In this document: in pieces, positions 1 through 64,000 of the stretch | How positions within the stretch are numbered: position 1 is the first letter of the stretch | Layout of the letters: the number at the start of each line of letters is the position of its first letter | Source of the DNA: Escherichia coli | Lineage (GTDB): Bacteria; Pseudomonadota; Gammaproteobacteria; Enterobacterales; Enterobacteriaceae | Assembly (NCBI RefSeq): GCF_003019035.1 | Contig: NZ_CP027447.1 | Direction: 5' to 3' (one strand) | DNA length: 64,000 nucleotides | Translations under genes and position numbers: made by a program | Notes under the pieces: model-generated | The model's database searches: none | The model's input: the letters and a program-made list of their open reading frames with translations, nothing else | What the model was told of the DNA's origin: nothing

Positions 1-1009
1 ACCAGACGGAATCCCCTGCTGTTATCGCGGGAATGGAAGTCAGCGCTTTAAGCAGTAGTGGATGCCATTTCTCTGAAATGGGCAGAACTTTGCCAGGTGC
101 AACCCCGCACAGTTCATCGTCCGGTACGTCATCCAGCAGCGGGCGCAATAAAACATACGCCATCGCTTCCGGGATAGGCACCACATGTAACAATCCCTGA
201 CCCGATAACATATCAGAGAGCGCCGTCCAGCCTTGAAACGTGCGGAACACCGAACATTTTGTAGTGTTATCTACCGTGTACTCTTCGACATCGGTCCGGT
301 GTGCAGCATCCCAGGGATCGTAATCATCGAAATTACCATTAAACACATTGGCAAAAACGCGCTGATAAGCGGGTAATAACCACCGTTCCAGCGCACCAGA
401 ATCGGTATGCGCGCCCAGGCCTTTAGTTGTAGTACCTGGAGGGCGGCGGCGGATCCTGTCTGGATAAATCACACTGATATCAGGATTAAACCACTGTTTG
501 CCGTTGCTTTCAGACGTCCACAGTCGGTTTAGAAAAGATTGCACAGCAGCCATGTTTTCGCTCTGCCGCGCCTGCATCTGTGCTTGCGACCAGTAAATGG
601 GATAGATTTCGGGGCGAGAAGCCTCCAGCGAGCCGAAAAAACTGTCGCCAGGGCCTTTATAAACATCATCAAAATGATTGATATCAAGATAATCGAGCAT
701 GGCACGATCCCACGCCATCGCCTGCTCGCGAGGGAAATGGCCTTTTATGACTGCACAGCCGCGACGTTTAATTTCATTGCGAGTGGCATCGCTTACTGTA
801 CCTGCGGCAATATCACTATAAGAAACTTCCGGCCAAACCGGCAGCCCTTGCGCTTTTAGGGCATCGATTTCAGCAACACGCGTTTCGATTTTTGCAGAGA
901 GTGTATCGAAAACCTGTTGCACATCACTGAGCTGTTCCCGCAGCGCAGCTTTCATCTCTCGGATAGCCGCTTTCGCATCTGTGGGCAGCGTCTCACAGGA
1001 AAAAGTCAT
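1..1009 (-). CDS. ybiU: DUF1479-family protein YbiU, N-terminal part (gene runs off window start)
   Basis: Minus-strand ATG at 1009..1007 preceded by a GAGG RBS; reading frame stays open to position 1. Translation begins MTFSCETLPTDAKAAIREMKAALREQ and matches the recalled E. coli YbiU. Absent from the ORF track because no stop lies in the window. Confidence 0.65.
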   Translation of the reverse strand, partial: MTFSCETLPTDAKAAIREMKAALREQLSDVQQVFDTLSAKIETRVAEIDALKAQGLPVWPEVSYSDIAAGTVSDATRNEIKRRGCAVIKGHFPREQAMAWDRAMLDYLDINHFDDVYKGPGDSFFGSLEASRPEIYPIYWSQAQMQARQSENMAAVQSFLNRLWTSESNGKQWFNPDISVIYPDRIRRRPPGTTTKGLGAHTDSGALERWLLPAYQRVFANVFNGNFDDYDPWDAAHRTDVEEYTVDNTTKCSVFRTFQGWTALSDMLSGQGLLHVVPIPEAMAYVLLRPLLDDVPDDELCGVAPGKVLPISEKWHPLLLKALTSIPAITAGDSVW

Positions 1010-1022
1010 ATCAACCTCGATT

Positions 1023-1036
1023 CTTTCATTCGAAAG
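1023..1036. promoter_or_regulatory. Palindromic 14-bp motif CTTTC-N4-GAAAG (copy 1 of 3) just upstream of ybiU start
   Basis: Sequence ctttcattcgaaag read directly; it is the reverse complement of the copies at 2046..2059 and 5494..5507. Confidence 0.4.
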
Positions 1037-1160
1037 TAAAATGATTACGATTGATACATTAAGTTAAAAATAAGTTAACGCAAGATAAAAATCTTGAGTC
1101 AGTGCACAAAGCGAGCAAAAAGGAGAGAGGCCGAAGTGGTCACTTCGGCCAGGGGGAAGA

Positions 1161-1976
1161 TCAACTATTGAAAGGAGCGATATTATCCAGCACAGCCTGA
1201 ATCACGTTCAGCGCGCCTTCATGATTATTATCATCGGTAGCATAACGGGCGATTTGTTTAATGTTTTCCGCAGCATTGCCCATCGCAAAGGAATAACGCG
1301 CCATTTTCAGCATCTCCGCATCGTTACCGCTGTCGCCAATCGCTACCACATTTTGCGGTGACAGATCCCAGCGTTTCAGTAACCGCGAAATACCGTTTGC
1401 TTTATGTAGACCGGGAATAATCAGGTCGATAAAGCCAAAACCACTGGTGACGGGTTTCATAATGCCATCCAGCGCTATGTGCAGTTTGTCGATCACTAAC
1501 GGGATTTGTTCATCCGGCAGGTTGAGCGAAAACTTGAACAGTACGTCGTCAATCTCCTGATAATCTTTTACAGGTTTCAGGCGATGGTAGTGTTTTGCCA
1601 TCAGTGCGACGAATGCTTCGGGGGCATTTTCGCTGACATATGCACTTTGCAGACCGCAGGCGACAAAATTGAGTTGCTTATCTTTTAGCAACTCGCCAAT
1701 AACAATCCGCGATTCATGTCGGGTCAGTTCGCCGTGGAACAACTGCTTGCCATGTTCGTAAACCAGTGCGCCGTTTTCCGCGACAAAAGAGATCTCATCC
1801 TTTAGCTCAGGAAAGAACGAAATAAGCTGGTAATACTGATTACCGCTGGCGACAACGAACTCAATGCCGCGCTTTTTCAGTTCCTGATATTGCGCCATAA
1901 AACGTGGTTGGTTGTACGTTTTGGCGTCGTTAAGAAAAGTACCGTCCATGTCTGTGACGATAACTTTTACGCTCAT
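1161..1976 (-). CDS. ybiV: HAD-superfamily sugar phosphatase (Cof-like)
   Basis: 271-aa ORF; N-terminal DMDGT motif (VTDMDGTFL) and C-terminal GDSGNDAEM are HAD hallmarks; sequence matches recalled E. coli YbiV. Confidence 0.93.
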
Positions 1977-2045
1977 AGGTGTGCTCCTGGCTCGAAAATG
2001 AAACCGTAACAGTGTAATAACAATGTGACGCAGAGCACAAATTAT

Positions 2046-2059
2046 ATTTCGAATGAAAG
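2046..2059. promoter_or_regulatory. Palindromic motif aTTTCGAATGAAAG (copy 2 of 3) in ybiV promoter / ybiW downstream region
   Basis: Sequence atttcgaatgaaag read directly, 13/14 identical to copy 3. Confidence 0.4.
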
Positions 2060-2121
2060 CGAGGCTGAAATTGATGATGTGAATGATTTAGCCCGGCGAC
2101 GACGACGCCGGGCTGAGGAGA

Positions 2122-4554
2122 TTACAGCATATGTTCAGTACGGGCGATGATATCGTCCTGAGCGTCTGGAGAGAGCGCGGTGAAGAAGGCGGAATAGCCC
2201 GCGACACGCACTACCAGATCGCGGTACTGATCCGGATGTTTTTTCGCTTCCAGCAGCGTTTCGCGGGAAACGATGTTGTACTGAATATGCCAGCCTTTAT
2301 GCACTTCAAAGAAGGTGCGTAGCAGGATCATCAGTTTCTGCTTGTCAGATTCGTTCTCCAGCGTTGCCGGATTCAGTTTCTGGTTGAGCAACACGCCGCC
2401 GAGAATCGCGGCCGTAGGCAGTTTACCCACCGAGCCAATGACCGCAGTAGGGCCAAGATGATCAGTACCGGAGGCCGGACTAGCGCCTTCTGCCAGCGGG
2501 GTATGCGCTTTACGTCCGTCCGGCGTTGCCATCGTCTGCGCGCCAAAGGGTACGTTAGCGGAGATAGATGACGTACCCGCGTAATAATTGCCGCCAACCG
2601 GACCACGACCATAGCGCGGGTTATGGTACTGTTTTAGTTCGTCGATATAGGTCTGATAAGCGCGAGCCAGCAGCGTATCGACAGTATCATCGTCGTTGCC
2701 GTACTTAGGCGCACCGTTAATCAGCCGCTGACGCAGCTGCTCGTGAGTCAGGCCGTCGAAGTCATCCGCCAGTGCGGCAGCCAGCTGTTGCTGACCAATC
2801 GCGCCCTGTTCAAATACCAGTTTCTTCACTGCCGCCAGGCTGTTGCCGAGGTTAGCAATGCCGACCTGCAGGCCAGAAACCCAGTCATATTTCGCGCCGC
2901 CTTGCTTGATACTTTTCGCTCGCTCAATACAGTCATCCACCAGCGCCGAGCAGAGAATATCGTGTACGTTCTCTTCCAGCATGGTGTCGACGACATATTC
3001 GATTTCGATTGATTTACGCGTGTAGTAACGGATTTGCGTATCCCATGCGTCCATTACTTCATCGAAGTTGTTGAAGTTACCCGCTGACAACGCTTTTTCT
3101 TGTGGCAGGAACACTTTGCCGCTGGTGGCATCACGACCGCCTTCCAGCGCCGCCAGCATCACGCGGGCGAAGTTGATAAAGCTCATGCCGGTACAGCGAT
3201 AGCCCCATTTGCCACCGACGGCGGTTTCGATACAACCAATCGCTGCGTAGTCGTAAGCGTCCTGCGGTTCAATACCGAGTTTAATAAATTCCGGGATGAC
3301 GATTTCATCGTTGTTGAACGCCGGCATCCCGAAACCACAGCGGATCACCTGAACACAGGCATCGAGGAAATCGTTACTCATACCCGCGTGGTAGCGCACG
3401 CTGAGGTTAGGCTGAGTGGAACGCAGGCGACCGCAAGATTCGAGGATCGCATAAGAGAGTGGATTTACCGCGTCCATCGGTTGACCATCAACCAGATTTT
3501 GCCCGCCAATGGTGACGTTCTGATACAGCGGACTTCCCGCAGAGGCTTTTGAGTGTGAGCCGGAGCGGATTTTGTTCACTTCCAGCAATTTCAACCAGCA
3601 GCTATGCAGCATCTCGATGGCGTGTTCGCGATCCAGTGTCTGGTTCAGTTCAACGTCGCGGCGATAGTAAGGGTAGAGATACTGGTCCATACGACCAAAC
3701 GATACCGAGTGACCGTTAGATTCGATCTGCAAAATCAACTGGATGAAGTAACACAGTTGCAGCGCCTGCCAGAAAGTCTGCGGCGGCTGGTGGGCGATAA
3801 GATCGCAGTTTTCTGCTATCGCCAGCAGTTCATCGCGACGGCTTTCGCGGGTTTCAGTGGCTGCCATTTCACGCGCCAGGGCAGCGAAACGTTCAATGTG
3901 TTCACTGACTGCCACCAGCACGATATCAATCGCTTTCAGGAACTGCTCGCCGTGCAAATCTTCCAGCACCGTCAGGTTGATGCGCGAGCGACGTTCCGCT
4001 ACTTTCTCGCGCAGACCATCAAGACCTTTTTCCAGCAGTAGCGGGAAATTGACCGCCAGGTGCGCATCGCCGGAGGTCATATTGCCCTCCGCTTTAATGA
4101 TGCCGGTCGCCAGCAGACCTTTTTGCTCATCGGTAAACATGCCGTAGCAGCGATCCTGTACGGTCTGACCGCGCCACCACGGGCACACTTCATGCAGAAC
4201 GCGTTTGTTCTCTTCGCTCACCGCAAAACCAGCACCGGGACGATCTGCCAGATCATCAATCTCTTTTTCGATCCATGAGACGGTATATTCCGGGAAGATC
4301 GGCGCGGCGCGAACTTCGCTTGCCTGGTTGCCAATGATCAATTCATCGTGCTTGATCCAGATGGTGCGATTCGCCAGGTGATGCGCCAGTGCCAGCGCGC
4401 GACGTACCGGGATCGGCTTATCGAGATGTTGTTGATACATCCCGGTATAGTGCTGCGCGCGCTCGGTACAAACCGGCGGTTTCACAATATGCACCAGCGC
4501 ATTTTTGTGCGCTTTAATGCGGTCGCTGAGCGTGTCCAGTTTCAGTGTGGTCAT
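2122..4554 (-). CDS. ybiW: Glycyl-radical enzyme, pyruvate formate-lyase-like
   Basis: 810-aa ORF; PFL-family length and C-terminal glycyl-radical region (RVAGYSAFF); matches recalled E. coli YbiW. Confidence 0.92.
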   Translation of the reverse strand: MTTLKLDTLSDRIKAHKNALVHIVKPPVCTERAQHYTGMYQQHLDKPIPVRRALALAHHLANRTIWIKHDELIIGNQASEVRAAPIFPEYTVSWIEKEIDDLADRPGAGFAVSEENKRVLHEVCPWWRGQTVQDRCYGMFTDEQKGLLATGIIKAEGNMTSGDAHLAVNFPLLLEKGLDGLREKVAERRSRINLTVLEDLHGEQFLKAIDIVLVAVSEHIERFAALAREMAATETRESRRDELLAIAENCDLIAHQPPQTFWQALQLCYFIQLILQIESNGHSVSFGRMDQYLYPYYRRDVELNQTLDREHAIEMLHSCWLKLLEVNKIRSGSHSKASAGSPLYQNVTIGGQNLVDGQPMDAVNPLSYAILESCGRLRSTQPNLSVRYHAGMSNDFLDACVQVIRCGFGMPAFNNDEIVIPEFIKLGIEPQDAYDYAAIGCIETAVGGKWGYRCTGMSFINFARVMLAALEGGRDATSGKVFLPQEKALSAGNFNNFDEVMDAWDTQIRYYTRKSIEIEYVVDTMLEENVHDILCSALVDDCIERAKSIKQGGAKYDWVSGLQVGIANLGNSLAAVKKLVFEQGAIGQQQLAAALADDFDGLTHEQLRQRLINGAPKYGNDDDTVDTLLARAYQTYIDELKQYHNPRYGRGPVGGNYYAGTSSISANVPFGAQTMATPDGRKAHTPLAEGASPASGTDHLGPTAVIGSVGKLPTAAILGGVLLNQKLNPATLENESDKQKLMILLRTFFEVHKGWHIQYNIVSRETLLEAKKHPDQYRDLVVRVAGYSAFFTALSPDAQDDIIARTEHML

Positions 4555-4559
4555 GGTTG

Positions 4560-5459
4560 TTATCCTCGTAAGGTCGCGGTTAACCCTTTCTGGCAGGCAT
4601 ACTGCTGGGCAAAGTCGAGCAGTTCTGGCGCATCAAGCGGTTTTTCCGGGGCGTCATAGGGCAGATTAAGTAAGTGATATTTGTTGATGCCTAGCGTGTG
4701 GTAGGGCAGGAAATGGATTTCGCCAACGTGCAGCTCGTCGGCGGCAAAATCGGTAATGGCTTTTACAGCGGTTTCGTCGGCATTAAAGCCCTGAATCAGC
4801 GGTACGCGGATGATGATTTTTTTCCCCGCCGCAGCGAGTTTTTTCAGATTATCCAGCACCCTGGCGGCGTTACCGTCGGTCCACTGTTTAAACGGCGCGT
4901 CGGCGACGTGTTTTAAATCGGCAAGAAACAGATCGATATAGGGCAGAGAAGGGGAGATATATTTCCACGGCACATGCAGACAGGTTTCTACCGCAGTATG
5001 AATGCCGGCCTCGTGGCTGGCTTGCAGTAGCGCCGTCGCCATTTCCGGCTGCATAAACGGTTCACCGCCAGAAAGTGTTAAGCCGCCGCCGCTGCGATCG
5101 TAAAACGGTTTATCGCGCAAAACGGTTGCCATGATCTCCTCAACGCTTTTCACTTCACCACACACGGTTAACGCCTGTGTCGGGCAGCAGTCGGTTAGCG
5201 CCGTCAGATGCTCCGGGGTTAACTTTTCCCGATGAATAAGCAAGCCATTCAGCGCGCGCTCAATCACGTCCGGCGCGGCCTTAGCGCACAGCTCGCAGCC
5301 TTCCAGACACAGTCGTGCGTCATACAACAGATCCTGCGTGCGGGCGCGGCTTTCCGGGTTCTGACACCAGCGGCAGCCCAGCGAACAGCCTTTAAGAAAT
5401 ACGACCGTGCGGATACCGGGGCCATCATGGGTCGAGTAGCGCTGAATATTGAAAATCAT
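4560..5459 (-). CDS. ybiY: Glycyl-radical enzyme activating protein (radical SAM)
   Basis: 299-aa ORF with cysteine clusters ([19 protein letters not shown]) typical of PFL activases; sits immediately upstream of ybiW on the same strand. Confidence 0.9.
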
Positions 5460-5493
5460 AGTTGCCTCTCCGTTTCGTTCAAATATTAAAATA

Positions 5494-5507
5494 CTTTCGA
5501 ATGAAAG
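5494..5507. promoter_or_regulatory. Palindromic motif CTTTCGAATGAAAG (copy 3 of 3) in the divergent ybiY / fsaA promoter region
   Basis: Sequence ctttcgaatgaaag read directly; 35 bp upstream of the ybiY ATG and 83 bp upstream of the fsaA ATG. Confidence 0.4.
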
Positions 5508-5589
5508 TTAGATTGATGTGCGTCAACTGTTCAGAGAGTTTTCCCGTGATAGTCTACATTCAGACAAAAAGTACATTTTGAGGATGGTT

Positions 5590-6252
5590 ATGGAACTGTA
5601 TCTGGATACTTCAGACGTTGTTGCGGTGAAGGCGCTGTCACGTATTTTTCCGCTGGCGGGTGTGACCACTAACCCAAGCATTATCGCCGCGGGTAAAAAA
5701 CCGCTGGAGGTTGTGCTTCCGCAACTTCACGAGGCGATGGGCGGTCAGGGGCGTCTGTTTGCCCAGGTAATGGCTACCACTGCCGAAGGGATGGTGAATG
5801 ACGCGCTTAAGCTGCGTTCTATTATTGCGGATATCGTGGTGAAAGTTCCGGTGACCGCCGAGGGGCTGGCAGCGATTAAGATGTTAAAAGCGGAAGGGAT
5901 TCCGACGCTGGGAACCGCGGTATATGGCGCGGCACAAGGGTTGATGTCGGCGCTGGCAGGTGCAGAATATGTTGCGCCTTACGTTAATCGTATTGATGCT
6001 CAGGGCGGTAGCGGTATTCAGACTGTGACCGACTTACACCAGTTATTGAAAATGCATGCGCCGCAGGCGAAAGTGCTGGCAGCGAGTTTCAAAACCCCGC
6101 GTCAGGCGCTGGACTGCTTACTGGCAGGATGTGAATCAATTACTCTGCCACTGGATGTGGCACAACAGATGATTAGCTATCCGGCGGTTGATGCCGCTGT
6201 GGCGAAGTTTGAGCAGGACTGGCAGGGAGCGTTTGGCAGAACGTCGATTTAA
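5590..6252 (+). CDS. fsaA: Fructose-6-phosphate aldolase 1
   Basis: Start chosen at MELYLDTSD (ATG 5590) to give 220 aa; transaldolase-like fold; matches recalled FsaA. Confidence 0.92.
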
Positions 6253-6330
6253 CCGGACGTTCTGCATCCTCATAAATTGCTGATGACGTGGCGGAGTGTC
6301 GCGTCTTATCTGGCCTGGAGGTGGCAGTTA

Positions 6331-7077
6331 CTACCCGCACACCTCACACCCCGGATTACGCATCAGTTTCATTTCGCGAAACTGACAGGTCATCGCATCG
6401 TACATCACGATTTTTCCGCTGGCCGGTTTGCCATAACCTGCCAGCAGTTTGATCGCTTCCATTGCCTGCAACGAACCAATTACGCCGATCAACGGTGCCA
6501 TCACGCCTGCTTCTACGCAGGTTAACGCGTTCTCGCCAAACAAACGGCTAAGGCAGCGATAGCACGGTTCGCCGTCCTGATAAGTGAAGACCGTGATTTG
6601 CCCTTCCATACGAATTGCCGCGCCGGAAACCAGCGGCACCTTCGCGGCAAAACAGCCTGCGTTCAGTTGATTACGTACTGCAACGTTATCCGTACAGTCG
6701 AGCACCAGATCGTGTTTTGCAATCATCGCAGCAAGTTCAGCGTCATCAAGCAGCGCATTGACTGGCGTAATCGCGATATGTGGGTTGATCCGCGTCAGGG
6801 CGTCACGGGCGGATTCCACCTTCGGTTGCCCGACCGTGGCATCACTGTGCAGCGTCTGGCGTTGCAGATTGGAGAGCGAAACCGTGTCGAAGTCGAGCAG
6901 CGTCAGGTTGCCGACACCGGCGCTTGCCAGATACTGCGAAGCTGCGCAGCCGAGTCCACCAAGGCCGACGACCAGCACGCGGGAATCTTTCAATGCTTCC
7001 TGACCGTCAAAATCAAAACCGCGCAGAATGATTTGCCGGTTGTAGCGCAGCATCTCCTGATCGCTGAGTTCCGCCAT
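6331..7077 (-). CDS. moeB: Molybdopterin-synthase adenylyltransferase
   Basis: 248-aa ORF; ThiF/MoeB dinucleotide-binding motif VLVVGLGGLG and C-terminal CxxC pairs. Confidence 0.93.
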   Translation of the reverse strand: MAELSDQEMLRYNRQIILRGFDFDGQEALKDSRVLVVGLGGLGCAASQYLASAGVGNLTLLDFDTVSLSNLQRQTLHSDATVGQPKVESARDALTRINPHIAITPVNALLDDAELAAMIAKHDLVLDCTDNVAVRNQLNAGCFAAKVPLVSGAAIRMEGQITVFTYQDGEPCYRCLSRLFGENALTCVEAGVMAPLIGVIGSLQAMEAIKLLAGYGKPASGKIVMYDAMTCQFREMKLMRNPGCEVCG

Positions 7078-8312
7078 TACAGGCCTCCGAACAACGCGTT
7101 AAACGGTTCTACTTCCACCCATTCGCCCACTTCCACATTGCCGCGATCGCGTTCCAGCACGATAAAGCAGTTGCCGAGGCTAAAGGAGCTAAATATATGT
7201 GAACCCTGATGTCCGGTGGTCGTCACTTCCAGTTCGCCATCGGCGTTGCGTTGCAGCACGCCGCGCTGGAAATCAAGGCGTCCTGGCGATTTCTTCAGAG
7301 GCGATGCCGTGCGCACACGCTGGCGCGCGGGCAGGCCGCTGGCGGTATTGCCGCTTAGTTTTGCCAGCAAAGGCTGTACCAGTTGATAGAAGGTCAGCGT
7401 TGCTGAAACCGGGTTGCCCGGCAGGCCGCAGAACCAGCTATTGCTGAGTTTACCGAACGCGAACGGTTTACCTGGTTTAATCGCCAGCTTCCAGAAGGCG
7501 ATCTCCCCCAGCTCTTCAAGAATCGTTTTGGTGTAATCCGCTTCACCCACTGAAACACCGCCGGAACTGATCACCACATCCGCCTGGCTGTCGGCTTCAA
7601 TAAATGCGGCGCGCAGGGCATGGGGATCGTCGCGGATAATCCCTAAGTTAATTACCTCGCAACCCAGCTGTTCTAACATCAGGTGTACGGCGAGACGGTT
7701 GGTATCGTAGATTTGGCCATCGCCCAGCGGCTGACCGGGCAACTGGAGTTCATCACCGGTAGAAAAAAGCGCTACACGCACTTTACGGATCACCGGAACT
7801 TCGGCAATCCCTAGCGAAGCAATCACTGGCAGTTCAGCGGTAGTCAGGCGAGTCCCCGCCGGGAAAACAACCGCACCTGCAGAGATATCTTCACCGCGAC
7901 GGCGAATATTTTGTCCGCTACGCACTTCAGCAGTAAAACGCACGCCATTGTCCGTTTGTTCAGTCTGCTCCTGCATCACCACCGCTTCGCAGCCTTCCGG
8001 CACCGGCGCACCGGTCATAATACGAATGCAGGTACCCGCAGGCCATTCACCATGGTACGGCTGACCGGCAAAGGATTTACCGGCAACGGGCAGCGGTTGC
8101 CCGGAGGCAATATCGGCTAAACGCACCGCGTAGCCGTCCATAGCGGAGTTATCAAACCCCGGGACATCCAGTGGCGAAACGACATCGCTCGCCAGAATAC
8201 GACCAAAACACTGAACCAGTGGCAGCGTTTCCTGGGCGGTCAGTGGGGTAACGCGAGAAAGCATCTCATTAAGCGCGGTGTCGAGCGACATCAATCCGGT
8301 GGTAAATTCCAT
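7077..8312 (-). CDS. moeA: Molybdopterin molybdenumtransferase
   Basis: 411-aa ORF upstream of and overlapping moeB by 1 nt; matches recalled MoeA. Confidence 0.93.
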
Positions 8313-8515
8313 GAAAACACTCCTGCGGAGGCAAAATCGAATTTGCCTATTATGTCAGAAAAACGCCACAGACTGTATGCCACCTCGGGCGTAGCACTGG
8401 CTCCAGCCTTTACATGCCATATCCATCTTTCTATATTCAAAAATTGAATGAGTAATTCATAAAAATTCTGATATTTATAGCAAAAGTGGCGAGCCACCCT
8501 TAATGGACGAATACT

Positions 8516-9481
8516 ATGGGCAAAGCAGTCATTGCAATTCATGGTGGCGCAGGTGCAATTAGCCGCGCGCAGATGAGTCTGCAACAGGAATTACGCTACA
8601 TCGAGGCGTTGTCTGCCATTGTTGAAACCGGGCAGAAAATGCTGGTAGCGGGCGAAAGTGCGCTGGATGTGGTGACGGAAGCGGTGCGTCTGCTGGAAGA
8701 GTGTCCACTGTTTAACGCCGGAATTGGCGCTGTCTTTACGCGTGATGAAACCCATGAACTGGACGCCTGTGTGATGGATGGTAACACCCTGAAAGCCGGT
8801 GCGGTGGCGGGCGTTAGTCATCTGCGTAATCCGGTTCTTGCCGCCCGGCTGGTGATGGAGCAAAGCCCGCATGTGATGATGATTGGCGAAGGGGCAGAAA
8901 ATTTTGCATTTGCTCATGGCATGGAGCGCGTCTCGCCGGAGATTTTCTCCACGCCTTTGCGTTATGAACAACTACTGGCAGCGCGCGAGGAAGGGGCAAC
9001 AGTCCTCGACCATAGCGGTGCGCCACTGGATGAAAAACAGAAAATGGGCACCGTGGGGGCCGTGGCGTTGGATTTAGACGGCAATCTGGCGGCAGCCACG
9101 TCCACGGGCGGAATGACCAATAAATTACCCGGACGAGTTGGCGATAGTCCCTTAGTGGGTGCCGGATGCTACGCCAATAACGCCAGTGTGGCAGTTTCTT
9201 GTACCGGCACGGGCGAAGTCTTCATCCGCGCGCTGGCGGCATATGACATCGCCGCGTTAATGGATTACGGCGGATTAAGTCTCGCGGAAGCCTGCGAGCG
9301 GGTAGTAATGGAAAAACTCCCTGCGCTTGGCGGTAGCGGTGGCTTAATCGCTATCGACCATGAAGGGAATGTCGCGCTACCGTTTAACACCGAAGGAATG
9401 TATCGCGCCTGGGGCTACGCAGGCGATACGCCAACCACCGGTATCTACCGTGAAAAAGGGGACACCGTTGCCACACAGTGA
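8516..9481 (+). CDS. iaaA: Isoaspartyl peptidase / L-asparaginase (Ntn hydrolase)
   Basis: 321-aa ORF; asparaginase-2 family with the autoproteolytic GTVGAVALD threonine region. Confidence 0.92.
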
Positions 9482-11339
9482 TGAACTTGATGCCGGTGAT
9501 GTGCTGGCGGTTGAAAATCTGAATATTGCCTTTATGCAGGACCAGCAGAAAATAGCTGCGGTCCGCAATCTCTCTTTTAGCCTGCAACGCGGTGAGACGC
9601 TGGCAATTGTTGGCGAATCCGGCTCCGGTAAGTCAGTGACTGCGCTGGCATTGATGCGTCTGTTGGAACAGGCGGGCGGTTTAGTACAGTGCGATAAAAT
9701 GCTGTTGCGGCGGCGCAGTCGCGAAGTGATTGAACTTAGCGAGCAGAGCGCTGCACAAATGCGCCATGTGCGCGGTGCGGATATGGCGATGATATTTCAG
9801 GAACCGATGACATCGCTGAACCCGGTATTTACTGTGGGTGAACAGATTGCTGAATCTATTCGTCTGCATCAAAACGCCAGTCGTGAAGAAGCAATGGTCG
9901 AGGCGAAGCGGATGCTGGATCAGGTACGCATTCCGGAGGCACAAACCATTCTTTCACGTTATCCGCATCAACTCTCTGGCGGGATGCGCCAGCGAGTGAT
10001 GATTGCGATGGCGCTGTCATGCCGCCCGGCGGTGCTGATTGCCGATGAGCCAACCACCGCGCTGGATGTCACTATTCAGGCGCAGATCCTGCAATTAATC
10101 AAAGTATTGCAAAAAGAGATGTCGATGGGCGTTATCTTTATCACGCACGATATGGGCGTGGTGGCAGAGATTGCCGATCGGGTTCTGGTGATGTATCAGG
10201 GCGAGGCGGTGGAAACGGGTAGCGTCGAACAGATTTTTCATGCACCGCAACATCCTTATACCCGTGCGCTGTTAGCTGCTGTTCCGCAACTTGGTGCGAT
10301 GAAAGGGTTAGATTATCCCCGACGTTTCCCATTGATATCGCTTGAACATCCAGCGAAACAGGAACCACCCATCGAGCAGAAAACGGTGGTGGATGGCGAA
10401 CCTGTTTTACGGGTGCGTAATCTGGTCACCCGTTTCCCTTTGCGCAGCGGTTTGTTGAATCGCGTAACGCGGGAAGTGCATGCCGTTGAGAAAGTCAGTT
10501 TTGATCTCTGGCCTGGCGAAACGCTATCGCTGGTGGGCGAGTCTGGCAGCGGTAAATCCACTACCGGGCGGGCGTTGCTGCGCCTGGTCGAATCGCAGGG
10601 CGGCGAAATTATCTTTAACGGTCAGCGAATCGATACCTTGTCACCTGGTAAACTTCAGGCATTGCGCCGCGATATTCAGTTTATTTTTCAGGACCCTTAC
10701 GCTTCGCTGGACCCACGTCAGACCATCGGTGATTCGATTATCGAACCGCTGCGCGTACACGGTTTATTGCCAGGTAAAGAAGCGGCTGCACGCGTTGCGT
10801 GGTTGCTGGAGCGCGTGGGCCTGTTACCTGAACATGCCTGGCGTTACCCGCATGAGTTTTCCGGCGGTCAGCGCCAGCGCATCTGCATTGCTCGCGCGTT
10901 GGCATTGAATCCGAAAGTGATCATTGCCGACGAAGCCGTCTCGGCGCTGGATGTTTCTATTCGCGGGCAGATTATCAACTTGTTGCTCGATCTCCAGCGT
11001 GATTTCGGCATTGCGTATCTGTTTATCTCCCACGATATGGCCGTGGTAGAGCGGATTAGTCATCGTGTGGCGGTGATGTATCTCGGACAAATTGTTGAAA
11101 TTGGTCCACGGCGCGCGGTCTTCGAAAACCCGCAGCATCCTTATACGCGTAAATTACTGGCGGCAGTTCCGGTCGCTGAACCGTCCCGACAACGACCGCA
11201 GCGTGTACTGCTGTCGGACGATCTTCCCAGCAATATTCATCTGCGTGGCGAAGAGGTTGCAGCCGTCTCGTTGCAATGCGTCGGGCCGGGGCATTACGTC
11301 GCACAACCACAATCAGAATACGCATTCATGCGTAGATAA
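9468..11339 (+). CDS. gsiA: Glutathione ABC importer, double ATP-binding-cassette subunit
   Basis: Two Walker A motifs (GESGSGKS twice) and two LSGGxRQR signatures; start placed at the TTG at 9468 to give the 623-aa protein (MPHSDELD...), overlapping the iaaA stop. Confidence 0.9.
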
Positions 11340-11358
11340 CATTCAGGCGGAGAATAAA

Positions 11359-12897
11359 ATGGCAAGAGCTGTACACCGTAGTGGGTTAGTGGCGCTGGGC
11401 ATTGCGACAGCGTTGATGGCATCTTGTGCATTCGCTGCCAAAGATGTGGTGGTGGCGGTAGGATCGAACTTCACCACGCTCGATCCATATGACGCGAATG
11501 ACACGTTATCTCAGGCCGTAGCGAAATCGTTTTACCAGGGGCTGTTCGGTCTCGATAAAGAGATGAAACTGAAAAACGTGCTGGCGGAGAGCTATACCGT
11601 TTCCGATGACGGCCTTACTTACACCGTGAAACTGCGGGAAGGAATTAAATTCCAGGATGGCACCGATTTCAACGCAGCGGCGGTGAAAGCGAATCTGGAC
11701 CGGGCCAGCGATCCGGCGAATCATCTTAAACGCTATAACCTGTATAAGAATATTGCCAAAACGGAAGCGATCGATCCGACAACGGTAAAGATTACCCTCA
11801 AACAGCCGTTTTCAGCGTTTATTAATATTCTTGCCCATCCGGCGACCGCGATGATTTCACCGGCAGCGCTGGAAAAATATGGCAAGGATATTGGTTTTCA
11901 TCCGGTGGGAACCGGGCCGTATGAACTGGATACCTGGAATCAGACCGATTTTGTGAAAGTGAAAAAATTCGCGGGTTACTGGCAGCCAGGATTGCCCAAA
12001 CTGGACAGCATAACCTGGCGTCCGGTGGCGGATAACAACACCCGCGCGGCAATGCTACAAACCGGTGAAGCGCAGTTTGCTTTCCCCATTCCTTACGAGC
12101 AGGCCGCATTGCTGGAGAAAAACAAAAATATCGAGTTGATGGCCAGTCCGTCAATTATGCAGCGTTATATCAGTATGAACGTGACGCAAAAGCCGTTCGA
12201 TAACCCGAAGGTCCGTGAGGCGCTGAATTACGCCATTAACCGCCCGGCGCTGGTGAAAGTGGCCTTCGCGGGTTATGCAACGCCAGCTACTGGTGTGGTA
12301 CCGCCGAGTATCGCCTACGCGCAAAGTTATAAACCGTGGCCTTACGATCCGGCGAAAGCGCGCGAATTACTGAAAGAGGCGGGATATCCCAACGGTTTCA
12401 GTACCACGCTGTGGTCGTCACATAACCACAGCACTGCGCAGAAAGTGCTGCAATTTACCCAGCAGCAGTTAGCGCAGGTCGGGATTAAAGCCCAGGTGAC
12501 TGCGATGGATGCCGGACAGCGGGCGGCAGAAGTCGAAGGTAAAGGGCAAAAAGAGAGCGGCGTGCGGATGTTCTACACTGGCTGGTCGGCTTCAACCGGC
12601 GAAGCAGACTGGGCTCTATCGCCGCTGTTTGCCTCGCAGAACTGGCCACCGACGCTGTTTAATACCGCGTTTTACAGCAATAAACAGGTGGATGACTTCC
12701 TGGCTCAGGCATTGAAAACTAATGATCCGGCGGAAAAGACCCGTTTATATAAGGCGGCGCAGGATATCATCTGGCAAGAGTCGCCGTGGATCCCGCTGGT
12801 GGTAGAAAAACTGGTGTCGGCACACAGTAAAAACCTGACCGGTTTTTGGATCATGCCAGACACCGGCTTCAGCTTTGAAGACGCGGATTTGCAATAA
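11359..12897 (+). CDS. gsiB: Glutathione ABC transporter periplasmic binding protein
   Basis: Start at ATG 11359 ([26 protein letters not shown] signal peptide); family-5 solute-binding protein; 512 aa. Confidence 0.92.
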
Positions 12898-12914
12898 GCA
12901 ACGCAGGGAGTGGA

Positions 12915-13835
12915 ATGCTTAATTACGTTATCAAACGCTTGCTGGGGTTGATTCCGACGCTGTTTATCGTCTCGGTGCTGGTGTTTTTATTTGTCCATAT
13001 GCTGCCCGGCGATCCGGCGCGATTGATTGCCGGGCCCGAAGCTGATGCGCAGGTTATAGAACTGGTGCGTCAGCAGCTGGGGTTGGATCAGCCGCTGTAT
13101 CACCAGTTCTGGCACTATATCAGCAATGCTGTGCAGGGGGATTTTGGCCTGTCGATGGTGTCGCGTCGTCCGGTTGGCGATGAGATTGCCAGCCGCTTTA
13201 TGCCAACGCTGTGGCTGACCATAACCAGTATGGTCTGGGCGGTGATATTTGGTATGGCGGCGGGAATTATCGCCGCCGTCTGGCGTAATCGTTGGCCGGA
13301 TCGATTGAGTATGACCATTGCGGTGTCGGGGATCTCGTTTCCGGCATTTGCTCTGGGGATGCTTTTAATTCAGGTATTCTCCGTTGAACTGGGCTGGCTG
13401 CCTACCGTGGGAGCAGACAGTTGGCAGCACTACATTTTACCCTCCCTGACGCTCGGCGCGGCAGTGGCAGCCGTGATGGCGCGCTTTACCCGCGCATCGT
13501 TTGTCGACGTTTTAAGCGAAGATTATATGCGTACCGCGAGGGCGAAAGGGGTGAGCGAAACCTGGGTTGTCCTCAAGCACGGGCTACGCAACGCGATGAT
13601 CCCGGTAGTGACCATGATGGGCTTACAGTTTGGCTTTTTGCTCGGTGGTTCCATCGTGGTGGAGAAAGTTTTCAACTGGCCCGGACTTGGACGCTTACTC
13701 GTTGACTCCGTAGAAATGCGCGATTACCCGGTGATTCAGGCGGAAATTCTGCTTTTCTCGCTGGAATTTATTCTTATCAACTTAGTGGTGGATGTGCTTT
13801 ACGCCGCCATTAACCCGGCTATCAGGTACAAGTAA
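12915..13835 (+). CDS. gsiC: Glutathione ABC transporter permease
   Basis: 306-aa multi-TM ORF of the DppB/OppB type, in operon order after gsiB. Confidence 0.92.
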
Positions 13836-13837
13836 GG

Positions 13838-14749
13838 ATGCGACTATTTAACTGGCGACGTCAGGCGGTGTTAAACGCCATGCCACTGGTCAAACCTGAC
13901 CAGGTACGTACACCGTGGCATGAATTCTGGCGACGATTTCGCCGTCAGCATATGGCGATGACCGCCGCATTGTTCGTTATTTTATTGATTGTGGTGGCCA
14001 TTTTTGCACGCTGGATTGCTCCCTATGACGCCGAAAATTATTTTGATTATGACAATCTGAATAACGGACCTTCTTTGCAGCACTGGTTTGGCGTCGATTC
14101 ACTGGGGCGTGACATTTTCAGCCGTGTCCTGGTTGGTGCGCAAATCTCGCTGGCGGCGGGCGTGTTTGCCGTGTTTATCGGTGCGGCGATCGGGACGTTG
14201 CTGGGCTTGCTGGCTGGATATTATGAAGGCTGGTGGGATCGGCTGATCATGCGCATTTGCGATGTGCTGTTTGCCTTCCCGGGTATTTTACTGGCGATCG
14301 CTGTTGTTGCGGTGTTGGGAAGCGGCATTGCTAACGTGATTATCGCAGTCGCCATTTTTTCCATCCCCGCGTTTGCCCGACTGGTGCGCGGCAACACGCT
14401 GGTGTTGAAACAGCAAACCTTTATTGAGTCAGCACGCAGTATTGGTGCCAGCGATATGACCATTTTATTGCGTCATATCCTGCCTGGGACCGTCTCTTCT
14501 ATCGTGGTGTTTTTCACCATGCGCATTGGTACCTCGATTATCTCTGCCGCCAGCCTGTCATTTCTCGGCCTCGGTGCGCAGCCGCCGACACCAGAGTGGG
14601 GAGCAATGCTCAATGAGGCACGAGCGGATATGGTTATCGCGCCGCATGTCGCTGTTTTTCCGGCCCTGGCTATTTTTCTGACCGTACTGGCGTTCAATTT
14701 GTTGGGCGATGGTTTACGCGATGCGCTGGATCCGAAAATTAAAGGATAG
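13838..14749 (+). CDS. gsiD: Glutathione ABC transporter permease
   Basis: 303-aa multi-TM ORF of the DppC/OppC type. Confidence 0.92.
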
Positions 14750-14925
14750 TTACGTTTGAATATTGCTTGAAAGGGTAATCACCTCACAGGAAATTATTGC
14801 CCTAAGCAAGTGTTGTAACTTTCTGCTGATTTTGTAGAATCGGGTAATTTGGTTAAAAAGCCGCAGCAAGGGACTATTTTGCAGCGGCACAGCGTTCAGA
14901 CAGTTATTTTGTTAAATGTATTAAC

Positions 14926-17274
14926 ATGCTGAGTTTATACGAAAAGATAAAGATAAGGCTGATAATTTTATTTTTATTGGCAGCACTGTCATTTATTGGT
15001 CTTTTTTTCATCATTAACTATCAACTGGTATCGGAACGCGCGGTAAAACGTGCCGATAGCCGCTTTGAACTTATTCAGAAAAACGTTGGCTATTTCTTTA
15101 AAGATATTGAACGTTCGGCCCTGACATTAAAGGACTCACTGTATTTATTAAAAAATACAGAGGAGATTCAACGCGCCGTAATTCTGAAAATGGAAATGAT
15201 GCCATTTTTAGACTCGGTGGGACTGGTACTTGATGATAATAAATATTATCTCTTTTCGCGGAGGGCGAATGATAAAATCGTTGTTTATCATCAGGAACAA
15301 GTAAATGGACCGCTTGTCGACGAGTCAGGGCGGGTTATTTTTGCCGATTTTAACCCGTCGAAACGACCGTGGTCGGTGGCTTCAGATGACTCTAACAACA
15401 GCTGGAATCCGGCATACAATTGCTTTGATCGTCCGGGTAAAAAATGTATCTCTTTTACGCTACACATCAACGGCAAAGATCACGATTTGTTAGCGGTGGA
15501 TAAAATTCATGTCGATTTAAACTGGCGATATCTGAACGAGTATCTTGATCAAATCAGCGCTAATGATGAAGTTCTATTTTTAAAGCAAGGTCATGAGATC
15601 ATTGCTAAGAATCAACTCGCTCGTGAAAAATTGATTATTTATAATAGCGAAGGTAATTATAATATTATTGATTCTGTCGATACGGAATATATTGAAAAAA
15701 CATCAGCGGTGCCAAACAACGCATTATTCGAAATCTATTTTTATTATCCTGGTGGTAATTTATTGAACGCATCAGATAAACTTTTTTATCTGCCGTTTGC
15801 TTTCATTATTATCGTATTGCTGGTGGTTTATTTAATGACCACTCGTGTGTTCCGTCGGCAATTTTCTGAAATGACCGAGCTGGTTAATACGCTGGCGTTT
15901 TTGCCCGACTCAACGGATCAGATCGAGGCTCTGAAAATTCGCGAAGGCGATGCGAAAGAGATTATCAGCATCAAAAATTCGATCGCGGAAATGAAAGATG
16001 CCGAAATTGAACGGTCAAATAAATTGCTCTCACTGATCTCTTACGATCAGGAAAGCGGTTTTATTAAAAATATGGCGATTATTGAGTCCAACAATAATCA
16101 GTATCTGGCTGTGGGGATCATCAAACTGTGTGGTCTGGAAGCCGTGGAAGCGGTGTTTGGTGTTGATGAACGCAATAAAATCGTCAGGAAATTGTGTCAG
16201 CGAATTGCTGAGAAATATGCGCAATGCTGCGATATCGTGACATTTAATGCCGATCTTTATTTACTCCTGTGCCGGGAAAATGTACAGACGTTTACCCGTA
16301 AGATAGCGACGGTAAACGATTTTGACAGCAGTTTTGGCTACCGCAATCTGCGCATCCATAAGTCTGCTATTTGTGAACCTTTGCAGGGGGAAAACGCCTG
16401 GAGTTACGCAGAAAAGCTGAAACTGGCGATTTCCAGTATCCGCAACCATATGTTCTCAGAGTTTATTTTCTGTGATGATGCGAAACTCAACGAAATAGAA
16501 GAGAATATCTGGATTGCGCGTAATATTCGCCATGCAATGGAAATTGGCGAACTATTCCTGGTCTATCAACCGATTGTTGATATTAACACCCGCACCATTT
16601 TGGGCGCGGAGGCGTTGTGCCGTTGGGTGTCTGCGGAGCGGGGGATCATTTCACCGCTAAAGTTCATTACCATTGCTGAAGATATCGGGTTTATCAATGA
16701 GCTGGGTTATCAGATTATTAAAACGGCAATGGGTGAATTCAGACATTTTAGTCAGCGTGCGTCGCTGAAGGATGATTTCTTACTGCATATTAATGTTTCG
16801 CCCTGGCAGTTAAACGAACCACACTTTCATGAGCGTTTTACCACCATCATGGAAGAAAATGGCCTGAAGGCGAACAGCCTCTGTGTTGAGATCACTGAAA
16901 CCGTGATCGAGCGAATTAATGAACATTTTTATCTCAATATTGAACAACTGCGTAAACAAGGGGTACGGATATCGATTGATGACTTTGGCACCGGTTTGTC
17001 AAACCTGAAACGTTTTTATGAAATTAATCCAGATAGCATAAAAGTGGACTCGCAATTTACCGGCGATATTTTCGGTACTGCGGGAAAAATTGTGCGCATT
17101 ATTTTCGATCTGGCACGCTATAACCGGATCCCGGTGATTGCGGAAGGCGTAGAGAGCGAAGACGTTGCGCGTGAATTAATCAAATTAGGATGTGTTCAGG
17201 CTCAGGGGTATCTGTACCAGAAACCCATGCCGTTCTCCGCCTGGGATAAAAGTGGAAAATTAGTAAAAGAGTAG
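14926..17274 (+). CDS. pdeI: c-di-GMP phosphodiesterase (EAL domain with N-terminal membrane/periplasmic sensor region)
   Basis: 782-aa ORF; C-terminal EAL-domain motifs (EALCRW, DDFGTG); matches recalled YliE/PdeI. Confidence 0.9.
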
Positions 17275-17281
17275 TGTACGT

Positions 17282-18610
17282 ATGTCCAGAATCAATAAAT
17301 TCGTACTTACAGTCAGTCTGCTGATTTTTATCATGATTTCAGCAGTTGCCTGCGGGATCTACACTCAAATGGTAAAGGAACGGGTGTATGGCCTGAAACA
17401 GTCCGTTATTGATACTGCTTTTGCGGTGGCAAATATTGCTGAATATCGGCGTAGTGTGGCAATTGATCTGATCAACACGCTAAATCCTACGGAGGAACAG
17501 CTGTTGGTTGGCTTACGCACAGCTTACGCCGACTCGCTTTCACCCTCTTATTTGTACGATGTCGGTCCTTATCTGATTTCCAGTGACGAATGTATTCAGG
17601 TAAAGGAGTTCGAGAAAAATTATTGTGCAGATATTATGCAGGTTGTTAAGTATCGACATGTCAAAAATACAGGGTTTATCTCTTTTGATGGTAAAACCTT
17701 CGTCTATTACCTCTATCCGGTAACTCACAATCGTAGTCTGATATTTTTGCTTGGTCTGGAACGTTTTTCTTTACTGTCAAAATCGCTGGCGATGGATAGC
17801 GAGAACCTGATGTTCTCCCTGTTCAAGAACGGTAAATCGGTGACCGGTGATGAATATAACGCTAAAAACGCCATCTTCACCGTTTCGGAAGCGATGGAGC
17901 ACTTCGCCTATTTGCCGACCGGATTGTACGTATTTGCGTATAAAAAAGACGTTTATTTTCAGGTATGTATGTTGATTATTTTCTTTGCTGCATTGGTGGC
18001 AGTGATATCGGGTGCTAGCTGCCTTTATCTGGTACGCAGAGTGATTAATCGTGGCATTGTGGAGAAAGAAGCCATTATTAATAACCATTTTGAACGCGTC
18101 CTGGACGGTGGGCTTTTCTTTTCGGCTGCCGATGTCAAAAAACTCTACAGTCTGTATAACTCGGCGTTCCTGGATGACCTGACCAAAGCGATGGGCAGAA
18201 AATCCTTTGACGAAGATTTAAAAGCCCTGCCGGAAAAAGGCGGTTATTTGTGCCTGTTTGACGTCGATAAATTCAAAAACATTAACGACACCTTCGGTCA
18301 TTTGCTGGGCGATGAAGTGTTGATGAAAGTGGTGAAAATCCTTAAATCACAGATCCCCGTAGATAAAGGTAAAGTCTACCGCTTCGGTGGTGACGAATTT
18401 GCGGTGATTTATACGGGTGGAACGCTGGAAGAGTTGCTATCGATTCTAAAAGAAATCGTTCATTTCCAGGTGGGAAGCATTAATTTAAGTACCAGTATCG
18501 GTGTAGCGCATTCAAATGAATGTCCTACCGTCGAACGCTTGAAAATGCTGGCGGATGAGCGGCTGTATAAGAGTAAGAAAAACGGCAGGGCGCAGATTAG
18601 CTGGCAGTAG
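17282..18610 (+). CDS. dgcI: Diguanylate cyclase (GGDEF)
   Basis: 442-aa ORF; GGDEF active-site motif present (RFGGDEFAV); matches recalled YliF/DgcI. Confidence 0.9.
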
Positions 18611-18623
18611 AATTAGAATAGTG

Positions 18624-18651
18624 TTAGTACCCCTTAATCAAGGGGTACTAA
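18624..18651. terminator. Perfect inverted repeat between convergent dgcI and antitoxin gene (possible bidirectional terminator; no clear U-tract)
   Basis: ttagtacccctt-aatc-aaggggtactaa read directly. Confidence 0.4.
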
Positions 18652-18679
18652 TGAATGTGGTAAATCATTTGCAAACATT

Positions 18680-19009
18680 TTACTTTGCAAAAACTTCCGG
18701 CCCTTTTATTGCCAATGTATTCAAAATACGTAATGCCGGGCCGCTCGGTTTTATTTCATTACGTTCCCATTTCGAGACACTTTCTTTTGACATTCCCATT
18801 GTATGTGCCAGCACGGATTGTGACATGCCGTATCGGGTGCGGATGGCTTTGATCTCTTCACCCGTCATTGATTTGACTTTGGCTATACGGGCGCTGACTT
18901 CACGAGCTTTGACCATGACGGCAATGGCATCAACTTCACTATCAGACATCAGGCCCAGTGCATTCAGTTCCTTTGCATCTTCCAGCATCATTTGTAATTT
19001 ATCGCTCAT
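18680..19009 (-). CDS. HTH (XRE-family) antitoxin, HigA-like
   Basis: 109-aa ORF; C-terminal helix-turn-helix (GMSQSVLAHTMGMSKESVSKWE); overlaps the 3' end of the upstream toxin ORF by 11 nt. Confidence 0.75.
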   Translation of the reverse strand: MSDKLQMMLEDAKELNALGLMSDSEVDAIAVMVKAREVSARIAKVKSMTGEEIKAIRTRYGMSQSVLAHTMGMSKESVSKWERNEIKPSGPALRILNTLAIKGPEVFAK

Positions 19010-19385
19010 TTTTCACCTCAATCAAAAAGCCAGTTTCGATCAAATCCTCTATTTGCTTATTGCTAAAGGCCAGAAATGCATTTGCCATTTTTTTGTAGGC
19101 CGCCAGTTCATCATCTTCGATTTCTTTGGTTCCTTTACTGCTTAGACCACTCTTGGACCAACCATCATAAAAAAACACATGATTTGCTGATTTAAAAAAG
19201 ATAATTGTTCTGGCTCCACCACTCTTTCCTTGTTGGAGGGGTAAACGTTTTTTGATGACACCGCTACCTAAATCAGCCTCCCATATGCCCTGCATCACTT
19301 CTTCAGCGGCAGCCATGAGAACTTTATCGTGAATACCAAGTTTTTTCGTGCTTTGGCTGAATCGTCTTGCCTTATACACACCCAT
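18999..19385 (-). CDS. RelE/ParE-superfamily toxin, HigB-like (toxin-first gene order)
   Basis: 128-aa ORF; KSGGARTIIFF segment resembles HigB/RelE-type killer proteins; paired with the downstream XRE antitoxin. Confidence 0.7.
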   Translation of the reverse strand: MGVYKARRFSQSTKKLGIHDKVLMAAAEEVMQGIWEADLGSGVIKKRLPLQQGKSGGARTIIFFKSANHVFFYDGWSKSGLSSKGTKEIEDDELAAYKKMANAFLAFSNKQIEDLIETGFLIEVKNER

Positions 19386-19399
19386 ACATCCATCCTTGT

Positions 19400-19427
19400 G
19401 GTAATGTTTACTATAGTAACCATTACG
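19400..19427. promoter_or_regulatory. Near-perfect ~28-bp palindrome upstream of the toxin gene (putative autoregulatory operator)
   Basis: ggtaatgtttactatagtaaccattacg; contains the perfect 12-bp palindrome TTACTATAGTAA; 15 bp upstream of the toxin start. Confidence 0.5.
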
Positions 19428-19610
19428 CTTATTTCAAGTAATTGCGATCAAAACTTTAATTTGGTGTGAAAAAGTGAGAGTTGCCTCGAGTACGATACAT
19501 TTTTCTCGATTTATGCGTCAGGGGATTTTGTGCGTAAGGGTAGGACATCGGGAAGGGTAGCAGAGGCAGATCGAAGAACAATATCCTTGTTAGATCTGCC
19601 TTTAAATTAA

Positions 19611-20936
19611 TTAAACCCGGCTACCCCACAAATCGTACTCATCGGCGTGCTCGACTTTCACACGCAGGATATCACCCGGCTTAACGTTGGTTTCACCATT
19701 GAGATAAACCGCGCCGTCGATTTCCGGTGCATCTGCCATGCTGCGACCAATCGCGCCTTCTTCGTCCACTTCGTCGATAATCACCAGAATTTCACGGCCC
19801 ACTTTCTCTTGCAGGCGCTCGGCGGAAATTTGCTGCTGCAACTGCATGAAACGGTTCCAGCGTTCTTCTTTCACTTCTTCCGGAACCTGGTCAGGCAGGG
19901 CATTGGCGTCTGCACCTTCAACCGGGCTGTATTTAAAGCAGCCAACGCGATCCAGACGTGCTTCTTTCAGGAAGTCGAGTAGCATCTGGAAATCTTCTTC
20001 CGTCTCGCCAGGGAAGCCAACAATAAAGGTTGAGCGTAGGGTCAGTTCCGGGCAGATTTCGCGCCACTGTTTAATGCGCGCCAGTTGGCGATCTACAGAA
20101 CCCGGACGTTTCATCAGTTTGAGAATGCGCGGGCTGGCGTGCTGCAGCGGAATGTCCAGATAGGGCAGGATTTTGCCTTCTGCCATCAGTGGGATGACGT
20201 CGTCCACATGCGGATAAGGGTAAACGTAGTGCAGACGTGTCCAGATCCCCAGTTTCGATAACTGTTCGCACAGGCTGACCATGCTGGTTTTTACCGGCTC
20301 GCCGTTGTGGAAGCCAGTACGATGTTTAACATCAACGCCATAGGCGGAAGTATCCTGCGAGATCACCAGAATCTCTTTAACGCCCGCATCAACCAGACGT
20401 TTCGCTTCACTTAACACTTCGCCAATCGGACGGCTCACCAGGTCGCCGCGCATAGACGGAATAATGCAGAAGGTGCAGCGGTGATTACAGCCTTCAGAAA
20501 TTTTCAGATAGGCATAATGACGCGGCGTCAGTTTCACGCCTTGTTCTGGCACCAGGCTCAGGAATGGGTTGTGTTTCGGTTTTGGCACGTAGTGATGAAC
20601 GTGCTCCAGAACCTGCTCATAGCTATGAGGCCCGGTGATTTCCAGCACTTTCGGGTGGACTTCGCGGATCTGATCTTCTTTTGCCCCCAGACAACCGGTC
20701 ACAATTACCTTGCCGTTTTCATTCAACGCTTCACCAATGGCTTCCAGTGATTCTTGTACCGCGCTGTCAATAAAGCCGCAGGTGTTGACGATCACCATGT
20801 CCGCATCGTCATAGCTCGGTACCACGTCATAACCTTCAGTGCGTAGTTCGGTGAGAATACGCTCTGAATCGACAAGGTTTTTCGGACAGCCAAGGGAAAC
20901 AAAGCCGATTTTCGGCTGGGGAGTTACTTTGCTCAT
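19611..20936 (-). CDS. rimO: Ribosomal protein S12 methylthiotransferase (radical SAM)
   Basis: 441-aa ORF; radical-SAM CxxxCxxC (CNHRCTFC) and MiaB-like layout. Confidence 0.93.
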
Positions 20937-21148
20937 AGATTAAAAAATATTCAGTTACAGGAAAGGTCAGGGCAGGGATTCTACAGAGTTCTGGATAAAA
21001 TTTGTATCGCAATCTCATACGCTGGCGGAGGCGAAGGAAATGTAAATTTTGTTAATTCGGCGTGAAGAATTGATCCTGGACAGCATTTTGCTCAAAAAAT
21101 AGCCATACTATTTAATTGCAACAAGGCTGGAAAGAGGAGGATCGAAGT

Positions 21149-21532
21149 ATGTTCGTTGACAGACAGCGAATCGATCTGCTGAACCGGTTGATCGACGCAC
21201 GCGTTGACCTCGCCGCATACGTGCAACTGAGGAAGGCAAAAGGATACATGTCCGTCAGCGAAAGCAATCATCTACGAGATAACTTTTTTAAACTGAATCG
21301 CGAACTGCACGATAAATCGCTGCGGTTGAATCTTCATCTGGATCAGGAAGAGTGGAGTGCTCTTCATCATGCTGAAGAAGCATTAGCGACAGCCGCAGTA
21401 TGTTTGATGAGTGGGCACCATGATTGCCCGACTGTTATTACCGTCAACGCCGATAAGCTTGAAAATTGTCTGATGAGCTTAACGCTGAGTATCCAGAGCC
21501 TGCAGAAGCACGCCATGCTTGAGAAGGCCTGA
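21149..21532 (+). CDS. bssR: Biofilm regulator BssR
   Basis: Start at MFVDRQRIDLL gives 127 aa, matching recalled BssR. Confidence 0.88.
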   Translation: MFVDRQRIDLLNRLIDARVDLAAYVQLRKAKGYMSVSESNHLRDNFFKLNRELHDKSLRLNLHLDQEEWSALHHAEEALATAAVCLMSGHHDCPTVITVNADKLENCLMSLTLSIQSLQKHAMLEKA

Positions 21533-21537
21533 AAACT

Positions 21538-21575
21538 AAGGGGGAGAAAGCGTCTCCCCCTTCATGTTTAAGTTT
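21538..21575 (+). terminator. Rho-independent terminator after bssR
   Basis: GC stem aagggggaga-aagc-gtctccccctt followed by a T-rich tract (catgtttaagtttttg). Confidence 0.65.
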
Positions 21576-21642
21576 TTGTAAAAATGAATTTGTTATCTCC
21601 TCCACTGACTACGCTTTAAGCCAGAGTCAATCCGGAGGCGTT

Positions 21643-22758
21643 ATGCATCGACAATCCTTTTTCCTTGTGCCCCTTATTTGTCTTTCTTCCGCTCTCTGGG
21701 CGGCTCCTGCAACGGTAAATGTCGAAGTACTGCAAGACAAACTCGACCATCCCTGGGCGCTGGCCTTTTTACCCGACAATCACGGTATGTTAATCACTCT
21801 GCGCGGCGGCGAGTTGCGTCACTGGCAAGCAGGAAAAGGATTATCTGCGCCGCTTTCCGGAGTGCCGGAAGTTTGGGCGCACGGGCAGGGTGGCCTGCTG
21901 GATGTGGTTTTAGCGCCTGATTTTGCTCAGTCTCGCCGCATCTGGTTAAGTTATTCCGAAGTTGGCGATGATGGCAAAGCCGGAACTGCTGTGGGTTATG
22001 GCCGCTTAAGTGATGATCTCTCAAAGGTGACCGACTTCCGCACCGTCTTTCGCCAGATGCCAAAACTGTCTACCGGCAACCATTTTGGCGGGCGGCTGGT
22101 ATTCGACGGTAAAGGTTATCTTTTTATTGCTCTGGGCGAAAACAATCAGCGCCCGACGGCGCAGGATCTGGATAAATTACAGGGCAAACTGGTGCGTCTG
22201 ACCGACCAGGGCGAAATCCCGGATGATAATCCTTTTATAAAGGAATCCGGTGCACGCGCCGAGATCTGGTCTTATGGCATTCGTAATCCGCAAGGAATGG
22301 CGATGAATCCGTGGAGTAATGCACTATGGCTGAATGAACATGGCCCGCGCGGTGGCGATGAAATTAATATCCCGCAAAAAGGCAAAAACTACGGCTGGCC
22401 GCTGGCAACCTGGGGAATCAACTATTCGGGCTTTAAAATACCGGAAGCGAAAGGGGAGATCGTCGCCGGGACCGAGCAACCTGTTTTTTACTGGAAAGAT
22501 TCGCCCGCCGTGAGCGGCATGGCCTTCTATAACAGCGATAAATTCCCCCAGTGGCAGCAAAAATTATTTATTGGCGCGCTGAAAGATAAAGATGTCATTG
22601 TGATGAGCGTCAACGGCGACAAAGTGACAGAAGATGGCCGTATTTTAACGGACAGAGGGCAGCGAATTCGTGATGTTCGCACTGGACCCGACGGTTATTT
22701 ATACGTTCTCACCGACGAGTCCAGTGGGGAATTACTTAAAGTTAGCCCACGCAATTAG
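21643..22758 (+). CDS. yliI: Soluble aldose sugar dehydrogenase (PQQ-dependent beta-propeller)
   Basis: 371-aa ORF with signal peptide; matches recalled YliI. Confidence 0.9.
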
Positions 22759-23381
22759 CTAACGGGAATCATCACCACTTTGCGCACTGCGGGGCGTTCA
22801 GTGAGTTGCTGATACCAGCGTTGCAGATTTGGACGCGGTGTCCAGGTCAGGCCAACGTTAAACAAATTGTAGATGAACGGTGCGATAGCGATATCGCCCA
22901 CACCAAACTCGTTGCCGGAGAACCATTTTACTTTTGCCAGTTCCGCATCGAGCAGGGCAAACAGGGCGTCGCACTCTTTACAACTGGCATCAATGGCGGC
23001 CTGATCGCGCTCTTCCGGTGGTGTTCTGACTAATCCCATCAGGATCCCGCGATGAGCATTACTGAGCGTCTGGTTTGCCCAGTCCATCCATTTTTCTGCT
23101 TCCGCACGACGTGCCGGTGAGTCGATCCACAGGCGTTTTTGCCCGTACTGTGCCGCCAGATAGCGGACAATGGTGTTTGATTCCCAAAGAATGAGATCAC
23201 TTTCGTCGTCACGCAACAACGGCACCAGCCCGTTAGGGTTCATCGCCAGAAAATCAGCATCGTGATTTATCCCAAACTCACGGCCCGCGAGAATTTGCTC
23301 ATAAGGTAGTTCCAGTTCTTCGAGCGTCAGCAATACTTTTTTTACGTTGGTTGAATTATTCCGACCCCACAGCGTAATCAT
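22755..23381 (-). CDS. gstB: Glutathione S-transferase
   Basis: Start at [12 protein letters not shown] gives 208 aa; GST N- and C-domains. Confidence 0.9.
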
Positions 23382-23627
23382 ACTCACCCCTTTTCCGACA
23401 GGCAGCCACAGGCTGAACAGGACTCCGATGGTGAAGTAAAGTTAACTTTTAAGCAACAGCTGGCAAAAAAATGACACCAGAAGCAGCGAAGCGGCAGGAT
23501 ATTGCATAAACTTTAAAAACTTTACCAACTTACGGTTTCTTTAAGTTTGTGTGTGCGTTATTAATCACCGAACTTATCATACGGCGATATAACGTATTTT
23601 TTTTGAATGGATACTCGGGTGGCATTT

Positions 23628-24830
23628 ATGACGCAATACTCCTCTCTCCTTCGTGGTCTTGCAGCGGGTTCTGCATTTTTATTCCTTTTTGCCCCAACGG
23701 CATTCGCGGCGGAACAAACCGTTGAAGCGCCGAGCGTGGATGCGCGTGCATGGATTTTAATGGATTACGCCAGCGGTAAAGTGCTGGCAGAAGGCAACGC
23801 GGATGAGAAACTGGATCCCGCGAGCCTGACTAAAATCATGACCAGCTATGTGGTTGGGCAGGCGCTTAAGGCCGATAAGATTAAACTCACCGATATGGTG
23901 ACGGTCGGTAAAGATGCCTGGGCGACGGGAAATCCGGCACTGCGTGGTTCATCGGTAATGTTCCTCAAACCGGGCGATCAGGTTTCGGTGGCAGACTTGA
24001 ACAAAGGTGTGATTATCCAGTCCGGTAATGACGCCTGTATTGCGCTGGCTGATTACGTTGCCGGGAGCCAGGAGTCATTTATTGGTTTGATGAATGGTTA
24101 TGCCAAAAAACTGGGTCTGACCAACACTACCTTCCAGACGGTGCACGGTCTGGATGCGCCGGGGCAGTTCAGTACCGCGCGCGATATGGCATTGCTGGGT
24201 AAAGCATTAATCCACGATGTGCCGGAAGAGTACGCCATTCATAAAGAGAAAGAGTTCACCTTCAACAAAATTCGTCAGCCTAACCGTAACCGTCTGCTGT
24301 GGAGCAGCAATCTGAATGTTGATGGCATGAAGACAGGAACCACTGCAGGCGCGGGATATAATCTGGTTGCTTCGGCTACCCAGGGTGATATGCGTTTAAT
24401 CTCCGTAGTGCTGGGGGCGAAAACTGACCGTATCCGTTTTAATGAGTCTGAGAAATTATTGACCTGGGGTTTCCGCTTCTTTGAAACCGTGACGCCAATT
24501 AAACCTGATGCCACCTTTGTGACTCAGCGCGTCTGGTTTGGTGATAAGAGCGAAGTGAATCTCGGGGCAGGTGAAGCGGGCTCAGTGACCATACCGCGTG
24601 GGCAGCTGAAAAACCTGAAAGCGAGTTATACGTTAACGGAACCGCAGCTTACCGCACCGCTGAAAAAAGGTCAGGTTGTCGGGACCATTGATTTCCAGCT
24701 TAACGGTAAATCCATTGAGCAGCGTCCGCTGATCGTGATGGAAAATGTGGAAGAGGGCGGATTCTTTGGTCGGATGTGGGATTTCGTGATGATGAAATTC
24801 CATCAGTGGTTCGGCAGCTGGTTCTCTTAA
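23628..24830 (+). CDS. dacC: D-alanyl-D-alanine carboxypeptidase (PBP6)
   Basis: Start at [11 protein letters not shown] gives 400 aa; signal peptide and SxxK active site (ASLTK). Confidence 0.92.
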
Positions 24831-24836
24831 TCTTCT

Positions 24837-24870
24837 GATAACCGGATGGCGCGAAACGTCATCCGGTTAT
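24837..24870. terminator. Hairpin between convergent dacC and deoR (putative bidirectional terminator)
   Basis: gataaccggatg ... catccggttat inverted repeat read directly. Confidence 0.45.
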
Positions 24871-24876
24871 ACTTCA

Positions 24877-25635
24877 TTAATACATCAACTTAATACGCTG
24901 CGTCTGCGCGTACTTCACATACTCATCTTCCGGGCAACAATCGCTCACCATAATATCAAAGCGTTTCAGGTCACCCATGCGCGCCGGACGCACCTTGCCA
25001 AATTTACTGTGGTCGACAACCAGCACATGCTTTTGCGCCATCGACATGGCCCAGTGTTTTACCGGCAACTCTTCAAGATTAAAACAGGTAGCGCCTTTAC
25101 TGACATGCACGCCCGCCGCAGAATAAAAAGCGATATCCGGGCAAAAATTATTCAGCGTTTGCTGAAAATCGATGGGTTTGAAAATGGCGTTGCTGGCGTG
25201 AAATTCACCACCACACAGAAACGCGCGGCAATGAGGTTTCTCTTTCAGCGCCAGAAAGGTATTTAGCGAATAACAAACGGCGGTAAAAGGGATTTCATTA
25301 TCAATCGCTTCAATAATCCACGGTGTAGTGGTGCCACAGTCAAAAAAGAGGGTCTGATCGGGTTCTACCATCGTCGCAGCCAGTTTTGCCGCCCGGCGTT
25401 TTTCTTCCACCAGGCGGGATTTTTGATCGCTTAACAGGTAATGGCTGGCACTGCGCGGTTCCAGAACAATATAGCCGCCGAGCAAAACGACGGGCGCACT
25501 GTGGTTGTTCAGATCGCGACGAATCGTCATCTCCGAAACCCCAAGCAGGGCGGCGGCGTCTTTAAGATGTAACTTATCGCTGCGTTTTAATTCTTGCAGC
25601 AGCTGCCCGATACGCTCTTCGCGACGTGTTTCCAT
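24877..25635 (-). CDS. deoR: DeoR-family transcriptional repressor of the deo operon
   Basis: 252-aa ORF; N-terminal HTH and DeoR C-terminal sugar-binding domain. Confidence 0.92.
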   Translation of the reverse strand: METRREERIGQLLQELKRSDKLHLKDAAALLGVSEMTIRRDLNNHSAPVVLLGGYIVLEPRSASHYLLSDQKSRLVEEKRRAAKLAATMVEPDQTLFFDCGTTTPWIIEAIDNEIPFTAVCYSLNTFLALKEKPHCRAFLCGGEFHASNAIFKPIDFQQTLNNFCPDIAFYSAAGVHVSKGATCFNLEELPVKHWAMSMAQKHVLVVDHSKFGKVRPARMGDLKRFDIMVSDCCPEDEYVKYAQTQRIKLMY

Positions 25636-25692
25636 AATCCCTCTGAATAGTTATTGAAGCGAGCCGCTCAATACTACACTTTTTAGCAGAGA

Positions 25693-26289
25693 TCAGTCAC
25701 GCACCCAGCCTTTGCGGATCGGTAATGCAAAACAGAAACGATACCACGATTGCAGACGTTGATAGAGTTTATGCCCCATCGCTTGCCAGATAATCTGGGC
25801 GCTAAGGCAGCCAATCATACCTGCCAGCAATCCACCGAGCATATCCAGCGGCCAGTGGACGCCAAGATAAACGCGCGACCAGGCAATGACGACGGCCAGC
25901 ACCATTAAAAGTGAGCCGGACCACAGGCGATGCCAGCATAAAAATGCCAGTGCAAAGGTGAAAATCACCGTACCGTGATCGCTCGGGAATGAGTCATCCG
26001 CCGCATGATGCAGGAAGTTATAGCCGATATTTTCGACAAAGGGTCGGTCGTGCGGAAAAAGATGCCCCATCGTCCAGGACACAAACAGGCTGACCGCCAG
26101 CGCGATAGCGATTTTTATCACCAGTTGCCGTTGTGCTGTAAGCCCCCACAACCAAAGTACTGCGGCCAGCAGCGGCACCACGGTAATCAAATCTTTAGCA
26201 ATAAAAATCGCCAACGAGATCATCCACGGCGCAGAGTCTGGCGTCGCGTTAATAAGAGAGAATAGAGAGAGATTCAAATTTTCCAGCAT
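25693..26289 (-). CDS. ybjG: Undecaprenyl-pyrophosphate phosphatase (PAP2 family)
   Basis: Start at MLENLNLSLF gives 198 aa; PAP2 motifs (PSDH ... SRVYLGVH). Confidence 0.9.
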   Translation of the reverse strand: MLENLNLSLFSLINATPDSAPWMISLAIFIAKDLITVVPLLAAVLWLWGLTAQRQLVIKIAIALAVSLFVSWTMGHLFPHDRPFVENIGYNFLHHAADDSFPSDHGTVIFTFALAFLCWHRLWSGSLLMVLAVVIAWSRVYLGVHWPLDMLGGLLAGMIGCLSAQIIWQAMGHKLYQRLQSWYRFCFALPIRKGWVRD

Positions 26290-26573
26290 AACTTCCCGAC
26301 GCAAAGTGATTAAAAGGGAGCCAATACAGGCAAGTCGTTGAGAATAAAGTGCAGGTTAAACTGGGTAAAGCGGCATCGTCTTATTTCCCTCAAGCGGCCT
26401 GTTTACGGTGGGTGATTGTAACGGGCATAGGTTAAATAAAACTTAAAGAAAGCGTAGCTATACTCGCAATAATGTAAGAATGTGCTTAACCGTGGTTTCA
26501 GCTACAAAATTTGCTTTCTCGTTAGCTGCGCTTTTATTAAACTTTGCGCGATTATTATTGGCGAAGAAATTGC

Positions 26574-27806
26574 ATGCAAAATAAATTAGCTTCCGGTGCC
26601 AGGCTTGGACGTCAGGCGTTACTTTTCCCTCTCTGTCTGGTGCTTTACGAATTTTCAACCTATATCGGCAACGATATGATTCAACCCGGTATGTTGGCCG
26701 TGGTGGAACAATATCAGGCGGGCATTGATTGGGTTCCTACTTCGATGACCGCGTATCTGGCGGGCGGGATGTTTTTACAATGGCTCCTGGGGCCGCTGTC
26801 GGATCGTATTGGTCGCCGTCCGGTGATGCTGGCGGGAGTGGTGTGGTTTATCGTCACCTGTCTGGCAATATTACTGGCGCAAAACATTGAACAATTCACC
26901 CTGTTGCGCTTCTTGCAGGGCATAAGCCTCTGTTTCATTGGCGCTGTGGGATACGCCGCAATTCAGGAATCCTTCGAAGAGGCGGTTTGTATCAAGATCA
27001 CCGCGCTGATGGCGAACGTGGCGCTGATTGCTCCGCTACTTGGTCCGCTGGTGGGCGCGGCGTGGATCCATGTGCTGCCCTGGGAGGGGATGTTTGTCTT
27101 GTTTGCCGCATTGGCAGCGATCTCCTTTTTCGGTCTACAACGAGCCATGCCTGAAACCGCCACGCGTATAGGCGAGAAACTGTCGCTGAAAGAACTCGGT
27201 CGTGACTATAAGCTGGTGCTGAAGAACGGTCGCTTTGTGGCGGGGGCGCTGGCGCTGGGATTCGTTAGCCTGCCATTGCTGGCGTGGATCGCCCAGTCGC
27301 CGATTATCATCATTACCGGCGAGCAGTTGAGCAGCTATGAATATGGTTTGCTGCAAGTGCCTATTTTCGGGGCGTTAATTGCGGGTAACTTGCTGTTAGC
27401 GCGTCTGACCTCGCGCCGCACCGTACGTTCGCTGATTATTATGGGCGGCTGGCCGATTATGATTGGTCTGTTGGTCGCTGCTGCGGCAACGGTTATCTCA
27501 TCGCATGCGTATTTATGGATGACCGCCGGGTTAAGTCTTTATGCTTTCGGTATTGGTCTGGCGAATGCGGGACTGGTGCGATTAACCCTGTTTGCCAGCG
27601 ATATGAGTAAAGGTACGGTTTCTGCGGCGATGGGGATGCTGCAAATGCTGATCTTTACCGTCGGTATTGAAATCAGCAAACATGCCTGGCTGAACGGGGG
27701 CAACGGACTGTTTAATCTCTTCAACCTTGTCAACGGCATTTTGTGGCTGTTGCTGATGGTTATCTTTTTAAAAGATAAACAGATGGGAAATTCGCACGAA
27801 GGGTAA
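26574..27806 (+). CDS. mdfA: MFS multidrug efflux transporter
   Basis: Start at [14 protein letters not shown] gives 410 aa; 12-TM MFS protein. Confidence 0.92.
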
Positions 27807-27809
27807 AAA

Positions 27810-27840
27810 AATGCCTGATTGCTTTGTGCGATCAGGCATT
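27810..27840 (-). terminator. Rho-independent terminator after ybjH
   Basis: aatgcctgat ... atcaggcatt stem; on the minus strand it is followed by TTTTTTACCC. Confidence 0.55.
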
Positions 27841-27846
27841 CTCAAA

Positions 27847-28131
27847 TTAATGGTGATGGTCGTCAATCTGGTGTTCGATAACCATCCCTTCACCTACGCT
27901 GGCAAGATGGCGAACATAAGGATGCGGGCGGTAAGCCGGAGCTGGCGCAGGAGCCACATAGACGGTTTGCGGCACAGTCGCGACGCTGACCGCTTGTGGA
28001 ACGCTGACTGAATCAGGAACCACAACCACTTTGTATCCACTCGGCACATCGACGGTGACACTTTGCGCCATCGCCACACCAGTAAAGCCCATTAAAAGCG
28101 CGCCCAACAGTAGACAATTTTTCATAATCAT
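27847..28131 (-). CDS. ybjH: Small secreted protein YbjH
   Basis: Start at MIMKNCLLLGALLMGFTGVAMA (signal peptide); 94 aa. Confidence 0.85.
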   Translation of the reverse strand: MIMKNCLLLGALLMGFTGVAMAQSVTVDVPSGYKVVVVPDSVSVPQAVSVATVPQTVYVAPAPAPAYRPHPYVRHLASVGEGMVIEHQIDDHHH

Positions 28132-28215
28132 TTCGCCTGAAATAATGCAGCGGGTTAATTTCCGCGAATTATGCAATCTTCATTCAGGCATTGTGTTGCC
28201 GGGCGTGCTGCCGTT

Positions 28216-29031
28216 TTATTGGTTAAATGGCGCTTCGTGTTTAAGCACTTTATCGATCACATCCAGTACGCCTTCACGGTTATTGGAGCCTGCCCGGTAT
28301 TTTGCCGCTGCGACGACCGCGTTGCCGGCATTTTCCATTGCAAAACTAAAGCCTGCCTGACGCAGCATCTCAATATCGTTACCGCCATCGCCAAAGACCA
28401 CCACTTCGCTGTCGTCTATTCCCCATAATTTCTGCAGTTGGCGAAGGCCATTGGCTTTATGTATGCCGGGGATAATCAGATCGATGCTGCCGTTGCCGGT
28501 GTGGACCGGCACCATAATATCGCCGATGGCCTCATGTAATGCTTTTTGTACTTGTGGAATCAGTTCATCGGAAAGATTCAGACCAAACTTAAAGAAGATA
28601 TCTTCTAAGTTGTCAAAGTTATCGACGTATTCCAGACGGTGATAATACATTTCCGCCACCGTTTTCATGGCATCGTCATATTTTTTGAGGGTATAGGCGC
28701 TATTTTTTCCGCAGGCAATAATTTCCACTTCCGGGCGCGTCAGCAAATGTTCCACGACAGTAGCAAACGCATCCTTCGACAGCTCGCCATTAAAAACATC
28801 TTTGCCTTCGCTCACTACCCAGCCGCCGTTTTCAGCCACAAAGGCTATTTCATTAGCAATTTCCGGAAAGAAAGAGATCAACTGATAATATTGATTCCCG
28901 CTGGCGACCACAAAGCGAATGCCTTGTGCTTTCATTTGCTGATACTGAGCCATAAACCGCTCACGGTTATAGGTTTTTTGATCGCTTAAGAAAGTACCAT
29001 CCATGTCTACCGCAATTAATTTAATGCTCAT
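28216..29031 (-). CDS. ybjI: HAD-superfamily phosphatase (Cof-like; paralog of ybiV)
   Basis: 271-aa ORF; DMDGT and GDGGND HAD motifs; clearly paralogous to the ybiV product in this window. Confidence 0.9.
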   Translation of the reverse strand: MSIKLIAVDMDGTFLSDQKTYNRERFMAQYQQMKAQGIRFVVASGNQYYQLISFFPEIANEIAFVAENGGWVVSEGKDVFNGELSKDAFATVVEHLLTRPEVEIIACGKNSAYTLKKYDDAMKTVAEMYYHRLEYVDNFDNLEDIFFKFGLNLSDELIPQVQKALHEAIGDIMVPVHTGNGSIDLIIPGIHKANGLRQLQKLWGIDDSEVVVFGDGGNDIEMLRQAGFSFAMENAGNAVVAAAKYRAGSNNREGVLDVIDKVLKHEAPFNQ

Positions 29032-30239
29032 CAACTATTCTCCATCGCCGTCTGCGTTTTGGTATCGGGTTTGGCGACGGCTTTCGCGACAATAGCCGCG
29101 AGAATAACCAGCGCCAGTACAACCAGCATTGCACTACGTAATCCATAATGTTCGCCGAGATAGCCCAGTAGCGGCGGCCCGACGAGGAAAGCCAGATAAC
29201 CGGTCGTTGCTACCACACTGACGCGGGTTGGTGCATCGGGGCCGGTATCGCTGGCGGCAGAAATGGTCAGCGGGAAGCCCAGCGAGGCACCTAGTCCCCA
29301 AAGTACAACAGACACTCCTGCGACCCAGGCGCTATCGACAAAAATAATCAGCCCAATACCCAACGCCCCCATTAGTGCACTGGCCCGAACCACGGCAACG
29401 CGACTGTAACGGTCGATGAACCAACCGCCGGTGAAGCGTCCAACGGTCATCCCCAGGGTAAAACCGGCATAAATCAGCGAGCCGGAAGTAGGACTAAAAC
29501 CGTGACCGTCAACCATTAATAAGGGTAACCAGTCGTTGGCAGAACCTTCGGCAAAGGCCATCGCCAGCACCACAACACCAATCAACAGCAACTGGATATC
29601 GCGATAAAAAGGTACGCCTTTTTCGCCATGCTGGGTGCCATCGGCAGCATTTTTGCCCGTACCGTCAGGGATTGCCTGAATGGCGATATAAATAGGTGCG
29701 ATGCCTACCAGCGCCGCCAATAAAATATGCACCGTTGCCGGAACGCCAAAGGCCGTCAGTGCCATCCCGACACCAGCGCCTGCCAGCGTGCCCAGGCTAT
29801 AAAAACCGTGCATCATCGGCAAAACCGTTTTATTCATTTCTCGCTCAACGGCGGCACCTTCAACGTTTATCGCCACTTCCGCAGAACCAAAACTTGCCCC
29901 AAAGACGCCGAGACCAACCGCGAAGAGCAGGGGCGATGTCAGCCAGAGTGCCAGACTTAGTATCATCATCCCGATCAATGCGCAGGACATCGTGACCAGG
30001 ATGACATTACGCGTCCCAAAGCGTTTCACTAACCACGCCGAGCAGAGAATACCGCTCATTGAACCGATCGACAGACCAAAGAGGACTCCACCCATTTCAG
30101 CGATCGAGACAGAAAGAATATCGCGGATAGCAGGCGTACGGGTTGCCCAGGACGCCATTAACAGGCCCGGCAAAAAGAAGAACATAAACAGCGCCCAGGT
30201 TCGGCGTTTCAATGCATTACGTGAAGAATTTACGGTCAT
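29031..30239 (-). CDS. ybjJ: MFS-family inner-membrane transporter
   Basis: 402-aa hydrophobic multi-TM ORF. Confidence 0.88.
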
Positions 30240-30322
30240 AGATCACGTCAAAATAAGAAGAGGGAAGACAACATTAGCAAGGTTGTGTACATTTGTACAC
30301 AATTGCAGAGAGAGGAAATGAC

Positions 30323-30859
30323 ATGCGTCGCGCTAACGATCCGCAACGGCGAGAAAAAATTATCCAGGCCACGCTGGAGGCGGTGAAACTTTATGGAATA
30401 CATGCTGTTACGCACCGCAAAATCGCTACCCTTGCCGGGGTACCGTTGGGGTCGATGACCTACTATTTTTCAGGAATTGATGAGTTGTTGCTGGAGGCGT
30501 TCAGCAGTTTTACTGAGATCATGTCCCGGCAATATCAGGCATTTTTTAGCGATGTTAGTGATGCTCAAGGCGCATGCCAGGCTATCACCGATATGATCTA
30601 CAGCTCACAGGTGGCAACGCCGGATAATATGGAGCTGATGTACCAGCTCTACGCGCTGGCTAGCCGAAAACCGCTATTAAAAACGGTAATGCAAAACTGG
30701 ATGCAGCGCAGTCAGCAAACGCTCGAACAATGGTTTGAACCCGGAACCGCCCGCGCGCTTGATGCGTTTATTGAGGGGATGACGCTGCATTTTGTCACCG
30801 ACCGTAAGCCGCTATCGCGCGAGGAGATTTTGAGGATGGTTGAGAGGGTTGCAGGGTAG
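30323..30859 (+). CDS. rcdA: TetR-family transcriptional regulator RcdA
   Basis: Start at [10 protein letters not shown] gives 178 aa; N-terminal TetR HTH. Confidence 0.9.
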
Positions 30860-30963
30860 TAGATAAATTTCAGGCAACAAAAAACCCACTTATCTAAATG
30901 GGTTAATAAAAACAATAAGTTAGATAAAAAACAATAACTTAATGTGGTGGTCAGTGGTGGTTA

Positions 30964-32016
30964 TTATGGGGTAATGCCAACCGCTGCCGCCACTTTGTCG
31001 CCATTTGGTAACGTTGCCAGTGGATTGAAACGGAGCGCCGTTTCCAAATGATCCAGTGCCAGATGTGCATAACGCATAGTCATTTTTATATCGTGGTGTC
31101 CGAGAATTTTTTGTAAGGCCAAGATGTTTCCACCCGACATCATGAAGTGCGCCGCAAACGTATGGCGCAGAACGTGTGTCAGTTGACCGCGAGGGAGAAC
31201 GATAGACGTTTTTTCCATCACGGATAAAAATTGAAAATAGCAGTCTGTGAAGAAATTGAACCCATCGAGCGCCATGATCTCTTCATAAAGCTCTTTACTG
31301 ATAGGGATGCTTCTGTTTTTCTTCCCCTTCGTTCTCACAAAGGTGATTCGGTACTTGGTGACCTGTGAGCGGGTAAGATTGATTGCTTCTCGCCAACGTG
31401 CGCCTGTACTTAGACATATTTTTACCACCAGTGCCAGAATTGGGTTCTGACGTTTGCAGTCAGACAGTAATTCGATGATCTGCTCATGTGTAAGCCATGC
31501 CATTTCCTTTTCTGCGATAGTGAATTTGCGCATCTTCTCTAATGGGTTTGGAAGTGTCCATTCACCCAGGCGGGAAAGTTCTCTGAAAACGCTGCTTAGA
31601 TGGCTTTGCTCCAGGTTAACAGTAACTGGGCTTGCTCCTTTCTTCCATTTTTCACTGAAGTAGATTTCACCAGTAAGGCGTTTATCGCGATAGTGAGCAA
31701 ACATTTTTGAGGTGAGATCGGTTGCAAGGGGATTTCCCAAGGCGTCAACCATCAACAGCAGCTTGTTGTAGACATGCTGTCCGGCAGTAAGAGATTTGCC
31801 ATGTAATTTGAACCATAGCTCAACCATATCTTTCAGTGTCCGACGATCCACTGATTCGCCCAGCCAGGGCTTTGCTTCTATTTCCCCCATGGTGTATCGC
31901 TCGAAGGCCAGTGCTTCGCCTTTGGTGGCGAATTGTTTACGCACACGACGCCCATTACGTCCGGCGGGGTAACATTCGCAAAGCCATTTCCCTGTGGTGA
32001 GTTTTCGTACTGCCAT
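30964..32016 (-). CDS. int: Phage tyrosine integrase (P2 Int-like)
   Basis: Start chosen at MAVRKLTTGKW; C-terminal catalytic region (HVLRHTFAAHFMMSGGNILALQKILGHHDIKMTMRYAHL) carries the tyrosine-recombinase R-H-R-Y signature. Confidence 0.88.
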   Translation of the reverse strand: MAVRKLTTGKWLCECYPAGRNGRRVRKQFATKGEALAFERYTMGEIEAKPWLGESVDRRTLKDMVELWFKLHGKSLTAGQHVYNKLLLMVDALGNPLATDLTSKMFAHYRDKRLTGEIYFSEKWKKGASPVTVNLEQSHLSSVFRELSRLGEWTLPNPLEKMRKFTIAEKEMAWLTHEQIIELLSDCKRQNPILALVVKICLSTGARWREAINLTRSQVTKYRITFVRTKGKKNRSIPISKELYEEIMALDGFNFFTDCYFQFLSVMEKTSIVLPRGQLTHVLRHTFAAHFMMSGGNILALQKILGHHDIKMTMRYAHLALDHLETALRFNPLATLPNGDKVAAAVGITP

Positions 32017-32204
32017 AAAAAATGCCCTCCAGTAGAGAGCATTTTCACTGTATGTATAACCAGTGTCAATGTATGAAATCCTACGACCATACATCTCACT
32101 GAAGCCATAATTAAGTTGGCTATTCTTTTTGCTATGTGAGCATGTAACTTTTGCGGTTAACCTGCGGCTCATTTTTATTTTAGGCGCAGATATAAAAGCA
32201 AAAG

Positions 32205-32396
32205 TTATCGTGAGTTTTTAGTACAGATTTTTTTGGATTTACTAATAGTTCCATCATTGCAAACGAATTTGCCATCTGAGGTACAGTGAGAAACACCTCC
32301 CTTTTTCCCTGAACAGGGATAATTTCTAGCATAGGTAGTTAGTGGGTTTAATAACAAAGAACATGAAAAAACCACAAAAAATACCTTACCAAGCAT
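32205..32396 (-). CDS. Small Cys-rich secreted protein of unknown function, between cI and int
   Basis: 63-aa ORF with strong RBS (GGGAGG); N-terminal signal peptide and four cysteines in the mature part; starts 16 bp after the cI stop on the same strand. Confidence 0.5.
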
Positions 32397-32411
32397 AGTT
32401 TCCTCCCGGTA

Positions 32412-32987
32412 CTATTTAACATACTTGACTGTTAAACTTATAATTTTACCAATTATTTCAATGTCTTCTATCTTGCATTCGAACGCTCTGTTTCCACCCT
32501 CGACGAAGATTCTTCCACCGGGTAAACGAGTAATGTCACGGATCGTTATTTCACCATCAATACTTATTACCCATTTACCATCACGTATATCATCAAATTC
32601 CTTATCACAAATAAATTCAGAATTATTATCTGTGATTACAAAAAGACTCTTGAATGCCGACGGTAGAAATCCCCTATCGAAAATATAAAAACCGTCTTCA
32701 CACAAGGCACCATCAGATAATACATATTTAGCAACTTCCATAGTATTTGTATTACCTGAAGTTTGCTTTGAACCATGTCCGGTTGTGAGCCAATTAAGCG
32801 AGGTGCCCGTTTCAAGGGCGCATTGGATTACCCATTCTGCTGGGAATGAGTCACGCATGTAGCGTGTGGCGAGTGTACTTTTAGAGATTCCTAAATGATC
32901 GCACAACGCCTGTCGAGTTTTGAATCCATAAGCTTCTACCATGCGCTCTATAGCGCCTCGTCCGCCTTTCTCCAAATTCATGGTCAC
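32412..32987 (-). CDS. cI: Prophage repressor CI (186 CI-like)
   Basis: 191-aa ORF; N-terminal HTH (LCDHLGISKSTLATRYMRD); divergent from apl/cII as in phage 186. Confidence 0.85.
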   Translation of the reverse strand: MTMNLEKGGRGAIERMVEAYGFKTRQALCDHLGISKSTLATRYMRDSFPAEWVIQCALETGTSLNWLTTGHGSKQTSGNTNTMEVAKYVLSDGALCEDGFYIFDRGFLPSAFKSLFVITDNNSEFICDKEFDDIRDGKWVISIDGEITIRDITRLPGGRIFVEGGNRAFECKIEDIEIIGKIISLTVKYVK

Positions 32988-33106
32988 TCCAAGTGAACTT
33001 TTATCTTGACGATTTCACTGTGCGATCGTATGTTTATGATGTTCACAAAATACAAACGATCCGTATTCGTCCTGATTAATCATCATTAAACGAGGAATGT
33101 TGCATC

Positions 33107-33328
33107 ATGAGACCTAACATTTCAATCACTCTTACCACGCCTCATGTGACTATTGAACGCTATAGCGAGCTGACAGGGCTGTCCATCGATACCATCAATG
33201 ACATGTTGGCTGACGGACGCCTTATCCGTCACCGTCTGCGCAAAGATAAAAAACGCGAAAAAGTGATGATCAACATAGCAGCCATGACCGTTGATGCGCT
33301 TTCAGAATGCAATCTAAACCTTAATTAG
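33107..33328 (+). CDS. apl: Apl/Cox-like excisionase and early regulator
   Basis: 73-aa ORF divergent from cI, first gene of the rightward early operon. Confidence 0.65.
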
Positions 33329-33360
33329 TTCGATTCTGAAATACATCAGAGGCATTGACC

Positions 33361-33870
33361 ATGTTTGATTACCAAGTTTCCAAACATCCACATTTTGATG
33401 AAGCCTGTCGTGCATTCGCACTGCGCCACAACCTGGTGCAACTGGCAGAACGTGCGGGCATGAATGTGCAGATTCTGCGGAACAAGCTGAACCCTGCTCA
33501 ACCTCATTTATTAACCGCACCAGAAATCTGGCTGCTTACCGATCTGACTGAAGATTCAACGTTGGTAGATGGTTTTCTGGCACAGATTCATTGTCTGCCA
33601 TGTGTACCGATTAATGAGGTGGCAAAAGAGAAACTGCCGCATTACGTCATGAGCGCAACTGCAGAGATCGGGCGTGTTGCAGCAGGTGCGGTATCTGGTG
33701 ATGTAAAAACCAGTGCCGGTCGTCGTGATGCTATCAGCAGCATTAACTCTGTAACACGACTGATGGCGCTGGCTGCTGTTTCATTGCAGGCCCGTTTACA
33801 GGCTAATCCTGCGATGGCGAGTGCAGTTGATACCGTGACTGGCCTCGGTGCTTCATTCGGTTTGCTGTGA
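33361..33870 (+). CDS. cII: CII-like lysogeny establishment activator (186 CII family)
   Basis: Start at [20 protein letters not shown] gives 169 aa; strongly resembles recalled 186 CII. Confidence 0.85.
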
Positions 33871-33877
33871 GGTGCTT

Positions 33878-34174
33878 ATGCTGACGAAAGAACCATCATT
33901 TGCATCGCTGCTGGTAAAACAAAGTCCGGCAATGCACTACGGTCACGGCTGGATCATGGGTGAGGATGGTAAACGCTGGCATCCGTGCCGTTCACAAGAT
34001 GAATTGCTGTCTGAATTGACCACGAGGAAACGGAGAAAGTCCAAATGTATGCGGCAGAAAATGAAGTGGTTTATCACTTTCGTTACAGAGGGGAGAATTA
34101 TTCAGTACCTGAAGATGATTTGCTCTGTTGCTATCCGTCGTTGTCGGGCGATGGTAGCTACTTTTTCACGCTAA
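33878..34174 (+). CDS. Fil-like early protein (possible host cell-division inhibitor); 3' extent uncertain
   Basis: ORF beginning MLTKEPSFASLLVKQSP at the position of 186 fil; its 3' part overlaps the next ORF in another frame. Confidence 0.4.
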   Translation: MLTKEPSFASLLVKQSPAMHYGHGWIMGEDGKRWHPCRSQDELLSELTTRKRRKSKCMRQKMKWFITFVTEGRIIQYLKMICSVAIRRCRAMVATFSR

Positions 34175-34269
34175 AGGATGGAACCTTTATACGTGGTGAA
34201 AAAGTACAAGAAGTGATGCGTATAAAGACATCACCTCTTGAACGTTATCGGCGAAATATTTATCGGTAA
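34045..34269 (+). CDS. Hypothetical early-region protein
   Basis: 74-aa ORF (MYAAENEVVYHFRYRGENYSVPEDDLL...); no motif recognised. Confidence 0.4.
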   Translation: MYAAENEVVYHFRYRGENYSVPEDDLLCCYPSLSGDGSYFFTLKDGTFIRGEKVQEVMRIKTSPLERYRRNIYR

Positions 34270-34508
34270 CGATCTATCAGTGTCTGTATCAGATGAGTGA
34301 ATTCTTGTTGTTTAACCGAACCTAAAGGAAGTTTGTTTAATTCTTCGCGGAGGAGCTCAAAAAATGCTGATTGATTTGCTGAGTCAGTTCGAAATAAGGA
34401 GTGGATCAGACCTGAAACAAGAATTCGTTGAACAGCAACCTCATCGCGAAGACTGGAGATCTCGTTTTCAAGTTGCTCTATACGCTCTCTTTCAACCGGG
34501 TTCAACAT
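34260..34508 (-). CDS. Hypothetical small protein, oriented against the early operon
   Basis: 82-aa ORF with an AGGA RBS 7 nt upstream of its ATG; charged, helical-looking sequence. Confidence 0.35.
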   Translation of the reverse strand: MLNPVERERIEQLENEISSLRDEVAVQRILVSGLIHSLFRTDSANQSAFFELLREELNKLPLGSVKQQEFTHLIQTLIDRYR

Positions 34509-34590
34509 TGATGATTCCTTCTAGCTATCAATATGTTGGTAATGGATCATATCAAAAATTTTTTAGTAGATGTGTTGTGGGGATGCATAA

Positions 34591-34932
34591 ATGGCTATTG
34601 AAAGCGCTGCGGCGACTGTTCCATTAAGCCCCGGCGAACGCCTGAATGGACTTAATCACATAGCGGAATTAAGGGCGAAAGTTTTTGGCCTGAATATTGA
34701 GTCAGAGCTTGAGCGGTTTATTAAAGATATGCGTGATCCACGGGATATCAATAATGAACAAAATAAACGGGCACTGGCTGCTATATTCTTTATGGCAAAA
34801 ATTCCAGCTGAACGTCATAGCATCAGCATTAATGAGCTGACCACTGACGAAAAGCGGGAGCTGATTAAAGCAATGAATCATTTTCGTGCAGTGGTGAGCT
34901 TATTTCCCAGACGGCTAACCATGCCGAATTAA
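34591..34932 (+). CDS. Hypothetical phage early protein
   Basis: 113-aa ORF in the early operon; no motif recognised. Confidence 0.5.
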   Translation: MAIESAAATVPLSPGERLNGLNHIAELRAKVFGLNIESELERFIKDMRDPRDINNEQNKRALAAIFFMAKIPAERHSISINELTTDEKRELIKAMNHFRAVVSLFPRRLTMPN

Positions 34933-34993
34933 CCAACTAATGAAATTAATGGCGTAAACCCGCCGGGCATCCCTTTATCTAAATTCAGGAGAA

Positions 34994-35233
34994 TTGATTA
35001 TGCGTAATATTGAAACCCTCTCGACCAAAACCGGACCGGATGACGCAGGGCTTAATATTTTACTGACAGAAGCTCGTCTGGAAGAACGCCGGGCAAGGGC
35101 TGAAGCAATGGCAGCTCGCCTTGATAGCCTGGCGTGTCATATCACATCCCGCCAGCTAACCCACGTCGAAGCGGCAGAACTGCTTCGTGTGACTGCTGAA
35201 GCAATCCAGAACGAAGCGCAGGAGATCCACTAA
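34994..35233 (+). CDS. Hypothetical phage early protein
   Basis: 79-aa ORF; Ala/Arg/Glu-rich. Confidence 0.5.
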   Translation: MIMRNIETLSTKTGPDDAGLNILLTEARLEERRARAEAMAARLDSLACHITSRQLTHVEAAELLRVTAEAIQNEAQEIH

Positions 35234-35460
35234 TGGCTGATGCAATGGATCTCGTACAGCAGCGCGTTGAAGAAGAACGCCAACGCCATATCCGTGCTGC
35301 CCGTGCCAAAACGCCGGGCGTGTCCCGCGTGCTTTGCATTGAGTGTGAAGCGCCAATTCCGCCAGCACGCCGCCGTGCCATTCCGGGTGTGCAGCTTTGC
35401 ATTACCTGTCAGGAAATCGCAGAGCTGAAAGGCAAACATTACAACGGAGGTGCTGTATGA
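35233..35460 (+). CDS. TraR/DksA-family C4 zinc-finger protein
   Basis: 75-aa ORF with CxxC-N17-CxxC (CIECEAPIPPARRRAIPGVQLCITCQ). Confidence 0.7.
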   Translation: MADAMDLVQQRVEEERQRHIRAARAKTPGVSRVLCIECEAPIPPARRRAIPGVQLCITCQEIAELKGKHYNGGAV

Positions 35461-36314
35461 GCACCATCCTGAAATGGGCGGGAAATAAAACTGCCATAAT
35501 GTCCGAACTGAAAAAACATCTTCCTGCTGGCCCGCGACTGGTTGAACCTTTCGCGGGTTCCTGTGCTGTGATGATGGAGACGGATTATCCCAGCTATCTG
35601 GTTGCGGATATTAATCCTGATTTAATCAACCTCTATAAAAAGGTTGTCGCTGATTGTGAATCGTTTATATCTCGCGCCAGAGTTTTATTTGAGAACGCAA
35701 ACAGGGAGATGGATTATTACAACATAAGGCAGGAGTTTAATTACTCAACTGAAATTACTGATTTCATGAAAGCGGTATATTTCCTGTATCTCAATCGTCA
35801 CGGTTACCGTGGTTTATGTCGCTATAACAAGAGCGGGCATTTCAACATTCCCTACGGTAATTATAAAAATCCGTATTTCCCTGAAAAAGAAATTCGCGCA
35901 TTTGCAGAGAAAGCCCAGCGGGCAACGTTTATCTGCGCCAGCTTTGATGAAACGCTGGCGATGCTGCAGGTGGGGGATGTGGTGTATTGCGATCCGCCTT
36001 ATGACGGCACGTTTTCCGGTTATCACACTGACGGCTTCACTGAAGATGACCAGTATCATCTGGCATCCGTTCTTGAGCATCGGTCATCAGAAGGACATCC
36101 GGTCATTGTTTCTAACAGTGACACATCCCTGATCCGTTCGCTGTATCGCAATTTTACTCACCACTACATCAAGGCAAAACGCAGCATCGGCGTAGCAGCT
36201 GGTGAGAGTAAATCTGCAACAGAAATCATCGCTGTTTCTGGGGCACGCTGCTGGGTGGGATTTGATCCTTCGCGTGGCGTGGATAGTTCTGCTGTGTACG
36301 AGGTGCGTGTATGA
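35457..36314 (+). CDS. DNA adenine (N6) methyltransferase, Dam-like, phage-encoded orphan
   Basis: Start at [14 protein letters not shown]-binding EPFAGSCAV and catalytic DPPY motif ([10 protein letters not shown]). Confidence 0.8.
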
Positions 36315-38725
36315 GTCATGACGATATGAGCAACTCTAGCGGCTTTAACGAGGCCGCTGCATCATTTTCATGGAACGGCCCGAAAAAGGCCATTAACCCT
36401 TATCTGGACCCGGCGGAAGTTGCGCCGGAGTCTGCACTTTCAAACCTGATCACTCTGTATGCTGCCGATAACGAGCAGGAACAACTGCGCCGCGAGGCAC
36501 TGAGTGAGCAGGTCTGGGAGCGTTATTTCTTTAATGAATCCCGTGATCCTGTCCAGCGCGAAATGGAGCAGGATAAGCTCATTAGCCGGGCAAAGCTGGC
36601 GCATGAGCAGCAGCGTTTTAATCCAGACATGGTCATTCTGGCTGACGTCAACGCCCAGCCTTCCCATATCAGCAAGCCGCTGATGCAACGTATTGAATAC
36701 TTCAGCAGCCTGGGCAGGCCAAAGGCTTATTCCCGCTATTTGCGTGAGACGATTAAGCCATGTCTGGAACGACTGGAGCATGTACGCGACAGTCAGCTAT
36801 CCACTTCTTTTCGCTTTATGGCAAGCCATGAAGGGCTGGACGGCCTGCTGATCCTGCCTGAAATGAGTCAGGATCAGGTGAAACGCCTGTCTACCCTTGT
36901 CGCTGCGCATATGAGCATGTGTCTTGATGCCGCTTGTGGTGATTTGTACGCCACCGATGATGTTAAGCCAGAAGAAATCCGCAAGACATGGGAAAAGGTG
37001 GCAGCGGAAACCCTACGTTTGGATGTCATCCCGCCTGCGTTTGAGCAACTCCGTCGGAAAAGAAACCGCCGTAAACCAGTGCCCTATGAACTCATTCCGG
37101 GCTCGCTGGCGCGTATGCTGTGCGCCGACTGGTGGTATCGGAAATTGTGGAAGATGCGTTGCGAATGGCGGGAAGAGCAGTTGCGTGCTGTCTGCCTGGT
37201 CAGCAAAAAAGCATCTCCCTATGTCAGCTATGAAGCTGTGATGCATAAACGTGAGCAGCGCCGTAAGTCGCTGGAGTTTTTCCGTTCTCATGAACTGGTG
37301 AACGAAGACGGAGACGCGCTGGATATGGAAGATGTGGTAAACGCCAGCTGCAGCAACCCGGCGCATCGCCGCAATGAGATGATGGCCTGTGTTAAAGGTC
37401 TGGAGCTTATCGCGGAAATGCGCGGTGACTGCGCCGTTTTCTACACCATTACCTGTCCGTCACGTTTCCATTCCACGCTCAATAACGGCAGACCCAACCC
37501 GACCTGGAAAAACGCGACGGTAAGACAAAGCAGCGATTATCTGGTCGGTATGTTTGCTGCATTTCGTAAGGCGATGCACAAAGCCGGGTTGCGCTGGTAT
37601 GGCGTGCGGGTGGCTGAGCCGCATCACGACGGCACAGTTCACTGGCACCTGTTGTGTTTCATGCGCAAAAAAGACCGCCGCGCCATTACTGCATTGTTGC
37701 GTAAGTTTGCTATCCGTGAAGACCGCGAGGAGCTGGGCAATAACACGGGGCCGCGCTTTAAGTCTGAGTTGATTAACCCGCGCAAAGGTACGCCAACAAG
37801 CTACATCGCGAAATACATCAGTAAGAACATTGACGGGCGTGGTCTGGCTGGCGAGATCAGCAAGGAAACGGGGAAATCCCTGCGTGATAATGCTGAATAC
37901 GTTAATGCCTGGGCGTCTCTGCATCGTGTTCAGCAATTCCGCTTCTTTGGCATTCCGGGGCGTCAGGCTTACCGCGAACTGCGATTGCTGGCTGGTCAGG
38001 CGGCAAGGCAACAGGGGGACAAAAAAGCAGGTGCGCCGGTACTGGATAACCCGCGCCTTGATGCAATCCTGGCTGCTGCTGATGCTGGTTGTTTTGCCAC
38101 CTACATCATGAAGCAGGGCGGCGTACTGGTTCCCCGCAAATATCACCTGATCAGAACCGCTTATGAAATCAACGAAGAGCCGACCGCCTATGGCGATCAC
38201 GGCATTCGTATTTATGGCATCTGGTCACCCATTGCAGAGGGCAAGATCTGCACTCATGCAGTGAAGTGGAAAATGGTTCGTAAGGCCGTTGACGTTCAGG
38301 AGGCGGCAGCCGACCAGGGCGCTTGCGCCCCTTGGACTCGTGGCAATAACTGTCCCCTTGCTGAAAATTTGAACCAACAAGGGAAAGACAAATCAGCTGA
38401 TGGGGACTCCAGAACGGATATTACCCGTATGAATGACAAGGAGTTGCACGATTACCTGCACAGTATGAGCAAAAAAGAGCGCCGGGAACTGGCTGCAAGG
38501 TTACGCCAGGTGAAACCGAAACGGCGTAAAGACTACAAACAGCGAATTACAGACCATCAGCGACAGCAGCTCGTCTATGAACTGAAGTCCAGGGGATTTG
38601 ATGGCAGCGAGAAAGAAGTCGATTTGCTCCTTCGCGGCGGCAGTATTCCGTCAGGAGCAGGCCTGCGTATCTTCTATCGGAACCAACGTCTGAAGGAAGA
38701 TGATAAGTGGCGGAACCTGTATTAA
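36311..38725 (+). CDS. Replication initiation endonuclease (P2 gpA-like, HUH rolling-circle family)
   Basis: 804-aa ORF; HUH motif (HWHLLCF) and catalytic tyrosine pair (SYIAKYISK). Confidence 0.88.
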
Positions 38726-38794
38726 TTACGCGGGTTAACAATTCGTGCTCTTAATAATACCAGGCATATCAGGCCGATGAACGTAAAAAAACGT

Positions 38795-38837
38795 TTTACA
38801 TCAGTAAGATTATTATATACTGTAAATATAAACAGTG
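38795..38837 (+). promoter_or_regulatory. SOS promoter: -35 TTTACA, 17-bp spacer, -10 TACTGT overlapping a LexA box (taCTGTaaatataaACAGtg, 38818..38837)
   Basis: CTGT-N8-ACAG with an AT-rich spacer read directly; 40 bp upstream of the ATG at 38878. Confidence 0.7.
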
Positions 38838-38877
38838 GTTATGTATACAGTATTGTTTTGGTGTCATAGGAGGAAAG

Positions 38878-39066
38878 ATGCAGGACTATTTTTTGGAGTC
38901 TTTGAAGCTCCAGCGCATTGATTTTTTTCTTAAGCTTGTAGCGGCTAGTGAGTGTAGTGATGAAGAGAAGGGGCTGGCTCTGCAGTGGGTTTCTGAATTG
39001 ACTGATGAACTCATGGCAAAAATCAGAAGCCACGAATACAACCGCTCAATGGATGTCATCAGCTGA
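38878..39066 (+). CDS. SOS-regulated small protein (possible antirepressor, Tum-like by position)
   Basis: 62-aa ORF with strong RBS (AGGAGG); first gene downstream of the LexA box. Confidence 0.5.
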   Translation: MQDYFLESLKLQRIDFFLKLVAASECSDEEKGLALQWVSELTDELMAKIRSHEYNRSMDVIS

Positions 39067-39076
39067 GGTGACTTTT

Positions 39077-39310
39077 ATGCGCATTGAAATAATGATCGAT
39101 AAAGAGCAGAAGATTAGCCAGTCTACCCTGGACGCCCTTGAATCCGAGCTTTACCGCAATCTGCGCCCCCTGTATCCCAAAACGGTAATTCGCATTCGCA
39201 AAGGTAGCTCTAACGGTGTGGAACTAACCGGACTGCAACTGGATGAAGAAAGAAAACAAGTGATGAATATTATGCAGAAGGTGTGGGAGGACGACAGCTG
39301 GCTGCATTAA
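39077..39310 (+). CDS. DinI-family protein
   Basis: Start at MRIEIMIDKEQK (RBS GAGGTGA); 77 aa; resembles recalled DinI including the acidic C-terminus (WEDDSWLH). Confidence 0.75.
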   Translation: MRIEIMIDKEQKISQSTLDALESELYRNLRPLYPKTVIRIRKGSSNGVELTGLQLDEERKQVMNIMQKVWEDDSWLH

Positions 39311-39502
39311 GAAACGTTGCCCCCAGGAGGATTCATTCTGATGGGGGCTAGTTTGGGCAATGAGTGAAATAAGGCGTAAGGTGGGCGGTTATTTTGATAA
39401 GTGATCGTCCGCTTTGTGTCAGAAGCAGAAGTGGGAGTGTCTGAGACTCTCTAAAAGTTGATGATTCACTTACAAAACCATTTTCCTGATGGATGCTTAC
39501 AC

Positions 39503-39838
39503 TTACGAATGATCATTCTGTTTAGTCTTCATGAGAAAATCCCGAATCTTTGCCAAGTTTGAATTTTCGGGGATTGAATCCATGTACGGATCACGCTCAA
39601 ACACTAATTGCTCAGATTCAACGAAAGCCTGCCACTCTACTGGGTCTAGCTCAAATCCCATTGCTGTCATATCACTTTCATCTTCCCCCTCGATCCAGTG
39701 GACTAAATAAAACAATTCATCATCAGGAGAATCATCCTCACCATCAACAATATCAACATCGGTTACAGTGATACGTAGGGTGGGATCGATTTTTGAGACA
39801 TAAATTCCTAACTGTGGTATAGGGGGAATATTGTTCAT
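39503..39838 (-). CDS. Highly acidic small protein of unknown function
   Basis: 111-aa ORF with GGAG RBS; very Asp/Glu-rich (e.g. DVDIVDGEDDSPDDELFY, EGEDESD). Confidence 0.55.
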   Translation of the reverse strand: MNNIPPIPQLGIYVSKIDPTLRITVTDVDIVDGEDDSPDDELFYLVHWIEGEDESDMTAMGFELDPVEWQAFVESEQLVFERDPYMDSIPENSNLAKIRDFLMKTKQNDHS

Positions 39839-40303
39839 GGAAACTCCTTTTATTGGTGTTTGCTATTTGAATAAAAATACGCCAAACAGAGTGTTAACTG
39901 TGAATATGGAAAGAATCGTTGTAAGTACCCCGCTTAGGTGTCCCATTCTATTTTAGAGGTTCTCGTGCATATGGATTATGTTATCTGAAAGTTAACTTCC
40001 GCTTCCCGTTCACAGCGAACATTCATCTTTGTAAACCCGTATGATCCGTTTTTCAAGTGGCCATTCAGATACGGATTTTCACTTCCTTGACAGTGCATGA
40101 CTATGCTGCATGAAATCGCATGATCGATTGAGGATCGTCTTTGCTCAGATCCGCCAGAACTGGCGGGCTTTTGCTCATGTCATGCATGTGCATGAAAACC
40201 ACTGCATAAAGCGGGCAGGCGTGGCGGGGATACGAGCGCGCGCTTATTACTTTGATAGTACTCGGGTTATAATATGGATGACTATCTATCTCGGAGAATG
40301 TGC

Positions 40304-41956
40304 ATGTCATTGGACTATATTAAAGAACAGTTGTCAGACTTTATTTCATCTGCAGAACCTGAGGTAATGGCTATTCAGGGTGAATGGGGGATTGGGAAAA
40401 CCTATACTTGGAATACTTTCTTAAAGGAAAATAAAAATAAGATTGCATTTAATAGATATAGTTACGTCTCTCTTTTTGGTGTTAATTCATTGGACGCATT
40501 AAAATATTCCATCTTTGAAAATACAATTACAAAAGATTTTATTGGAAATAAACCTAATTTAAAAACAGCAACACAAAATACAAAGGGACTTCTTGAATCC
40601 TGCACTAGAAAGACCGCTCGTTTGTTAAAAGAAACACCTGTTGTGAAAAATTTCGCTACGACACTTGAGTCAATGTCATTTATGTCAATTACTAATGTTA
40701 TTGTAGTCATAGATGACTTAGAAAGACGTGGTAAAAATTTAGAAGTGAAAGATGTCTTAGGGTTGGTTTCTTTATTGAAAGAACAAAAAAATTGTAAGGT
40801 GGTTCTTTTACTTAATAATGGGACAAGTGGTATGGATGATTACTCCACTTATAAAGAAAAGGTTATTGATAGAGAGATTACCTATAACCCTACGCCAGAA
40901 GAATGTGCAGCTATAGCATATAAAAATAATTCTGATGTTCATAAATTATTAAGCAAATACTCCATTTCTCTGGGTATTAAAAATATTCGGATACTGAAAA
41001 AAATAGAGCGGTTTTTGCTAGCCTTGTTACCTGCTATTAACGTTAATTTTGATAAAATTGCAAATGAAGTCGCACGCTCCTTAACTTTGTATTGTTGGAG
41101 TCATTACGCATTTACTCCAGATGGAGATGTACCATCATTGGAATATATTAGAAATATGAGAAATATCTATATGCGTGATGAAAAAGAGGATGGAAAAGGA
41201 AAAAAATGGCTTAATACTTTGCTTATATATGGTTATAAAAAAACAAACGAACTTGATGAAGTCCTTATAGACATGGTTAAGCATGGATATATTGATATGA
41301 ACAATTTTCAAAGGCAAGTAAGTCTAAGAAATGATGAACTTATCCGTGATAGTAAGCGAGGTTCACTGTTTGAAGCATGGAAGCTTTTCTATAATTCATT
41401 TGAAGATAACCGAAATCAGGTTGTTGATAATCTATATCAAGCGGTGGTTGGTGGGATAGAGTATGTAACTCCAAGTGACTTGGATAGTGTTGTCGGACTG
41501 TATAGAGATTTAGATGAAAATATTAAAGCAAGTGAATTAATAAGTAAATTTATTAATTACGGCAATGATGCTCTTAAGGAATATGTCCAATCTATTTACA
41601 TGAATGTTCATCCTATAAAAGATGCTGAGTTAAAGTCAAAAATCCAAGATTATTCTATTACTTTAAATCTGGATGGTTCTATAAAGGATGTTCTAATAAA
41701 ATTATCAAGTCAGAATGGTTGGTCTGATAGGCACGAGGAAATATTGGATGCTGCCTCAGAGGATGACTACTATGATTTATTTAAAAAAGTCATTCTTGAA
41801 GGTGGTGATTCAATAATAGCCACTGCTCTTAAGTTTGGTGGGTATAGCAATGGTTCAGATAGAATGAAACGCATCGGAGAAAAAGCGAGAAATGCTTTGA
41901 TAAGAATTGGAAATGAGTCGAAGATTAATAAAATACGTGTTAGACGGTATTTGTAA
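40304..41956 (+). CDS. KAP-family P-loop NTPase (alternative start at 40274)
   Basis: Walker A of KAP type (GEWGIGKTY) and Walker B (VIVVIDDLERRG); AT-rich codon usage unlike the flanking phage genes; lies at the P2 old/tin position between A and Q. Confidence 0.75.
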   Translation: MSLDYIKEQLSDFISSAEPEVMAIQGEWGIGKTYTWNTFLKENKNKIAFNRYSYVSLFGVNSLDALKYSIFENTITKDFIGNKPNLKTATQNTKGLLESCTRKTARLLKETPVVKNFATTLESMSFMSITNVIVVIDDLERRGKNLEVKDVLGLVSLLKEQKNCKVVLLLNNGTSGMDDYSTYKEKVIDREITYNPTPEECAAIAYKNNSDVHKLLSKYSISLGIKNIRILKKIERFLLALLPAINVNFDKIANEVARSLTLYCWSHYAFTPDGDVPSLEYIRNMRNIYMRDEKEDGKGKKWLNTLLIYGYKKTNELDEVLIDMVKHGYIDMNNFQRQVSLRNDELIRDSKRGSLFEAWKLFYNSFEDNRNQVVDNLYQAVVGGIEYVTPSDLDSVVGLYRDLDENIKASELISKFINYGNDALKEYVQSIYMNVHPIKDAELKSKIQDYSITLNLDGSIKDVLIKLSSQNGWSDRHEEILDAASEDDYYDLFKKVILEGGDSIIATALKFGGYSNGSDRMKRIGEKARNALIRIGNESKINKIRVRRYL

Positions 41957-41959
41957 TTT

Positions 41960-41983
41960 GGGAGGGGGATTTTCATCCCCCCC
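41960..41983. terminator. GC-rich hairpin between convergent KAP gene and portal gene Q
   Basis: gggagggggat-tttc-atccccccc read directly. Confidence 0.5.
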
Positions 41984-41994
41984 ACACATTTTAT

Positions 41995-43026
41995 CTAATT
42001 CAATGAATAATCTTTGAAGGCTATTATTTTTTTCTTTAGCCAAATATTAACTTCTACAAGTCTTTTTTGTAAAGGAATTAACTCATTTCGCACAAAAACG
42101 CAACCGGCTTTCTCTATATCCCCAAATCCCCCAACATTATTAGGCATTATCCCCATCATTTGTGGCGGTACACGGTGCGCAGCCATCATGTCATCGCGGC
42201 TGACATTTTTGATATTCAGAAACTCATCCTTCGCCGCGACTTCTGACAGAGGAATGATCTGAAGGCCGTCCTTTTTGCCGTTAGGCGAGTACATAAACAG
42301 GTTGCGGAAGTTGCCTGGACCTTTGGCGCTTTTCATCGCGTTGCGGAGATTGTTCACATCCTCCTGATTCTGCGCGGCGTCGGTCATGTACATGATGAAG
42401 CCTGCATGGCTGCCGTTGATGTAATACTTACGGCGGAACAGCGTGGCAGACTCGTTGAGCAGGGCGGATGGAATGGCAGAAAGATAGCCTGGCAGGCCGT
42501 AGATCTCCTGGTTGATGTCCGGTTCCATCAGATGAAAAATGCTGCCTTTCGTGAACTGATACGGCTGGGTTGTCATACCGTATTGCACAAACCAGTAGGT
42601 ATCCAGGTCTAACCCACGTCGGGTGTATTTTGCCAGCGCAGGCTCAAGGGCGATAACTTCACCGAATCGGTTCGTGCGTTTCTCCAGGTAGGCGTTACCA
42701 AATACCAGATAGTCCTGCACAAAACGCGAAAAAGCCTGTTGGCTGAGCAGCGGATGAGGGATATAGGTACTGGTCAGAATGTTGCACTTTACTGCAATCG
42801 GGGAACTGTGATGCACGGCAGCGCGGAAGGTGCGTGCCAGTCCGTCAAAACTTACGGGTGGCTCATACCAGCGATCCGTCTGTACGCATTCCACATAGTC
42901 CAGCAGTTCGCGGCGGTCCAGTACAGGAATGGGATCACCAAAGCTGAAAGCTTCGGCTGAAATTTGATTTTTATGCTGACTCTGTTTCGTCGTCGCAGCG
43001 CGGTTTTTCTTACTCTTTCCCATCAA
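41995..43026 (-). CDS. Portal protein (P2 gpQ-like)
   Basis: 343-aa ORF adjacent to and co-oriented with the large terminase gene, as in P2. Confidence 0.85.
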   Translation of the reverse strand: MMGKSKKNRAATTKQSQHKNQISAEAFSFGDPIPVLDRRELLDYVECVQTDRWYEPPVSFDGLARTFRAAVHHSSPIAVKCNILTSTYIPHPLLSQQAFSRFVQDYLVFGNAYLEKRTNRFGEVIALEPALAKYTRRGLDLDTYWFVQYGMTTQPYQFTKGSIFHLMEPDINQEIYGLPGYLSAIPSALLNESATLFRRKYYINGSHAGFIMYMTDAAQNQEDVNNLRNAMKSAKGPGNFRNLFMYSPNGKKDGLQIIPLSEVAAKDEFLNIKNVSRDDMMAAHRVPPQMMGIMPNNVGGFGDIEKAGCVFVRNELIPLQKRLVEVNIWLKKKIIAFKDYSLN

Positions 43027-52606: not shown

Positions 52607-53185
52607 ATGAACGCACAATTAACCGAAATCATGCGCCTTATCACCAATCTGATCCGCACTGGGGTAGTCACCGAAGTGGACCGGGAGAATTGGCTTTGCC
52701 GGGTGAAAACGGGCGACCTTGAAACTAACTGGATCAGTTGGCTGACGCTGCGTGCCGGGAATGCCCGCACATGGTGGCGACCATCGGAAGGTGAGCAGGT
52801 GGTGCTGCTGAGTCTTGGCGGCAATCTGGAGACTGCCTTTGCGCTGCCCGCTGTCTATTCGAATCAGTTCGCACCACCGTCGACGTCGGCGGACGCCTGC
52901 GTGACAGAACATCCTGACGGTGGCTGGTTTGAATACGAACCCGCCACCGGGCGCTGGTATGTCAAGGGCATCAAATCAATGGTCATTGAGGCCGCTGACA
53001 ACATCACCATGAAAACCAGTGAGTTTGTACTGGAGGCTGACCGCACGCGCATTAACAGCGAAGTGGTGATCAATGGTGGCGTTACCCAGGGCGGCGGAGC
53101 GATGAGTTCTAACGGGATCGTGGTTGATGTGCATCAGCATACTGGCGTCCTGAAAGGCGGCGATACAACCGGAGGCCCGGTATGA
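52607..53185 (+). CDS. Baseplate spike protein (P2 gpV-like)
   Basis: Start at MNAQLTEIMRLITNLIRTG, resembling the recalled P2 gpV N-terminus. Confidence 0.8.
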   Translation: MNAQLTEIMRLITNLIRTGVVTEVDRENWLCRVKTGDLETNWISWLTLRAGNARTWWRPSEGEQVVLLSLGGNLETAFALPAVYSNQFAPPSTSADACVTEHPDGGWFEYEPATGRWYVKGIKSMVIEAADNITMKTSEFVLEADRTRINSEVVINGGVTQGGGAMSSNGIVVDVHQHTGVLKGGDTTGGPV

Positions 53186-53541
53186 CGCTTTATAGCGGGA
53201 TGAACAATACCAGCGGCAAAGTCATTACTGATATTGACCATCTGCGCCAGTCGGTGCGGGACATTCTGCTGACACCGCAGGGTAGCCGTATTGCCCGTCG
53301 GGAATATGGTTCTCTGCTGTCGGCACTGATAGACCAGCCACAAAATCCGGCGTTACGCCTGCAGATTATGTCGGCAGTGTATGTGGCGCTGAGTCGCTGG
53401 GAGCCTCGGATGACGCTGGAATCCATCACAATCAACAGCAATTTTGACGGTTCTATGGTGGTGGAGCTGACCGGGCGGCGGAATAACGGTGTGCCTGTGT
53501 CCCTTTCCGTATCAACAGGAGCAGAGAATGGCAGTGATTGA
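53182..53541 (+). CDS. Baseplate protein (P2 gpW-like)
   Basis: 119-aa ORF between V and J. Confidence 0.8.
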   Translation: MTLYSGMNNTSGKVITDIDHLRQSVRDILLTPQGSRIARREYGSLLSALIDQPQNPALRLQIMSAVYVALSRWEPRMTLESITINSNFDGSMVVELTGRRNNGVPVSLSVSTGAENGSD

Positions 53542-54436
53542 CCTTTCGCAGTTGCCAGCACCGCAGATTGTGGATGTGCCGGACTTTGAGACGCTGCTTG
53601 CCGAACGCAAGGCAGAATTTGTGGCGCTTCATCCGAAAGATGAGCAGGAAGCAGTGATCCGCACGCTGGAACTGGAATCTGAACCCGTCACCAAATTGTT
53701 GCAGGAGAACGCTTACCGTGAGTTGCTTCTGCGCCAGCGTATTAACGAAGCCGCGCAGGCGGTGATGGTGGCTTACGCAATGGGCGGAGATCTTGACCAG
53801 CTCGCCGCTAATTACAATGTGAAACGCCTGACGGTGACACCTGCTGATTATGACGCTGTGCCGCCCGTTGCGGCTGTGATGGAAAGCGATGAAGCGTTAC
53901 GCCTGCGTGTGCCTGCGGCTTTTGAAGGGCTTTCGGTTGCGGGGCCAACTGCAGCTTATGAATTTCATGCCCGAAGCGCCGACGGTCGGGTGGCGGATGC
54001 CAGTGCAACCAGTCCGGCACCTGCAGAGGTGGTGCTGACTGTCCTGAGCCGCGAAGGCGATGGAACAGCAGAAAAAGACCTGCTGGACGTGGTGGAAAAA
54101 GCTCTGAACAGTGAGAACGTCCGCCCGGTGGCTGACCGTCTGACGGTTCGCAGCGCAGAAATCATCCCGTACCGCGTGGAAGCTACCATTTTTCTCTATC
54201 CGGGGCCGGAAGCAGAGCCGGTAATGGCAGCGGCAAAAGCCAGTCTGCAGAAGTACATCGCCAGTCAGACGCGGCTTGGTCGGGATATTCGCCGTAGCGC
54301 CATCTTTGCCGCCCTGCATGTTGAGGGAGTGCAGCGTGTGGAGCTGGCTTCACCACTGGCGGATGTGGTCTTGAACAAAACACAGGCCGCATCATGTACG
54401 CAGTGGAGCGTAACCAACGGAGGAACGGATGAATAG
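53528..54436 (+). CDS. Baseplate protein (P2 gpJ-like)
   Basis: Start at MAVIDLSQLPAPQIVDVPDFETL; 302 aa. Confidence 0.8.
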   Translation: MAVIDLSQLPAPQIVDVPDFETLLAERKAEFVALHPKDEQEAVIRTLELESEPVTKLLQENAYRELLLRQRINEAAQAVMVAYAMGGDLDQLAANYNVKRLTVTPADYDAVPPVAAVMESDEALRLRVPAAFEGLSVAGPTAAYEFHARSADGRVADASATSPAPAEVVLTVLSREGDGTAEKDLLDVVEKALNSENVRPVADRLTVRSAEIIPYRVEATIFLYPGPEAEPVMAAAKASLQKYIASQTRLGRDIRRSAIFAALHVEGVQRVELASPLADVVLNKTQAASCTQWSVTNGGTDE

Positions 54437-55034
54437 TCTGCTGCCACCGGGTTCAACTTCACTGGAGCGCCGACTGGCGCAGACCTGTAGCGGGATTTCT
54501 GATCTGCAGGTGCCGCTGCGTGACTTGTGGAATCCGGCAACCTGTCCGGTCAGTTTCCTGCCTTATCTCGCCTGGGCGTTCTCTGTGGATCGCTGGGACG
54601 AGGTCTGGACAGAAAGCGTCAAGCGCCAGGTGGTGAAGGATGCTTTTTATATTCATCAGCATAAAGGGACCACCAGTGCCGTGCGGCGGGTGGTGGAGCC
54701 GTTCGGCTTTCTGATTCGCATTATTGAGTGGTGGCAGACCGGAGAGACACCGGGCACGTTTCGTCTGGATATCGGCGTGCAGGACCAGGGCATCACTGAA
54801 GATACCTATCTGGAACTTGAGCGACTGATAAGCGATGCCAAACCATGTAGCCGTCACATGATCGGCATGTCCATCAACCTGCAGACCAGCGGCCCGCATT
54901 GGGTGGGAGTCGCCAGCTATCTTGGCGAAGAAATCACGATTTATCCGTATATCAACGAAACGATTATTTCCGGCGGCACCGCGCATGAAGGCGGGGCGGT
55001 CCATGTTATTGACACAATGAGAGTGAATCCATGA
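54429..55034 (+). CDS. Baseplate protein (P2 gpI-like)
   Basis: 201-aa ORF between J and H. Confidence 0.8.
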   Translation: MNSLLPPGSTSLERRLAQTCSGISDLQVPLRDLWNPATCPVSFLPYLAWAFSVDRWDEVWTESVKRQVVKDAFYIHQHKGTTSAVRRVVEPFGFLIRIIEWWQTGETPGTFRLDIGVQDQGITEDTYLELERLISDAKPCSRHMIGMSINLQTSGPHWVGVASYLGEEITIYPYINETIISGGTAHEGGAVHVIDTMRVNP

Positions 55035-56407
55035 GCACAAAATTTTATACCCTGCTGACGGATATTGGCGCGGCGAAACTTGCCAGCGCCGCCGCGCTCG
55101 GTGTGCCGCTAAAAATTACCCATATGGCGGTGGGCGATGGCGGTGGAGCATTGCCGACGCCGGACGCAAAGCAGACTGCACTGGTAAATGAGAAACGCCG
55201 GGCTGCGCTGAATATGCTCTATATCGACCCGCAGAACAGTAGCCAGATTATTGCTGAACAGGTGATCCCTGAAAACGAGGGCGGTTGGTGGATACGTGAA
55301 GTGGGCCTGTTTGATGAGTCAGGGGCATTGATTGCCGTGGGAAACTGCCCGGAAAGCTATAAGCCGCAACTGGCTGAAGGCAGCGGGCGCACCCAGACTG
55401 TGCGCATGGTGCTGATTACCAGCAGCACGGACAATATCACCCTGAAAATCGACCCTGCCGTCGTGCTGGCAACCCGCAAGTATGTGGATGATAAGGTACT
55501 GGAGCTGAAGGTGTACGTGGATGATCAGATGGCAAAACATCTTGCCGCACCGGACCCACATTCACAGTACGCACCCAAAGAAAGCCCGATATTTACCGGA
55601 ACACCCAAAGCGCCAACGCCAGCGGCTGGGAATAATACCACGCAGCTTGCGACCACCGCGTTTGTTCAGGCGGCACTGACGACACTGATTAATGGTGCGC
55701 CAGCCACGCTGGACACGCTGAAAGAAATAGCCACAGCCATTAACAATGATCCGAAATTCAGTACCACTATCAACAATGCGCTGGCACTGAAAGCGCCGTT
55801 GTCGAGTCCGGCACTCACCGGAACGCCAACAGCACCTACTGCGGCACAGTCGGTCAACAATACACAGATTGCCACCACGGCTTTTGTGAAATCGGCGATT
55901 GCGGCAATGGTGGGTTCTGCCCCTGCGGCACTGGATACACTGAACGAACTGGCGGCGGCACTGGGGAATGACCCGAATTTTGCCACGACAATGCTTAATG
56001 CGCTGTCAGGTAAACAACCGCTGGACAATACGCTGACTAATTTGAGTGGAAAGGATGTTGCTGGTCTTCTCGCATTCCTGGGTTTGAAAACCGCCGCACA
56101 ACGCGACGTTGGGACTGGCACAAATCAAATTCCTGACATGAACGCTTTTAGCTCTGGCTCTGGCTGGCAGAAATTACCTGGAGGCAGGATTCTGCAGTGG
56201 CGGGGAATAGCCAATGGCCCTGGGGATATTACAAGCCCGCTACCCATTCCATTTCCAAATCGCGCAATAGGATGGGCAATTACGTCCGATTATGTACCAG
56301 GGTCAGGCGGAGTTGGCACAATAGCGGGGACGTGTACTGCAACGAATATCATTTCACGAAATACAAATGTGAGCACTGGTGGTAGCGCTATCGTAGTGGG
56401 GGAATAG
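55031..56407 (+). CDS. Tail fibre protein (P2 gpH-like)
   Basis: 458-aa ORF with repeated collar-like segments (QLATTAFVQAAL ... QIATTAFVKSAI). Confidence 0.8.
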   Translation: MSTKFYTLLTDIGAAKLASAAALGVPLKITHMAVGDGGGALPTPDAKQTALVNEKRRAALNMLYIDPQNSSQIIAEQVIPENEGGWWIREVGLFDESGALIAVGNCPESYKPQLAEGSGRTQTVRMVLITSSTDNITLKIDPAVVLATRKYVDDKVLELKVYVDDQMAKHLAAPDPHSQYAPKESPIFTGTPKAPTPAAGNNTTQLATTAFVQAALTTLINGAPATLDTLKEIATAINNDPKFSTTINNALALKAPLSSPALTGTPTAPTAAQSVNNTQIATTAFVKSAIAAMVGSAPAALDTLNELAAALGNDPNFATTMLNALSGKQPLDNTLTNLSGKDVAGLLAFLGLKTAAQRDVGTGTNQIPDMNAFSSGSGWQKLPGGRILQWRGIANGPGDITSPLPIPFPNRAIGWAITSDYVPGSGGVGTIAGTCTATNIISRNTNVSTGGSAIVVGE

Positions 56408-56409
56408 GT

Positions 56410-56832
56410 ATGAGAACGTATCGCTATGACGCAATAACAAACGCATTTTATCCGTATGAGCTACAGAATGAGTATGAACAAGCAGGGATGTGGCCGGAGT
56501 CGGGCCATGATGTGAATGAAGATATTTTTCAGCAATTCATCAACCCTCCCGCAGGTAAGGTGCGTGTTGCCGGGAATGACGGAATGCCAGCATGGGGGGA
56601 TATTCCGCCACCGGCTCATGATGAACTCGTTGCGGTAGCAGATGTGAAAAAAGCAGCACTATTGGCAGAAGCGTCAGTCGTTATCGCCCCGCTGGCTGAT
56701 GCACAGGCGGGCGGTTATATCGATGACGCTGACGTGCCGCGACTGGCAGCATGGCAGAAATATCGCTATGCACTGACGAAAGTGGATACATCAACTGCGC
56801 CGGATATCACCTGGCCGCTGCAACCAGTGTAG
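56410..56832 (+). CDS. Tail fibre assembly chaperone (P2 gpG-like)
   Basis: 140-aa ORF directly after the fibre gene. Confidence 0.75.
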   Translation: MRTYRYDAITNAFYPYELQNEYEQAGMWPESGHDVNEDIFQQFINPPAGKVRVAGNDGMPAWGDIPPPAHDELVAVADVKKAALLAEASVVIAPLADAQAGGYIDDADVPRLAAWQKYRYALTKVDTSTAPDITWPLQPV

Positions 56833-57016
56833 AAATCTTTAGTGTAAATCGTCAAAGATGCTGGCGACTTGATGATTGATGACGGTATCAGTGATGATAA
56901 TTTACAGGTTGTACGGGAATAATACATAACAATTTGAATGGGGTATAATAGATAAATAATACATCATCATACCCCATTTTAGCCATTATCTATTGGCAAA
57001 AATATTCTTAATACCT

Positions 57017-58054
57017 TTATATTTGCCTACCTCCTAATAAAATGTGTGAGGTGTATTTGTTGGTTTTCAATAACCTTGCTACAATTATACAGGTGGTTAC
57101 AATAAGGAAAACAAATGAAGGGGTTATGATGAGGTTATATATGAGTGGATTTTCGCATAGGTTATTAATGTTCACGTATGCCTCTATTCTGTGAAAAATA
57201 AACGACGAGATTATATAGATGGGAAAGGTGTAAGTACCGACAAAGGATGTGGCTCGTATAAATAAATTATTTTTCGTTGATAAAAATGTATAAGCATATA
57301 TAAGCGATATGCTTCCGGCGAAGCCAATGAAGTAGCGAAATATAATAATGAATGATTGATGCCAGAAATCAACATTCTCATATGTCATTTTAGATATGTA
57401 AATATAATACTCTCTATTCCATAGGAGAAGCATACCAATCCATGTTAATACGGCTAACACACCAATTTTGTGCCTATTTCTAGAGGCAAAATCTAAAATG
57501 CGATGGGCGGATATACCAGCGATAAAATAAGGGGCCATAAATTTAATTTTGTCCATATTCCAATCATCTCCATATGCAAGGGATATACTAAATATCAGTA
57601 AATAAAGCACCACAGAATATTGTTTGCTTATTGAGTGACAAATAGTATAAACAATAGATACTGCAAAGAGTGCAGAAAGGAACCAGAAGGCGTAGATGGC
57701 TCCATATCTAATATTTATTAAATTTATATCTCTTCCCACAAAAATGGATTCAGCAATGAACCATGCAATGGATGGGATTATTAACTGCATGAATTTTCTT
57801 TTGATAATTGATGATGGTTTTCTCTTGAGAGAAAAATAGAAAAGATAGCCGCTAAGCAGCATAAAAAATGGCATGTGGAAGCTGTAAATGGTAATAAATA
57901 ATGGGTTGTCAAAAAAATTGAAACTATCTTTTTTTACAAACTGAATTGAATGGCCCCACACGACAAAAATTATAGCTAATCCTTTCATTGAGTCTATAAT
58001 GGAATTTCGAGTGCTGGGTGTCTCTGTTATAATAAGATGTGGTTCGTTTTTCAT
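57017..58054 (-). CDS. Membrane acyltransferase (acyltransferase-3 family; candidate LPS O-acetyltransferase)
   Basis: 345-aa polytopic ORF; N-terminal RNSIIDSMKGLAIIFVVWGHS typical of OafA/Oac-type acyltransferases; AT-rich; at the P2 Z/fun position. Confidence 0.75.
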   Translation of the reverse strand: MKNEPHLIITETPSTRNSIIDSMKGLAIIFVVWGHSIQFVKKDSFNFFDNPLFITIYSFHMPFFMLLSGYLFYFSLKRKPSSIIKRKFMQLIIPSIAWFIAESIFVGRDINLINIRYGAIYAFWFLSALFAVSIVYTICHSISKQYSVVLYLLIFSISLAYGDDWNMDKIKFMAPYFIAGISAHRILDFASRNRHKIGVLAVLTWIGMLLLWNREYYIYISKMTYENVDFWHQSFIIIFRYFIGFAGSISLIYAYTFLSTKNNLFIRATSFVGTYTFPIYIISSFIFHRIEAYVNINNLCENPLIYNLIITPSFVFLIVTTCIIVARLLKTNKYTSHILLGGRQI

Positions 58055-58385
58055 TTAATTTGTCAACTTTAGATTGAGTGGTATAAGAATTGCAACTAAA
58101 CACTCGTGAGCTAATATTTACATATATTATCAATGATCATTAATTCAATCAATTAGGAATTGCTTTATTGTATGTAACAGATTCTCATTTTGGGGTAGAT
58201 GCTACTATTGCTGTCATCACACCATAAATTAAGTCCATTCATATTAGATATCTTGGGTCGTTCCGGGAAGTACACGGCCACTATCAGTAAATGTGTGGTA
58301 AGAGCTTCACCAGTCGAACGTTTTTGAAAATACAGAGATAATGGCTAACAGGCATCATCCCCGGTTTTTATTTAGGGGGATGCTC

Positions 58386-58706
58386 ATGCTTATTGGCTAT
58401 GTACGTGTATCAACAAATGACCAGAACACTGATTTGTAATGCAATGCGCTGAACTGCGCGGGATGTGCGCGGATTTTTGAGGATAAAATCAGTGGCACTA
58501 AGTCCGACAGGCCGGGACTGGCTGCAGCTCGCGCCAAAGGCAGAGTAGGTGGACGCCGTCCTAAGTTGACCACCGAACAGTGGGCACAGATTGGACGTTT
58601 ACTCGAGGCCGGAGAATCAAGACAGCGTATTGCACTGATTTTTGATGTAGGCGTTTCTACCATTTATCGAAAATTTCCGGCAAATAAGAGCAATGAATCT
58701 CCCTGA
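58386..58706 (+). pseudogene. Decayed serine DNA invertase (Gin/Pin/Hin family)
   Basis: N-terminal MLIGYVRVSTNDQNTDL stops at 58437..58439; a downstream frame encodes DKISGTKSDRPGLAAARAKGRVGGRRPKLTTEQWAQIGRLLEAGESRQRIALIFDVGVSTIYRKF (HTH C-terminus); the central catalytic region is missing. Confidence 0.7.
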
Positions 58707-58848
58707 ATCAGCTTTATTTTGATTATCCCTGAAAGCAGACAAATACCGTCATTTTGTGTGAATAACGGTACAACTGCGCTTAGCTGTTTGTCAGGCACAA
58801 TAACTTCAACATAGGGCGAAGCCTAATCCAATCAGGAGGTTCGCCACT

Positions 58849-60021
58849 ATGGCTCAGGATTACCACCACGGGGTGCGCGTAGTTGAAGTCAACGAAGGCA
58901 CCCGATCCATTACCACGGTGAGCACCGCCATCGTGGGTATGGTCTGCACGGGCGATGATGCCGATGCAAAAATGTTTCCTCTTAATAAACCCGTGCTGAT
59001 CACTGATGTGCTGACTGCCAGCGGTAAAGCGGGTGAGTCCGGTACGCTGGCCCGTTCGCTGGATGCCATCGCTGACCAGGCAAAACCCGTGACCGTTGTT
59101 GTGCGTGTGCCGCAGGGTGAAACGGAAGAAGAAACCACGACCAATATCATCGGAGCAGTGACCGCTGAAGGTAAAAAAACAGGCATGAAAGCCCTGTTAT
59201 CTGCCCAGTCACAGCTCGGCGTTAAACCGCGCATTCTCGGCGTGCCAGGTCACGACACGAAGGCGGTAGCTACTGAGTTGCTGAGCGTGGCGCAAAGCCT
59301 GCGTGGGTTTGCTTACCTGTCAGCGTATGGTTGCAAGACGGTGCAGGAAGCAATCACTTACCGTGAAAACTTCAGTCAGCGTGAAGGAATGCTGATCTGG
59401 CCCGACTTTACTGGCTGGGACACGGTGCTGAATGCCGAAGCAACGGCTTATGCCACCGCCCGTGCGCTTGGTCTGCGCGCTAAAATTGACGAGCAGACCG
59501 GATGGCACAAAAGCCTGTCCAACGTGGGCGTGAACGGTGTCACCGGAATTTCTGCTGATGTGTTCTGGGATCTGCAGGACCCGGCAACCGATGCAGGTCT
59601 GCTGAACCAGAACGACGTCACCACGCTTGTGCGTAAAGACGGTTTCCGCTTCTGGGGTTCCCGCAGCCTGAGTGATGACCCGCTCTTTGCCTTCGAAAAC
59701 TACACCCGCACGGCGCAGGTGTTGATGGACACGATGGCAGAAGCACACATGTGGGCGGTGGATAAACCGCTTAACCCGTCGCTGGCCCGCGACATTATCG
59801 AAGGTATCCGCGCCAAAATGCGCAGCCTGGTCAGTCAGGGCTATCTCATTGGTGGTGATTGCTGGCTGGATGAGTCGGTGAACGACAAAGACACGCTGAA
59901 AACCGGAAAACTCACCATCGACTATGACTACACGCCAGTGCCGCCACTTGAAAATCTGATGCTGCGCCAGCGCATCACCGATCAGTACCTGGTGAATTTC
60001 GCCAGCCAGGTCAGCGCGTAA
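58849..60021 (+). CDS. Tail sheath protein (P2 gpFI-like)
   Basis: 390-aa ORF followed by the tube gene. Confidence 0.85.
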
Positions 60022-60030
60022 GGGGACAAC

Positions 60031-60546
60031 ATGGCTTTACCACGCAAATTAAAACATCTGAACTTGTTTAACGACGGGAACAACTGGCAGGGGATCGTTG
60101 AGTCGCTGACGCTGCCGAAATTCACCCGCAAATATGAGAAGTATCGCGGCGGCGGTATGCCGGGGGCGGTGGATGTGGATCTGGGACTGGATGACAGTGC
60201 ACTGGATACAGAATTTTCCATTGGTGGTACTGAACTGCTGCTGTTTAAGCAGATGGGCAAATCCACGGTGGATGGCATCCAGCTGCGCTTTACCGGCTCT
60301 ATCCAGCGTGACGATACCGGGGAAGTGCAGGCCGTGGAGCTTGTCGTGCGTGGACGTCACAAAGAAGTGGATTCCGGCGAGTGGAAGACGGGCGAAAGCA
60401 ACACCACCAAAGTGACCAATACCAACAGCTACGCGAAGCTGACCATCAATGGTGAGGTGCTCTATGAAGTGGACCTTATCAACATGGTGGAAATTGTGGA
60501 CGGTGTGGACCTGATGGAAGCGCACCGCAACGCCCTCGGCCTCTGA
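60031..60546 (+). CDS. Tail tube protein (P2 gpFII-like)
   Basis: 171-aa ORF after the sheath gene. Confidence 0.85.
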   Translation: MALPRKLKHLNLFNDGNNWQGIVESLTLPKFTRKYEKYRGGGMPGAVDVDLGLDDSALDTEFSIGGTELLLFKQMGKSTVDGIQLRFTGSIQRDDTGEVQAVELVVRGRHKEVDSGEWKTGESNTTKVTNTNSYAKLTINGEVLYEVDLINMVEIVDGVDLMEAHRNALGL

Positions 60547-60600
60547 TGTATCTGAACGGCGCGGAATACCGCGCCAGAACCCAATTGACAGGACAGCAAA

Positions 60601-60903
60601 ATGAGCGATAAGCAGACTGAAAAGACCATTCAACTGGATACCCCCATCAAGCGCGGTAAAACAGAAATCACCGAAATTGTGCTGCGTAAACCGCAGTCCG
60701 GTGCGCTGCGCGGTACACGCCTGCAGGCCATTATGGATATGGATGTAAACGCGATGATGACCGTGATCCCCCGCATCTCCAGTCCGGCACTGACTGCACA
60801 GGAAATTGCAGAGATGGACCCGGCAGATCTCACTGCCATGTCGGTTGAGGTTGTCACTTTTTTGTTGAAGAAGTCGGTGCTTGCCGTTTTACCGACAGCC
60901 TGA
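60601..60903 (+). CDS. Tail assembly chaperone (P2 gpE-like)
   Basis: 100-aa ORF upstream of the tape measure gene; contains the slippery heptamer T_TTT_TTG at 60858..60864. Confidence 0.8.
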   Translation: MSDKQTEKTIQLDTPIKRGKTEITEIVLRKPQSGALRGTRLQAIMDMDVNAMMTVIPRISSPALTAQEIAEMDPADLTAMSVEVVTFLLKKSVLAVLPTA

Positions 60904-61037
60904 CGGTTGACGATCTGGTGGCAGATATCGCCACCATTTTTCACTGGCCGCCATCCGTTACTGACGTTATGCCGCTGACCGAAGTGCTGGAATGGCGGTA
61001 TAAAGCGATTCAGAGAAGCGGGGCCAACGATGAGTGA
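60601..61037 (+). other. Predicted -1 frameshift product E+E' (tail assembly chaperone extension)
   Basis: After slipping -1 at TTTTTTG the frame stays open to a TGA at 61035..61037 (…LTVDDLVADIATIFHWPPSVTDVMPLTEVLEWRYKAIQRSGANDE). Confidence 0.6.
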
Positions 61038-64000
61038 TAACAACCTGCGTCTGCAGGTCATTCTTAATGCGGTTGACAAGCTCACCCGCCCATTTCGATC
61101 TGCGCAGGCCAGTTCAAGAGAACTGGCTGCTGCTGTCAAAAAATCCCGCGATGCAATAAAGCAGCTTGATCAGGCCGGGAGCAGTCTGGACAGCTTCCGA
61201 AAGCTGCAGGCAGAAAATCAGAAATTAGGCGACAGGCTGAACTATGCCCGCCAGCGTGCAAATTTGCTCAGTCAGGAACTGGGAGCGATGGGGCCGCCTT
61301 CGCAACGTCAGGTTGTTGCTCTGGGCCGTCAACGGCTGGCTGTTCAGCGCCTGGAAGAACGCCAGAAAAAGCTGCAGCAGCAGACGGCGCTTGTGCGTGC
61401 TGAACTGTACCGGGCGGGAATTTCTGCGAAAGACGATGCGGGAGCAACTGCCCGTTTAGCCCGTGAAACATCACGTTATAACCAGGAACTTTCGAAACAG
61501 GAGGCGCGGCTGAAGCGACTGGGGGAAGCTCAGCGCAGGATGAATGCAGCGCGTGCCAGTTATGCCCGTTCGCTGGAGGTGCGTGATCGTATTGCAGGTG
61601 CCGGAGCCACCACCACGGCTGCAGGGCTGGCAATGGGTGCGCCAGTGATGGCGGCAGTAAAAAGCTATACCAGCATGGAAGATGCCATGAAAGGTGTGGC
61701 AAAGCAGGTCAATGGTCTGCGTGACGATAATGGCAACCGCACTGCACGTTTTTATGAAATGCAGGATGCCATCAAGGCTGCCAGCGAACAGTTGCCGATG
61801 GAAAACGGTGCGGTGGACTTCGCTGCACTGGTTGAAGGTGGTGCGCGCATGAACGTCGCAAACCCTGACGACAGCTGGGAAGATCAGAAACGTGACCTGC
61901 TGGCCTTCGCCAGTACGGCAGCAAAGGCGGCAACAGCCTTTGAGCTGCCAGCGGATGAACTGTCAGAAAGTCTGGGGAAAATCGCCCAGCTCTACAAAAT
62001 CCCCACCCGCAATATTGAACAGCTCGGTGATGCGCTGAACTATCTGGATGATAACGCCATGTCGAAAGGGGCAGACATCATTGATGTGATGCAACGTCTG
62101 GGCGGTGTGGCTGACCGTCTGGATTATCGTAAAGCGGCGGCGCTGGGTTCCACCTTCCTGACACTGGGCGCTGCGCCAGAGGTTGCAGCCAGTGCAGCAA
62201 ACGCGATGGTGCGTGAATTGTCCATTGCCACCATGCAAAGCAAGAGTTTCTTTGAAGGGATGAATCTGCTGAAACTCAATCCTGAAGTGATTGAAAAGCA
62301 GATGACGAAGGATGCGATGGGAACCATCCAGCGCGTGCTGGAGAAGGTAAACGCGCTGCCGCAGGACAAGCGCCTGTCTGCCATGACTATGTTGTTTGGT
62401 AAAGAGTTTGGCGATGACGCGGCGAAACTGGCAAACAACCTGCCGGAACTGCAGCGTCAGTTAAAACTGACAGCGGGCAATGATGCGCTTGGCTCCATGC
62501 AGAAAGAATCCGACATTAACAAGGATTCACTTTCTGCGCAGTGGTTGCTGGTCAAAACCGGAGCGCAGAACACCTTCAGCAGCCTGGGCGAAACGCTGCG
62601 CCAGCCGCTGATGGATATTCTGTACACGGTGAAAAGCGTCACGGGGGCGTTGCGTCGCTGGGTGGAAGCTAACCCGGAACTGACAGGCACACTGATGAAA
62701 GCATCGGCTGTTGTGGCTGCGGTTACCGTCGGCCTCGGCACCTTAGCGGTGGCGCTGGCTGCAGTGCTGGGGCCGCTGGCAGTGATCCGTCTGGGATTCT
62801 CTGTGTTGGGTATCAAAACGTTATCTTCCGTTACGGCAGCAGTAACCCGAACCAGCAGCGCGTTGTCCTGGCTGGCTGGCGCACCACTGGCACTGCTGCG
62901 ACGCGGGCTTGCTTCATCGGGCAACGCCGCAGGTTTACTTACTGCGCCGTTGTCGTCTTTGCGCCGCACGGCATCACTGACGGGAAATGTCCTGAAAACT
63001 GTAGCAGGTGCGCCGGTTGCATTTTTGCGGTCTGGATTATCCGGTTTACGTGCTGTTGCTGTGATGTTTATGAATCCTCTGGCGGTACTGCGCGGTGGAC
63101 TGGCCGCCGCAGGCACGGTGCTGCGAGTACTGGCATCTGGTCCACTGGCGATGCTGCGCGTTGCCCTGTATGTCATATCTGGTCTGTTAGGTGCTCTGCT
63201 CAGTCCGATAGGTCTTGTGGTTACTGCACTGGCGGGCGTGGCGCTGGTTGTCTGGAAATACTGGCAACCCATCACCGCATTTCTCGGTGGCGTGGTGGAA
63301 GGATTCAAAGCGGCGGCAGGTCCCATCAGTGCAGCGTTCGAACCGCTTAAGCCCGTGTTCCAGTGGATTGGCGACAAAGTGCAGGCGCTGTGGGGCTGGT
63401 TTACTGATCTGCTGACGCCCGTTAAGTCGACCTCTGCCGAACTGCAGAGCGCAGCGGCAATGGGGCGGCGATTCGGGGAGGCACTGGCGGAAGGGCTGAA
63501 TATGGTCATGCATCCGCTGGACTCCCTGAAATCCGGCGTTTCCTGGTTGCTGGAGAAGCTCGGCATTGTCAGTAAAGAGGCCGCAAAGGCAAAACTGCCG
63601 GAAAGCGTGACGCGTCAGCAACCTGCGACGGTGAATGCAGACGGTAAAGTGATGATGCCATCGGGTGGTTTTCCATCATGGGGATATGGCTTTGCGGGGA
63701 TGTATGACAGCGGCGGGTATATCCCGCGCGGGCAGTTTGGCATCGTCGGTGAAAACGGGCCGGAAATTGTTAACGGCCCGGCAAATGTGACCAGCCGGAG
63801 AAATACAGCTGCACTGGCTGCCGTTGTTGCCGGAATGATGGGCGTTGCTGCCGCGCCAGCAGAGCTTCCACCGTTGCACCCCTTGGCACTTCCCGCGAAA
63901 GGTGGAGAAGCAATTGTGAGTCGCGCAGCCACTGTGCCGCTCGTTCAACGGATTGAGGCACCGACGCAGATCATCATTCAGACGCAGCCAGGACAAAGTG
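61030..64000 (+). CDS. Tail tape measure protein (P2 gpT-like), 3' end beyond window
   Basis: ATG at 61030 (MSDNNLRLQVILNAV); frame open to the window end (>980 codons); Ala/Leu-rich repetitive middle; absent from the ORF track because no stop lies in the window. Confidence 0.8.
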   Translation, partial: MSDNNLRLQVILNAVDKLTRPFRSAQASSRELAAAVKKSRDAIKQLDQAGSSLDSFRKLQAENQKLGDRLNYARQRANLLSQELGAMGPPSQRQVVALGRQRLAVQRLEERQKKLQQQTALVRAELYRAGISAKDDAGATARLARETSRYNQELSKQEARLKRLGEAQRRMNAARASYARSLEVRDRIAGAGATTTAAGLAMGAPVMAAVKSYTSMEDAMKGVAKQVNGLRDDNGNRTARFYEMQDAIKAASEQLPMENGAVDFAALVEGGARMNVANPDDSWEDQKRDLLAFASTAAKAATAFELPADELSESLGKIAQLYKIPTRNIEQLGDALNYLDDNAMSKGADIIDVMQRLGGVADRLDYRKAAALGSTFLTLGAAPEVAASAANAMVRELSIATMQSKSFFEGMNLLKLNPEVIEKQMTKDAMGTIQRVLEKVNALPQDKRLSAMTMLFGKEFGDDAAKLANNLPELQRQLKLTAGNDALGSMQKESDINKDSLSAQWLLVKTGAQNTFSSLGETLRQPLMDILYTVKSVTGALRRWVEANPELTGTLMKASAVVAAVTVGLGTLAVALAAVLGPLAVIRLGFSVLGIKTLSSVTAAVTRTSSALSWLAGAPLALLRRGLASSGNAAGLLTAPLSSLRRTASLTGNVLKTVAGAPVAFLRSGLSGLRAVAVMFMNPLAVLRGGLAAAGTVLRVLASGPLAMLRVALYVISGLLGALLSPIGLVVTALAGVALVVWKYWQPITAFLGGVVEGFKAAAGPISAAFEPLKPVFQWIGDKVQALWGWFTDLLTPVKSTSAELQSAAAMGRRFGEALAEGLNMVMHPLDSLKSGVSWLLEKLGIVSKEAAKAKLPESVTRQQPATVNADGKVMMPSGGFPSWGYGFAGMYDSGGYIPRGQFGIVGENGPEIVNGPANVTSRRNTAALAAVVAGMMGVAAAPAELPPLHPLALPAKGGEAIVSRAATVPLVQRIEAPTQIIIQTQPGQS

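Follow-up and report, generated by a model that had tools for sequence, protein, structure and literature searches.

The ybi cluster of Escherichia coli (ybiU, ybiV, ybiYW and fsaA) carries a short palindrome in three regulatory regions, which raises the question of whether these copies are the operators of one transcription factor and, if so, of which. In the 64-kb window (the whole stretch of 64,000 nucleotides that was analysed), a search with the exact 14-mer pattern CTTTCNNNNGAAAG returned two sites only, at 1023-1036, where the match reads CTTTCATTCGAAAG, and at 5494-5507, where it reads CTTTCGAATGAAAG. The site at 2046-2059 is ATTTCGAATGAAAG; it starts with A and carries a single mismatch, in the outermost arm base. 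The threefold motif claimed by the sequence-only reading thus stood as an exact 14-mer at two sites and failed by one base at the third, whereas the 13-mer TTTCGAATGAAAG is exact at all three, at 1023-1035 (minus strand), 2047-2059 (plus strand) and 5495-5507 (plus strand). No further copy of TTTCGAATGAAAG, either exact or with one mismatch, was found in the window. Strain K-12 carries the same three 13-mers, and its site 1 is flanked by G, not C (GTTTC...), indicating that what is conserved is not a pair of perfect 5-bp arms. Relative to the genes, the sites lie where that reading had put them, with site 1 before ybiU, site 2 before ybiV and site 3 in the ybiY/fsaA intergenic region.

The recurrence could be a matter of chance or of a dispersed repeat (REP/BIME, ERIC or similar), in favour of which nothing but the shortness of the motif can be cited. 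CTTTC-N4-GAAAG is expected by chance 0.06 times per 64 kb, at least two matches were reached in 0 of 100 shuffles, and about 0.002 copies of the exact 13-mer are expected in 64 kb against the three observed, which bears out the earlier claim of a non-random recurrence. The likeness among the boxes ends at about 14-17 bp. Furthermore, in a comparative set of 80 Enterobacterales loci, the three boxes lie at syntenic positions in most loci while their flanks diverge, and orthologous positions fixed across genera in diverging flanks are the opposite of what a mobile repeat would give. Chance or a dispersed repeat is effectively refuted by the window statistics together with the cross-genus conservation, and we give it next to no probability.

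The CTTTC-N4-GAAAG arrangement of the 14-mer matches neither the FNR-type pattern TTGAT-N4-ATCAA nor the CRP-type pattern TGTGA-N6-TCACA. We propose instead that the three boxes are operators of YciT, a DeoR-family repressor of the ybi cluster, and consider this very probable; the earlier judgement that the motif belongs to none of CRP, FNR, Cra and NagC was right. Pfam places HTH_DeoR (PF08220, E = 1.4e-15) in the N-terminal part of YciT and the sugar-phosphate sensor domain DeoRC (PF00455, E = 7.7e-47) in the C-terminal part. Two studies have defined the regulon of YciT (DeoT, b1284) in K-12, one with ChIP-exo (Gao et al. 2021, PMC8464067), the other with Reg-Seq (bioRxiv 10.1101/2025.05.13.653802). 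Two YciT ChIP-exo peaks, with S/N of 24 and 45, are reported in the ybi cluster (Gao et al. 2021, PMC8464067). Deletion of yciT is reported to de-repress the five cluster genes 3- to 200-fold (PMC8464067), with log2 fold changes of +7.7 for ybiY, +7.0 for ybiU, +3.5 for ybiW, +2.2 for ybiV and +1.8 for fsaA (Dataset S6, PMC8464067), and the same five genes are given as repressed by YciT in Supplementary Fig. S17 of PMC8464067. In the Reg-Seq study, YciT was enriched on a ybiYp bait by DNA chromatography and mass spectrometry, and its site was assigned to the RNA polymerase footprint, at a distance of about 100 bp from the peak of Gao et al. (bioRxiv 10.1101/2025.05.13.653802); this placement matches the box at 5494-5507. 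According to the same source, RegulonDB reportedly annotates YciT as an activator (bioRxiv 10.1101/2025.05.13.653802). Neither a footprint nor a gel shift of the 14-mer with purified YciT was found in the literature.

The YciT motif has been described as palindromic (Gao et al. 2021, PMC8464067). The published K-12 YciT peak list, with 19 mapped peaks outside the cluster, was used for a genome-wide comparison. TTTC-N4-GAAA with at most one arm mismatch lies 1-12 bp from the peak centre in 12 of these 19 peaks, the chance expectation being about 0.01 per peak, and the three ybi boxes are perfect matches to it. Judging from the peak sequences, the boxes would be identical with the motif published by Gao et al. 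YciT would recognise yTTTC-N4-GAAAr, the best copies of which would be those of the ybi cluster, with the sequence TTTCGAATGAAAG. The shared operator that the sequence-only reading had proposed for ybiU, ybiV, ybiYW and fsaA, with the factor left unnamed, is hence substantiated by the published ChIP-exo peaks, the de-repression of five genes on yciT deletion and the ybiYp DNA-affinity mass spectrometry, as well as by the motif under YciT peaks elsewhere in K-12 and the conservation of the boxes across Enterobacterales.

The cluster peaks in the published ChIP-exo table miss the boxes, with offsets of +164 bp (site 1) and +111 bp (site 3), and the table lists no peak at site 2. These offsets could mean that the boxes belong to a different regulator, either a DeoR-family paralogue or another factor, and that the effects of YciT are either indirect or due to other sites close by; weak YciT peaks in the published list at the deo and ula regions could be read in the same way. 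However, the centring of the twelve other peaks on TTTC-N4-GAAA and the specific enrichment of YciT on the ybiY core-promoter bait of the Reg-Seq study argue against a different regulator, and no motif-like sequence was found when looked for under the two displaced peaks. In addition, a yciT homologue (58-78% identity) adjoins ybiW or ybiU in 13 of the 80 loci, all of them distant, and most of these 13 retain the box upstream of ybiY. We therefore regard a different regulator as improbable, and the published table likely has a coordinate problem for the ybi cluster.

The deo and ula operons, in whose regulatory regions the weak YciT peaks are listed, are under other DeoR-family regulators, which hints at overlapping specificities. 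With up to three mismatches allowed in K-12, nothing above chance was found at the promoter of yciT, leaving autoregulation in E. coli unsupported, and the promoters of the paralogous pflD/frw/fsaB/gldA locus were likewise at chance level, leaving control of the anhydromannitol pathway unsupported.

A scan for sigma-70 consensus promoters returned nothing convincing at the three regions, which would fit activator-dependent or weak promoters; promoter elements were therefore taken from conservation. Operator 1 (1023..1036, minus strand), identified by sequence and conservation, reads CTTTCGAATGAAAG on the ybiU strand. It lies 13 nt upstream of the ybiU ATG, directly 5' of a GAGG Shine-Dalgarno sequence, and 50 of the ybiU-carrying loci keep it there. 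An intrinsic terminator-like hairpin lies after ybiV at 1129..1150 (minus strand), implying a separate promoter for ybiU located between this hairpin and operator 1, and a conserved promoter-like block, TTGCAT...TAAAGT, is present upstream of operator 1. With the operator shortly after the likely start site and beside the ribosome-binding site, bound YciT may block initiation or clearance.

Operator 1 is probably transcribed, and its arms could pair; the palindrome might thus act as an RNA hairpin, with a 5-bp stem and a 4-nt loop, that affects translation or stability from the 5' leaders. Such a stem would be A/U-rich and weak, and an Rfam scan of 1-7000 gave no match at E <= 1. The four central nucleotides, which would form the loop, are conserved as strongly as the arms. 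Furthermore, the same motif lies under protein ChIP peaks at many unrelated places, some of them inside genes, and the ybiY copy is upstream of the inferred -10 hexamer and so is probably untranscribed. An RNA hairpin is accordingly a very remote prospect, and the boxes are treated below as YciT operators.

Operator 2 (2046..2059, plus strand; ATTTCGAATGAAAG), likewise assigned by sequence and conservation, lies about 70 nt before the ybiV ATG and is closely followed by a conserved promoter-like block, TTTGTGC...TCACATTGT...TAGAAT. The operator is retained in about 50 loci, among which its central GAAT/ATTC occurs in both orientations. At both ybiV and fsaA the operator would stand upstream of the core promoter, a placement that would fit the weaker de-repression of these genes.

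Operator 3 (5494..5507, plus strand; sequence and conservation), in the divergent ybiYW/fsaA region, lies 35-48 nt upstream of the ybiY ATG, and its arms are perfect in 71 of the 80 loci. It is flanked by an FNR-type box at 5510..5523, read from the sequence as TTGATgtgcGTCAA (TTGACgcacATCAA on the ybiY strand) and 5 bp from the operator, and by a -10-like hexamer. The latter, TTTAAT on the ybiY strand (5484..5489, minus strand), is the putative -10 element of the ybiY promoter, taken from conserved spacing. The FNR-type box has at most one mismatch to TTGAT-N4-ATCAA in 60 of the 80 loci and keeps a fixed 19-bp register with operator 3 in 75 of the 80. If this box is centred at -41.5, operator 3 would extend from about -29 to about -16. 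Anaerobic activation of ybiYp has been reported, together with the footprint of an activator close to the YciT site on its upstream side (Reg-Seq, bioRxiv 10.1101/2025.05.13.653802), for which the authors state that no candidate was found (bioRxiv 10.1101/2025.05.13.653802). No report of FNR binding at ybiYp was found in the literature searched, including FNR ChIP data for ybiY/ybiW. With operator 3 in the spacer that separates the -10 hexamer from the FNR-type box, bound YciT would occlude RNA polymerase, and the placement of the box suggests promoter occlusion as the mode of repression on an anaerobically activated promoter.

Considering the cluster as a whole, the inducer of YciT would probably be one of the phosphorylated intermediates of the pathway, for example 1,5-anhydroglucitol-6-phosphate, since YbiW cleaves this compound and DeoR-family regulators typically respond to sugar phosphates, which their sensors bind. 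YbiW has been described as a glycyl radical enzyme with this cleavage activity (Ma et al. 2024, as summarised in PMC12441222). No paper linking YciT to anhydroglucitol was found in the literature searched. We tentatively suggest the following combined scenario, to which we give somewhat less than an even chance. YciT may be a dedicated anhydroglucitol sensor-repressor, released by 1,5-anhydroglucitol-6-phosphate or by the product 1-deoxyfructose-6-phosphate. With FNR bound at a distance of 5 bp, YciT may form an AND gate on ybiYW that demands both the absence of oxygen and the presence of substrate. YbiU, a DUF1479 protein, and YbiV, a phosphatase, may both act in the same radical-mediated anhydroglucitol pathway, and yciT may ancestrally have belonged to the ybiYW operon. 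None of these links (the inducer, the FNR AND gate, the place of YbiU and YbiV, and the ancestral operon) is stated in the literature searched.

The operator accounts for the silencing, in E. coli and its relatives, of an oxygen-sensitive glycyl-radical sugar pathway until it is needed, in which YbiW/YbiY cleave 1,5-anhydroglucitol-6-phosphate and FsaA splits the product. The palindrome is an ordinary, already known operator, mapped here more precisely than in print; since the regulator and the regulon have been published, the finding itself adds little. The operator positions, the FNR-type box and the yciT-ybiYW linkage are of practical use in a search for the inducer and in working out what YbiU and YbiV do.

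The published YciT regulon of Gao et al. and the Reg-Seq study shares with the ybi-cluster boxes the same genes, the same regulator and the same direction, namely repression. It differs in that two cluster peaks lying 111-164 bp off the boxes are published, whereas three exact operators, one per promoter, were mapped here. Neither the three-box layout and its cross-genus conservation nor the adjacent FNR-type box and the yciT-ybiYW linkage in other genera was found in the text of these two papers. The ybiY promoter also resembles class II FNR-activated promoters with a pathway-specific repressor, both in having a TTGAT-N4-ATCAA-type box at -41.5 spacing from a -10-like hexamer and in the anaerobic activation at ybiYp reported by Reg-Seq. 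It differs from them in that FNR is a candidate activator at ybiYp. DeoR of E. coli belongs to the same regulator family as YciT (HTH_DeoR plus DeoRC) and has three deo operators, O1, O2 and OE; both its cooperative looping and its oligomeric state are known. The operators of either regulator are palindromes of about 14-16 bp, several copies of which are distributed across 1-4 kb around the genes under control, and cooperative binding or looping among the three ybi operators is possible. However, the operator sequences of DeoR and YciT differ, and the DeoR operators all serve one operon, whereas in the ybi cluster there is one operator for each separate promoter.

The window derives from the E. 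coli chromosome and carries ybiU (partial, ATG at 1007-1009), ybiV (1161-1976), ybiW (2122-4554) and ybiY (4560-5459) on the minus strand, and fsaA (5590-6252) on the plus strand. The sequence-only reading placed an exact CTTTC-N4-GAAAG palindrome in three promoter regions of this cluster. A pattern search of the 64-kb window returned exact matches at 1023-1036 (operator 1, ybiU) and 5494-5507 (operator 3, between the divergent ybiY and fsaA), but operator 2 (ybiV, 2046-2059, ATTTCGAATGAAAG) is mismatched at the outermost arm base. The 13-mer TTTCGAATGAAAG is exact at all three (1023-1035, minus strand; 2047-2059 and 5495-5507, plus strand), and the 64-kb window contains no further copies with 0 or 1 mismatch. 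Since approximately 0.06 matches to CTTTC-N4-GAAAG are expected by chance per 64 kb, at least two occurred in 0 of 100 shuffles, and the three 13-mers are also present in K-12 MG1655 (where a G flanks site 1), the recurrence is genuine and well beyond chance; only its stated exactness needs a small correction.

Gao et al. (2021; PMC8464067) reported 49 ChIP-exo sites of the repressor YciT (b1284), the strongest of which include one assigned to ybiV (S/N 24) and one to ybiY (S/N 45). In their RNA-seq, yciT deletion changed expression (log2 fold change) of ybiY by +7.7, ybiU by +7.0, ybiW by +3.5, ybiV by +2.2 and fsaA by +1.8, and repression of these genes by YciT is stated in their Supplementary Fig. 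S17. In the Reg-Seq preprint (10.1101/2025.05.13.653802), the ybiY promoter (ybiYp), active only under anaerobic conditions, enriched YciT as bait in DNA chromatography with mass spectrometry, and the YciT site lies inside the polymerase footprint, about 100 bases from the peak of Gao et al. The link between YciT and these promoters is already in both papers. YciT has HTH_DeoR and DeoRC domains.

K-12 sequence was taken around 19 of the 49 published peaks, with coordinates converted from NC_000913.2 to NC_000913.3, and matches to TTTC-N4-GAAA with at most one arm mismatch were recorded. The midpoint of the motif lay 1-12 bp from the centre of the peak in 12 of the 19 (ybiO, dmsA, ychE/oppA, pdeR, lrhA, yfcV, sixA, yhgE, rdcA, bsmA, yjiT and yjjI/deoC), and within 2 bp in 11 of these. 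A match within ±12 bp would arise by chance at only approximately 0.01 per peak, which identifies this palindrome as the sequence that YciT recognises, with the ybi boxes as the best copies. Three results speak against an RNA hairpin: an Rfam scan of 1-7000 at E ≤ 1 gave no match, the copy at ybiY is probably not transcribed, and protein peaks overlie the motif in many contexts. The strongest published peak (S/N 69; K-12 yfcV-sixA intergenic region, L084 1184-1213) lies on ACTTTCCGAATGAAAGTTA, a copy of operator 3 with one additional C, which can be read as a spacer of 5 nt or as a single mismatch in an arm. Weak peaks in the yjjI-deoC (L090 1148-1178) and ulaG-ulaA (L095 4603-4653) intergenic regions of K-12 fall in deo and ula operon regulatory regions, which are under other DeoR-family repressors, and may be a sign of cross-recognition among paralogues; in addition, yjjI codes for a protein of the glycyl-radical type.

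In contrast to the 12 peaks on the motif, the published pair in the ybi cluster lies off perfect operators, at +164 bp relative to site 1 and +111 bp relative to site 3 (NC_000913.3 859,232-859,265 and 863,650-863,677; 4233-4266 and 8651-8678 in the K-12 ybi locus, L001), with no motif-like sequence under either peak, and the published ChIP-exo table lists no peak at site 2. This displacement may stem from an error in peak calling or in the table. Operator 3 predicts just the discrepancy of about 100 bp remarked on by the Reg-Seq authors.

A protein-guided scan gave 80 ybiW loci from Escherichia, Citrobacter, Salmonella, Klebsiella, Raoultella, Enterobacter, Kosakonia, Buttiauxella, Serratia, Brenneria, Yersinia and others, with the 13-mer at three syntenic positions, mostly without mismatches, amid diverged flanks: 35-40 nt upstream of the ybiY start (perfect arms in 71/80 loci), approximately 70 nt upstream of ybiV and 13-18 nt upstream of ybiU. 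Distant genera have the variants TTTCGAAAGAAAG and TTTCAAACGAAAG, and both Yersinia loci among the 80 are without a box. The statistics and the conservation of the boxes at orthologous positions rule out both chance and a dispersed repeat. The central GAAT of the ybiV site occurs in either orientation, differing by genus, which fits a two-fold symmetric protein site. Tandem operators 21-22 bp (two helical turns) apart upstream of ybiY in Atlantibacter and Siccibacter (L049 6045-6079; L058 6047-6080) hint that two YciT dimers may bind cooperatively.

Furthermore, a yciT homologue (58-78% identity) immediately adjoins ybiW or ybiU in 13 distant loci of the set (Buttiauxella, Franconibacter, Serratia oryzae, Mixta, Prodigiosinella, Rouxiella, Brenneria, Affinibrenneria and two other Enterobacteriaceae), which is independent genomic evidence tying YciT to the cluster. 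Use of the boxes by another regulator is unlikely, given this adjacency and the motif-centred YciT peaks elsewhere. In Mixta theicola (L066), ybiU and then a yciT homologue lie beyond fsaA on its far side; because ybiU is preceded by two operator-like boxes (5122-5134 and 5208-5220), the two genes look like a single autoregulated unit in this genus. The ybiU alleles are sharply divergent inside E. coli: the N-terminal 336 aa of YbiU in the window (1-1009) and K-12 (L001 2797-4062) are only 82% identical, with 93-94% identity between K-12 and Citrobacter YbiU and 97-99% for YbiV and YbiW among E. coli strains, suggesting that ybiU and its leader may have been replaced by recombination.

We propose the following promoter arrangement, with start sites inferred throughout. 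On the ybiY strand, the conserved order is TTGAY-N4-ATCAA, 5 bp, CTTTCATTCGAAAG, 4 nt and TTTAAT. The near-consensus FNR-type box (TTGATgtgcGTCAA, 5510-5523), 5 bp from operator 3, has at most one mismatch to the FNR consensus in 60/80 loci and stays in a constant 19-bp register with the operator in 75/80. Taking TTTAAT as the -10 hexamer would centre the FNR-type box at -41.5, in class II geometry, and place the operator at about -29 to -16, so that bound YciT would exclude RNA polymerase at ybiY, in agreement with the 200-fold de-repression and the Reg-Seq footprints. These show one footprint, of a repressor, within the core promoter and another, of an activator, roughly 15 bp farther upstream (10.1101/2025.05.13.653802); the FNR-type box is a candidate for the latter. 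Because a terminator-like hairpin follows ybiV and a conserved TTGCAT...TAAAGT block lies approximately 20 nt upstream of the ybiU operator, this operator would fall shortly downstream of the start site and border the ribosome-binding site. Operator 2 precedes a conserved TTTGTGC...TCACATTGT...TAGAAT block and would thus lie upstream of the -35 region; fsaA shares operator 3, beyond the FNR-type box. An upstream operator position at ybiV and fsaA would fit the weaker de-repression of both. The conserved TTTGTGC-N6-TCACATTGT (2022-2043), adjoining operator 2, resembles a CRP site (TGTGA-N6-TCACA) but overlaps the predicted -35 region. DeoR-family sensors generally bind sugar phosphates. Cleavage of 1,5-anhydroglucitol-6-phosphate by the glycyl radical enzyme YbiW yields 1-deoxyfructose-6-phosphate (Ma et al., 2024, as cited in PMC12441222). 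From this substrate and product and the ligands of the family, we infer that the YciT inducer is likely a pathway intermediate.

YciT, its regulon and its palindromic motif are already published, and the sequence-only reading, which attributed the boxes to an unnamed factor with a shared operator joining the cluster in one regulon, was right, as borne out by the YciT peaks, the de-repression upon yciT deletion and the peak-centred palindrome. In the available portions of the literature, the exact three-operator map, the misplaced cluster peaks, the conserved partner box of FNR type, the linkage of yciT to ybiYW in other genera and the obvious anhydroglucitol pathway connection appear to be unstated. 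These additions refine the known YciT system, and none of them is new in kind.

Follow-up and report, generated by a model that had tools for sequence, protein, structure and literature searches.

The junction of iaaA and gsiA in this Escherichia coli sequence is, with high probability, best explained by initiation of gsiA at the TTG codon at 9468, directed by a Shine-Dalgarno (SD) site at 9455-9461, with the overlap between the two genes as a derived state. The TTG start and the overlap with iaaA are already known and are an ordinary feature, present both in the curated K-12 record and in RefSeq. Since K-12, PGAP and NCBIfam agree, the finding restates existing annotation.

Organization of the junction and existing annotation

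Positions refer to the window, that is, the whole stretch of 64,000 nt that was analysed. Read directly, the gsiA start is TTG 9468-9470 and the iaaA stop is TGA 9479-9481. The distance from the first base of the TTG to that of the TGA is 11 nt, and the two genes, located on the same strand according to the ORF list, share 14 nt (9468-9481). The junction comprises the following features:

8516..9481, + strand: iaaA (isoaspartyl dipeptidase / beta-aspartyl-peptidase), 321 aa; from the ORF, NF007589, and K-12 and PGAP annotation
9455..9478, + strand: 8-codon C-terminal tail of IaaA, KGDTVATQ; from the junction alignment and iaaA stop positions
9455..9461, + strand: putative gsiA Shine-Dalgarno site AAAGGGG in AAAAAGGGGA, within the coding part of iaaA and separated from the TTG by ~5-6 nt
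9468..9470, + strand: predicted gsiA start codon TTG, equal to the curated K-12 and PGAP start and to the start column in relatives
9468..9481, + strand: iaaA/gsiA overlap, 14 nt; from direct reading, the ORF list and K-12 annotation
9468..11339, + strand: gsiA (glutathione ABC transporter ATP-binding protein, two fused ATPase domains), 623 aa and stop; from NF007613 and Pfam

TTG 9468 is in frame with the ORF 9360..11339 of the ORF list, 36 codons downstream of its beginning (9468-9360 = 108). The raw ORF from ATG 9360 would encode 659 aa, and the product from TTG 9468 has 623 aa. A preliminary description of this DNA had given gsiA as a 623-aa frame from TTG 9468..9470, starting 11 nt upstream of the iaaA TGA at 9479..9481, and had warned that the ORF track carries the frame back to 9360. 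Frame, translation, and curated K-12 and PGAP annotation agree with the first statement, the second follows from the direct reading, with an overlap of 14 nt, and ATG 9360 indeed opens the frame in the ORF list.

Both products belong to well-defined families. GsiA scored 1380.2 bits against the NCBIfam equivalog NF007613 (PRK10261; cutoff 1077), with residues 1-623 of the protein placed on positions 1-623 of the 623-position profile, and it contains two ABC_tran domains and one oligo_HPY domain of Pfam. IaaA scored 712.4 bits against the equivalog NF007589 (cutoff 567; 1-321 of 321), and solved structures of EcAIII match its sequence. The gene order iaaA-gsiA-gsiB-gsiC-gsiD is present, as judged from the ORFs of the window and the annotation of near-identical records.

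The comparison with curated E. coli annotation, which the preliminary description had proposed as a check, yielded the same TTG and the same overlap. In K-12 MG1655 (NC_000913.3), iaaA (b0828) is annotated at 866568..867533 and gsiA (b0829, NP_415350.2) at 867520..869391 with the start triplet TTG; the TGA, the 14-nt overlap and products of 623 and 321 aa are likewise identical, and the differences are limited to strain-level substitutions, such as Asn11 in K-12 versus Asp11 here. A 601-nt segment spanning the junction is 98.8% identical to a K-12 MG1655 record, and of 5426 complete E. coli genomes 5425 contain a match to it at 95-100% identity. A shorter stretch of 33 nt, which begins at the SD and ends just beyond the TGA, is the same in 5233 of these 5425 genomes and differs at one base in 189 and at two in the remaining 3. 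RefSeq PGAP places the gsiA start at the same codon in three strains, one with a 100%-identical junction segment, one with a disrupted gsiA and one with a variant junction.

As a separate observation, gsiA is split in E. coli strain ExPEC (NZ_CM172609.1) into a 510-aa ATP-binding-cassette coding sequence and a partial pseudogene, and the importer ATPase therefore appears disrupted there; the TTG start and the 14-nt overlap are retained.

Identification of the gsiA start codon

An in-frame NTG codon near a stop is by itself a weak sign, as the open frame contains four NTG codons ahead of Val12. TTG 9468 rises above this chance level because of its SD site and its conservation as a start codon. 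Its predicted duplex with the anti-SD sequence has -7.8 kcal/mol at a spacer of 5 nt, so that it is an NTG with an SD 5-9 nt upstream, and such a value is reached by just 1.7% of the 174 NTG triplets in iaaA and gsiA. None of its in-frame rivals has a usable SD. The corresponding values are -1.5 kcal/mol for ATG 9360, -4.8 kcal/mol, the best among them, at a spacer of 0 for ATG 9369, -3.0 kcal/mol for GTG 9450, -3.0 kcal/mol at a spacer of 2 for GTG 9501, and +0.4 kcal/mol for ATG 9534.

Relatives of GsiA were collected in a scan of one genome per species, which returned 80 loci, Salmonella not being among them; iaaA is located directly upstream of gsiA in most of these loci, Betaproteobacteria included. 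The start column was counted in the 22 Enterobacteriaceae loci that align without ambiguity, and the codon homologous to TTG 9468 is a start codon in all 22. It is TTG in eight (Escherichia, Citrobacter, Superficieibacter, Pseudocitrobacter), GTG in nine (Enterobacter, Lelliottia, Phytobacter, Kosakonia, Pluralibacter gergoviae, Siccibacter and others) and ATG in five (Leclercia, a Pluralibacter, Cedecea and two Enterobacter sp.). As ATG, GTG and TTG are interchanged at this site and CTG or GTA never occurs, the site behaves as a start codon and not as a leucine, valine or methionine residue. Furthermore, AAGGAG or AAGGGG precedes the start codon at the same place in the 22 relatives, with a mean anti-SD energy of -8.9 kcal/mol, whereas at +11 the SD is absent (mean -2.5 kcal/mol).

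The same comparison bears on the possibility that translation begins further upstream, at GTG 9450 or at ATG 9360 or 9369, giving a protein of 629-659 aa. The raw ORF suggests as much, with a frame that is open to 9360 and begins with ATG. However, besides the lack of a usable SD at each of these codons (-1.5 kcal/mol, -4.8 kcal/mol with a spacer of 0, and -3.0 kcal/mol), other E. coli and Escherichia sequences have CGC in place of GTG 9450, and the upstream stretch is conserved in the iaaA frame and not in that of gsiA. Upstream starts are impossible in Enterobacter MGH 24, Lelliottia, Cedecea, Siccibacter and others, where the gsiA frame is interrupted by a stop located 3-5 codons ahead of the conserved start codon. 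We consider an upstream start scarcely credible.

The sole serious rival start is GTG 9501 (Val12), which would give a product of 612 aa with an N-terminus like that of the paralogous Dpp/Opp ATPases and would abolish the overlap with iaaA. The match of GsiA to models of paralogs and to solved homologues (DppD, OppD, YejF, Rv1281c) begins only at residue 12-13, and the TTG lacks an initiation signal in the INRI-seq and Ribo-RET data discussed below; both points would suit the shorter protein. Alignment from residue 12 onward would, on the preferred reading of a TTG start, make residues 1-11 a family-specific extension. Against GTG 9501 stand its poor SD (-3.0 kcal/mol, spacer 2) and its replacement by the plain valine codons GTA, GTT or GTC in 7 of the 22 relatives, including an Escherichia and two Citrobacter; in addition, Table S3 of the INRI-seq study calls no alternative gsiA start. 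The residues that this rival would leave untranslated also show coding-type conservation where iaaA does not overlap them: in species of this kind, codons 2-7 of gsiA (PHSDEL) differ pairwise by 77 synonymous and 43 nonsynonymous codon changes. A start at GTG 9501 is thus very improbable.

Searches of the literature and of initiation-profiling tables found neither an experimental GsiA N-terminus nor an in vivo initiation peak, and the literature search found no paper with a statement on the gsiA start codon. Among the rows listed from the TRAINSPOTTER supplement, iaaA has an entry and gsiA does not, and no solved GsiA structure was found that could show whether residues 1-11 are ordered. Judged from sequence comparison, there is little doubt that TTG 9468 is the start of gsiA.

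Origin of the overlap and of the IaaA tail

In regard to the origin of the overlap, iaaA stop positions in the relatives were determined by searching with the C-terminal part of the protein and taking the first stop. IaaA of the sampled Proteobacteria ends in IYR or IYRE followed by the stop, except in Escherichia and Citrobacter, the only sampled genera with the tail KGDTVATQ. In Salmonella, IaaA probably has 313 aa. In the alignment, Enterobacter, Lelliottia, Leclercia, Phytobacter, Superficieibacter and Pseudocitrobacter read gaaTAAggggg or gaaTAAggaga where E. coli reads gaaAAAgggga, the AAA being 9455-9457. The simplest reading of these sequences is that an ancestral iaaA TAA was lost, and the 14-nt overlap looks like a derived state.

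The older layout, as in Enterobacter, Lelliottia, Leclercia, Phytobacter and others, would have consisted of an IaaA end in YRE-TAA, an SD-bearing spacer of 9-13 nt and the gsiA start. The Escherichia and Citrobacter sequences have AAA in place of this TAA, and iaaA there continues for 8 codons to an out-of-frame TGA, crossing the SD, the start codon and the first four codons of gsiA. In this arrangement, the SD AAAGGGG (9455-9461) in the last iaaA codons directs initiation of gsiA at TTG 9468.

The tail lies beyond the Pfam Asparaginase_2 domain, which ends at IaaA residue 310, and its length varies within the species. In E. coli 23CRST011, codon 321 of iaaA is changed from CAG to TAG (equivalent to 9476-9478 of the window), giving an IaaA of 320 aa and an overlap of 11 nt; in gsiA this change is synonymous (His3, CAC to CAT). 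Such a variant is consistent with a tail sequence dictated by gsiA and not by the function of IaaA. The junction shares with overlaps arising by loss of the upstream stop (3' extension) the position of the relatives' TAA exactly at the E. coli AAA, as well as a tail that is outside Asparaginase_2 and variable in length within E. coli. It is not unusual among such overlaps and represents a small, textbook-type case.

Translational coupling between iaaA and gsiA

TTG is a weak initiation codon and would benefit from ribosome delivery. Ribosomes finishing iaaA, which have just crossed the SD and end 11 nt past the TTG, may help initiation of gsiA, either by local re-initiation or by holding the site open against folding. 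Through coupling of this kind, the amount of ATPase subunit made from a weak TTG would depend on translation of iaaA, the first gene of the CysB-regulated iaaA-gsiABCD unit. The preliminary description took coupling to be implied by the overlap. The geometry does fit, but the step from geometry to coupling was inferred and is not a result, and a conserved RBS-masking structure was not found. That translation of iaaA materially boosts gsiA initiation has, in our estimation, about an even chance of being true.

The distance between the iaaA stop and the gsiA start is within ~20 nt in nearly all sampled Enterobacterales with both genes, and the exceptions are two Budvicia loci with gaps of about 200 nt or more. 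The spacings are distributed as follows:

-14 nt: Escherichia, Citrobacter
-8 nt: a Pantoea
-4 nt: Rahnella, two Erwinia
-1 nt: a Pluralibacter, Cedecea, two Enterobacter sp.
+9 to +13 nt: Enterobacter, Lelliottia, Leclercia, Phytobacter, others
+19 nt: Serratia oryzae

Such lasting closeness is seen in coupled gene pairs and equally in compact operons. In a promoter scan, a candidate was detected ahead of iaaA, at 8409-8437, and nothing promoter-like from the start of iaaA to that of gsiA. The literature assigns iaaA and gsiABCD jointly to the CysB regulon and treats them as an operon (PMC3224099, PMC10355420). Like known coupled overlapping pairs (PMC12548453, PMC10666635), iaaA and gsiA are co-directional and in one regulon, with a start close to the upstream stop and a putative SD embedded in the upstream ORF. 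Unlike them, the pair overlaps by 14 nt where overlaps of 4, 1 or 8 nt dominate, and IaaA and GsiA are not known as subunits of one complex. Reinitiation falls steeply with distance, -8 to +6 being counted as the efficient range (PMC10666635), and the -14 overlap is outside this range. On the other hand, phage cases with backward re-positioning over -38 to -50 nt are cited in a review (PMC12548453).

Initiation data offer a further view. In cell-free INRI-seq, the isolated gsiA fragment (-30 onward) gave 0 CPM at the annotated start 867520 in all five replicates (PMC9825163), with the gsiA transcript present at 151 CPM and no alternative site called (PMC9825163 Tables S2-S4). In vivo Ribo-RET gave 0 signal at the gsiA start. 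The INRI-seq silence fits a gsiA start that does not fire alone, and its weight is small; it is weak evidence because iaaA, which as the first gene cannot be coupled, was also missed. The method leaves about 30% of genes undetected (PMC9825163).

Alternatively, the TTG could be the right start with no meaningful coupling; the SD of gsiA would then suffice for de novo initiation, and the overlap of 14 nt would be a neutral by-product of the TAA-to-AAA stop loss. The strong, conserved SD at ideal spacing makes independent initiation possible, and the ancestral-type SD-bearing gap of 9-13 nt is of a kind read as likely independent initiation (PMC10666635). The variable tail length within E. coli, with the 11-nt overlap of 23CRST011, and the absence of a conserved occluding structure also speak for this reading. 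It is weakened by the silence of the isolated gsiA initiation region in vitro, by the stop-start distance of ~20 nt or less in nearly all sampled Enterobacterales, with repeated -1, -4 and -8 forms, and by the gain that a weak TTG initiator would draw from delivered ribosomes. We regard the absence of meaningful coupling as a serious possibility, somewhat short of an even chance. Even with coupling, SD-directed de novo initiation of gsiA probably also occurs.

At the other extreme, the TTG could be unable to recruit ribosomes by itself and receive nearly all of them from iaaA, after termination 11 nt downstream and backward re-positioning onto the SD, which seems doubtful. Within that reading, the stop loss in Escherichia and Citrobacter would have turned an independent junction with a 10-nt gap into an obligatorily coupled one, a step that we consider similarly unlikely.

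In regard to coupling through RNA unfolding, a stable and conserved structure masking the ribosome-binding site was not found in the folds or in the comparison of relatives, and the candidate structures were rejected. The minimum free energy fold of 9400-9540 contains a long-range helix (9437-9446 with 9489-9498) that encloses the SD and the TTG; it has a z-score of -1.59, and visual comparison shows a weaker helix in K-12 and E. albertii and none in Citrobacter, so that it was rejected as a conserved element. A local hairpin, in which 9436-9449 pairs with the SD and the TTG, is the consensus fold of seven Escherichia and Citrobacter sequences; as an unfolding device it was discarded, having -9.9 kcal/mol with z = -0.33 relative to shuffled sequences and no compensatory pairs, and it does not form in Citrobacter, Leclercia or Enterobacter sp. 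Ag1. A terminator-like match on the minus strand (9480-9463) is attributed to chance: no gene on that strand is close to it, and the plus strand gives a weaker match.

Other features of the window

Two more short contacts between same-strand genes were noted in the annotation of the colinear strain FDAARGOS_497. There, moeA overlaps moeB by 1 nt at 7077, and a 1-nt overlap also joins ybjJ and ybjI at 29032, where the raw ORFs of the window overlap by 4 nt (29031-29034). The isolated moeB start was also silent in INRI-seq (PMC9825163).

Relative to K-12, an insertion of ~1 kb is present at 18610-19604, between dgcI and rimO. It holds two minus-strand ORFs, 18999..19385 (128 aa) and 18680..19009 (109 aa), which overlap each other by 11 nt and whose equivalents are named a RelE/ParE-family toxin and a helix-turn-helix protein by PGAP in FDAARGOS_497.

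Colinearity with K-12 ends at 30888, 10 nt into the 3' end (terminator) of rybB (K-12 887979..888057, minus strand), and from there to its end (30889-64000) the window consists of a P2-like prophage. Within 30900-55800, 75% matches Escherichia phage vB_EcoM-813R9 and Klebsiella P2-like phages at ~95% identity, and an integrase-like ORF is located at 30964..32172 on the minus strand. RybB was not found in an Rfam scan of the window. As colinearity stops within the rybB 3' end and RybB is absent from the window, the phage appears to be integrated in the terminator of this sRNA gene, with any reconstituted rybB at attR beyond the end of the window.

Significance of the junction

Beyond annotation hygiene the junction matters little. 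Nevertheless, comparative evidence now backs a gsiA start for which no experimental N-terminus was found, and the junction offers a clean, small example of an overlap apparently generated by stop loss, in which a new protein tail is encoded by the ribosome-binding site of the next gene. If coupling holds, it would explain how enough of the glutathione-importer ATPase is made from a weak TTG under sulfur limitation. If the dependence on iaaA were almost full, translation of IaaA would set the level of the importer ATPase.

Follow-up and report, generated by a model that had tools for sequence, protein, structure and literature searches.

What occupies the long spacer between dgcI and rimO in this Escherichia coli genome, and how did it come to be there? 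In the window (the whole stretch of DNA analysed, 64,000 nucleotides), dgcI ends at position 18610 and the minus-strand gene rimO ends at 19611, leaving a spacer of 1000 bp (18611-19610) compared with 46 bp in K-12 MG1655. The spacer contains two minus-strand open reading frames that overlap each other by 11 nt (Table 1). The first-pass annotation had read these as a gene for a RelE/ParE-superfamily toxin followed by an overlapping gene for an XRE-type helix-turn-helix (HTH) antitoxin, and this reading is borne out by the matches of the two proteins to Pfam families PF06296 and HTH_3, respectively. A search of the literature found no published experiments on this E. coli pair or its locus.

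Table 1. Features of the toxin-antitoxin (TA) allele of the dgcI-rimO spacer, in window positions.
Feature	Position	Strand	Description	Basis
TA allele	18611..19604		994 nt replacing a 40-nt hairpin-containing K-12 segment	Alignment with K-12
dgcI-side hairpin	18624..18651		Perfect 12-bp stem with 4-nt loop, flanked by the stop codons of dgcI and the antitoxin gene	Folding energy
Antitoxin gene	18680..19009	-	109 aa; predicted N-terminal helical toxin-binding part (~residues 1-46), C-terminal XRE helix-turn-helix (~48-103)	
Toxin gene	18999..19385	-	128 aa; predicted HigB-2-type RelE-fold mRNA endonuclease	PF06296 match
Antitoxin Shine-Dalgarno	19014..19019	-	GAGGTG, strong, within the 3' end of the toxin gene	Read from sequence
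Toxin Shine-Dalgarno-like motif	19393..19397	-	AAGGA, 7 nt before the toxin start codon	Read from sequence
Predicted operator	19401..19426		26-bp near-palindrome; two GTAA-N3-TTAC units (19401-19411, 19416-19426) with TATA between	Inverted repeat
Predicted sigma-70 operon promoter	19410..19437	-	-35 TTGAAA (19437-19432), 16-nt spacer, -10 TATAGT (19415-19410)	
rimO-side hairpin	19564..19601		Between the rimO stop, which it closely follows, and the TA promoter	Folding energy

The toxin matches PF06296 ('PF_RelE'), a family of which we know no member in K-12, from end to end (E 8e-33, 113.7 bits; residues 1-124 align with all 120 positions of the model). No NCBIfam model and no PADLOC defence-system model matched the toxin, the antitoxin gave only generic HTH matches among the latter, and a PHROGs search returned nothing beyond generic regulators and families of unknown function. 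A single-sequence search of the PDB with the toxin matched no chain, so a family profile was needed, and the best PDB match of that profile was Vibrio cholerae HigB-2 (E 1.7e-4), which was also closest to the RelE/BECR fold of the toxin by fold comparison. The pair had initially been described as HigB/HigA-like, which is apt for its gene order but not for the toxin, because PF06296 is the family of V. cholerae HigB-2 and the toxin matches neither of the Rts1-type HigB families, PF05015 and PF09907. Catalytic residues R51, R64 and K84 of HigB-2 align with R47, R59 and K78 of the E. coli toxin, which are invariant in 41 diverse pairs, and the fourth catalytic residue, Tyr82, aligns with Trp76. 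By analogy with HigB-2, we predict that the toxin is a ribosome-dependent endonuclease that would cut mRNA in the ribosomal A site, although the tryptophan at the Tyr82 position means that activity is not guaranteed.

Could the module, then, be decaying or domesticated, with a toxin that is no longer toxic and an HTH protein retained as an ordinary transcription factor? The replacement of Tyr82 by tryptophan would suit such a history, as would a rare allele in which the toxin core has an in-frame 72-bp deletion and the antitoxin is intact, and the several frameshifted toxin variants held in databases. However, the Tyr82-equivalent position has the aromatic Trp here and Phe in distant members, and Trp or Phe is the norm of the family rather than a local lesion, and the three remaining active-site residues are those that never vary. 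In addition, the catalytic core segment is kept in 1135 of the 1138 E. coli genomes that carry the module, the toxin sequence varies by at most one residue between E. coli lineages, and the toxin gene is under purifying selection (dN/dS 0.05-0.08), as is the antitoxin gene, with 20 synonymous versus one non-synonymous differences within E. coli. We consider decay improbable in the light of these observations.

The antitoxin matches HTH_3 between residues 53 and 94 (E 3.4e-9) and falls below every curated cut-off of NCBIfam. The best PDB match of its family profile was the partner of HigB-2, V. cholerae HigA-2 (E 2.1e-13, residues 48-103 versus 38-93), and the HTH occupies the same C-terminal position in both proteins. 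The N-terminal segment, which we infer to be the toxin-binding part, is predicted to form two helices and is not alignable with the disordered region of HigA-2, and for these reasons the details of neutralisation may differ between the two systems. An AF2 model of the complex, made from a fusion of toxin, 30-residue linker and antitoxin with a paired alignment, was confident (pLDDT 84, pTM 0.73), and within it the N-terminal helices of the antitoxin reached pLDDT values of 94-97. IAI39, O157:H7, HS and strain 51489 encode one and the same antitoxin protein, although 3-5 synonymous differences separate the genes. The pairing itself is also conserved: in 77 related loci the toxin is partnered by an HTH protein of 97-117 aa, the toxin-first order is kept, and in nearly all of them the two genes overlap or have a tight junction, comparable to the E. 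coli locus in which the antitoxin ATG lies within the 11 nt shared with the toxin reading frame.

How might such an operon be controlled? A consensus scan identified a candidate sigma-70 promoter with 10 of 12 consensus matches, and the same geometry of -35 box, 16 nt and TATAGT could be read directly from the sequences of the orthologous loci in UBA5654 and Kluyvera. The first-pass annotation had reported a near-perfect 28-bp palindrome just upstream of the toxin start and proposed it as a likely autoregulatory operator. The palindrome is present and in that position, but it is 26 bp long and is made up of two 11-bp units, GTAA-N3-TTAC, that flank the -10 box; its arms are of 13+13 nt with one mismatched pair, and 15 nt separate it from the toxin ATG. 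Inverted repeats of this kind (13-nt arms, at most one mismatch, a loop of no more than 4) occur at only two places in the window, the palindrome and the dgcI-side hairpin, and when the 1-kb region was randomised under a first-order Markov model, only 0.6% of the resulting sequences contained one. Two further exact GTAA-N3-TTAC sequences in the window, at 11785 and 42421, are the number expected by chance.

It is conceivable that the palindrome is not an operator at all but a side effect of AT richness around the -10 box, or a hairpin in the transcript, as its centre is the -10 hexamer itself and promoters are richer than average in AT-rich palindromes. Three observations make this very improbable indeed. 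The GTAA and TTAC outer half-sites lie outside the -10 box and are kept in orthologues whose surrounding spacer is unalignable. The exact unit has a density of 4.96/kb in the 70-nt regions preceding 72 homologous toxin genes versus 0.015/kb elsewhere in those loci, an approximately 340-fold enrichment that extends from Enterobacterales to Legionella, and the two-unit layout is found also in Kluyvera, UBA5654, Siccibacter, Photorhabdus and Legionella. Finally, in a distant subfamily both the palindrome at this site and the recognition helix are different. A palindrome that lies on the predicted promoter and is maintained in orthologues agrees well with the proposed autoregulatory operator, and because it spans the start site predicted near 19403 as well as the -10 box and the promoter spacer, binding of the antitoxin would be expected to repress the operon. 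The hallmarks of type II TA modules in general are found at this locus, namely two small, adjacent, co-oriented genes in an operon, one of them for a homologue of a known toxin, and, as judged from sequence, a DNA-binding domain in the antitoxin and a probable palindromic operator at the operon's promoter.

On either side of the operon there is a stable hairpin. That on the dgcI side had been noted in the first-pass annotation as perfect, and we found it as described; its folding energies are -20.5 kcal/mol (plus strand, z = -4.2) and -17.7 kcal/mol (minus strand, z = -3.5), and it is likely a bidirectional terminator of the TA allele, a function that we infer, as the hairpin has no clean U-tract. 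The hairpin on the rimO side, which had not been noted previously (-16.2 kcal/mol on the rimO strand, z = -4.0), is likely a terminator or insulator of rimO. A search of Rfam with positions 18400-19800 gave no RNA family. Alignment with K-12 defined the limits of the allele precisely: homology stops exactly at the dgcI stop codon, which is TAG here and TAA in K-12, and restarts at AATTAATTAAACC, which spans the rimO stop codon. Between these points, the TA allele takes the place of a K-12 segment that has a terminator-like hairpin of its own, and relative to the K-12 allele it is a replacement rather than a pure insertion. We considered whether the 40-nt K-12 segment is a derivative of the TA allele and rejected this as no alignment supported it.

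A major question arising from this arrangement is whether the module is a newcomer. Of 5426 complete E. coli genomes, 1138 (21%) have it between dgcI and rimO, among them IAI39, CE10, SMS-3-5, O157:H7 and HS, and 4287 have the short allele; the spacer is a clean two-allele polymorphism in E. coli. The first-pass annotation had suggested comparing this junction in K-12 and other E. coli genomes, with presence in all of them indicating a core module; the pair is absent from K-12 and is not universal, and it is therefore not core in that sense. Nor is it strain-specific, as had been claimed, given that about one fifth of E. coli carry it at the same spot.

On the earlier reading, a mobile accessory cassette was horizontally acquired between dgcI and rimO in a recent, strain-specific event. 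The module is missing from K-12 and 79% of the genomes, a search of representative genomes from other Escherichia species and from Salmonella and Citrobacter returned no match, and its G+C content is 41% versus 52.5% for rimO, all of which would be expected of such an insertion, as would a 5-nt AATTA repeated at the two ends of the allele (18611-18615, 19605-19609) as its sole candidate target-site duplication, and the family members that tblastn with the E. coli toxin located on plasmids of other genera, including Coxiella. However, the neighbouring genes pdeI and dgcI are equally low in G+C, no plasmid copy exceeds 58% identity, and the E. coli module is chromosomal only. The allele has no integrase, transposase or recombinase gene and no terminal inverted repeats, and its alternative in K-12 is a different sequence and not an empty site. 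Furthermore, the carriers belong to several lineages, between which the module has diverged by 0.3-1.6% (dS 0.04-0.07) versus 0.5-1.1% for rimO, that is, to the same degree as neighbouring core genes, and in Kluyvera and the uncultured Enterobacteriaceae UBA5654 the gsiD-rimO/bssR interval likewise contains orthologues, with synonymous divergence (pS) like that of the flanking genes. We consider a recent insertion unlikely. The claim that in K-12 dgcI is directly followed by rimO, with two genes inserted here, holds in that K-12 lacks the pair and has only the short spacer, but "inserted" is doubtful because 994 nt replace a 40-nt segment and orthologues occupy the same interval elsewhere. Most probably the module has long resided in the gsiD-rimO interval of Enterobacteriaceae, and its loss by most lineages fits at least as well as its gain. 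HS and K-12 have identical 3' halves of rimO yet differ by the indel, and a comparison of four carriers and K-12 gave no clear recombination tract around it at this sample size.

We conclude that the dgcI-rimO spacer very probably contains an intact chromosomal type II TA operon of the HigB-2/HigA-2 (PF06296) family, which is predicted to be autorepressed, represents one of two alleles of the spacer and is probably an old resident. It is an ordinary, uncharacterised member of a known family and not a new kind of system. A single sigma-70 promoter would give a bicistronic mRNA encoding the toxin first and the antitoxin second, and the gene overlap and strong antitoxin Shine-Dalgarno would couple their translation. 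By analogy with the V. cholerae system, the N-terminal helical part of the antitoxin would neutralise the RNase activity of the toxin, an antitoxin dimer would bind the two adjacent GTAA-N3-TTAC inverted repeats via its C-terminal XRE HTH, and degradation of the antitoxin would be expected to induce the operon.

What, then, has kept two alleles in the population? It is possible to imagine a long-maintained polymorphism under selection, either for a conditional benefit of the module (e.g. abortive-infection phage defence) or for altered expression of its neighbours, and the role of the module would then go beyond that of a selfish addiction element, but we give this reading little credence in either form. 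In its second form, the module would act on the adjacent c-di-GMP and ribosome-modification genes through its position, as it is co-directional with and downstream of rimO, convergent with dgcI, and replaces the terminator that they share. The main value of our analysis lies in annotation: O157:H7, IAI39, CE10, SMS-3-5, HS and the other carriers, around one in five sequenced E. coli, have a further RelE-fold toxin, which is relevant to TA inventories and to work on persistence and phage defence in pathogenic lineages. Also, the operator grammar of one or two GTAA-N3-TTAC units around a -10 box offers a ready DNA target for the study of HigA-2-type repressors, and the clean two-allele spacer is a convenient marker and a natural experiment on why chromosomal TA modules persist.

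How does the E. coli module relate to systems already described? MqsR/MqsA also has the toxin gene first, and the HTH of MqsA resembles the C-terminal HTH of the E. coli antitoxin (TIGR03830, 47.1 bits; Pfam MqsA_antitoxin, E 5e-4). We rejected this identity because the TIGR03830 score is below the cut-off of 61.8 and only the C-terminal half of the antitoxin matches, the antitoxin has no cysteines and no zinc-binding CxxC N-terminal domain, and the toxin is not in PF15723. HigB/HigA of Proteus vulgaris Rts1 and of E. coli K-12 (YgjN/YgjM) are likewise toxin-first, with a RelE-superfamily fold and an XRE-type antitoxin.

The best PDB match for both E. coli partners, by profile and by fold, is V. 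cholerae HigB-2/HigA-2 (higBA2; PDB 5JA8, 5JAA, 8A0X). HigB-2 belongs to PF06296 and is encoded ahead of its antitoxin (PMC11980606), it cleaves mRNA in a ribosome-dependent manner (PMC5416850), and the HigA-2 operator lies between -35 and over -10, as at the E. coli locus (PMC11006873). The two systems have in common the toxin family and gene order, the positions of the active-site Arg, Arg and Lys, and an antitoxin with an N-terminal neutralising part (predicted in E. coli) and a C-terminal XRE HTH. They differ in that the toxins are only 12-17% identical in structural alignment, Tyr82 of HigB-2 is Trp in E. coli, and the E. coli toxin is longer (128 aa versus 110 aa, +18), with one or two extra C-terminal helices and a strand. 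Similarly, the disordered N-terminus of HigA-2 folds into a helix plus a strand, whereas two helices are predicted in the E. coli antitoxin. The HigA-2 operator is one TGTACGC-N5-GCGTACA repeat in place of the two GTAA-N3-TTAC units predicted here, and base-contacting residues R68, E71, N72 and R77 of HigA-2 correspond to E76, S79, K80 and E85; as both the contacting residues and the operator sequence differ, DNA recognition is only analogous to that of HigA-2. The setting differs also, higBA2 being in a superintegron cassette and the E. coli module in a conserved chromosomal interval. Toxin-first systems of HigB2/HigA2 type are known from plasmids as well, and we liken them to the chromosomal E. 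coli module on the basis of their published descriptions: HigBA2 of an Acinetobacter baumannii plasmid, in which the antitoxin autorepresses, the toxin is a corepressor and the plasmid is stabilised (PMC5906591), and the TA system of the Coxiella burnetii plasmid QpH1, which likewise shows autorepression by the antitoxin and stabilises its plasmid (PMC10098735).

The first-pass annotation had placed an overlapping toxin-antitoxin gene pair and a dgcI-side hairpin in the spacer between dgcI and rimO, and both were confirmed from the reading frames and repeats (see table). The two frames overlap by 11 nt, and RefSeq labels the identical genes of strain IAI39 "type II toxin-antitoxin system RelE/ParE family toxin" and "helix-turn-helix domain-containing protein". 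The module runs in the direction of rimO, with one hairpin between the two, and is convergent with dgcI, with the other hairpin between them. Both hairpins fold much more stably than shuffled sequence (z -3.2 to -4.2), and inverted repeats of comparable quality occur at just two places in the 64-kb window, both within this spacer, and in 0.6% of randomised 1-kb sequences; a clean U-tract is absent from either hairpin. The stretch from the toxin promoter to the rimO-side hairpin contains an imperfect 17-nt tandem repeat (TTTATGCGTCAGGGGAT / TTTGTGCGTAAGGGTAG; 19510-19543).

Features of the dgcI-rimO interval in window coordinates
Feature	Position	Strand	Description
dgcI	17282-18610	+	
dgcI-rimO spacer	18611-19610		1000 bp
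dgcI-side hairpin	18624-18651		perfect 12-bp stem, 4-nt loop
antitoxin ORF	18680-19009	-	109 aa
toxin ORF	18999-19385	-	128 aa
palindrome	19401-19426		two 13-nt arms, one mismatched pair, no spacer
rimO-side hairpin	19564-19601		second hairpin of spacer
rimO	19611-20936	-	

A 1-kb segment with the pair is present at this locus in 1138 of 5426 complete E. coli genomes, nearly always as a single chromosomal copy, so the earlier description of it as strain-specific does not hold. Neither is it universal, as comparison with K-12 (46 bp between dgcI and rimO in MG1655) and other E. coli made clear: 4287 genomes have the short, K-12-type spacer. Together the two forms account for 5425 of the 5426 genomes (21% with the module, 79% short), and the locus is thus two-allelic. 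Carriers include IAI39, CE10, SMS-3-5, O157:H7 and HS; the short allele is found in K-12, JJ1886 and NRG 857C. The difference is a replacement, 994 nt in the window versus 40 nt in K-12, with break points that coincide exactly with the dgcI stop and with AATTAATTAAACC, and each allele has its own hairpin. Because the 40-nt segment with its own hairpin sits at these break points, the K-12 spacer is no simple empty site. The 5-nt motif AATTA occurs at both allele ends (18611-18615 and 19605-19609) and could represent a target duplication, deletion microhomology or chance; K-12 has an unlike 40-nt filler at exactly those break points. Among four carriers the module diverges by 0.3-1.6% and rimO by 0.5-1.1%, with dgcI showing greater divergence (1.1-3.7%), and changes in the module genes are nearly all synonymous (20 vs 1; dS 0.04-0.07).

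A question arising from this distribution is "Was the module gained recently, or has it been lost?" Its closest relative, in the uncultured Enterobacteriaceae genome UBA5654, has 74% identity in the toxin and 78% in the antitoxin, those of Kluyvera 68-74%, and these orthologues occupy the same chromosomal interval in the same orientation as the E. coli module. In UBA5654 the order is gsiB-gsiC-gsiD, antitoxin, toxin, rimO, bssR, yliI; the pair of K. sichuanensis has gsiD on one side and bssR on the other, and that of K. georgiana adjoins gsiD. Between E. coli and UBA5654 the proportion of synonymous differences, near saturation, is 0.69-0.70 for the module genes and 0.60-0.70 for rimO, gsiC, gsiD and yliI, which is compatible with common descent. 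Chromosome-sized records aside, we found no plasmid copy above 58% identity in PLSDB. Three PLSDB records of 0.73-4.9 Mb (CP088669.1, NZ_CP134663.1 and NZ_CP141089.1) contain the identical module and look like misfiled chromosomes or chromosome fragments. What counts in favor of a recent insertion is the low G+C content of the module (41.2%, against a window average of 49.8%; pdeI 41.3%, dgcI 43.4%, rimO 52.5%) and the lack of any match in species-representative genomes, one per species, of other Escherichia, Salmonella and Citrobacter. However, pdeI and dgcI share the low G+C content, and the lack of matches is compatible with polymorphism, because the E. coli representative has no chromosomal match either, its sole match being a misbinned 1.2-kb contig. 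We therefore read the proposed strain-specific insertion rather as a common two-allele polymorphism, probably ancestral, and conclude with moderate confidence from these comparisons that the module has long resided in the gsiD-rimO interval and been lost from many lineages, rather than having been inserted recently.

Several observations on contigs and gene content accompany this picture. The 1.2-kb contig JAIJJM010000872.1, assigned to a 'Collinsella sp.' MAG, matches the toxin and antitoxin genes of E. coli at 100% identity and almost certainly represents E. coli DNA that was misbinned. The genes pdeI and dgcI form one low-G+C block with the module (14926-19610), and in UBA5654 and K. sichuanensis, which possess the module, pdeI-dgcI are missing from the stretch that joins gsiD to the antitoxin gene; hence, the c-di-GMP genes may have been later arrivals. 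Accessory gene content varies by genus: the K. georgiana interval has PTS and mannosidase genes, and in UBA5654 a 316-aa ORF (3738-4688 of that locus), whose N-terminus resembles, by eye, SMI1/KNR4 (SUKH) immunity-type proteins, separates rimO from the toxin gene.

Both module genes have a dN/dS of 0.05-0.08. A rare E. coli allele (toxin at 4001-4315 in three loci) has an in-frame 72-bp toxin deletion, equivalent to 19155-19226 of the window and bounded by two AAGAGTGGT direct repeats, that removes residues 54-77, R59 and W76 among them, and leaves the antitoxin intact. This segment, which encodes the catalytic strands, is kept in 1135 of the 1138 carriers (at least 99% identical in 1131 of these) and missing from at most three, so toxin inactivation happens but does not spread. 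In strain 98232 an IS1414 element (IS256-like; 2618-3826 of that locus) is inserted at the last antitoxin codon (window ~18680), changing K109 to E and adding six residues with the toxin intact.

The PF06296 ("RelE") Pfam profile covers the toxin end to end (E 7.9e-33). This is the family of Vibrio cholerae HigB-2, a ribosome-dependent mRNA endonuclease encoded in toxin-antitoxin gene order (PMC11980606, a 2025 survey of the RelE/ParE superfamily). A single-sequence search of the PDB gave no match to the toxin; a profile of 27 homologues matched HigB-2 chains only (E 1.7e-4). Substitution of Arg51, Arg64, Tyr82 or Lys84 cripples HigB-2 (PMC5416850), and the profile alignment pairs these residues with R47, R59, W76 and K78. 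None of R47, R59 and K78 varies among 27 close or 41 diverse homologues, so the toxin looks catalytically competent, the exception being the change from Tyr to Trp at position 76, which is Trp or Phe throughout both sets.

For the antitoxin, V. cholerae HigA-2 ranked first among PDB matches to a profile of 32 cognate sequences (E 2.1e-13). The XRE-type helix-turn-helix (residues 53-94) has the same C-terminal position as in HigA-2, whereas the N-terminal 46 residues cannot be aligned with the disordered region of HigA-2. In an AlphaFold model of a toxin-linker-antitoxin fusion, built from 41 paired sequences, these residues form two helices with pLDDT values of 94-97, unusual for free helices, which suggests that the antitoxin N-terminus docks on the toxin.

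How might such an operon be regulated? The 28-bp palindrome reported earlier is present upstream of the toxin, although its two 13-nt arms without a spacer make it 26 bp long. On the toxin strand a consensus scan found a single good promoter (TTGAAA, 16 nt, TATAGT; 10/12 matches), whose predicted -10 box is the exact palindrome center. On that strand the palindrome reads GTAATGGTTAC-TATA-GTAAACATTAC, in which two 11-bp inverted repeats each follow the pattern GTAA-N3-TTAC. In K. georgiana, K. sichuanensis and UBA5654 the orthologous loci keep this two-unit layout and the 16-nt distance to a -35-like hexamer, in an upstream region otherwise unalignable. In 72 related loci, the 70-nt stretches preceding toxin genes contain 25 exact copies of the motif (4.96 per kb) and the other ~615 kb contain nine (0.015 per kb), and one or two units are seen from Enterobacterales through Legionella. 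Distant PF06296 members have another palindrome (TATCACT-N-AGTGATA type) in the same place and another recognition helix. Such conservation and enrichment, together with the matched change of palindrome and helix, is the pattern expected of an operator co-evolving with its repressor. In those distant loci this second operator class (TAT-A/G-Y-CACT-N-AGTG-R-TATA) precedes the toxin genes by 10-60 nt, overlaps a TATAAT/TATACT -10 box and accompanies the helix TSxSTVQKWEQG in place of MSKESVSKWERG; in Legionella the antitoxin helix is of a third variant, yet a GTAAT-N-ATTAC type site is retained. The operator of V. cholerae HigA-2 consists of one inverted repeat beginning after the -35 and reaching over the -10 (PMC11006873), and is equal in placement to the palindrome here but unlike it in sequence and contacting residues. 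The toxin has a moderate Shine-Dalgarno sequence (AAGGA) and the antitoxin a strong one (GAGGTG) within the toxin gene end, its ATG overlapping the toxin frame, an arrangement that would favor coupled, abundant antitoxin synthesis.

We conclude that the module, judged from its sequence, is a genuine toxin-antitoxin operon of the known PF06296 family, intact and annotated before this analysis, and our literature search found no paper on this E. coli dgcI-rimO locus. The small new points are a family-wide operator grammar and the population and synteny picture of the module. PADLOC fitted it to no defence model. An MqsRA identity was rejected, the antitoxin having weak, sub-threshold likeness to the MqsA C-terminal half (and to NadS) and no zinc domain. 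The label "HigB/HigA-like" is right in the loose sense of the toxin-first gene order shared with Rts1 HigB/HigA, but the toxin matches neither PF05015 nor PF09907, the Pfam families of Rts1 HigB. With HigB-2/HigA-2 the module agrees in profile, gene order, fold and antitoxin homology; at the position of the catalytic Tyr it has W76 instead. Relatives on plasmids of A. baumannii (PMC5906591) and Coxiella (PMC10098735) are functional, autoregulated and plasmid-stabilising.

Follow-up and report, generated by a model that had tools for sequence, protein, structure and literature searches.

Positions 30863-31004 of the window, by which we mean the whole 64,000-nucleotide stretch of Escherichia coli DNA analysed here (contig NZ_CP027447.1), very probably form the attL of a 186-type P2-like (Peduoviridae) prophage that was integrated by its integrase (Int) in the intergenic terminator region that separates rcdA from ybjL. 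The attL is an ordinary one, at a site that had been described before. The refinements offered here are the exact core, a 14-bp segment for strand exchange, an attL that reaches into int and an apparent mimicry of the terminator, and they are of use for annotation rather than new biology. An exact junction gives clean limits for the prophage (left end 30890, core 30863-30889), makes it possible to design PCR tests of excision and of the empty site, and leads to a correct reading of the 3' ends of rcdA and ybjL in lysogens. The site is a high-traffic spot for integration, and appears to be a clear case of terminator targeting, in which the phage brings with it a replacement for the intrinsic terminator that it enters; the principle is well known for tRNA-gene targets. 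The features of the region are compiled in Table 1.

Table 1. Features of the left attachment site and adjoining genes in the window
Feature	Position	Strand	Details
rcdA (ybjK)	30323-30859	+	last chromosomal gene before the junction; ORF and RefSeq annotation at homologous loci
27-bp att core	30863-30889	.	ATAAATTTCAGGCAACAAAAAACCCAC; common to attB, attP, attL and attR
Candidate core-type Int dyad	30869-30898	.	TTCAGGCAA 30869-30877; 12-bp spacer CAAAAAACCCAC 30878-30889; TTATCTAAA 30890-30898
Terminator-like hairpin (30883-30904) with T-run	30873-30904	-	downstream of int; AACCCATTTAGATAAGTGGGTT then TTTTGTTGCC; 9 pairs (consensus scan)
Predicted strand-exchange segment	30876-30889	.	AACAAAAAACCCAC; last 14 bp of the core; the sole part identical in every attB/attP pairing seen
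Two direct repeats	30910-30941	+	AAACAATAAGTTA 30910-30922; AAACAATAACTTA 30929-30941; each one mismatch from the IHF consensus WATCAANNNNTTR
Tandem repeat, two copies, 10-bp period	30944-30961	+	GTGGTGGT; resembles the inverted form of the arm-type motif
int, tyrosine recombinase of the 186/HP1 branch, 350 aa	30964-32016	-	Pfam Int_N PF24624 (4e-31), Phage_integrase PF00589 (1e-20)
P' arm-type doublet	30986-31004	+	GCCGCCAC 30986-30993; GTCGCCAT 30997-31004; inside the last codons of int
cI	32412-32987	-	Pfam Phage_CI_repr and Phage_CI_C
73-aa gene in the Apl/Cox position	33107-33328	+	without a Pfam match; role from gene order
cII	33355-33870		follows the 73-aa gene; Phage_CP76, PF06892

The chromosomal junction and the att core

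On the chromosomal side the window carries ybjI and ybjJ, both on the minus strand, ahead of rcdA. When the segment 30300-31300 was searched against 5,426 complete E. coli genomes, 5,422 were matched, and in approximately 4,300 prophage-free genomes the match stopped at query position 589/590, which corresponds to 30888/30889 of the window and lies 29-30 bp beyond the stop codon of rcdA. The breakpoint between chromosome and prophage lies at 30889/30890, with 30890 as the left end of the prophage. The original prediction, which let the conserved chromosomal sequence end at the rcdA stop (30859), was therefore off by 30 bp. Its central proposal, that the interval 30860-30963 holds the att core of a P2/186-like prophage, is borne out, as the breakpoint falls inside this interval and the core is repeated in relatives and contiguous in attP. 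The comparison with prophage-free genomes that it had suggested gave a homology that neither passes 30964 nor stops well before 30860. The interval was nevertheless drawn too short, in that the functional attL passes 30963 and continues into the coding sequence of int, to about 31004.

The same genomes give a measure of how heavily the site is used. The match runs on through int, so that this int adjoins rcdA, in 1,062 of the 5,422 genomes, an uninterrupted attB is present in 4,227 and an attR junction in 1,106; the rcdA-ybjL site is occupied in about 20-22% of the 5,422 complete genomes. An example of an empty site is that of the O157 strain SS52, which reads gtagATAAATTTCAGGCAACAAAAAACCCAT up to the breakpoint and caaccttgaaccgaaatggcggggttgatggg after it, while at the same junction the window reads ...CCCAC followed by ttatctaaatgggtt.

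These alignments also decide on a quite different reading, in which the boundary would be the stop codon of int and the whole of 30860-30963 would be chromosomal, as the 3' UTR and terminator of rcdA with the hairpin as rcdA's own terminator. The hairpin does stand just 24 nt downstream of the rcdA stop. However, the prophage-free homology ends at 30888/30889, the segment 30890-30963 is found between ogr and int in the attP of free phages, and on the plus strand the hairpin contains a C.A mismatch and is not followed by a T-run. The reading is refuted by the empty-site and attP alignments and retains a probability close to nil. The sequence belongs instead to an attachment site, in which the hairpin aacccacttatctaaatgggtt is present at 30883-30904, as had been predicted; it is not the core, as it straddles the boundary between the core and the P' arm, and only its left arm is core sequence.

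Six lysogens (E300010, CFT073, GN02461, ET350, A29 and M7424) have the 27-bp core at each end of the prophage, directly repeated. The occupant of E300010 is a degraded relative that has kept both of its ends and has an int region 99.5% identical to that of the window; here attL reads gtagATAAATTTTAGGCAACAAAAAACCCACttatc and attR reads aaggcATAAATTTTAGGCAACAAAAAACCCACcaacc, which share the 27-bp direct repeat. An intact attP, in which the core joins the two arms without interruption between ogr and int, is present in the Klebsiella phage KP12 and in the IMG/VR record L021 (a 39.9-kb contig). Empty E. coli sites match the core perfectly, including the C allele at its last position, and the perfect C-type empty site occurs in at least 40 genomes. 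Position 27 of the core is either C or T, in phages and in empty sites alike. Since C is found at this position in both attL and attR of all five C-type lysogens examined, position 27 is uninformative on the right limit of the exchange. A C-type phage in a T-type attB was also sought by means of a P-arm marker (AAAAGGC with CCCAT-caacc). The corresponding attR proved to be common and the marker to be unlinked to the C-type phage, strain S56 for example carrying an AAAAGGC-marked attR yet a 92.7% int type, so that this test is likewise uninformative on the right limit.

The core repeat is seen in relatives, and the attR of the window prophage lies outside the window, as the original prediction had it. 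A search for a second copy of the junction within the window by blastn-short gave chance matches of at most 15 nt only. In nucleotide alignments the window end falls inside a 3,078-nt tape-measure gene of GN02461, CFT073 and M7424, and the distance from the window end to the attR core in these collinear prophages, as worked out in GN02461 and CFT073, is 2,073 bp. The attR of the window prophage is thus to be expected some 2.07 kb past the last position of the window, where the expected order would be ogr, GCTGCCGCCAyTTTGTCGCCAT, some 40 bp, then ATAAATTT(C/T)AGGCAACAAAAAACCCA(C/T)CAACCTTGAACC... and ybjL.

Strand exchange, arms and integrase

The left half of the core is polymorphic in hosts, empty sites reading ATAAATTTCAGGCAAC or, very commonly, ATAAGTTTTAGATAAC, and this polymorphism allows the exchange to be located. 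GATAAC is a common allele of the empty attB. In GN02461 the attL is of the host type (...TTTTAGATAAC...) and the attR of the phage type (...TTTCAGGCAAC...), and among the IMG/VR attL sequences with GATAAC, all eight whose left flank can be read continue into rcdA DNA. Attachments in Klebsiella and in other hosts diverge from the phage to the left of GCAAC or CAGGCAAC. Core positions 1-13 are host-derived in attL and phage-derived in attR, and we therefore infer that both strand exchanges fall within AACAAAAAACCCA(C/T), that is, within 30876-30889.

Around this segment we hypothesise a pair of core-type Int binding sites, arranged as a dyad across a 12-bp spacer. The two halves match at 6 of 9 positions in the window, a level that 1.3% of window positions reach at the same geometry, and at 8-9 of 9 when attL carries the common host allele TTTAGATAA, for which the chance is 2.5e-4. 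Read as its reverse complement, the commonest host attB allele TTTAGATAA is in fact identical to the phage P' sequence TTATCTAAA on the other side of the 12-bp spacer, and the perfect 9-bp dyad exists only in the attL of hosts with TTTAGATAA. The attB varies within E. coli, with C or T at the last core position and at least three alleles of the left half, and the C allele may be either a mark of lineage or a trace left by phage excision. It is conceivable, if distinctly improbable, that the phage shapes these host alleles (C/T at position 27; TTTAGATAA versus TTCAGGCAA), in which case the C allele could be the footprint of a past integration and excision by a C-type phage and the TTTAGATAA dyad could bias directionality or the stability of the lysogen.

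To compare the arms, eight attP sequences, native or reconstructed, were aligned with the window. In the P arm the near-invariant GCTGCCGCCAyTTTGTCGCCAT stands directly after the stop codon of ogr and is followed by an IHF-like palindrome. The phage-derived P' arm starts at 30890 and reaches into the 3' part of int. The two direct repeats of the P' arm share the form AAACAATAA(G/C)TTA and are conserved in E. coli and Klebsiella phages. A 250-bp reconstructed attP contains four IHF-like sites against 0.29 expected from their density in the window, and by analogy with related systems the repeats at 30910-30941 are putative IHF sites. As candidate Apl operators the AAACAATAAGTTA repeats were rejected; they share one 8-mer with the cI-apl switch region, which is uninformative, and the IHF consensus fits them better. 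The tandem of GTGGTGGT is kept in all aligned attP and attL sequences, with one substitution in phage 4LV2017.

In all relatives the P arm also has the GCCGCCAC/GTCGCCAT doublet, after the stop codon of ogr, so that arm repeats stand on both sides of the core. The arm consensus published for the 186 type, tgccGCCActt (PMC3448106), is matched by GCCGCCAC. In the CFT073 phage homology is kept to about 31005 and divergence sets in directly after the doublet, which is why the functional right limit of attL is put at about 31004. In CFT073 (1440-1900 of its locus, equivalent to window 30950-31005) a different integrase is present, separated from attL by an additional ORF of 89 aa; of the window-type int this prophage keeps the final ~40 bp, arm-type repeats included. 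This suggests that the CFT073 int was replaced under a need to preserve the P' arm.

The integrase gene itself, on the minus strand, ends where it had been predicted to end; its stop codon occupies 30964-30966. Its start is probably at 32016 (MAVRKLTTGKW..., 350 aa), since near-identical genes are annotated at 1,053-1,056 nt, and the mechanically called ORF of 402 aa is accordingly over-extended. The protein is approximately 55% identical to 186-like integrases, 49% to that of HP1 and 36-38% to those of P2 and WPhi, and tblastn gave matches to integrases of Peduoviridae. Beyond it the int-cI and apl-cII layout is the 186-type arrangement of a P2-like phage, within which the 73-aa gene is presumed to encode the excision directionality factor. 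Between int and cI lies a 63-aa ORF (32205-32396) that has no Pfam match and is named 'YdcA family protein' in relatives.

By analogy with 186, P2 and HP1, Int, which has an N-terminal arm-binding domain and a catalytic domain, would bind the GCCGCCAC/GTCGCCAT repeats in both arms and the core-type sites that flank the 12-bp spacer. IHF would bend the arms at the WATCAANNNNTTR-like sites, as in comparable systems, and strand exchange would take place inside AACAAAAAACCCAC, with cleavage positions assigned on the same analogy. Excision would require the Apl-like protein, as for phage 186.

Whether this machinery is still in place bears on a further possibility, namely that the element is a fixed defective remnant and its attL a fossil that no longer works. 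Some occupants of the site have certainly decayed: that of E300010 contains IS100, lacks tail genes and has truncated genes for methylase, replication and lysozyme, and that of strain A29 has several frameshifts; the attR of the window prophage also lies outside the window. In the window, however, int is full length, the arm, IHF-like and core elements are intact, being identical to those of other lysogens and near-identical to those of phage records, and the prophage runs collinear with complete relatives as far as the window reaches. We consider a fossil unlikely.

The terminator target and its replacement

The empty attB folds as a hairpin of 12 pairs (-23.7 kcal/mol, z -2.9) followed by T6 on the minus strand, and it is situated about 110 bp downstream of the ybjL stop codon. 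The hairpin and its T-run fit an intrinsic terminator of ybjL. The phage core corresponds to the T-run together with the last bases of the descending stem of this hairpin, and the target of integration would thus be the T-run and the stem base of the ybjL terminator, on the minus strand. As these parts are present in the phage core as well, the ybjL terminator would be rebuilt at attR. In the attR version with the phage C allele one pair becomes G.U, and the fold still reaches -22.7 kcal/mol.

Genes for stable RNAs are the targets of some related phages, 186 using a tRNA-Ile gene, HP1 a tRNA-Leu gene and Fels-2 ssrA. A target of this class, that is, a tRNA, tmRNA or small-RNA gene whose 3' end is duplicated by the core, would agree with the tendency of 186-type integrases to use tRNA genes (PMC3448106). 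Against it, the hairpin and T-run downstream of ybjL fit an intrinsic terminator, ARAGORN found no tRNA or tmRNA gene in 29000-33000, and Rfam gave no match at E<=1 in 30200-31400. Such a target is very improbable, and the ybjL terminator is retained as the likely site of attack.

At attL the T-run is joined to a hairpin that is carried by the phage, at 30883-30904, and transcription of int would end there before running antisense into rcdA. Three of the nine pairs of this hairpin are G-C. The plus strand folds at -6.0 kcal/mol (z -1.2) and the minus strand at -9.9 kcal/mol (z -1.6), and neither energy is significant against shuffled sequences. There are three phage variants of this hairpin. 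Two of them pair imperfectly on the plus strand and keep the pairing as G.U on the minus strand; being only two substitutions, these mildly favour a role of the hairpin as RNA on the int strand. From its sequence and position it looks like a terminator of int.

Cargo and comparison with known systems

Several further genes were noted in the remainder of the prophage. At 50394-52494 (minus strand), between a virion-morphogenesis gene and baseplate gene V, there is a two-gene PARIS-like defence pair made up of a DUF4435/AriB protein of 285 aa (PADLOC AriB, 2e-21) and an AAA_15/AriA ATPase of 418 aa (AriA, 2e-38). Relatives have other cargo at this spot, namely a TIR protein in GN02461, a DUF6216 protein in ET350, and AAA and HNH proteins in M7424. 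A 560-aa KAP-family P-loop NTPase (40274-41956, plus strand; Pfam 2.7e-9), which also matches the PADLOC candidate PDC-S49 (3.7e-25), is encoded in a variable region between a DinI-like gene (39005-39310) and the portal gene. An Acyl_transf_3 acyltransferase of 345 aa is encoded at 57017-58054 (minus strand) between the tail-fibre assembly and tail sheath genes and may modify a surface polysaccharide; the CFT073 prophage has an acyltransferase at the same position. A segment of about 580 bp after cII (34009-34589) is absent from the close relative GN02461. A window-type int or an attR-type junction is also found in three plasmid-labelled records of 45-55 kb (NZ_CP148585.1, NZ_CP148400.1 and NZ_CP019246.1), which could be excised or misassembled prophage DNA.

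The chromosomal position between rcdA and ybjL is common to the window prophage and several described elements. PhiECO1 (strain HS), PhiECO2 (ATCC 8739) and PhiECO3 (CFT073, 908870-942351) share one integration site (Nilsson & Haggard-Ljungquist 2011, PMC3448106), and the coordinates of PhiECO3 fall between rcdA, which ends at 908853, and ybjL, which starts at 942509. Prophage NC-MV of E. coli NC101 likewise sits between ybjL and rcdA (2026, PMC12803456), and the att pairs of 2,175 P2/P4 elements in E. coli have been catalogued (2026 preprint). The CFT073 prophage has the 27-bp core, the P and P' arm sequences and the 186-type cI/cII switch of the window. The two differ in that the window phage has C as its allele of core position 27 and a hairpin of the ttatctaaaT variant, whereas the CFT073 phage has another int, displaced by the extra ORF, beside the remnant of a window-type int with its arm sites.

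Outside E. coli, a close counterpart is the Klebsiella phage 4LV2017 (Elveevirus), whose Int is approximately 94% identical in protein sequence to that of the window. The attP arms of 4LV2017, KP12 and the Kp48xx phages are as in the window, and their target is the same hairpin terminator in Klebsiella. For 4LV2017 the annotated attL and attR, CAGGCAACAAAAAACCCAT, are 19-20 bp long, and the identity with the Klebsiella host likewise amounts to only 19-20 bp because the left flank of the host differs.

Coliphage 186 shares with the window the int-cI and apl-cII order, the arm consensus tgccGCCActt and an Int with N-terminal and catalytic domains; it differs in the sequence of Int, which is approximately 55% identical, and in its target, which is a tRNA-Ile gene (PMC3448106), whereas the window phage uses an intergenic terminator. 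P2 stands further away, with an Int that is 36-38% identical and a different arm motif, tgTGGaCa (PMC3448106). The window phage has a cI switch and an Apl-position gene. The switch of P2 is formed by C and Cox, not by cI and Apl. Yu, Bertani and Haggard-Ljungquist reportedly described, in 1989, an attP/locI of P2 with a 27-bp core, and P2 resembles the window phage in its intergenic target, in a core of approximately 27 bp and in tolerating imperfect identity in part of that core.

Follow-up and report, generated by a model that had tools for sequence, protein, structure and literature searches.

The short gene that separates the repressor and integrase genes of an Escherichia coli prophage belongs to the YdcA family, and we favor, with a probability of roughly 0.55, the reading that it is cargo of a P2/186-like phage encoding a Sec-exported, disulfide-bonded, cationic mini-protein of 40 residues, which would act in the lysogen as a protective periplasmic binding module. 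The gene is already catalogued and ordinary in kind, being a member of a known uncharacterized family in a known kind of cargo slot. Its wider significance lies in the distribution of this family: temperate phages that are unrelated to one another, plasmids and chromosomes have acquired the YdcA domain time and again, and homologs occupy cargo positions in at least four other phage types. About one in nine of the complete E. coli genomes have the arrangement described here, and with it a tiny secreted protein that is probably made while the prophage is silent.

Gene context and coding status

The window (the whole 64,000-nucleotide stretch of E. coli DNA that was analysed) contains, in this order on the minus strand, cI, ydcA and int. 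The relevant features, with the evidence used for each of them in parentheses, are the following.

32205..32396, minus strand: ydcA-family gene, 63 codons plus a TAA stop, ATG start (ORF list, sequence, NF007463, PHROG 6000, RefSeq name, purifying selection)
32328..32396, minus strand: predicted Sec signal peptide, residues 1-23, cleavage after Ala23 (hydrophobicity profile, -3/-1 rule)
32208..32327, minus strand: mature 40-residue domain with four cysteines (composition, conservation in 97 domains, AlphaFold2)
32397..32411, minus strand: gap of 15 nt between cI and ydcA, with the Shine-Dalgarno sequence GGGAGG at 32402-32407 (direct reading of the sequence)
32412..32987, minus strand: cI repressor gene, adjoining ydcA upstream (ORF list; RefSeq "phage repressor protein CI")
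33097..33125, minus strand: candidate lysogenic promoter pL, with -35 TTGAAA (33120-33125), a 17-nt spacer and -10 CAACAT (33097-33102) (suggested by phage 186 geometry)
32017..32204, minus strand: structured spacer of 188 nt between ydcA and int (folding, comparison with relatives)
32017..32045, minus strand: hairpin followed by U6 directly before the int ATG, terminator- or attenuator-like (-14.9 kcal/mol, z -4.7)
30961..32016, minus strand: integrase gene at the prophage end, adjoining host rcdA (RefSeq annotation mapped from locus L001; ORF list)

The coordinates given in the earlier note for a 63-residue reading frame with a strong ribosome-binding site, shortly after the cI stop and on the same strand, were confirmed. 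The gap reads TACCGGGAGGAAACT on the coding strand, and its GGGAGG lies 5 nt 5' of the ATG. The cI reading frame ends with a TAG at 32414-32412, and its RefSeq start maps to 32981; the encoded repressor is ~33% identical to CI of phage 186. An E. coli locus with 99.6% identity (L001) has a RefSeq annotation that puts the start of int at 32016, which leaves the 188-nt spacer after ydcA. As the host genes ybjI, ybjJ and rcdA lie just to the left of int, the prophage is inserted next to rcdA and has its int end here. The DNA at 36000-60900 matches P2/186-like phages (~96% identity over 71% of its length), and the right-hand part of the region therefore contains the usual P2-like structural genes.

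Assignment of the product to the YdcA family is supported by several resources. The window protein matches NCBIfam NF007463 (PRK10040.1-2) over profile positions 1-58 of 58 with 113.2 bits (E 3.4e-33), above the curated cut-off of 93 bits, and PHROG 6000, a phage family with function unassigned, over positions 1-56 of 56 (E 2.7e-34). RefSeq names the gene of the 99.6% identical locus "YdcA family protein", and precomputed annotation places PF27300 (YdcA) on a 97% identical cluster representative as well as on homologs; a Pfam-A scan of the protein, using a library version that predates PF27300, gave no meaningful match. The identical protein sequence is present on 169 contigs in public databases. 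The UniRef name "Conjugal transfer protein", attached to some identical or near-identical sequences, has no support in the gene context.

This is a real gene under strong purifying selection. In the 34-codon core of the mature domain, the synonymous/non-synonymous differences to three prophage variants amount to 7/0, 10/1 and 20/2, and 82 close copies have between them 12 synonymous codon variants and a single non-synonymous one in the mature part (1 and 3, respectively, in the signal peptide). Conservation beyond chance, whose absence would have spoken against the gene according to the earlier note, was observed both in the family match (E ~1e-33) and in the synonymous bias of the changes in relatives. 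The alternative of a fortuitous reading frame, or of mere non-coding spacer, in the cI-int interval could appeal to the length of only 63 codons and to the AT-rich stretch, but its probability is practically negligible in view of this match and bias, of the strong ribosome-binding site and of the 303 YdcA clusters recovered from public data in a search of 1.84 billion cluster representatives. An overlapping 50-residue reading frame on the same strand (32180..32332) is unsupported as a gene, the synonymous-biased substitutions fitting the 63-residue frame.

Predicted export and properties of the mature domain

The sequence is consistent with the small exported, cysteine-rich protein proposed in the earlier note. 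The N-terminus consists of MLGK, a 12-residue hydrophobic core (Kyte-Doolittle about 2.2-2.6) and NPLTTYA, in which Thr occupies position -3 and Ala position -1, so that residues 1-23 are predicted to form a Sec signal peptide cut after Ala23. The leader sequence is highly variable across the family while Ala23 (-1) is invariant; a hydrophobic stretch precedes the domain immediately in 135 of 147 family representatives, with the median domain start at residue 26. Several UniProt relatives are named "Periplasmic protein". A lipoprotein was considered and rejected: there is no lipobox L-[AS]-[GA]-C, the fifth cysteine of the protein (C12) stands within the hydrophobic core in the context VFSC followed by SLLLNPL, and it is unconserved in the family.

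The predicted mature part has 40 residues (4.29 kDa, pI 9.7, net charge +7) and contains C28, C38, C46 and C58, which would form two disulfides in the periplasm. The family spacing C-x9-C-x7/8-C-x11-C and the motifs P-C-S-G, G-G, F-x-C-x-D/N-G and S-x-S are all present in it. In 97 diverse domains the family motifs, including the four-cysteine pattern, are invariant or at least 82% conserved: the four cysteines and two serines are invariant and the P, G-G, F and D/N-G elements nearly so. Three basic positions are kept in 73-87% of these domains, whose net charge has a median of +4 and goes down to -2. Conservation of the mature domain extends over wide distances, as it is almost invariant (50-60% identical) across alpha-, beta- and gamma-proteobacteria. 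The AlphaFold2 model of the domain (mean pLDDT 85) has a small beta-hairpin core, and a structure search of AFDB50 returned family members only (TM 0.85-0.95). A conserved His/Cys metal site seems unlikely because about half of the diverse domains lack His37.

Transcription of the lysogeny module

The cI-ydcA interval contains no promoter-like or terminator-like site on the coding strand according to a simple promoter/terminator scan. Upstream of cI, the hexamers of the candidate pL have offsets from the start codon of an apl-like gene (33107) that exactly equal the annotated offsets of 186 pL from apl; the simple promoter scan did not report this candidate. Because the gap is 15 nt, no such site intervenes and the pL candidate has the 186 geometry, co-transcription of ydcA with cI is likely. 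Transcription from the lysogenic promoter would mean that the product is made continuously in the lysogen.

The downstream side is less clear. The 188-nt spacer has a minimum free energy of -62 kcal/mol (z -5.6); the ~100 nt nearest ydcA are peculiar to this cargo variant, and the last ~88 nt are common to relatives. The hairpin at 32017-32045 carries the int Shine-Dalgarno sequence in its 3' arm, and three relatives, each folded singly, have equivalent hairpins before int, with different stem sequences and energies of -14 to -16 kcal/mol. This element may act as a terminator of the cI-cargo transcript or as a control on the translation of int. The earlier note had deduced co-transcription both from the proximity to cI and from the int gene that follows. 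The former part stands as likely, while the argument from int is weak, since the cI-ydcA transcript may end at the conserved hairpin and U-tract before the int start. Overall, the cI-ydcA link is tight and read-through into int is uncertain.

Three further observations concern this region. A promoter-like site (TTGACA, 17 nt, GAAAAT; 32041-32069, minus strand) just upstream of the pre-int hairpin is kept in relatives whatever their cargo and could be a separate int promoter. A long hairpin at 32100-32204 reads as a terminator on the plus strand (site 32151-32167, with the T-run on that side), not on the ydcA strand. An Rfam search of 31900-33200 revealed no RNA family.

The cI-int interval as a cargo site

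Judged from comparison with related phages, ydcA is accessory cargo (a moron) in a variable cI-int slot of a P2/186-like prophage at rcdA, because the gene is absent from phage 186, where cI and int abut with nothing between them, and because the contents of the slot differ among relatives. In phage vB_EcoM-813R9 the slot (L005:4091-5767) encodes a 558-residue protein annotated as "chromosome segregation ATPase", which matches PADLOC PD-Lambda-1. Two other loci (L007:5198-6529 and L012:5224-6555) encode a 443-residue KAP NTPase matching the PADLOC candidate PDC-S20; the arrangement of YdcA with a KAP NTPase occurs in Escherichia and in other Enterobacteriaceae such as Klebsiella. The slot of Pasteurella phage F108 has an unrelated 150-residue reading frame, and that of Vibrio phage K139 has orf2 and glo, the product of the latter being annotated as periplasmic and involved in phage exclusion (see also PMC4870250). 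The classification as accessory rather than core, already made in the earlier note, thus agrees with the gene content of relatives. The 186-like prophages at rcdA have a cargo hotspot in their cI-int slot, and the same interval was described as a defense hotspot in K139-like phages by Rousset et al. (PMC9122126).

The YdcA-only arrangement is found in 592 of 5426 complete E. coli genomes (about one in nine), and the L007-type arrangement of YdcA with KAP in 9 of them, the L012-type being left out of this count. With the window protein as query, PADLOC-DB 2.0 gave no defense model at E <= 0.01, and the same search matched the neighboring cargo of relatives.

A positional counterpart of the window protein is Glo of K139, a P2-related phage: Glo, too, is small and has a signal peptide, and its gene belongs to the lysogenic operon, where it lies between cI and int. 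In contrast to YdcA, it has 137 residues and is not cysteine-rich. Homology between the two was rejected, as hhalign aligned the signal peptide only, with a probability of 5.5%.

Distribution of the YdcA family

Members of the family are found on chromosomes, plasmids and phages of gamma-, beta- and alpha-proteobacteria. In Haemophilus phages HP2 and S2 an unannotated homolog overlaps the cI stop (TAATG) and is followed by the signal-peptide protein orf1(S) and then by int. A scan of IMG/VR with the HP2 homolog as query provided 80 diverse viral contigs (the window protein as query gave near-identical copies only). In about 21 of these 80 loci, HP2-like phages by similarity, the homolog adjoins cI on the downstream side, except in four of them, where one gene intervenes. 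In another ~36 it is flanked by the tail assembly chaperone on one side and, downstream, by membrane or lipoprotein cargo genes, as in Acinetobacter and Moraxella phage records. Some 9 loci have it in a Mu-like early region, adjoining the Mor activator, and in 4 it stands beside ogr in P2-like phages. The enterobacterial phage genomes of the phage collection were all without a homolog.

The family is not specific to lysogeny modules: members are also known from tail-gene and Mu-like early regions, from plasmids and from chromosomes (ydcA). Given the homologs in those Mu-like early and tail-gene regions, expression in the lysogen is not a trait of the family as a whole. The tail-region position has a counterpart in gp15 of phage HK97, a small envelope-targeted superinfection-exclusion protein, which is a membrane protein encoded as tail-region cargo and expressed from the prophage. 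Its location is comparable to that of the YdcA homologs in Acinetobacter and Moraxella phages. On the other hand, gp15 is a membrane protein whereas YdcA is a soluble cysteine-rich domain, and no sequence relationship between them is expected.

In the loci with the Acinetobacter-like layout (L126-L175, ~4001-4130) a cargo cluster adjoins the tail assembly chaperone. The YdcA homolog comes first in it, a PHROG 8279 protein with a C-terminal membrane helix second and a lipoprotein third; in some of these loci a HicB antitoxin-like gene is located just upstream.

Relatives with informative context

Most family members are a bare domain, but tandem arrays of two or three copies also occur. In others the domain is joined, right behind the signal peptide, to Endonuclease_NS (4 clusters), SNase (1 cluster), a VasL domain (1 cluster), PBCV basic adaptor motifs or Lys/Ala/Pro-rich tails, and some relatives have Lys/Ser-rich linkers or tails. 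One metagenome contig (L181:4001-4921) encodes a 306-residue protein composed of a signal peptide, YdcA and Endonuclease_NS, located beside a T4SS coupling protein gene and GmrSD, surroundings that suggest an integrative conjugative element. The 88-residue reading frame following this nuclease fusion could be an inhibitor.

The domain of YdcA from E. coli K-12 (b1419) is ~74% identical to that of the window protein. The K-12 protein and its family (PF27300, NF007462/NF007463, PHROG 6000) have a Sec signal peptide, a domain of ~35 residues and the motif PCSGxKGGxxHC...FVCNDGxxSxSKKxC in common with it. The two genes differ in their setting: K-12 ydcA is chromosomal, adjoins rydC and is linked to YdcI, acid and sigma-S, whereas the window copy is prophage-borne and lies behind cI. 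A periplasmic location has been predicted for K-12 YdcA (PMC11340327). In E. coli W, deletion of ydcA caused sensitivity to 300 mM 3-hydroxypropionate, and induction of the gene by acid under YdcI has been reported (PMC7642389); sigma-S holoenzyme gave a binding peak between rydC and ydcA (PMC5493296).

A single PDB relative of the window domain emerged, and a tentative one: Legionella Dis2 (Lpg0823; PDB 7MUC/7MUD chain AN). It was the top match of Foldseek (E 0.41, probability 0.77, 38-50% identity) and also of a profile search, where the similarity is borderline (E 4.4e-5 with the signal peptide and 0.03 without it). A homology of YdcA and Dis2 is no more than probable on these grounds. As predicted for YdcA, Dis2 has a signal peptide and is disulfide-rich and periplasmic; it lies close to the outer membrane, and both of its lobes have a YdcA-like motif (CSKMGGINYC...LVCNNGxxS in one and VCNDGYVSE in the other). 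The window protein is a single domain whose gene has cI and int as neighbors, whereas Dis2, with its two lobes and five disulfides, belongs to a secretion machine. Published work placed Dis2 near the outer membrane, its two similar lobes being pinned by the five disulfides (PMC8486379), and described it as a non-enzymatic, dispensable protein in contact with lipoproteins, its partners being DotK, DotC and DotD (PMC8486379, PMC12716638). These papers describe it as having no homologs outside Legionellales. A search for Dis2 homologs with a 45-residue Dis2 fragment found nothing, and a single-sequence search with a two-domain YdcA relative (P0079) did not find Dis2.

Proposed function and alternative explanations

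In the favored reading, the YdcA domain would be a small, non-enzymatic binding module, with a conserved anionic target on the periplasmic side of the outer membrane, either an envelope component or DNA in passage, and the lysogen would gain a protective envelope trait. A binding module is suggested because of the tandem copies, the fusions to secreted enzymes, the conserved charge, the near-invariance across classes and the Dis2 precedent. Within this framework, a protective role of the exclusion type is favored by the defense genes and Glo carried in the same slot elsewhere, as well as by the tail-region cargo positions, which resemble those of the HK97 gp15 kind. Interference with the entry of incoming phage or foreign DNA (superinfection exclusion) may then be a tentative expectation for the outcome. 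The near-invariance of the mature domain across classes counts against it, as phage-specific exclusion proteins tend to diversify. An exclusion role, envisaged in the earlier note alongside conversion, is at most plausible, and no PADLOC defense model matches the protein. A host-directed envelope or stress role is favored, in turn, by the extreme conservation and by the stress-linked chromosomal paralog, and tolerance of acid or organic-acid envelope stress, as with chromosomal ydcA, is a conceivable if somewhat doubtful outcome.

The host-directed role can also be taken on its own. The prophage gene would then be a constitutive extra copy of the host ydcA, linked to acid and stationary phase, which aids the lysogen under acid or organic-acid stress and leaves phages unaffected. 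We regard this as rather doubtful. The ~74% identity to the K-12 domain, the 3-hydroxypropionate sensitivity of the deletion, the acid induction under YdcI and the sigma-S peak at rydC/ydcA all speak for it, and the extreme conservation fits a host-directed target; but the reported phenotype comes from a single study, without a mechanism, and it accounts neither for the fusions to secreted nucleases nor for the repeated presence of the gene in Mu-like early regions, in cargo clusters among tail genes and on small plasmids. Nuclease fusions also figure in an unlikely explanation, according to which YdcA is a periplasmic DNA-binding mini-protein that sequesters or blocks DNA crossing the periplasm (phage, transforming or conjugative) and serves as the substrate-binding module of the fused enzymes. 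It is in line with the fusions to Endonuclease_NS and SNase right behind the signal peptide, one of which shares its contig with genes for a T4SS coupling protein and GmrSD, with the conserved basic positions and the Lys/Ser-rich linkers or tails, and with the frequency of the family in the naturally competent Haemophilus, Moraxella and Acinetobacter; moreover, periplasmic nucleases of mobile elements are known to block transformation (PMC12378983). Yet the domain has no recognizable DNA-binding fold, some members have a net charge down to -2, and E. coli is not naturally transformable in practice. The fusions fit DNA binding and envelope anchoring equally.

Two readings would make YdcA a part of something larger. 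It could be half of a two-gene unit with the KAP-family NTPase, the window copy being an orphan after loss of the partner, as two diverged YdcA variants (67% and 88% identical) each have the 443-residue PDC-S20 NTPase 12-14 nt downstream. This is quite improbable given that YdcA stands alone in 592 of the genomes counted, against 9 with the L007-type pair, that there is no KAP remnant in the 188-nt spacer, that PDC-S20 is catalogued as a single-gene candidate and that homologs elsewhere have unrelated neighbors. We give very little credence to an accessory structural subunit of an envelope-spanning machine, such as Dis2 is in the Legionella Dot/Icm system. Dis2 is indeed the top PDB match by both structure and sequence profile, and each of its two lobes resembles the YdcA domain; against this stand the borderline similarity without the signal peptide (E 0.03), the lack of secretion-system genes near ydcA in the window, the single domain of the window protein instead of two, and the dispensability of Dis2 for T4SS structure and for growth in macrophages.

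A broader generalization, which we consider unlikely, is that the YdcA domain is an unrecognized periplasmic polyanion- or DNA-binding module spread by mobile elements, whose free form would block the entry of foreign DNA, such as phage genomes or transforming DNA, across alpha-, beta- and gamma-proteobacteria. If true, it would amount to a broad, non-enzymatic form of superinfection exclusion, the nuclease fusions being armed versions of the module and Dis2 a domesticated tandem copy. Returning to the favored binding module, if its target were identified, both E. coli ydcA and a phage cargo gene that is widespread would acquire a role, and Dis2 might be explained as well. Were this target incoming DNA or a conserved envelope component, the protein would represent a simple and broadly distributed protective mechanism; were there no phenotype, it would be an ordinary hitch-hiking cargo gene.

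Finally, the degenerate prophage of E. coli BAP1 (L182), a strain that we take to be a B/BL21 derivative, has intact int, ydcA, cI and an apl-like gene together with a truncated cII and a truncated replication gene. The lysogeny module, including ydcA, has outlived the rest of the phage in this strain.

Follow-up and report, generated by a model that had tools for sequence, protein, structure and literature searches.

A Dam-type orphan DNA adenine methylase gene in a Fels-2/186-like prophage of Escherichia coli and the GATC content of related phages

Why should a temperate phage carry a DNA adenine methylase of its own when its hosts already have Dam? The question is raised by a gene located in a stretch of 64,000 nucleotides of Escherichia coli DNA (assembly GCF_003019035.1, contig NZ_CP027447.1), hereafter the window, which a sequence-only reading had described as a phage-encoded, orphan, Dam-like adenine methyltransferase of an early operon. 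The gene and the signals within and around it are the following:

35457-36314, plus strand: dam-like gene, 858 bp, encoding a 285-aa D12-class (alpha-group) Dam-family N6-adenine DNA methyltransferase; stop codon at 36312-36314
35446-35460, plus strand: Shine-Dalgarno sequence GGAGG (35446-35450) and ATGA overlap with the zinc-finger gene (35457-35460), both read from the sequence
35547-35564, plus strand: AdoMet-binding motif I, PFAGSC, residues 31-36, aligned to PFVGAG of E. coli Dam
35991-36002, plus strand: catalytic motif IV, DPPY, residues 179-182, aligned to D181-Y184 of E. coli Dam

A TTG at 35397 was rejected as start codon in favor of the ATG at 35457-35459, because GGAGG is found 6 nt upstream of the latter, the resulting 858 bp equal the annotated length in both phage RE-2010 and E. 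coli genomes, and the alignment with E. coli Dam starts at residue 4. The Dam-like assignment, initially proposed from the DPPY and SAM-binding motifs, withstood profile searches: PF02086 was matched over its whole length (1-253 of 253; E 3.1e-77, 260 bits for a cutoff of 22), TIGR00571 reached 321.5 bits (cutoff 114.85; E 5e-96) and phrog_56 gave an E of 1.5e-122, while the best PADLOC model was the "orphan methyltransferase" (oMTase, E 3.7e-111). Structures of E. coli Dam were also retrieved (PDB 2g1p, E 7e-73, 47% identity over 263 aligned residues), and the order of motif I, DNA-recognition region and motif IV is the same in both proteins, as in the alpha group. In motif I, the F and the first G of PFVGAG are kept and the second G is replaced by C in the phage methylase. 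The codons of DPPY themselves (GAT CCG) contain a GATC site.

In E. coli Dam, GATC is read by residues K9, Y119, N120, L122, R124, P134, and Y138 (PMC4417163). Six of the seven are identical in the phage methylase (K6, Y117, L120, R122, P132, and Y136, respectively), the only one changed being N120, which is R118 here; in addition, R137 of E. coli Dam is replaced by N. Both changes could modify the flank preference or the processivity of the enzyme. With dN/dS values of 0.10-0.16 against orthologues at 74-97% identity, the gene is shown to be under purifying selection, and the catalytic and DNA-reading residues are all kept at 74% identity. We infer from the sequence that the enzyme is active and specific for GATC. 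Indirect evidence of m6A methylation at GATC is given by the density contrast described below and by the title of Hsu et al. (1990), on a protein whose labeled relative is 95% identical. The locus holds an intact Dam-type DNA adenine methylase gene, real but ordinary, of a family already described in 1990.

The gene is indeed phage-encoded, since it lies within a Fels-2/RE-2010-like prophage of the P2 family (Peduoviridae; Fels-2/186-like) located beside ybjK/mdfA in E. coli. It occurs in the same context, annotated as "DNA adenine methylase," in 1238 of 5426 complete E. coli genomes (~23%), with full-length copies in 1232 of them, and close relatives are present in Salmonella, Klebsiella, Escherichia, and Yersinia. 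The exact protein is present in NCBI under the name "DNA adenine methylase," and a 95%-identical protein of 285 aa bears the label "retron EC67 DNA adenine methylase," which results from annotation transfer. Given this label and such widespread annotation, the gene is already known and the gene call adds nothing new.

The retron-Ec67 element reportedly maps near 19 min of the E. coli chromosome, where the prophage studied here sits, and is said to contain an ORF of 285 residues that is 44% identical to E. coli Dam. In its title, the article of Hsu, Inouye & Inouye (1990, PNAS 87:9454) attributes "Dam methylase functions" to this 186-related prophage element. The retron-Ec67 prophage (phiR67; Dodd & Egan 1996 Virology 219:115) is of the same kind, 34-kb and 186-like, and the 285-aa protein labeled after it is the 95%-identical one; it differs by its cargo locus between cos and the portal gene, which here harbors a KAP-family NTPase instead of a retron. 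Similarly, members of Felsduovirus (Salmonella RE-2010/ELPhiS and SEN8, Klebsiella KP12 and 4LV2017) encode methylases of 94-97% protein identity, with the same 858 bp, the same neighbors (DUF2732, TraR-like, dam, gpA) and the same overlaps. SEN8 differs by an extra exonuclease-like gene before dam, and RE-2010 by a P2 C-type repressor and an AIPR gene, compared to a 186-type CI and a KAP NTPase here.

The chromosomal Dam of E. coli (EcoDam; PDB 2G1P) shares fold family, motif order and DPPY with the phage protein at the 47% identity given above, whereas the latter is phage-borne, is encoded in a lytic operon, lacks five residues after DPPY, and extends past the aligned core by a C-terminal tail of 25 residues. 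Its score against the chromosomal Dam equivalog NF008152 (288.8 bits) falls below the cutoff of 441, and it therefore represents a separate phage lineage rather than a copy of the host gene. Orphan GATC methylases are likewise encoded by other phages of Dam+ hosts (T4/T2 Dam, P1 Dmt, VT2/933W Dam, and Dam of Haemophilus HP1, also a P2-family phage); these other phage Dams are distant (about 21% identity for T4 Dam, 36% for the N-terminal part of P1 Dmt) and are found in other genomic contexts. M.EcoMIV of the ST131 strain EC958, a prophage "Dam homolog" reported to be poorly transcribed (PMC4659465), was rejected as an orthologue: this protein of 254 aa belongs to a Mu-like prophage and is only 26% identical, and is therefore uninformative on the methylase discussed here.

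The surroundings of the gene are those of a phage early operon:

32412-32987, minus strand: 186-type CI repressor gene (PF07022, E 3e-33; PF16452, E 7e-27)
33006-33034, plus strand: candidate early lytic promoter TTGACG-17-TATGTT, between the CI repressor and apl/cox-like genes (consensus scan only)
34994-35233, plus strand: DUF2732 gene (PF10809, E 1e-28), its stop overlapping the zinc-finger start (TAATG)
35233-35460, plus strand: TraR/DksA-type C4 zinc-finger gene, homologue of P2 orf82 and 5' neighbor of the methylase (PF01258, zf-dskA_traR, E 3e-11; TIGR02419, E 4e-18; phrog_54)
36311-38725, plus strand: replication gene A, rolling-circle initiator/nickase (PF05840, E 6.5e-127)
36337-36359, plus strand: stable hairpin with T-rich tail, 26 nt inside gene A, terminator-like match (-15.3 kcal/mol, z -2.9)

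Genes follow one another in the order int, CI, apl/cox-like, cII, fil-like, DUF5347, DUF2732, TraR-like, dam, gpA, and the methylase operon is co-oriented and tightly packed, with the order seen in RE-2010, MS6193, and 186. The placement in an early operon was thus borne out by agreement with the curated early lytic operon of 186. A promoter and terminator scan gave fewer promoter-like sites than shuffled sequences do and nothing convincing within 34994-36311, and a splitting of the operon by internal promoters or terminators was rejected for that interval. The position of the candidate promoter agrees with that of the 186 switch, and by analogy CI is expected to repress the early operon, and hence the methylase, in the lysogen.

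As first noticed from the sequence, the methylase start overlaps the zinc-finger stop (ATGA 35457-35460, TGA at 35458-35460). The other end of the gene is built in the same way, the methylase stop and the gene A start sharing an ATGA at 36311-36314 with GAGG (36300-36303) located 7 nt 5' of the gene A start, so that both ends carry an ATGA overlap, each with a Shine-Dalgarno sequence. This second overlap was absent from the sequence-only reading and is probably the more important of the two. In phage 186, the same slot directly upstream of gene A, again with overlapping stop and start, is occupied by orf84, whose PAPS-reductase-domain product is unrelated to the methylase; 186 lacks Dam and shows strong avoidance of GATC. 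According to the curated 186 record, translation up to the end of orf84 appears to be needed for translation of the A protein, and the terminator tM1 is placed just inside A. By analogy, the hairpin at 36337-36359 is expected to be the positional counterpart of tM1, stopping lytic transcripts if A is left untranslated.

The methylase is an orphan, as had been claimed: its neighbors are the DUF2732, TraR-like, and gpA genes, no restriction endonuclease adjoins it, and no GATC-specific endonuclease was seen within the window. The adjacent cognate endonuclease characteristic of a type II restriction-modification system (DpnII/MboI-like) is thus missing. Other non-structural genes of the prophage comprise the KAP NTPase, AriA/AriB-like genes and an acyltransferase, and an Rfam search of the prophage portion of the window returned no matches.

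What such a gene may bring to its carriers is suggested by their base composition. GATC densities were compared in a homologous late-gene region of ~11 kb between Dam-encoding and Dam-less relatives:

Fels-2-like, Dam-encoding: 66 loci, median 3.5 GATC/kb, O/E 0.73
P2-like, Dam-less: 42 loci, median 0.45 GATC/kb, O/E 0.11
186-like, Dam-less: 48 loci, median 0.9 GATC/kb, O/E 0.24

The two ranges are disjoint, with a minimum of 2.9/kb among Dam-encoding loci and a maximum of 2.37/kb among the others. Among the 16 palindromes of 4 bp, GATC alone differs (6.6x and 3.3x), all others staying at 0.63-1.44x except the very rare CTAG. Dam-encoding Peduoviridae of two other genera also keep GATC, as seen in Yersinia vB_YenM_42.18 (O/E 0.58-0.64) and Salmonella SI7 (0.91). 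The Mann-Whitney P of 4e-25 obtained for the contrast overstates the evidence, because the loci within each group are close relatives, and independent lineages are few, namely three Dam-encoding genera versus about three or four groups lacking Dam. In some P2/186-like loci without Dam, the depletion is only mild (O/E 0.35-0.5); a hidden non-D12 methylase was rejected as explanation from the region upstream of gpA, which in four of these relatives contains no methylase-sized ORF. The prophage itself carries 109 GATC in the 33 kb seen. Avoidance of GATC within it was considered and discarded, O/E being 0.75 in the prophage and in the E. coli flank alike, on a par with the Dam-encoding group, a value that is informative only once set against P2 and 186.

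Judged from composition, the contrast is an evolutionary footprint of GATC methylation, compatible with MutH, SeqA or a restriction enzyme as the agent acting against unmethylated GATC, and it does not show which. One published study (PMC5014478) states that enterobacteriophages counter-select GATC, proposes MutH acting on poorly methylated phage DNA as the cause, and mentions that host Dam methylates phage DNA inefficiently (citing McClelland 1984; Deschavanne & Radman 1991).

We therefore favor, with a probability of about 0.8, an active, GATC-specific orphan methylase of the Dam family, belonging to the early lytic operon of a Fels-2/186-like temperate phage and boosting the methylation of phage DNA. 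The gene would be expressed as part of the early lytic operon, which extends from the apl/cox-like gene to gene A and would remain silent under CI in the lysogen. Translation of the TraR-like gene, dam, and gene A would be tightly chained in this order, so that the methylase would be made together with the rolling-circle initiator and its translation would probably be a precondition for that of gpA. The enzyme would add capacity at the time when copying of phage DNA outpaces the limiting host Dam. Progeny genomes would thereby become fully methylated at their GATC sites (~109 in the 33 kb seen) and escape incision by MutH, binding by SeqA and, in the next host, restriction by methylation-sensitive enzymes specific for GATC; such full methylation of the fast-replicating DNA may lift the known counter-selection against GATC. 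Extra methylation capacity is the better-supported benefit because the hosts (E. coli, Salmonella, and Klebsiella) already have Dam, and this role fits both the density contrast and the published counter-selection (PMC5014478). The timing of expression and the dependence of gene A translation on dam translation are presumed from the analogy with 186, and the choice of the cost of unmethylated GATC that matters is likewise presumptive.

Two functions had been suggested from the sequence alone, protection of phage DNA against host restriction and modification of host gene expression. The first is plausible, although the hosts already have Dam, whereas the second is unlikely in a stable lysogen, because the gene belongs to a CI-controlled lytic operon and has no convincing internal promoter. 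Protection could even be the main role, progeny being methylated in advance so as to withstand, in the next host, enzymes of the MboI/DpnII/Sau3AI type or other defenses that recognize unmethylated GATC. This proposal overlaps with the favored explanation and differs only in the selective agent. It corresponds to the usual interpretation of orphan phage methylases, and is consistent with the 109 GATC sites and with the wide host range indicated by close relatives in Salmonella, Klebsiella, Escherichia, and Yersinia. Moreover, a Dcm-type methylase occupies the position before gene A in phage SI7, as do PAPS-reductase-like genes in 186 and some relatives, which suggests a general DNA-modification module. 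On the contrary, every listed host has its own Dam, the window contains no visible GATC-specific endonuclease, and the account of GATC avoidance in coliphages given in PMC5014478 is based on MutH, so that anti-restriction as the principal role appears possible but rather improbable.

Dam methylation gates pac cleavage in P1 and mom expression in Mu, and GATC methylation could similarly time events in the phage described here. The sites concerned are the following:

40218-40236, plus strand: cos cohesive-end sequence GGCGTGGCGGGGATACGAG, GGCG[AT]GGCGGGG match to P2 cosR/cosL and 186 cos
40122-40151, no strand assigned: three GATC within 27 bp (40122/40133/40148), 70-95 bp left of cos, candidate methylase substrates

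The cos site sits at the conserved end of a block common to relatives with different cargo. Together with a trio at 38149/38195/38245, located 90-190 nt upstream of the predicted ori nick (mapped by alignment with P2/186 at about 38333-38336, in gene A), the cos-proximal trio forms one of the two densest GATC clusters of the prophage, and two further GATC, at 33024 and 33058, lie in the CI/apl switch region. Between one and five GATC are present in the 130 bp left of cos in 74/74 relatives where cos was found, compared to none within 260 bp of cos in P2 and 186. For SopE-phi, a related prophage, Dam methylation is known to favor excision (PMC7380047). These clusters are nevertheless statistically unremarkable: as calculated from GATC counts, chance alone would give the prophage about 4.5 trios within 100 bp and about 0.37 within 27 bp, and the cos and ori clusters were accordingly rejected as evidence of regulation. 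Furthermore, relatedness confounds the conservation seen in close relatives, GATC is nearly missing throughout P2 and 186 and not at cos alone, and the immunity region is mosaic, RE-2010 combining a P2 C-type repressor with the same methylase, which is therefore not tied to one switch. Epigenetic control is consequently unlikely, whether as timing of phage events or as a variant in which leaky methylase expression reprograms phase-variable genes of the host, the latter facing also the location of the gene in a repressed lytic operon.

A composite version, in which methylase translation would gate that of gpA while methylation of the cos and ori clusters would time packaging or replication as at P1 pac, is quite doubtful. 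If true, the acquisition of dam would have freed the Fels-2 lineage from the GATC avoidance of P2 and 186 and let GATC become regulatory marks.

An active enzyme of relaxed or non-GATC specificity is very improbable. The replacements of N120 and R137 and the existence of non-specific prophage adenine methylases would allow it, but six of the seven base-reading residues are kept, including the key discriminator R124, the known non-specific enzymes belong to other classes, and the compositional footprint is specific to GATC. Finally, that catalysis is irrelevant and the gene mainly a translated spacer bringing ribosomes to gene A, a task that any ORF placed in the orf84 slot would perform, agrees with the 186 record on A translation and with the unrelated genes filling this slot in different phages, but is scarcely credible given the dN/dS of 0.10-0.16 over the whole protein, the full retention of catalytic and DNA-reading residues at 74% identity, and a GATC-specific density contrast that a pure spacer leaves unexplained.

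These prophages have a modest interest beyond a gene that was already annotated. A single phage family, whose members share homologous late genes and the same Dam+ hosts, offers a clean natural experiment in which Dam-encoding lineages hold a host-like GATC frequency, whereas lineages without Dam avoid GATC 3- to 7-fold. This contrast lends support to the long-standing view that coliphages pay a cost for under-methylated GATC, and makes the methylase-carrying prophage a tractable system for asking which host factor imposes that cost.

The methylase is phage-encoded, as the sequence-only reading had proposed, and belongs to a P2-family prophage that runs from ~30,890 to beyond the end of the window. 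The left 30.9 kb are E. coli chromosome (dacC, deoR, mdfA, ybjI, ybjJ, ybjK), with 95-100% identity to 5424 of 5426 complete genomes. The prophage gene order from the apl/cox-like gene to gene A also bears out the early-operon location: cII is followed by a fil-like gene, DUF5347, DUF2732, the TraR-like gene, the methylase and gene A, and then by a DinI-like gene, cos (40218-40236), a cargo gene, the portal, the terminase and the late genes. Salmonella phage RE-2010 and many Felsduovirus prophages of Klebsiella share this order, the segment being 95-96% identical.

Features of the prophage in the window
30964-32172, minus strand: integrase
32412-32987, minus strand: 186-type CI repressor
33107: apl/cox-like gene
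33355: cII
34260-34508, minus strand: 82-aa antisense gene inside the early lytic operon (phrog_26925, full length, E 2.6e-56)
35233-35460, plus strand: TraR/DksA-type C4 zinc-finger gene, 75 aa (PF01258, E 3e-11; TIGR02419, E 4e-18)
35457-36314, plus strand: methylase, 285 aa
36311-38725: replication gene A (PF05840, E 6.5e-127)
40274-41956, plus strand: KAP-family P-loop NTPase, 560 aa, in the cargo locus that separates cos from the portal gene (PADLOC candidate system PDC-S49, E 4e-25; PF07693, E 3e-9)
50394-51251, minus strand: DUF4435 protein, AriB-like (PADLOC AriB, E 2e-21)
51238-52494, minus strand: AAA_15/AAA_21 ATPase, AriA-like (PADLOC AriA, E 2.5e-38)
57017-58054, minus strand: Acyl_transf_3 acyltransferase between the tail-fibre genes and the sheath gene (E 5e-27)

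The 82-aa gene, followed directly after its stop by a terminator-like hairpin with a 13-bp stem (34240-34207), would be transcribed in the direction opposite to the early operon.

The ATG at 35457 is the correct start of the methylase, since GGAGG lies 6 nt upstream, the resulting 858 bp equal the length of the annotated orthologues in RE-2010 and E. coli genomes, and the alignment with E. coli Dam begins at residue 4. This ATG overlaps the TGA of the zinc-finger gene (ATGA), as can be read in the sequence, and the gene ends with the TGA at 36312-36314 (plus strand). Both motifs described earlier are present, PFAGSC for AdoMet binding at residues 31-36 and DPPY at residues 179-182. Failure in profile searches had been named as grounds for refutation; instead, the protein matches Pfam PF02086 (E 3e-77), NCBIfam TIGR00571 (E 5e-96, 3x the cutoff), phrog_56 (E 1.5e-122), the PADLOC 'orphan methyltransferase' model (E 3.7e-111) and E. 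coli Dam crystal-structure sequences (E 7e-73), which upholds a Dam-like adenine methyltransferase. The observation is thus confirmed and its interpretation supported.

The protein shares 47% identity with E. coli Dam over 263 aligned residues. In E. coli Dam, K9 and Y138 read the first pair of GATC, L122 and P134 the third and R124 the fourth, while Y119 intercalates and N120 forms a base hydrogen bond (PMC4417163). The phage K6, Y117, L120, R122, P132 and Y136 are identical to K9, Y119, L122, R124, P134 and Y138, the only base-reading change being N120 to R118; the phosphate-contact R137 is an N. The chromosomal-Dam equivalog model gives 289 bits against a cutoff of 441, which sets the methylase apart as a phage lineage of its own rather than a duplicate of the host gene. 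Selection on it is purifying, with dN/dS of 0.10-0.16 against orthologues at 74-97% identity and all motifs kept. We conclude that it is a predicted active, GATC-specific m6A methyltransferase.

The finding is already known, given the NCBI annotation of the exact protein ('DNA adenine methylase [Escherichia coli]', on 95 contigs), the presence of the gene in 1238 of 5426 complete E. coli genomes (at least about 90% nucleotide identity) and the label 'retron EC67 DNA adenine methylase' on a 95%-identical protein, a label that leads back to Hsu, Inouye and Inouye, 1990. Among the matches listed, a TraR/DksA regulator gene adjoins the methylase in every case and a replication endonuclease gene in nearly all. 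The methylase is thus ordinary and widely annotated, its family having been first described in 1990. The open reading frame of Hsu, Inouye and Inouye reportedly had 285 residues and 44% identity to E. coli Dam, in an element said to lie at 19 min, which fits the integration site here. The 90%-identity protein cluster of the methylase also includes 804-aa replication endonucleases, one of them its representative; an artefact of clustering is the probable cause, perhaps originating in a fused or mis-called ORF across the ATGA overlap somewhere. M.EcoMIV, a Dam homologue of an ST131 prophage reported as poorly transcribed (PMC4659465), was ruled out as evidence, being of a Mu-like prophage and 26% identical.

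The methylase was rightly called an orphan: its neighbours are non-nucleases, and no GATC endonuclease was found among the remaining accessory genes of the prophage within the window. At the position of the KAP gene, relatives carry an AIPR gene (RE-2010), a 416-aa hypothetical (MS6193, a record with matching early gene order) or the retron (Ec67 prophage). The AriA/AriB-like insert (50394-52494) is flanked by tail genes S (49917-50375) and V (52541-53185) and resembles a moron-borne abortive-infection system of the PARIS type, and the acyltransferase is a possible O-antigen-modifying lysogenic-conversion gene.

A second ATGA overlap (36311-36314), with GAGG 7 nt upstream, joins the methylase stop to the start of gene A. 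For orf84 of 186, in the same slot, the curated record notes that 'translation to end of orf84 appears necessary for translation of A protein'. It describes tM1, a terminator a short way into A, as 'expected ... in absence of translation of A gene'. Here, a hairpin with a T-rich tail (36337-36359; -15.3 kcal/mol, z -2.9) lies 26 nt within gene A. This anatomy and the 186 annotation suggest that translation of the methylase would deliver ribosomes to gene A, so that both proteins would be made together. The slot itself varies among P2-family phages and is a possible hotspot of DNA-modification genes.

Occupants of the slot before gene A
P2: orf83
186: PAPS-reductase-like orf84
SEN8 (Fels-2-like Salmonella phage): exonuclease-like gene and Dam
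SI7 (Salmonella phage of another Peduoviridae genus): Dam, small ORF, Dcm-type methylase
L059 (Fels-2-like relative): same dam as in the window, then a PAPS-reductase-like gene
L023 (Fels-2-like relative): same dam, then a 273-aa protein without Pfam match (~3355-4176, reverse complement)

The 273-aa ORF without Pfam match also stands between dam and gpA in L036, L044, L065, L078, L082 and L088. An extra ~1 kb separates dam and gpA in L059 and L076, filled in L059 by a PAPS-reductase-domain gene like 186 orf84.

The hosts of these phages already possess Dam, which raises the question of why a phage should carry a second one. Homologous late genes, in a region of ~11 kb on the portal side, were compared among IMG/VR relatives that had been fetched with the portal proteins of the prophage, P2 and 186.

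GATC in late-gene regions (median per kb; observed/expected, O/E)
Fels-2-like, all with the dam of the window, 66 loci: 3.5; 0.73
P2-like, no Dam, 42 loci: 0.45; 0.11
186-like, no Dam, 48 loci: 0.9; 0.24

The ranges of Dam-encoding and Dam-less late-gene loci do not overlap, these loci representing only a handful of independent lineages, and the Dam-encoding group is on par with the E. coli flank of the window (O/E 0.75). Among the 16 4-bp palindromes, GATC alone differs (6.6x and 3.3x), the others lying at 0.63-1.44x with the very rare CTAG set aside. Similarly, GATC is kept in the Dam-encoding Yersinia phage vB_YenM_42.18 (O/E 0.58-0.64) and in SI7 (O/E 0.91). The intact Dam ORF of vB_YenM_42.18 (L253, NC_070913.1, ~4300-5150; DPPY, 52% identity to the methylase of the window), directly 5' of gpA, is unannotated: the record holds there two short hypothetical proteins only, and its annotated gpA start (4989) overlaps the ORF.

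According to published work, GATC is counter-selected in enterobacteriophages and host Dam methylates phage DNA poorly, the proposed cause being MutH acting on poorly methylated phage DNA (PMC5014478, citing McClelland, 1984; Deschavanne and Radman, 1991). Most simply, the phage methylase would add methylation capacity while the phage replicates lytically, thereby removing the cost of GATC. The density contrast does not single out the selective agent, and restriction by GATC-specific enzymes is a live alternative.

A regulatory role for GATC near cos and ori is improbable. The densest clusters of the prophage do lie there, at 40122, 40133 and 40148 (27 bp; 70-95 bp left of cos) and at 38149, 38195 and 38245 (90-190 nt upstream of the ori nick position that P2 and 186 predict), and relatives retain 1-5 GATC within 130 bp left of cos, where P2 and 186 have none. 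However, P2 and 186 lack GATC nearly everywhere, and at the GATC density of the prophage chance predicts ~4.5 trios within 100 bp and ~0.37 within 27 bp. The last cos-side site runs into a terminator-like hairpin (40150-40167), the whole block lying 50-95 bp left of cos; MS6193 has the identical block 40122-40167, and RE-2010 keeps two of its three sites, with different cargo downstream. In 1990, Hsu et al. reportedly described three GATC sites at this locus, upstream of the retron RT gene. Two further sites (33024, 33058) lie in the CI/apl switch region, one within the spacer of a candidate early promoter (33006-33034). The suggested effect on host gene expression is unlikely in a lysogen, because the CI-controlled switch lies upstream of the lytic operon in which the methylase sits, and a promoter scan found no convincing promoter of the gene's own.

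The one new result with some value is the contrast in GATC density, specific to this palindrome, between P2-family phages that encode Dam and those that do not. It provides indirect evidence for the activity and specificity of the methylase and suggests a simple genetic test of the reason for GATC avoidance in coliphages.

Follow-up and report, generated by a model that had tools for sequence, protein, structure and literature searches.

The window analysed here, a stretch of 64,000 nucleotides of Escherichia coli contig NZ_CP027447.1 (assembly GCF_003019035.1), carries downstream of the replication gene A of a P2-like prophage a LexA-controlled two-gene operon which is, very probably, the module by which a P2-like prophage of the 186/Fels-2 type is induced in the SOS response; it corresponds to the p95-tum operon of 186 with tum split into tumA and tumB. 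As such, the feature is an already known DNA-damage switch of the 186 p95-tum kind. The SOS operon p95-tum of phage 186 was reportedly described in Lamont 1989, Brumby 1996 and Shearwin 1998. The module sets the moment at which a very common prophage of E. coli, Salmonella and Klebsiella quits the chromosome. Of 5426 complete E. coli genomes, 1124 contain it, B-lineage laboratory strains such as BLR(DE3) among them. The 62-aa gene is labelled in databases as ‘hypothetical protein’ or, sometimes and wrongly, as ‘levan regulatory protein’, so that naming it tum or tumA is a useful correction of the annotation rather than a discovery. Beyond the known switch, it is conceivable, and we propose it tentatively, that the lineage of Fels-2 and of the E. 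coli HS prophage is wired to the SOS response at two further points, a double operator on tumA and a LexA-repressed int promoter, and combines them with a near-invariant TumA acting on the conserved N-terminal domain of divergent CI repressors. Neither the double operator on tumA nor the LexA-repressed int promoter is described in the literature accessible to us, some key papers lying outside that scope.

The region between 31 and 43 kb of the window represents the early region of a P2/186-like prophage and is laid out as follows.

about 30964–32016, minus strand: int
between int and cI: an ORF of 63 aa with a secreted-looking product
32412–32981, minus strand: cI, encoding a 186-type CI repressor (PF07022 and PF16452), the presumed target of TumA
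33107–33328: apl/cox
33355–33870: cII
between cII and gene A: a Dam methylase gene
36311–38725: replication gene A

The immunity and replication module, comprising CI, Apl/Cox, CII, Dam and gene A, is thus of the 186 type, and the operon starts at position 38795, downstream of the end of gene A at 38725, in the same order as in 186, PSP3 and Fels-2. Its regulatory elements are contained in the 152-bp gap 3′ of gene A and are followed by the two genes.

38795–38800, plus strand: −35 hexamer TTTACA (direct reading; present in 85 of 85 relatives)
38801–38817: spacer of 17 bp
38818–38823, plus strand: −10 hexamer TACTGT, doubling as the left arm of LexA box 1
38818–38837, unstranded: LexA box 1, TACTGTAAATATAAACAGTG, matrix score 23.8 bits
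38833–38852, unstranded: LexA box 2, CAGTGGTTATGTATACAGTA, matrix score 15.4 bits, rank 3 in the window
38868–38873, plus strand: Shine-Dalgarno sequence AGGAGG of tumA, 4 nt 5′ of the ATG and kept in relatives
38878–39066, plus strand: tumA, the gene of the 62-aa antirepressor (assigned by homology and the published genetics of the HS prophage)
39055–39072, plus strand: small hairpin that covers the stop codon of tumA and the Shine-Dalgarno sequence of dinI (from a terminator-like scan)
39065–39070, plus strand: dinI Shine-Dalgarno sequence GAGGTG, overlapping the tumA stop codon
39077–39310, plus strand: DinI-family gene (the tumB equivalent), 77 aa, with the ATG at 39077 as the most likely start
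39319–39348, plus strand: G+C-rich hairpin GCCCCCA...TGGGGGC with a weak U-tract (−21.8 kcal/mol, z = −2.5)

The original prediction, which was made from the sequence alone, had proposed a −35 element, a 17-bp spacer, an SOS box, a ribosome-binding site, a 62-aa ORF and a DinI-family ORF, and each of these was recovered at its predicted position. Its further claim that this is the architecture of 186-type phages is borne out as well, given that promoter, LexA box, small gene and DinI-like gene are placed as in 186 p95-tum and PSP3 tumA/tumB. An Rfam scan of positions 31800–40300 returned no credible RNA family.

The putative promoter, a p95-like TTTACA-17-TACTGT, is called on the basis of its homology with 186 p95, annotated in the GenBank record of 186 as TTCACA-18-TACTGT with the LexA site beginning at the −10, and of its conservation. 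A consensus promoter scan of positions 38600–39600 reported nothing, because TACTGT fits TATAAT at just three of six positions. Conservation was assessed in 85 relatives, namely, 80 IMG/VR contigs together with Fels-2, SEN8, SopEPhi, 500465-1, ST437-OXA245phi4.1 and Yersinia MLG42. The scan of viral contigs with the TumA alignment kept only relatives that are 98%–100% identical, a set which is good for the variation of columns and not for depth; more distant relatives were taken from phage records. TTTACA-17-TACTGT is invariant in all 85 relatives, whereas the sequence of the 17-bp spacer and the leader vary and the flanks are otherwise diverged. The CTGT arm of box 1 is likewise present in all 85 and the ACAG arm in 82. 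Read from this alignment, the conserved −35 hexamer and LexA boxes amid variable columns are a clear phylogenetic footprint. A single strong LexA box also occurs at the equivalent place in 186, PSP3, ESSI-2 and ev129, where the surrounding DNA is unalignable.

With one occurrence in the window against 0.54 expected by chance, the bare motif CTGT-N8-ACAG proves nothing by itself. Candidate sites were scored with a symmetrised 20-bp LexA matrix, for which 28 LexA sites of E. coli served as the training set (Lewis 1994; Fernandez de Henestrosa 2000); these themselves score 12.9–26.5 bits. The weight-matrix check that had been suggested for the SOS box came out in its favour: box 1, with its 23.8 bits, is the best of 63,981 positions, and its score was reached neither in 100 nor in 300 dinucleotide-preserving shuffles.

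LexA box 2, which overlaps box 1, was absent from the original prediction. The chance of a site with its score is about 1.5e-6 per position, or 7e-6 when the AT-rich local composition is taken into account. The 16-bp cores of the two boxes (38820–38835 and 38835–38850) share one base, an arrangement also found in the colicin-type double overlapping SOS operator, such as that of ColE1 cea (Lu and Chak 1996, as cited in PMC2994835). The resemblance extends to the sequence: the 35-bp double operator is identical in register at 29 of 35 positions to positions 5061–5095 of ColE1, the cea operator, whose place upstream of cea was confirmed in the record of the ColE1 plasmid. Both operators have GTGG as the non-consensus left arm of their second box, and the promoter-proximal ColE1 box scores 15.4 bits, equal to box 2. 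Among the 85 relatives, the ACAG arm of box 2 is kept in 85 and GTGG in 79, and the adjoining spacer and 3′-flank columns are the most variable of the region. The operator of the window differs from its colicin counterparts in driving a phage antirepressor instead of a colicin and in that its box 1 overlaps the −10, and the two boxes contrast with the single LexA box of 186, PSP3, ESSI-2 and ev129. Colicin double operators are reported to be bound by two LexA dimers, with tight repression and late induction as the result (PMC2994835). By analogy, two LexA dimers may occupy both boxes cooperatively in the prophage, in which case expression would be delayed and tightened. If so, the colicin-like double operator would delay and sharpen the firing of the antirepressor.

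The product of the first gene, TumA, is assigned to phrog_698 (E = 5.9e-38), with further matches to phrog_8554 (E = 1e-8) and phrog_1993 (E = 2e-3). Residues 1–70 of 186 Tum match the same three families in the reverse order, that is, phrog_1993, the family of PSP3 TumA (E = 2e-23), phrog_8554 (E = 3e-12) and phrog_698 (E = 6.7e-6). Direct comparison of the TumA alignment with Tum 1–70 by hhalign gave E = 3.1e-5 and a probability of 73% over 42 collinear columns, which include a common loop cysteine and an A-L-x-x-[VIL]-x-E motif. BLASTP produced no alignment between TumA and 186 Tum, and searches with TumA against Pfam, NCBIfam and the PDB sequences returned nothing meaningful. Judged by these moderate profile matches (E about 1e-5), TumA is a remote homologue of the N-terminal, antirepressor half of 186 Tum. 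The AlphaFold2 model of TumA is a two-helix hairpin (mean pLDDT 86.8; helices at residues 2–23 and 28–61), for which Foldseek retrieved from the PDB generic helical hairpins only, with E above 3. Homologues in Cronobacter ESSI-2 and ESSI2_ev129 are just 41%–49% identical and retain the strong LexA box. Comparison with four diverged relatives yielded a dN/dS of about 0.06 at a dS of about 1, that is, strong purifying selection. The notion that the small ORF is a mere leader peptide for dinI was rejected on account of this value and of ESSI-2 and ev129, in which the DinI gene is missing.

The presumed target of TumA is a CI repressor of the 186 type, which matches the structure of 186 CI (PDB 2FJR) with E = 1.2e-30 and is 33% identical to 186 CI. 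No self-cleaving S24 peptidase was detected in it above threshold, the match to Peptidase_S24 covering a partial stretch with E = 0.022. As a 186-type repressor with no S24 domain above threshold, CI would not be expected to undergo lambda-like self-cleavage, so that an antirepressor would be needed; the predicted non-cleavage follows from family membership. The pairing of the two proteins is uneven: TumA is 97%–100% identical across phages with CI proteins that are just 36%–59% identical to each other. In these CIs, the N-terminal helix-turn-helix domain (about residues 8–72) is strongly conserved, with about 29 invariant columns that include SKST[LM]A[NT]RY[LM]RD, and the C-terminal domain is very divergent. 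The simplest reading of this pattern is that TumA targets the N-terminal domain of CI and could act across prophages of the lineage. Were this the case, co-resident prophages of the lineage with divergent CIs could cross-induce each other.

Experimental evidence on the small gene comes from the P2-like prophage of E. coli HS, in which TumA (62 of 62 residues), Apl (73 of 73), CI (187 of 189) and the DinI-like protein (76 of 77) are identical or nearly so to those of the window. The promoter and both LexA boxes are as in the window, apart from slight base differences in the spacer of box 2 and in the leader, and the HS prophage differs in the cargo downstream of the DinI gene. In this strain, an in-frame deletion of tum, with the start and stop codons fused, was constructed (Phollow preprint, PMC11195241); the primers map to the ATG and TGA of the 62-aa ORF, and their sequences are found at positions 38859–38880 and 39064–39086 of the window. 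The tum deletion and the lexA(Ind-) allele each abolish mitomycin-C-induced lysis and viral foci (PMC11195241). Hence, the prophage-induction test that had been proposed for the module was in essence already done in E. coli HS, where both tum and a cleavable LexA are needed (PMC11195241). The HS experiment establishes that tum is required for induction; the mechanism is outside what this result covers, and the authors word it as inhibition by Tum of ‘pro-lysogenic regulators’ (PMC11195241).

The mechanism is suggested by related phages. 186 Tum is an anti-CI factor which sequesters CI and is expressed from the LexA-controlled p95 (PMC7708051). Tum has been described as an antirepressor fused to a DinI-like half, with tum split by a stop codon in Fels-2 and PSP3, and the upstream half in PSP3 is the antirepressor according to a personal communication cited in the same paper (PMC3121763). 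No publication on direct TumA–CI binding for this TumA family was found in the literature examined. By analogy with 186 Tum, TumA probably binds CI physically and blocks its binding to DNA. The original proposal of the small protein as a candidate antirepressor is supported by the homology with the N-terminal part of Tum and by the need for the identical HS protein in induction, the binding to CI being the step that is transferred from 186. In the lysogen, host LexA would sit on the double operator, with box 1 over the −10 and box 2 over the transcript start, and keep the promoter shut. Upon DNA damage, RecA-stimulated self-cleavage of LexA would open the promoter, and the transcript would yield TumA, a 62-residue two-helix protein, together with the DinI-like protein. 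TumA would then inactivate the 186-type CI without cleavage, probably by binding it and so keeping it off the DNA in the manner of 186 Tum, whereupon the early lytic promoter would be released. The DinI-like protein probably tunes the activity of the RecA filament or the timing of induction and would not be the trigger.

The assignment of the second gene to the DinI family, as originally predicted, is secured by a match to PF06183 over residues 14–76 (E = 1.2e-22) and to E. coli DinI (PDB 1GHH, E = 3.6e-6), the alignment to the latter including ...QKVWEDDSW, with the acidic C-terminal helix ending in WED..W. The protein is 41% identical to residues 71–145 of 186 Tum. Its score of 43 bits, against the NCBIfam equivalog cut-off of 111 for chromosomal DinI, marks it as a paralogue of that protein. 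The gene is present in all 80 IMG/VR relatives and evolves with a dN/dS of 0.08–0.12. Its product probably tunes RecA; in Gifsy prophages, non-polar dinI deletions have no significant effect on induction (PMC3121763). Besides the window, Fels-2 and, with another stem sequence, ST437phi4.1 can form the small hairpin of 39055–39072, which does not fold clearly in SEN8 and MLG42; it might, weakly, be taken to couple the translation of dinI to that of tumA. The G+C-rich hairpin at 39319–39348 was not called by a strict terminator scan and is a possible partial terminator of the operon, the partial terminator t95a of 186 being found at the equivalent place.

Three other accounts of the operon deserve consideration. 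TumA might trigger induction without binding CI, for instance, via Apl, CII, a host factor or CI proteolysis. That TumA proteins at least 97% identical are found with CIs only 36%–59% identical could mean a target other than CI, and the preprint on HS names only ‘pro-lysogenic regulators’ as Tum targets (PMC11195241). Nevertheless, we consider this account improbable: TumA shares homology with the N-terminal part of 186 Tum, a CI-sequestering anti-CI factor (PMC7708051), PSP3 TumA has been reported as an antirepressor (PMC3121763), and the conserved N-terminal domain of the CIs that are paired with near-identical TumA offers a conserved target. Inactivation of CI by TumA through binding is, thus, the reading that we retain.

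Even less probable, to the point of being very hard to sustain, is the view that the operon serves chiefly to modulate the SOS response of the host. DinI would then be the product that matters, the small ORF would act as a leader or as a means of coupling, and the tum deletion would owe its phenotype to lost dinI expression. This view draws on the hairpin that takes in the stop codon of tumA and the Shine-Dalgarno sequence of dinI, which could couple translation, and on the 186 GenBank record, in which short DinI-like Tum forms are annotated as modulators of SOS induction. Against it, the purifying selection on tumA (dN/dS 0.06) acts on the protein, the LexA box and a TumA homologue are kept in ESSI-2 and ev129, where the DinI gene is lacking, the HS tum deletion leaves the dinI ribosome-binding site in place, and induction of the Gifsy prophages was not significantly changed by the non-polar dinI deletions (PMC3121763). 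Finally, the LexA-like sites and the promoter could be chance matches in AT-rich intergenic DNA, as the expected number of bare motifs per window (0.54) and the negative consensus promoter scan would allow; this is effectively refuted by matrix scores that were never reached in shuffles, by the conservation of the sites amid variable flanks in the 85 relatives and in distant lineages, and by the dependence of HS induction on lexA (PMC11195241). An antirepressor operon under LexA control, therefore, stays the preferred interpretation.

Among known systems, phage 186 (NC_001317) shares with the window the site 3′ of gene A, the TACTGT −10 within the LexA box, the succession of an antirepressor domain and a DinI-like domain, an uncleaved 186-type CI and SOS-dependent induction. 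It differs in having one fused Tum of 146 aa instead of two genes (62 and 77 aa) and a single nearly perfect LexA box instead of two overlapping ones; furthermore, the antirepressor part is only remotely similar, and 186 orf97 is replaced in the window by other cargo. A small upstream gene followed by a DinI-like downstream gene is found in PSP3 (tumA/tumB) and Fels-2 (STM2728/STM2726.1), and the PSP3 record annotates both tumA (‘UV induction of prophage’) and tumB. The Fels-2 region shares about 97% DNA identity with that of the window and has the same double operator; its CI is just 39% identical to that of the window. PSP3 TumA belongs to a different family, phrog_1993, which is closer to 186 Tum; its operon is preceded by one LexA box, and the CI of PSP3 is longer and of another kind. 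A comparable logic is seen in the LexA-repressed dinI-gfoA/gftA operons of the Gifsy prophages, which encode a DinI homologue and a small antirepressor directed at an uncleaved repressor (Lemire et al. 2011, PMC3121763). The Gifsy operons differ in that dinI comes first, in the reversed order, in their unrelated antirepressor and repressor families, and in their lambdoid background.

The second strongest LexA-like site of the window lies on the other side of cI, next to int.

32041–32069, minus strand: promoter-like TTGACA-17-GAAAAT with a LexA box in the spacer (match 10/12)
32046–32065, minus-strand spacer: LexA box CACTGTATGTATAACCAGTG, 22.2 bits, rank 2 in the window

The site is situated about 25–30 nt upstream of the likely start codon of int (ATG at 32016) and looks like an SOS-inducible int promoter, as far as can be told from its sequence. 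Between the box and the int ATG, there is a hairpin followed by a T-run which includes the ribosome-binding site, and the stem differs between two variants. E. coli HS has a box of 22–25 bits on the int side, as do three further E. coli prophages in which cI and int are separated by unrelated cargo (genes for a DUF4041 protein, an AAA ATPase and a SNIPE-associated protein). Neither Fels-2 nor 186 has such a box, and in PSP3 the region holds only a weak site of 13.5 bits; in Fels-2, 186 and PSP3, there is almost no gap between int and cI or the preceding ORF. A pattern scan recovered at least 120 viral contigs with the int-side module, 114 of them with the int start 30–33 nt downstream, and these contigs have at least 19 unrelated distal flanks. 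The bases of the box were fixed by the search pattern, so that the scan is partly circular and shows the linkage of the module to int, not the conservation of the box. No description of a P2-like int with a LexA/SOS box was found in the literature searched, key papers being outside its scope. If the interpretation is correct, the LexA-repressed int promoter would be a unit beside a variable cI–int cargo slot which makes Int for excision independent of the cI transcript.

The antirepressor TumA (62 aa) encoded by the SOS-controlled tum operon is at least 97% identical across phages whose CI proteins, the 186-type repressors presumed to be its targets, share only 36–59% identity. In the CI proteins paired with near-identical TumA, the N-terminal helix-turn-helix domain is highly conserved, whereas the C-terminal domains are very divergent. 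The near-constancy of TumA, combined with the conservation of this N-terminal domain, suggests that TumA targets the latter and that it could work across prophages of this lineage.

The region between cI and the minus-strand integrase gene int, which starts at 32016, contains the following features:

32205–32396, minus strand: 63-aa ORF between cI and int, with a signal peptide-like N-terminus, matching NCBIfam PRK10040
32041–32069, minus strand: near-consensus promoter-like site TTGACA-17-GAAAAT, with its spacer filled by a LexA box
32046–32065, in the spacer of this minus-strand promoter: int-proximal LexA box, 22.2 bits (20-bp weight matrix built from 28 E. coli sites), ranking second in the window
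32014–32040, minus strand: hairpin followed by a T-run containing the int ribosome-binding site, between the LexA box and the int ATG

The 63-aa ORF is annotated as 'YdcA family' in some genomes, and its slot is filled in other prophages by DUF4041, AAA-ATPase or SNIPE-associated genes; given these differences in gene content, the cI–int interval appears to form a second site for variable cargo. E. coli HS and three prophages whose cargo at this position is unrelated all keep the int-proximal LexA box, while the comparison of the cI–int region revealed none in Fels-2 or 186, and the corresponding region of PSP3 carries only a weak LexA site (13.5 bits). With int starting approximately 25–30 nt downstream, the promoter-like site and the embedded LexA box constitute a candidate SOS-inducible int promoter. 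The leader hairpin, which occurs in two variants, GCTCTCTACTGGAGGGCATTTTTTATG and GCCCTCTGATATGAGGGCTTTTTTATG, could be either an attenuator or a stem sequestering the int ribosome-binding site.

Another potential regulatory structure and a further cargo slot, the latter separating the tum operon from the portal gene, lie farther along the prophage:

39055–39072: hairpin GTCATC-AGCTGA-GGTGAC followed by TTTT, spanning the stop codon of tumA and the Shine–Dalgarno sequence of dinI
39503–39838, minus strand: acidic 111-aa protein, adjoining the next gene on the opposite strand
40274–41956, plus strand: 560-aa P-loop (GxxGxGKT) protein with a match (E = 3.7e-25) to PDC-S49, a candidate defence family in PADLOC

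The junction hairpin, which could couple translation of dinI to that of tumA, is also present in ST437-OXA245phi4.1, with a different stem sequence, and no clear equivalent was found in SEN8 or MLG42. The acidic protein matched no family, and relatives carry different cargo in this slot, including an orf97-like gene and genes for one TIR-domain and one DNA-binding protein.

One IMG/VR relative (IMGVR_UViG_2634166506_000002) is a natural promoter-replacement variant: approximately 90 nt upstream of tumA, unrelated G+C-rich sequence takes the place of the −35 hexamer and the first LexA box of the double operator, and only the right half of the second box is retained, so that tumA might be expressed differently. 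Public records (P0021, MK416009, MK422454) list tumA (38878–39066) as a 'hypothetical protein' or under the erroneous name 'levan regulatory (domain) protein', and some gene callers lengthen it to 84–106 aa via an upstream frame.
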